A stretch of DNA of 6,919 bases from Octopus sinensis (taxonomy: Eukaryota). The notes below the pieces were generated by a model. The model saw only the letters and a program-made list of their open reading frames with translations, made no database searches and had not been told where the DNA came from. The stretch covers positions 1 to 6,919 of the forward strand of contig NW_021829857.1 of the NCBI RefSeq assembly GCF_006345805.1. The letters run 5' to 3'. Shown here in pieces: positions 1 through 6,919 of the stretch. The position numbers and the translations under genes are program-made. Positions within the stretch are counted from its first letter, which is position 1. Each line of letters opens with the position of its first letter.

Positions 1-71
1 AAACTAGTAGTAACCTTCAGCAGCCACTTTGATGTGCTGACTCACTTTACTTCCTGAGATTTTACATAACT

Positions 72-97
72 ACACACACACACACACACTATAACGG

Positions 98-137
<40 letters not shown>

Positions 138-153
138 GTCTCTCTCTCTCTCT
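72..153. repeat. Compound microsatellite (AC)9 then (CT)n/(ATCT)n/(CT)n
   Basis: Read directly: (AC)9 at 72-89; CT/ATCT runs at 98-153. Confidence 0.95.
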
Positions 154-220
154 ATTTATTATGTAATGAAAGAAAGGACATGACCATCATGAAATACAAC
201 TGTAGTGATCCTATACAACA

Positions 221-605
221 GCGCGCGCGCGCAACGCCCTCTCGCGAATACACAAAGTCCGGAGGAGGGAATTTTGCTGATGTGGCCTTAGCTTATGGAG
301 GCAAGGGAGCGCGAGCCTTAACAAAGAGGCAAGGGAGCGTAAAGCGTTGACCATTAGCGTCCGACAGACAGCGGCAGGCTTTTCATAGAAGCAGACGTTT
401 AATTCGCTCTCTCTCCGGTTGATAGCAGCAGTCTTTTGGCCGAAGACTTTTAACCTGAATTGTTGCAGTCAACATCATCTTCCTCCGGACGCCATTTTTG
501 ACCGTTCTGTTTTTAGCACTGAACATTGTAAATATTACAATCGATTAACTTCAGTCTTGCGCGCCCAGAACCAAGGACATCGGATATACCACTGATTTCT
601 CACCG
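221..605. promoter_or_regulatory. CpG-rich, promoter/5'UTR-like segment
   Basis: Much higher GC and CpG content than the rest of the window. (GC)6 at 221-232, TCTCGCGA at 240-247, YY1-like AAAATGGCG on the - strand at 490-498. No TSS evidence is available from sequence alone. Confidence 0.35.
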
Positions 606-827
606 GTATAAAACAATAAAGTATATCTATTTTACGTCTGCGTTGTGTTTCTTTGACTGGTAGAGTCTGGATATAAAAGCAACGGAAATGATTGCACCAC
701 TTGCACCCCAAAAGTGCAAGAGGAGATATTCACATATTCCCTACACAACAATGTCTCTTTCAACACGCAACTTCACATGAAGATCCGGCAAAACAAATGC
801 ATATAAGTATGCCTGTGTCTGTGTGAA

Positions 828-955
828 TCTTTTATCTTTAACGTGTTTCAGACATTAGACTGTGGCCATGCTGGAGCAACACCTTGAAGAATTTCTAGTC
901 GAAGAATTGAACCCAGTACATCTTTGTGTTAAGCCTTGTATTTATTCCATCGATC
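828..955 (-). mobile_element. 3' tail fragment of an octopus-type SINE
   Basis: The reverse complement reads ...gtactgggttcaattcttcgactagaaattcttcaaggtgttgctccagcatggccacagtctaatgtctgaaacacgttaaaagataaaaga. It aligns by eye with the SINE tail at 6480-6575 (gctccagcatggctgcagtcaaataactgaaacaagtaaaaga). Confidence 0.8.
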
Positions 956-1050
956 CCTCCATATAGTTCCTTCTTTTTCACTCGCTCATCCTCTCTCTCT
1001 CTCTCTATTTCTAACAAACTGAGTCACAATGCAAATATTTCCTTCAGGCA

Positions 1051-1422
1051 TTACACAGTATAATGTGTGATTTAAAGGGATTTGACTGCTATTTCTGCAA
1101 GAGAAAATATCGATACAACTATATTCACAGATATACAAGAAGTGACTCCCAGACCTCAAAATGAATTATAGTTCCTCATCCACGCCAGAAATTTTAAGGG
1201 GACGGGTTAAATCGACATTTACCGAAAGGGGTCTAGTCACCAGATAGGGGTCCTGCATGGCCTCATCAGACACACATAAGAGAGTACGCTGTAATTAATT
1301 GGTAATTGCAACGAGCCTACTTTCATTGCAGATAATCCCCTCAAATATTACACAGTATGATGTGTGATTTCAGGAGATTTGACTGCTATTTCTAGAAGGA
1401 GATGTATTAGTACAACTATATT
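1051..1422 (+). repeat. Pair of diverged 75-bp direct repeats (1051-1125 and 1348-1422) containing the TTTGACTGCTATTTCT motif
   Basis: ttacacagtataatgtgtgattt..atttgactgctatttct..tacaactatatt vs ttacacagtatgatgtgtgattt..atttgactgctatttct..tacaactatatt; equal length. Confidence 0.8.
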
Positions 1423-1482
1423 GATATATATTATTGTTGCTATGGTGTGTGTGTTTGTGTATGTGTGTGTGTGTGTGTGTAT

Positions 1483-1694
1483 AAGTGGGGAAATTGGTAG
1501 AATCGTTGCCATGCTGGAGGAAATGCTTTATCGCATTCCGTACAGCTTCATGTTGTGAGTTCAAGTTCTGCCTCGGTCGATTTATCCATTTCATCGTTCC
1601 AGGGTCAATAAATTAAGTACCAGTCAAATACTAAGGATGAAGTAATTGATTAGTTGTCCACATTAATTGCAGGCCTTGTGCTAATAGTAAAAAG
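1483..1694 (+). mobile_element. Diverged tRNA-derived SINE, same family as 4985-5203
   Basis: A-box-like tggtagaatcg, B-box-like gagttcaagtt (1557-1567), body agggtcaataaattaagtaccagt and end caggccttgtgc. All are collinear with the copy at 4985-5203. Confidence 0.85.
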
Positions 1695-1696
1695 TG

Positions 1697-1713
1697 AATT
1701 AGAGAGAGTGAGA

Positions 1714-1746
<33 letters not shown>

Positions 1747-1782
1747 GTAGATAGATCTCTTATAGTATGTGTGTGTGTGTGT
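1697..1782. repeat. (GA)n/(GAGAGAGT)n and (GT)n microsatellites
   Basis: Read directly. Confidence 0.95.
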
Positions 1783-1784
1783 AT

Positions 1785-1866
1785 AAGCCGATGAGGTGAC
1801 AGAATCGTTCACACGCAGGGTCGTTGGAGTCAATTAGTTGCCTCTACTAGAATTCCAGGCCTTGTT
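1785..1866 (+). mobile_element. Internally deleted SINE (head fused to tail)
   Basis: Head gatgaggtgacagaatcgtt resembles ggtgagctggcagaattgtt. It is followed almost directly by tail ttggagtcaattag...caggccttgt, like ttggagtcaat...caggcctcgt at 5132-5186. The B box region is missing. Confidence 0.55.
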
Positions 1867-2015
1867 TTCTTTAGACAAAGAATGATCACATATGTGTATG
1901 GTAGAAGAGAGGGAAGTCTCCATGGGTGCCCTGGGACTGAATGTCGATGTGGGTGAAGATACAAGGAAAATTTCTGATCCCAAATTCTGAGAAGAAAAGA
2001 GAGTAACAGACAAAT

Positions 2016-2150
2016 GGATGGATGGATGCTGTGAGATTTGGCTGTTATTTCTTGCAGCAGGTCTACTGTACATTAAGCATTGATACGTTATATATTTAGA
2101 TTGTTTTTCTGCATCCTTCTCTCGTTTTCTGTGTCCATCTTTGCATATAT
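2016..2150 (+). repeat. Dispersed repeat copy, homologous to 6790-6919
   Basis: gtgagatttggctgttatttct...cattaagcattgatacgttatatatttagattg vs gtgagatttggctgctatttct...cattaagcattgaaacattctatatttaaatg, both followed by a pyrimidine-rich tract. Confidence 0.7.
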
Positions 2151-2931
2151 TTTGCTAAACTTTCGCTGTTGTTTCTAGCATATGAAATGTTGCAGTTCAT
2201 GGACCTGTTGTATTGGATTGTGTCGTGTGACAAATAGGTGTACAATTTATAAACTGCAATTAATTTCAGAAGAACAGTAGATCGGAGGGGCATTTAGCTG
2301 CTATTTCAAACAACTCTAGCTATCATGTACACTTCAGCTTTCATCAGCTAATATATAAATATGTATGGAGTTAGAAGAGACGGTATGATGTTGTTTCAAC
2401 GTAGATTTGGCTGCTATATCTAGCAGCTCTGGCATTCGTTTGCATTTTACACATGATTAATTAAATTTTCTCATTAAATTAAACTTTAGTTTGCATTTAA
2501 GTATTACAGTGAAATTAATACAACAACCAAAACTAGTTACAAACACACTCTTAAATATGCTAGAAACAGCAGCTATATAGAAGTATTTCATGTTTTTTTA
2601 CACAGTTTCCTTTCCAAAAACGTGTGTCTACGTAAAGTTTGTGCTTCAGTACAAGAGACTGAGTGAATATGTATAGGGGATGGGGGTCGGTTTTCTGAAA
2701 TAAAATCTGTGAGACTGGTGCCCCTAAATCAGCATAAGCAACAAGGGTATGGATGTATTCGGCAGAGGAAGGAATGGAAGCCACATTTAGGAGAATATCT
2801 TTGCATCGTTTAGGAGTGTGTGAGGGAAGACGACAGGGAACAAATGAATGGATTGATATCTATGTATATACATTTGTACTTATATATTATATATCTCCCT
2901 CCATCTAACTATACAACATGCATTCACATAC

Positions 2932-3093
2932 AGGTGTGGCTGTGTGGTAAGAAGCTTGTTTCCCAACCACACACTCGGGGGTTCAGTCTCACTGTATGAC
3001 AACTTGGACAAGTGTCTTCTACTACAGCATCTGGCCAACCAAAGCCTTGTGGGGAGAATTTGGTTGGCGGAAACTAAAAGAAGCCCATCGTAT
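2932..3093 (+). mobile_element. 5' half (tRNA-like head) of a second octopus-type SINE family, ending at its internal (TA)n microsatellite
   Basis: A-box-like tggctgtgtgg and B-box-like ggttcagtctc (2980-2990). Body ...caaagccttgtg...cggaaactaaaagaagcccatcgtata matches my recollection of an abundant Octopus SINE. Confidence 0.85.
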
Positions 3094-3133
3094 ATTTATA
3101 CCCATACATACATACCATATATATATATATATG

Positions 3134-3164
<31 letters not shown>
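3094..3164. repeat. (TA)n/(TATG)n microsatellite
   Basis: Read directly. Confidence 0.95.
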
Positions 3165-3269
3165 ATTTGGTGATACTAGTTGTGGGTTCTAGCTCGCTCT
3201 GATACTGAGTTGAGTTGGTGCCTTCTAGTATCTCAAAATTCAATATATAATCATTTATGATTATAGTAT

Positions 3270-3362
3270 TCTACGCTGAAGAGAAAAGAAGTTTGGGTAA
3301 GGTAGAATTATCTAATTCTTATGCTTTCCTAAAAACTTGATTTCGAAACGTGCGTCCGTAGA
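3270..3362 (+). ncRNA. Type I hammerhead ribozyme with extended stem II; predicted cleavage after GUC, between 3356 and 3357
   Basis: Stem I UCUACG (3270-3275) / CGUAGA (3357-3362). Core CUGAAGA at 3276-3282. Stem II 3283-3344 is closed by GAAA/UUUC (canonical G-C next to the core), with AAGUUU/AAACUU and AGAAUU-aucu-AAUUCU. GAAA at 3345-3348; stem III AC-GUGC-GU; triplet GUC at 3354-3356. Confidence 0.9.
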
Positions 3363-3856
3363 TAACTTAAAATTGTATGATAGATTGCCGTCAATTCATT
3401 CTCTCTTACCTGTTTGTGTCTGCCTTCCAATTGCTGTGTTTTTACTGAGATCTCCCTTTTAGTAGAAGAAAAAGCTATAACTCTTTGACTGCTATTTCTA
3501 AATTCGGTCTGTGGTAAGGGAATTCGTTGCTAAACCCTTTATTGCTTAGTATTACTTAAATTTTCCTCGAATGAGGCTTTTACATGCCGAAGACTACTTG
3601 GTGTAATTGATAATTATTCCAAATTAATTAATTTCACCCTTCATTATTACGGATAACCATATTTTATCTCAGTAGATGACCACAGCATCTTGTTTTGGCT
3701 ACACGCGGGTGGGAAGGGGCTGGTGACACAATCTTTTCATTCACACTTTGAATTTGGTGATACTAGTTGTGGGTTCTAGCTCGCTCTGATACTGAGTTGA
3801 GTTGGTGCCTTCTAGTATCTCAAAATTCAATATATAATCATTTATGATTATAGTAT

Positions 3857-3949
3857 TCTATGCTGAAGAGAAAAGAAGTTTGGGTAAGGTAGAATTATCT
3901 AATTCTTATGCTGTCCTAAAAACTTGATTTCGAAACGTGAGTCCGTAGA
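3857..3949 (+). ncRNA. Second copy of the type I hammerhead ribozyme; predicted cleavage between 3943 and 3944
   Basis: Same architecture. Stem I UCUAUG/CGUAGA keeps pairing through a U-G wobble. CUGAAGA at 3863-3869, GAAA at 3932-3935, GUC at 3941-3943. The stem III loop is GUGA instead of GUGC. Confidence 0.82.
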
Positions 3950-4194
3950 TAACTTAAAATTGTATGATAGATTGCCGTCAATTCATTCTCTCTTACCTGT
4001 TTGTGTCTGCCTTCCAATTGCTGTGTTTTTACTGAGATCTCCCTTTTAGTAGAAGAAATAGCTATAACTCTTTGACTGCTATTTCTAAATTCGGTCTGTG
4101 GTAAGGCAATTCGTTGCTAAACCCTTTATTGCTTAGTTGTGTGTATAATATATATAATATATATAGATATATATATATATCTATATATAAATAT

Positions 4195-4515
4195 AAATAT
4201 TATTCGAGACAAAACCACTATTTTGCCAAAAAAACAAGGAAAGACTTAATTAATACATAAAATTTTAATAAATAGTCAAAAAACCGCCACTACAATCGTT
4301 TCTTGTCTTGATCGACAATCTTCAGGTGGACTTCCAATAATTCAGTGTCAAATTATGAAGTATTATGTATTAAAATTTTATGTATTAATTAAGTCTTTCC
4401 TTGTTTGTTTGCCAAATAGTGGTTTGTCTCGAATAATATTTTAATATTTTACTATAAAATCGATTTAATCCTAAATCTGATTTTTTCCCTCTAAATTTGG
4501 ATTTATTCCCTAATA
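4195..4515 (-). mobile_element. Fold-back element: ~75-bp inverted arms (4195-4270 / 4368-4441) around an HHR, plus an ~75-bp asymmetric tail
   Basis: Left arm aaatattattcgagacaaaaccacta...cataaaattttaata is the reverse complement of right arm tattaaaattttatg...gtctcgaataatattt (76 vs 74 bp, about 2 indels and 2 substitutions). Flanked by (TA)n on both sides and duplicated at 5287-5612. Confidence 0.8.
4287..4329 (-). ncRNA. Minimal type I hammerhead ribozyme; predicted cleavage after GUA, between 4291 and 4290
   Basis: The - strand reads CCAC-CUGAAGA-UUGUC-gaucaa-GACAA-GAAA-C-gauu-GUA-GUGG. This gives a 4-bp stem I, an intact core, a perfect 5-bp stem II, a 2-bp stem III and an NUH triplet. 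Confidence 0.87.
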
Positions 4516-4574
4516 TTTATTATTTTATAATATATAATATATTATATATATAATATATATATATATATAATATA

Positions 4575-4610
<36 letters not shown>

Positions 4611-4703
4611 AATAATATATATAATATATACTATATATATATATAATGTAATATATATATATATATATGTATTATATATATAATATATATATATATAGAT
4701 ATA

Positions 4704-4777
<74 letters not shown>

Positions 4778-4778
4778 A

Positions 4779-4820
<42 letters not shown>

Positions 4821-4832
4821 TATATATATATA

Positions 4833-4863
<31 letters not shown>

Positions 4864-4984
4864 ATATATTTATATATATATATATTATAATATATTATAT
4901 TATAGATATATATATATATTATATTATAATATATATATATATATATATATATCACACACACACACACACACAACACACACACAC
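4516..4984. repeat. Long degenerate (TA)n tract (~435 bp) followed by (CA)n
   Basis: Read directly; source of the spurious YI-repeat ORFs. Confidence 0.97.
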
Positions 4985-5203
4985 AGGTAGGTGAGCTGGC
5001 AGAATTGTTAGTGCACCGGACAAGTACTTAGCGCTGTTTCACCTGTCACTATATTCTGAGTTCAAATTTCGTCAGGGTTAACTTTGCATTTCAACCTTTC
5101 AGGGTCAATAAATGAAGTACCAGTGAAACATTGGAGTCAATCTTATCAACTCGACACCCCCCCCCCCGCCAAACTTTCAGGCCTCGTGCCTATAGTACAA
5201 CAG
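4985..5203 (+). mobile_element. tRNA-derived SINE, octopus type, apparently full length
   Basis: A box tggcagaattg (4997-5007), B box gagttcaaattt (5058-5069), body agggtcaataaatgaagtaccagt, C-run and caggcctcgtgcc end. Confidence 0.88.
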
Positions 5204-5231
5204 ATATATTATATTTGTGAGTGTATATATC

Positions 5232-5286
<55 letters not shown>

Positions 5287-5290
<4 letters not shown>

Positions 5291-5612
5291 AAATATTATT
5301 CGAGACAAAACCACTATTTTGCAAACAAACAAGGAAAGACTAATTAATACATAAAATTTTAATAATAGTCAAAAAAAAAACCGCCACTACAATCGTTTCT
5401 TGTCTTGATCGACAATCTTCAGGTGACTTCCAATAATTCAGTGTCAAATTATGAAGTATTATGTATTAAAATTTTATGTATTAATTAAGTCTTTCCTTGT
5501 TTGTTTTGCAAATAGTGGTTTGTCTCGAATAATATTTTATAATATTTTACTATAAAATCGATTTAATCCTAAATCTGATTTTTTCCCTCTAAATTTGGAT
5601 TTATTCCCTAAT
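5287..5612 (-). mobile_element. Second copy of the fold-back HHR element (arms 5287-5364 / 5464-5541, plus tail)
   Basis: Near-identical to 4195-4515; the differences are short indels, mostly in homopolymer runs. Confidence 0.8.
5383..5427 (-). ncRNA. Second copy of the minimal type I hammerhead ribozyme; predicted cleavage between 5388 and 5387
   Basis: The - strand reads GUCAC-CUGAAGA-UUGUC-gaucaa-GACAA-GAAA-C-gauu-GUA-GUGGC. Core identical to copy 1; stem I can form 5 bp with one U-G wobble. Confidence 0.85.
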
Positions 5613-5670
5613 ATTATTATTATTATATATATTATATAATATATATATATATATTATATATATATATATG

Positions 5671-5741
<71 letters not shown>

Positions 5742-5742
5742 A

Positions 5743-5795
<53 letters not shown>

Positions 5796-5875
5796 TAATA
5801 TAATATGTATATATAATATATATATATAGTAGATATAATATATATTATATAATATATATATATATTATATATATA

Positions 5876-5929
<54 letters not shown>

Positions 5930-5952
5930 TATGTATATATATATATATACTG

Positions 5953-5983
<31 letters not shown>

Positions 5984-5986
5984 TAT

Positions 5987-6043
<57 letters not shown>

Positions 6044-6069
6044 ACACCACACACACACACACCACACAG
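5613..6069. repeat. Long degenerate (TA)n tract followed by (CA)n (duplicate of 4516-4984)
   Basis: Read directly. Confidence 0.97.
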
Positions 6070-6289
6070 AGGTAGGTGAGCTGGCAGAATTGTTAGTGCA
6101 CCGGACAAAGTACTTAGCGCTGTTTCACCTGTCACTATATTCTGAGTTCAAATTTCGTCAGGGTTAACTTTGCATTTCAACCTTTCAGGGTCAATAAATG
6201 AAGTACCAGTGAAACATTGGAGTCAATCTTATCAACTCGACACCCCCCCCCCCGCCAAACTTTCAGGCCTCGTGCCTATAGTACAACAG
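6070..6289 (+). mobile_element. tRNA-derived SINE, duplicate of 4985-5203
   Basis: Identical by eye to 4985-5203 except one extra A (gacaaagt vs gacaagt). Confidence 0.88.
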
Positions 6290-6364
6290 ATATATATATA
6301 TGTGTGAGTGTATATATCTGTGTGTGTGTATATATATATATAATATATATATTCATGTGTGTAT

Positions 6365-6578
6365 ATCTGAACCCCACCCCAAATAACCATCACTTGACAA
6401 CCTATGTTGGTCTGTTTACAACCCTTTAAGTTAGTTTGGCAAAAGAGACTGATAGAATAAGTCCTCGGCTTACGAAGAATAAATCCTGGGGTCGATTTGT
6501 TTGACTAAAACCCTTTAAGGCAGTGCTCCAGCATGGCTGCAGTCAAATAACTGAAACAAGTAAAAGAAACAAAGAATG
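6365..6578 (+). mobile_element. 3' half of an octopus-type SINE; probable continuation of the head at 2932-3093
   Basis: accatcacttgacaacctatgttggt...ggcaaaagagactgatagaataag...ggggtcgatttgtttgactaa...gtgctccagcatggctgcagtcaaataactgaaacaagtaaaaga. This is the recalled downstream half of the same SINE consensus, and its end is homologous to 828-955. Confidence 0.8.
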
Positions 6579-6593
6579 TAATATATTTAGATG

Positions 6594-6778
6594 CAGGGTT
6601 TCCCATCCAGGGGTGCACACACCGCTTGGGGGTGCGAGCAGGGCTGGATTTATATGGGGTCAAAGTCAGCAATTGCTCCGGGCACCTTTATTCTTATATA
6701 AACTATTACTTTAAGGGGTGTGAGAACATATTAAAGGTTTTTAAGGGTGCAGGGCATAAAAAAGGTTGGGAACCCCTT
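6594..6778. mobile_element. hAT-like MITE (~185 bp)
   Basis: Imperfect TIRs cagggtttcccatcc and ggttgggaacccct, resembling the CAGGGGTTCCCAA ends of hAT/Charlie-type non-autonomous elements. Internal GGGGTGC(G/A) subterminal motifs. No clean 8-bp TSD. Confidence 0.65.
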
Positions 6779-6789
6779 CGATAGATAAA

Positions 6790-6919
6790 CAGACAGATGT
6801 GAGATTTGGCTGCTATTTCTAGCAGTAACTCTGGCATCCATTAAGCATTGAAACATTCTATATTTAAATGTCTTTTCTTTCTGCCTCCCTCTCAGTATTT
6901 TCTGTTTCCTTCTTCGCGC
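6790..6919 (+). repeat. Dispersed repeat copy, homologous to 2016-2150; runs to the window edge
   Basis: See 2016-2150; also shares gatttggctgcta..tctagcag..ctctggcat with 2404-2433. Confidence 0.7.

What the first reader, a model, noticed from the sequence alone, without database searches (positions are those of the whole stretch)
4195..4441. Ribozyme-capped hairpin: a minimal HHR enclosed by ~75-bp inverted arms (looks like a MITE but probably is not)
Seen: near-perfect 74-76-bp inverted arms around a 97-nt loop. On the - strand the loop holds a textbook 43-nt type I HHR (4287-4329) plus a small hairpin AUAAUU-ugacacug-AAUUAU. A second copy is at 5287-5541. Established: DNA-transposon MITEs do not need ribozymes, whereas PLEs have HHR-bearing pLTRs that can occur in inverted orientation. 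Inference: a repeat annotator would call this a MITE, but it may be a non-autonomous retro-element whose RNA folds into a long rod with a self-cleaving tip. After cleavage the two products would remain paired by the ~75-bp duplex, which could favour re-ligation or self-priming of reverse transcription. I know no named family with this architecture, but cannot check that here.
Basis: partly seen in the sequence, partly recalled or inferred. Interest (0 to 1): 0.85.

Follow-up and report, generated by a model that had tools for sequence, protein, structure and literature searches.

The report
Truncated Penelope-like retroelement palindrome with hammerhead
The ribozyme-bearing hairpin is real, but it is most likely the usual back-to-back scar left when a Penelope-like retrotransposon inserts into AT-rich DNA in an octopus genome, so it is probably ordinary rather than a new kind of element.

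Summary
Window 4195-4441 is a strong inverted repeat, and its minus strand carries a hammerhead-type motif at 4287-4329. That motif is not expected by chance: 1 of 2000 shuffles gave any hit.

Three details need correcting:
- The ribozyme is not "textbook". It has U10.1-A11.1, a 4-bp helix I and a 2-bp helix III. It probably acts only as a dimer.
- It sits in a 53-nt one-sided bulge of a ~95-bp rod, not at the tip.
- The "second copy" is part of a ~1.1-kb tandem duplication bounded by (TA)n tracts. It is not an independent insertion.

The best explanation is a heavily 5'-truncated Penelope-like element (PLE) 3' end, carrying the hammerhead 95 nt from its terminus. It abuts an inverted, shorter copy of the same 3' end, inside a (TA)n microsatellite. 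All four PLE loci I fetched from other animals show this design, with arms of 67-2056 nt. The literature describes it too.

I could not reach an octopus genome beyond an 80-kb sample that held no copy. The link to an octopus PLE family therefore rests on analogy, and a constant-hairpin non-autonomous family is not excluded.

Verdict: new member of a known kind, low to moderate interest.

The parts
4144..4194 (.). TA-rich microsatellite flank on the left (candidate insertion target)
   Evidence: TRF reports period 2 over 4144-4200. The sequence is shown.
4195..4276 (-). Left arm. This is the 3'-terminal ~82 nt of copy A, the hammerhead-bearing copy whose RNA sense is the minus strand. The terminus is at 4195.
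   Evidence: Inverted repeats and half-alignments. The hammerhead cut lies 95 nt from the terminus, against 49-155 nt in four reference PLE loci.
4277..4286 (-). U-rich linker CGGUUUUUUG between the hammerhead and the arm. It is part of the 53-nt one-sided block.
   Evidence: Alignment of the two halves.
4287..4329 (-). 43-nt hammerhead-type motif, type I. Helix I is CCAC/GUGG, the core is CUGAAGA...GAAA, helix II is 5 bp with loop GAUCAA, and helix III is A-U + C-G with loop GAUU. The cut is predicted after A4291.
   Evidence: Descriptor search with shuffles. Energies and the predicted double-hammerhead dimer. No Rfam hit, but the controls are also missed.
4331..4362 (-). Inner stem-loop ACUUCAUAAUUU-GACACU-GAAUUAU(UG)GAAGU. 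It is either a native hairpin upstream of the ribozyme or the innermost part of the palindrome. The symmetry centre is near 4346/4347.
   Evidence: Minimum-energy folds; half-alignment.
4360..4441 (+). Right arm. This is copy B, an inverted and more 5'-truncated copy of the same 3' end. Its terminus is at 4441.
   Evidence: The same arrangement occurs in L003, L007, L008 and L009.
4442..4515 (+). One-sided 74-nt non-repetitive extension between the right arm and the long (TA)n. It is a candidate PLE 'tail' and/or original flank. It contains a 21-nt x2 tandem at 4471-4511.
   Evidence: The sequence, TRF and its duplication together with the element. Reference loci have one-sided tails of 29-35 nt. 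Assignment here is inconclusive.
4526..4952 (.). Long (TA)n microsatellite on the right side
   Evidence: TRF.
5291..5537 (-). Duplicate of the whole palindrome, inside the second ~1.1-kb tandem unit. The hammerhead is at 5384-5426, with helix I weakened to UCAC/GUGG by a 1-nt deletion.
4195..6355 (.). Two tandem ~1.1-kb units (about 4195-5290 and 5291-6355). Each holds the palindrome, extension, (TA)n, (CA)n, a SINE and (TG/TA)n. The junctions lie in TA tracts.
   Evidence: Direct-repeat spacings of 1085-1098 and pairwise alignments.

Best explanation
This is a dead-on-arrival insertion made by Penelope-like-element (PLE) retrotransposition machinery into AT-rich, (TA)n DNA of an octopod genome.

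**The two copies**
- Copy A lies on the minus strand, about 4362->4195. It is only the last ~150-170 nt of the template RNA. It keeps a small type I hammerhead motif 95 nt upstream of the 3' terminus.
- Copy B lies on the plus strand, about 4360->4441. It is an inverted, even shorter copy of the same 3' end, abutting copy A head to head. It may carry a one-sided extension, 4442-4515.

**Origin of the hairpin**
- The long 'hairpin' is the DNA-level palindrome that PLE integration routinely leaves behind. It is not an RNA rod shaped by selection.
- Inferred cause: either both nicked target strands prime reverse transcription at the same internal start site, or the cDNA snaps back on itself.

**The hammerhead**
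- It is the family's normal ribozyme.
- With a 2-bp helix III whose sequence ACGAUUGU is self-complementary, it would cleave, if at all, as a dimer and probably with protein help.

**Later event**
- Unequal exchange between flanking TA tracts duplicated the whole ~1.1-kb segment. That is why two copies are seen.

**Shown here:** the palindrome, the motif, its non-chance status, the duplication, and the same architecture in four real PLE loci.

**Inferred:** that an octopus PLE or a PLE-dependent RNA was the template, the priming mechanism, and any cleavage.
For: **In the window**
- The arms run exactly to both outer ends. Both ends carry the same terminal sequence, AAATATTATTCGAGAC.... This is expected if both ends are reverse-transcription start sites.
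- The motif matches a hammerhead descriptor only at this site: 1 of 2000 shuffles, and 0 hits in 160 kb (both strands) of octopus DNA.
- The same descriptor picks out the known ribozyme position next to RT ORFs in L003, L007 and L009.
- RNAcofold of two 43-mers gives the double-hammerhead with an 8-bp intermolecular helix III. The energy is -21.4 kcal/mol against 2 x -6.5.
- The flanks are (TA)n on both sides.
- The SINE translation hits only Octopus bimaculoides proteins, so the host is an octopod. Octopus genomes carry PLE families (PMC13282606).

**In four reference PLE loci**
- All four PLE loci I fetched have an inverted, 5'-truncated copy abutting the main copy. I chose them without knowing their structure.
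- Their arms are 98-100% complementary and reach the element's terminus. Lengths are 67 nt (L003), 2056 nt (L007), 1031 nt (L008) and ~255 nt (L009).
- Their hammerheads lie 49, 53, 56 and 155 nt from the terminus. Here the distance is 95 nt.
- Each has a one-sided 29-35-nt tail.

**In the literature**
- PLE insertions are highly 5'-truncated and often carry an adjacent inverted 5'-truncated copy. They have a 30-40-bp tail at one end, prefer microsatellites, and place the HHR near the 3' end (PMC8557442).
- The Poseidon protein nicks and extends both strands of AT-rich DNA. It starts reverse transcription internally, 85-92 nt downstream of the HHR cut (PMC11167929).
- Most genomic PLE hammerheads are solitary and lie in truncated copies. 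They have a short helix I and a palindromic helix III, and act as dimers (PMC4209133).
Against: - No sequence link to any RT/GIY-YIG-coding element was obtained. tblastn with 40 PLE proteins finds nothing in the window or in 80 kb of O. bimaculoides, and that sample holds no other copy of the element.
- The hammerhead departs from the PLE min-HHR consensus. It has U10.1-A11.1 instead of G-C, no extra base after A9, and a loop in helix III. The three descriptor-matched reference hammerheads (L003, L007, L009) all have the extra base, G10.1-C11.1 and GAAAC-GUY.
- The extension is 74 nt, twice the usual tail.
- No TSD can be resolved.
- The inner 12-bp stem makes the asymmetry exactly the ribozyme block. 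The simple model does not predict this. It needs either a native hairpin or a later one-sided deletion.
Confidence: 0.58

Rival explanations
1. It proposes a non-autonomous retroelement family whose unit is the whole ~250-320-nt hairpin. The RNA would fold into a long rod with a hammerhead. The rod would hold the cleavage products together and help re-ligation, self-priming or recognition by a PLE reverse transcriptase.
For: - The unit is compact and AT-rich (27% GC).
- The asymmetry between the halves is exactly the ribozyme block, flanked by paired stems on both sides.
- In vitro, about 150 nt around and downstream of the HHR suffices as a PLE template (PMC11167929). Short HHR-bearing RNAs could therefore be mobilised in trans.
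Against: - There is only one independent locus. The second copy comes from a segmental duplication.
- No copy was found in 80 kb of O. bimaculoides.
- About 96% arm identity is what a DNA-level inverted duplication gives. The same palindromes arise as by-products in 4 of 4 ordinary PLE loci.
- The HHR was dispensable for insertion in vitro.
Confidence: 0.15
2. A solitary unit or fragment of a metazoan non-LTR retrozyme. These are PLE-derived, HHR-bearing tandem repeats expressed as small circular RNAs.
For: - Retrozyme units are 170-400 nt, of low GC and highly self-paired. They carry type I hammerheads with a short palindromic helix III that work as dimers (PMC7229834; PMC4209133). The size, GC and helix III here fit.
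- Retrozymes are reported as derivatives of PLE pLTRs, and monomeric copies exist (bioRxiv 10.64898/2026.07.22.740005).
Against: - There is no head-to-tail tandem of the unit itself. The two hammerheads are 1097 nt apart, separated by microsatellites and a SINE.
- The near-perfect arms look like a recent inverted duplication, not an evolved imperfect rod.
- Helix I is only 4 bp, with no loop-loop contacts.
Confidence: 0.1
3. A foldback-type MITE or other DNA-transposon derivative whose internal region happens to contain, or has captured, a hammerhead-like string.
For: - It has long terminal inverted repeats, a small size, high AT content and TA-rich flanks.
- MITE families are annotated in Octopus vulgaris (PMC13282606).
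Against: - No TSD is detectable for any tail length from 0 to 100 nt.
- The termini do not resemble Tc1/mariner, hAT or piggyBac ends (my own knowledge).
- A chance hammerhead in this 250-nt stretch is very unlikely.
- The ribozyme-to-terminus geometry fits PLEs.
Confidence: 0.07
4. A local inverted duplication or assembly artefact, with a hammerhead-like sequence that arose by chance and has no retroelement origin.
For: - The differences between the tandem units, and between the arms, are mostly homopolymer-length changes. This is typical of noisy long-read assemblies.
- Genome-wide, my descriptor's false-positive rate (5e-4 per 6.9 kb) would still give on the order of 100-200 chance hits in a genome of about 2.7 Gb (genome size from my own knowledge).
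Against: - Chance would have to place the motif exactly in the unique part of a palindrome, in (TA)n, at a PLE-like distance from the end.
- The helix III segment is self-complementary, as in real dimer-acting hammerheads.
Confidence: 0.04

Closest known systems
Penelope-like element (PLE) insertions with an inverted 5'-truncated copy (pseudo-LTR / inverted-repeat structures; Penelope/Poseidon, Neptune and related clades)
   Same: - A hammerhead in sense orientation tens of nt to ~150 nt from the 3' terminus.
- An inverted partial copy of the 3' end abutting the main copy, so the arms reach both outer ends.
- An AT-rich or microsatellite target and a one-sided extension.
- Seen directly in L003, L007, L008 and L009 and described in PMC8557442 and PMC11167929.
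   Different: - There is no RT/GIY-YIG ORF here, and the main copy is cut down to ~150-170 nt.
- The inverted copy stops 16 nt short of the ribozyme cut (14 nt short on the 82-nt alignment arm), so only one hammerhead is present.
- The hammerhead has U10.1-A11.1 and a looped helix III.
- The extension is 74 nt.
- Homology to an octopus PLE is untested.
Minimal PLE hammerheads (min-HHRs; Cervera & de la Pena 2014, PMC4209133)
   Same: - Type I topology and the CUGANGA/GAAA core.
- A short helix I (4-5 bp).
- A tiny, self-complementary helix III, implying dimeric action.
- Mostly solitary genomic copies in truncated elements.
   Different: [quoted passage not shown]
- It lacks the G10.1-C11.1 pair.
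- Helix II is 5 bp rather than 6-8.
Metazoan non-LTR retrozymes (Cervera & de la Pena 2020, PMC7229834)
   Same: It is small (170-400 nt), low in GC and highly self-paired. It carries a type I hammerhead with a short palindromic helix III, and it is linked to PLEs.
   Different: - Retrozymes are head-to-tail tandem arrays whose units are released by two cleavages and circularised.
- Here the unit is not tandem. Its self-pairing is a near-perfect DNA palindrome.
MITEs / foldback DNA transposons
   Same: Long terminal inverted repeats, short length and AT richness. A repeat annotator would likely call it a MITE.
   Different: No TSD, no recognisable superfamily termini, and a ribozyme motif with PLE-like placement.

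Membership tests
Hammerhead ribozyme, type I | Conserved core CUGANGA ... GAAA ... U-H, with helices I, II and III in type I order | tested here: met
   Minus strand 4329-4287. Descriptor hit. Helices are 4, 5 and 2 bp.
Hammerhead ribozyme, type I | G10.1-C11.1 pair closing helix II | tested here: not met
   The sequence shows U10.1-A11.1. PMC4209133 calls G10.1-C11.1 highly conserved.
Hammerhead ribozyme, type I | Match to a curated Rfam hammerhead covariance model | tested here: inconclusive
   No hit at E<=1 on the window or E<=10 on 4260-4360. Bona fide PLE hammerheads in L007 and L009 are also missed.
Hammerhead ribozyme, type I | Conservation and covariation of the helices across independent copies | tested here: inconclusive
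   Only two near-identical copies exist, both from one segmental duplication. No other copy was reachable.
Hammerhead ribozyme, type I | Site-specific self-cleavage | not testable with these tools
   This needs in vitro transcription of monomer and dimer constructs.
Penelope-like element insertion | ORF with reverse transcriptase and GIY-YIG endonuclease | tested here: not met
   There are no long ORFs. tblastn with 40 PLE proteins finds nothing in the window. The locus can only be a truncated or non-autonomous derivative.
Penelope-like element insertion | Hammerhead in sense orientation near the 3' terminus | tested here: met
   95 nt from the cut to the terminus. Reference loci give 49, 53, 56 and 155 nt.
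Penelope-like element insertion | Inverted 5'-truncated copy abutting the 5' end, with arms reaching the element terminus | tested here: met
   The same is seen in 4 of 4 reference loci and described in PMC8557442.
Penelope-like element insertion | AT-rich or microsatellite target | tested here: met
   (TA)n on both sides.
Penelope-like element insertion | One-sided 30-40-bp tail and a target-site duplication | tested here: inconclusive
   A 74-nt one-sided extension is present. No TSD is resolvable in the TA-rich flanks. Reference loci show 10-13-bp TSDs and 29-35-nt tails.
Penelope-like element insertion | Sequence homology of the fragment to the 3' end or pLTR of a coding PLE in the same genome | not testable with these tools
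   No searchable octopus genome was available. The 80-kb sample was negative.
Non-LTR retrozyme | Unit of 170-400 nt, low GC, highly self-paired, with a type I hammerhead | tested here: met
   247-321 nt, 26-27% GC, fold.
Non-LTR retrozyme | Head-to-tail tandem repetition of the unit itself | tested here: not met
   The hammerheads are 1097 nt apart, separated by microsatellites and a SINE.
MITE | Terminal inverted repeats | tested here: met
MITE | Superfamily-specific target-site duplication | tested here: not met
   None was found for any boundary or tail length. The TA-rich flanks limit the power of this test.
MITE | Many dispersed copies sharing termini with a transposase-coding element | not testable with these tools
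   No octopus genome search was available.

The most novel reading that the evidence does not exclude
The hairpin is the constant unit of an undescribed cephalopod family of PLE-dependent non-autonomous retroelements, a 'hairpin retrozyme'. In it, a dimer-acting hammerhead sits in a lateral bulge of a ~95-bp rod. The rod, not tandem repetition, would keep the cleavage products together for re-ligation or would prime reverse transcription.
Probability: 0.12. Interest if true: 0.6.

Novelty: new member of a known kind. Interest (0 to 1): 0.27.

Why it matters
If the main reading is right, there is little new biology.

- **Cephalopod record.** It documents a hammerhead-bearing PLE remnant in an octopod genome. 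In the paper library I searched, only Craig et al. 2021 contains both 'hammerhead ribozyme' and 'octopus', with one mention of octopus.
- **Annotation.** The shortest head-to-head PLE insertions mimic MITEs, so repeat annotators could misfile them.
- **Host side effects.** If transcribed, a ~80-95-bp near-perfect duplex would be a substrate for Dicer or ADAR. Cephalopods edit RNA heavily (my own knowledge), so this could matter.
- **If the constant-hairpin reading is right.** It would add a new structural solution to how ribozyme-bearing retroelements keep their cleaved ends together.

Tried and rejected
**Routes to family copies that failed**
- A protein search with the 64-aa stop-free frame across the element found no candidates.
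- Exact-product look-ups of four window ORFs found none on record.
- The pattern CTGAAGATTGTCN{4,8}GACAAGAAAC, scanned in the metagenome and viral collections, gave one match. It lies inside a phage coding region and is a chance hit.
- blastn of the element against the rest of the window found no partial copies.

**Workaround that partly worked**
- A six-frame translation of an Octopus SINE consensus was used as a protein query. I recalled the consensus from memory and checked it at 83-85% identity to window 2931-3095 and 6388-6507.
- The query returned only Octopus bimaculoides proteins.
- This gave 80 kb of that genome. It contained no copy, no hammerhead and no PLE. The sample is far too small to estimate copy number.

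**Other dead ends**
I replaced them with tblastn using PLE proteins.
- The supplements of the two most relevant papers hold no sequences.

**Readings rejected**
- The two copies as independent insertions.
- The Rfam miRNA and snoRNA hits, which are microsatellite artefacts.
- Rfam's silence as evidence against the ribozyme.
- A coding overlap of the hammerhead with an ORF start, as in Anolis Poseidon. All frames are closed.

Full report
**1. What is in the sequence**

Window 4195-4441 is a strong inverted repeat.
- The arms are 4195-4276 and 4360-4441. They align over about 80 nt with two single-base indels and two or three mismatches.
- As minus-strand RNA the segment folds at -103.9 kcal/mol. 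Dinucleotide shuffles average -38.3 +/- 4.3 (z = -15.2), and none of 200 folds as well.
- The minus strand from 4329 to 4287 reads CCAC CUGAAGA UUGUC GAUCAA GACAA GAAA C GAUU G U A | GUGG.
- That is the type I hammerhead order: helix I strand, CUGANGA, helix II hairpin, GAAA, helix III hairpin, U-H, helix I strand. The scissile bond falls between 4291 and 4290.

I wrote a relaxed descriptor for this motif.
- In the window it matches only this site and its duplicate at 5384-5426.
- It matches 1 of 2000 dinucleotide shuffles of the window.
- It matches nothing in 80 kb of Octopus bimaculoides DNA, even with helix I relaxed to 2 bp.
- It does recover the hammerheads that sit beside reverse-transcriptase ORFs in three reference loci.

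So the motif is real and is not a chance match at the scale of this window.

**2.

*The ribozyme is not textbook.*
- The pair closing helix II is U10.1-A11.1. Cervera and de la Pena call G10.1-C11.1 highly conserved (PMC4209133).
- Helix I is 4 bp and helix III is only A-U plus C-G with a 4-nt loop.
- Within the 87-nt unique region, the hammerhead fold (-12.1 kcal/mol) loses to an alternative fold (-14.5).
- Two copies of the 43-mer are predicted to form the classical double hammerhead, with an 8-bp intermolecular helix III (ACGAUUGU on ACGAUUGU, two G-U pairs). The energy is -21.4 kcal/mol against 2 x -6.5 for monomers.
- This matches the dimer-acting, weakly active or protein-assisted ribozymes described for animal PLEs and retrozymes.

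*Rfam is silent but uninformative.*
- Rfam reports no hammerhead here, even at E<=10 on a 101-nt slice.
- It also misses the bona fide PLE hammerheads of L007 and L009.

*The ribozyme is a lateral bulge, not a cap.*
- Aligning the left half against the reverse complement of the right half shows one asymmetry, a 53-nt block at 4277-4329. That block is the hammerhead plus CGGUUUUUUG.
- It lies between the 82-nt arms and an inner 11-13-bp stem with a 6-nt tip centred near 4346.

*The second copy is not an independent insertion.*
- It belongs to a tandem duplication of a ~1.1-kb unit, about 4195-5290 and 5291-6355.
- The unit also carries the 74-nt stretch 4442-4515, about 430 bp of (TA)n, (CA)n and a SINE.
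- Both junctions lie in TA tracts, and the units differ mostly by homopolymer indels.
- Unequal exchange between TA tracts, or an assembly artefact, explains the duplication.

**3. Host**

- The window holds SINE pieces that are 83-85% identical to an Octopus SINE consensus I recalled from memory.
- A six-frame translation of that consensus, used as a protein query, returned only Octopus bimaculoides proteins.
- The window therefore comes from an octopod genome.
- Octopus genomes carry Penelope-like families (PMC13282606).

**4. What the structure most likely is**

*What the literature describes for PLE insertions*
- They are heavily 5'-truncated and often carry an inverted 5'-truncated copy directly adjacent at the 5' end.
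- They have a 30-40-bp tail at one end, prefer microsatellites, and place the hammerhead near the 3' end (PMC8557442).
- The purified Anolis Poseidon protein nicks and extends both strands of AT-rich DNA.
- It begins reverse transcription at internal sites 85-92 nt downstream of the hammerhead cut. The tail is the stretch between its two start sites.
- Its ribozyme needs protein to cleave and is dispensable for insertion in vitro (PMC11167929).

*How I tested this against real loci*
It returned 5530 RT/GIY-YIG-type proteins.
- I fetched the DNA around four of them without knowing their structure.

| Locus | Source | Arm length | Complementarity | Ribozyme in arms | Cut to terminus |
|---|---|---|---|---|---|
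| L003 | Lytechinus | 67 nt | 100% | 3' part only | 56 nt |
| L007 | ENA assembly | 2056 nt, 29-nt centre | 100% | both arms | 49 nt |
| L008 | Tenebrio | 1031 nt | 100% | both arms (variant core) | 53 nt |
| L009 | Patiria | ~255 nt | 98-100% | both arms | 155 nt |

- All four show an inverted, 5'-truncated copy abutting the main copy, with arms running to the element's terminus.
- Each locus has a 10-13-bp target-site duplication and a one-sided 29-35-nt tail.

*How the octopus structure compares*
- The inverted copy is about 80 nt, and the main copy is itself truncated to about 150-170 nt.
- The ribozyme lies 95 nt from the terminus, so it falls just outside the arms.
- (TA)n lies on both sides, and there is a one-sided extension.

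I therefore read the hairpin as the palindromic scar of one PLE-type insertion event, not as an RNA rod shaped by selection.

**5. What remains unproven**

- I could not search an octopus genome.
- Four routes failed: a protein search with a translated frame, exact-product look-ups, collection scans that gave only a chance phage hit, and a search of the rest of the window.
- The 80 kb of O. bimaculoides reached through SINE-containing gene models held no copy, no hammerhead and no PLE. That sample is too small to bound copy number.
- Homology to a coding octopus PLE is therefore untested.
- The hammerhead differs from the min-HHR style of the three descriptor-matched reference hammerheads (L003, L007, L009), which have an extra base after A9, G10.1-C11.1 and GAAAC-GUY. 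Its looped, self-complementary helix III is closer to the canonical animal type I motif found in retrozymes and some PLEs.
- The extension is 74 nt and contains a 21-nt x2 repeat.
- No target-site duplication can be resolved in the TA-rich flanks.
- The inner stem means the asymmetry is exactly the ribozyme block. It could be a native hairpin upstream of the ribozyme. It could equally be a once-symmetric palindrome like L007 that lost the ribozyme block from one arm. Long perfect palindromes are known to suffer such asymmetric deletions (my own knowledge).

**6. Rivals**

About 150 nt around the ribozyme suffices as a template in vitro. No evidence of a family exists yet.
- *Solitary retrozyme unit.* It fits in size, GC and helix III, but fails the defining head-to-tail tandem test.
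- *MITE.* It fails on the TSD and cannot explain the ribozyme or its PLE-like placement.
- *Chance motif in a local or artefactual inverted duplication.* It is unlikely given and the geometry.

**7. Verdict**

- The most likely identity is a truncated, head-to-head PLE-type insertion carrying a dimer-type hammerhead. That makes it a new member of a known kind, of low to moderate interest.
- One BLAST of 4195-4515 against an Octopus assembly would decide between a variable-truncation PLE remnant and a constant-hairpin family.

Noticed in passing
window 1079-1101, 1376-1398, 2035-2057, 2404-2426, 6803-6825 (weaker: 2158, 2290, 3481, 4068): The motif GATTTGGCTGCTATTTCTAGCAG recurs at least five times, always on the plus strand. 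It contains the small hairpin GCTGCTA-TTTC-TAGCAGC. Only two copies occur in 80 kb of O. bimaculoides (L006 9342 and 26821). It looks like a local cluster of an unnamed dispersed repeat.
   Followed up: partly
window 4195-5290 and 5291-6355: A ~1.1-kb tandem duplication has both junctions inside TA microsatellites. The units differ mostly by homopolymer-length changes. It is either unequal crossing-over or an assembly artefact. It puts two hammerheads 1097 nt apart on one strand, which is the arrangement a dimer-acting ribozyme would need.
   Followed up: yes
window 3165-3551 and 3752-4138: A second local duplication: a ~390-bp segment repeated 587 bp apart. The first 300 nt are 99% identical (family D6); the full extent to 3551/4138 is my reading of the sequence. 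The first copy starts right after a (TA)n tract, and the second ends at the TA tract that flanks the palindrome.
   Followed up: no
window 4471-4511 (and 5569-5609): A 21-nt unit (consensus CTAAATCTGGATTTATTCCCT) is repeated twice inside the 74-nt one-sided extension.
   Followed up: no
window 2931-3095 and 6388-6507; proteins P0121-P0128: A six-frame translation of the Octopus SINE consensus matches only annotated O. bimaculoides proteins. These include a Myb-domain protein LOC106868758, LOC106867260, actin-related protein 10 isoform X1 and Xaa-Pro dipeptidase. SINE pieces are therefore exonised or mis-annotated as coding in that gene set.
   Followed up: partly
proteins P0017 and P0114: Typical animal PLE reverse transcriptases are labelled 'MAG... 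Alphaproteobacteria bacterium' in NCBI. This is probably eukaryotic contamination in metagenome-assembled genomes.
   Followed up: no
L008 6933-6971: The Tenebrio PLE carries a hammerhead-like motif whose core reads CCGAAGA instead of CUGANGA (U4 to C). It is either a variant or a decayed ribozyme. An assembly gap of Ns starts at L008 4786.
   Followed up: no
L003, L007, L008, L009 insertion ends: All four reference PLE insertions show a 10-13-bp target-site duplication plus a one-sided 29-35-nt tail. The tail lies on the inverted-copy side in L003 and L008 and on the right end in L007 and L009.
   Followed up: yes
window 3093-3186, 5221-5292, 6292-6363: The Rfam sub-threshold hits to mir-297, mir-1277, mir-3149 and others all fall on TA/TG microsatellites and are composition artefacts.
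   Followed up: yes
window 200-420: A GC-richer patch with a (GC)5 run and short ORFs on both strands stands out from the AT-rich surroundings. I did not examine it.
   Followed up: no
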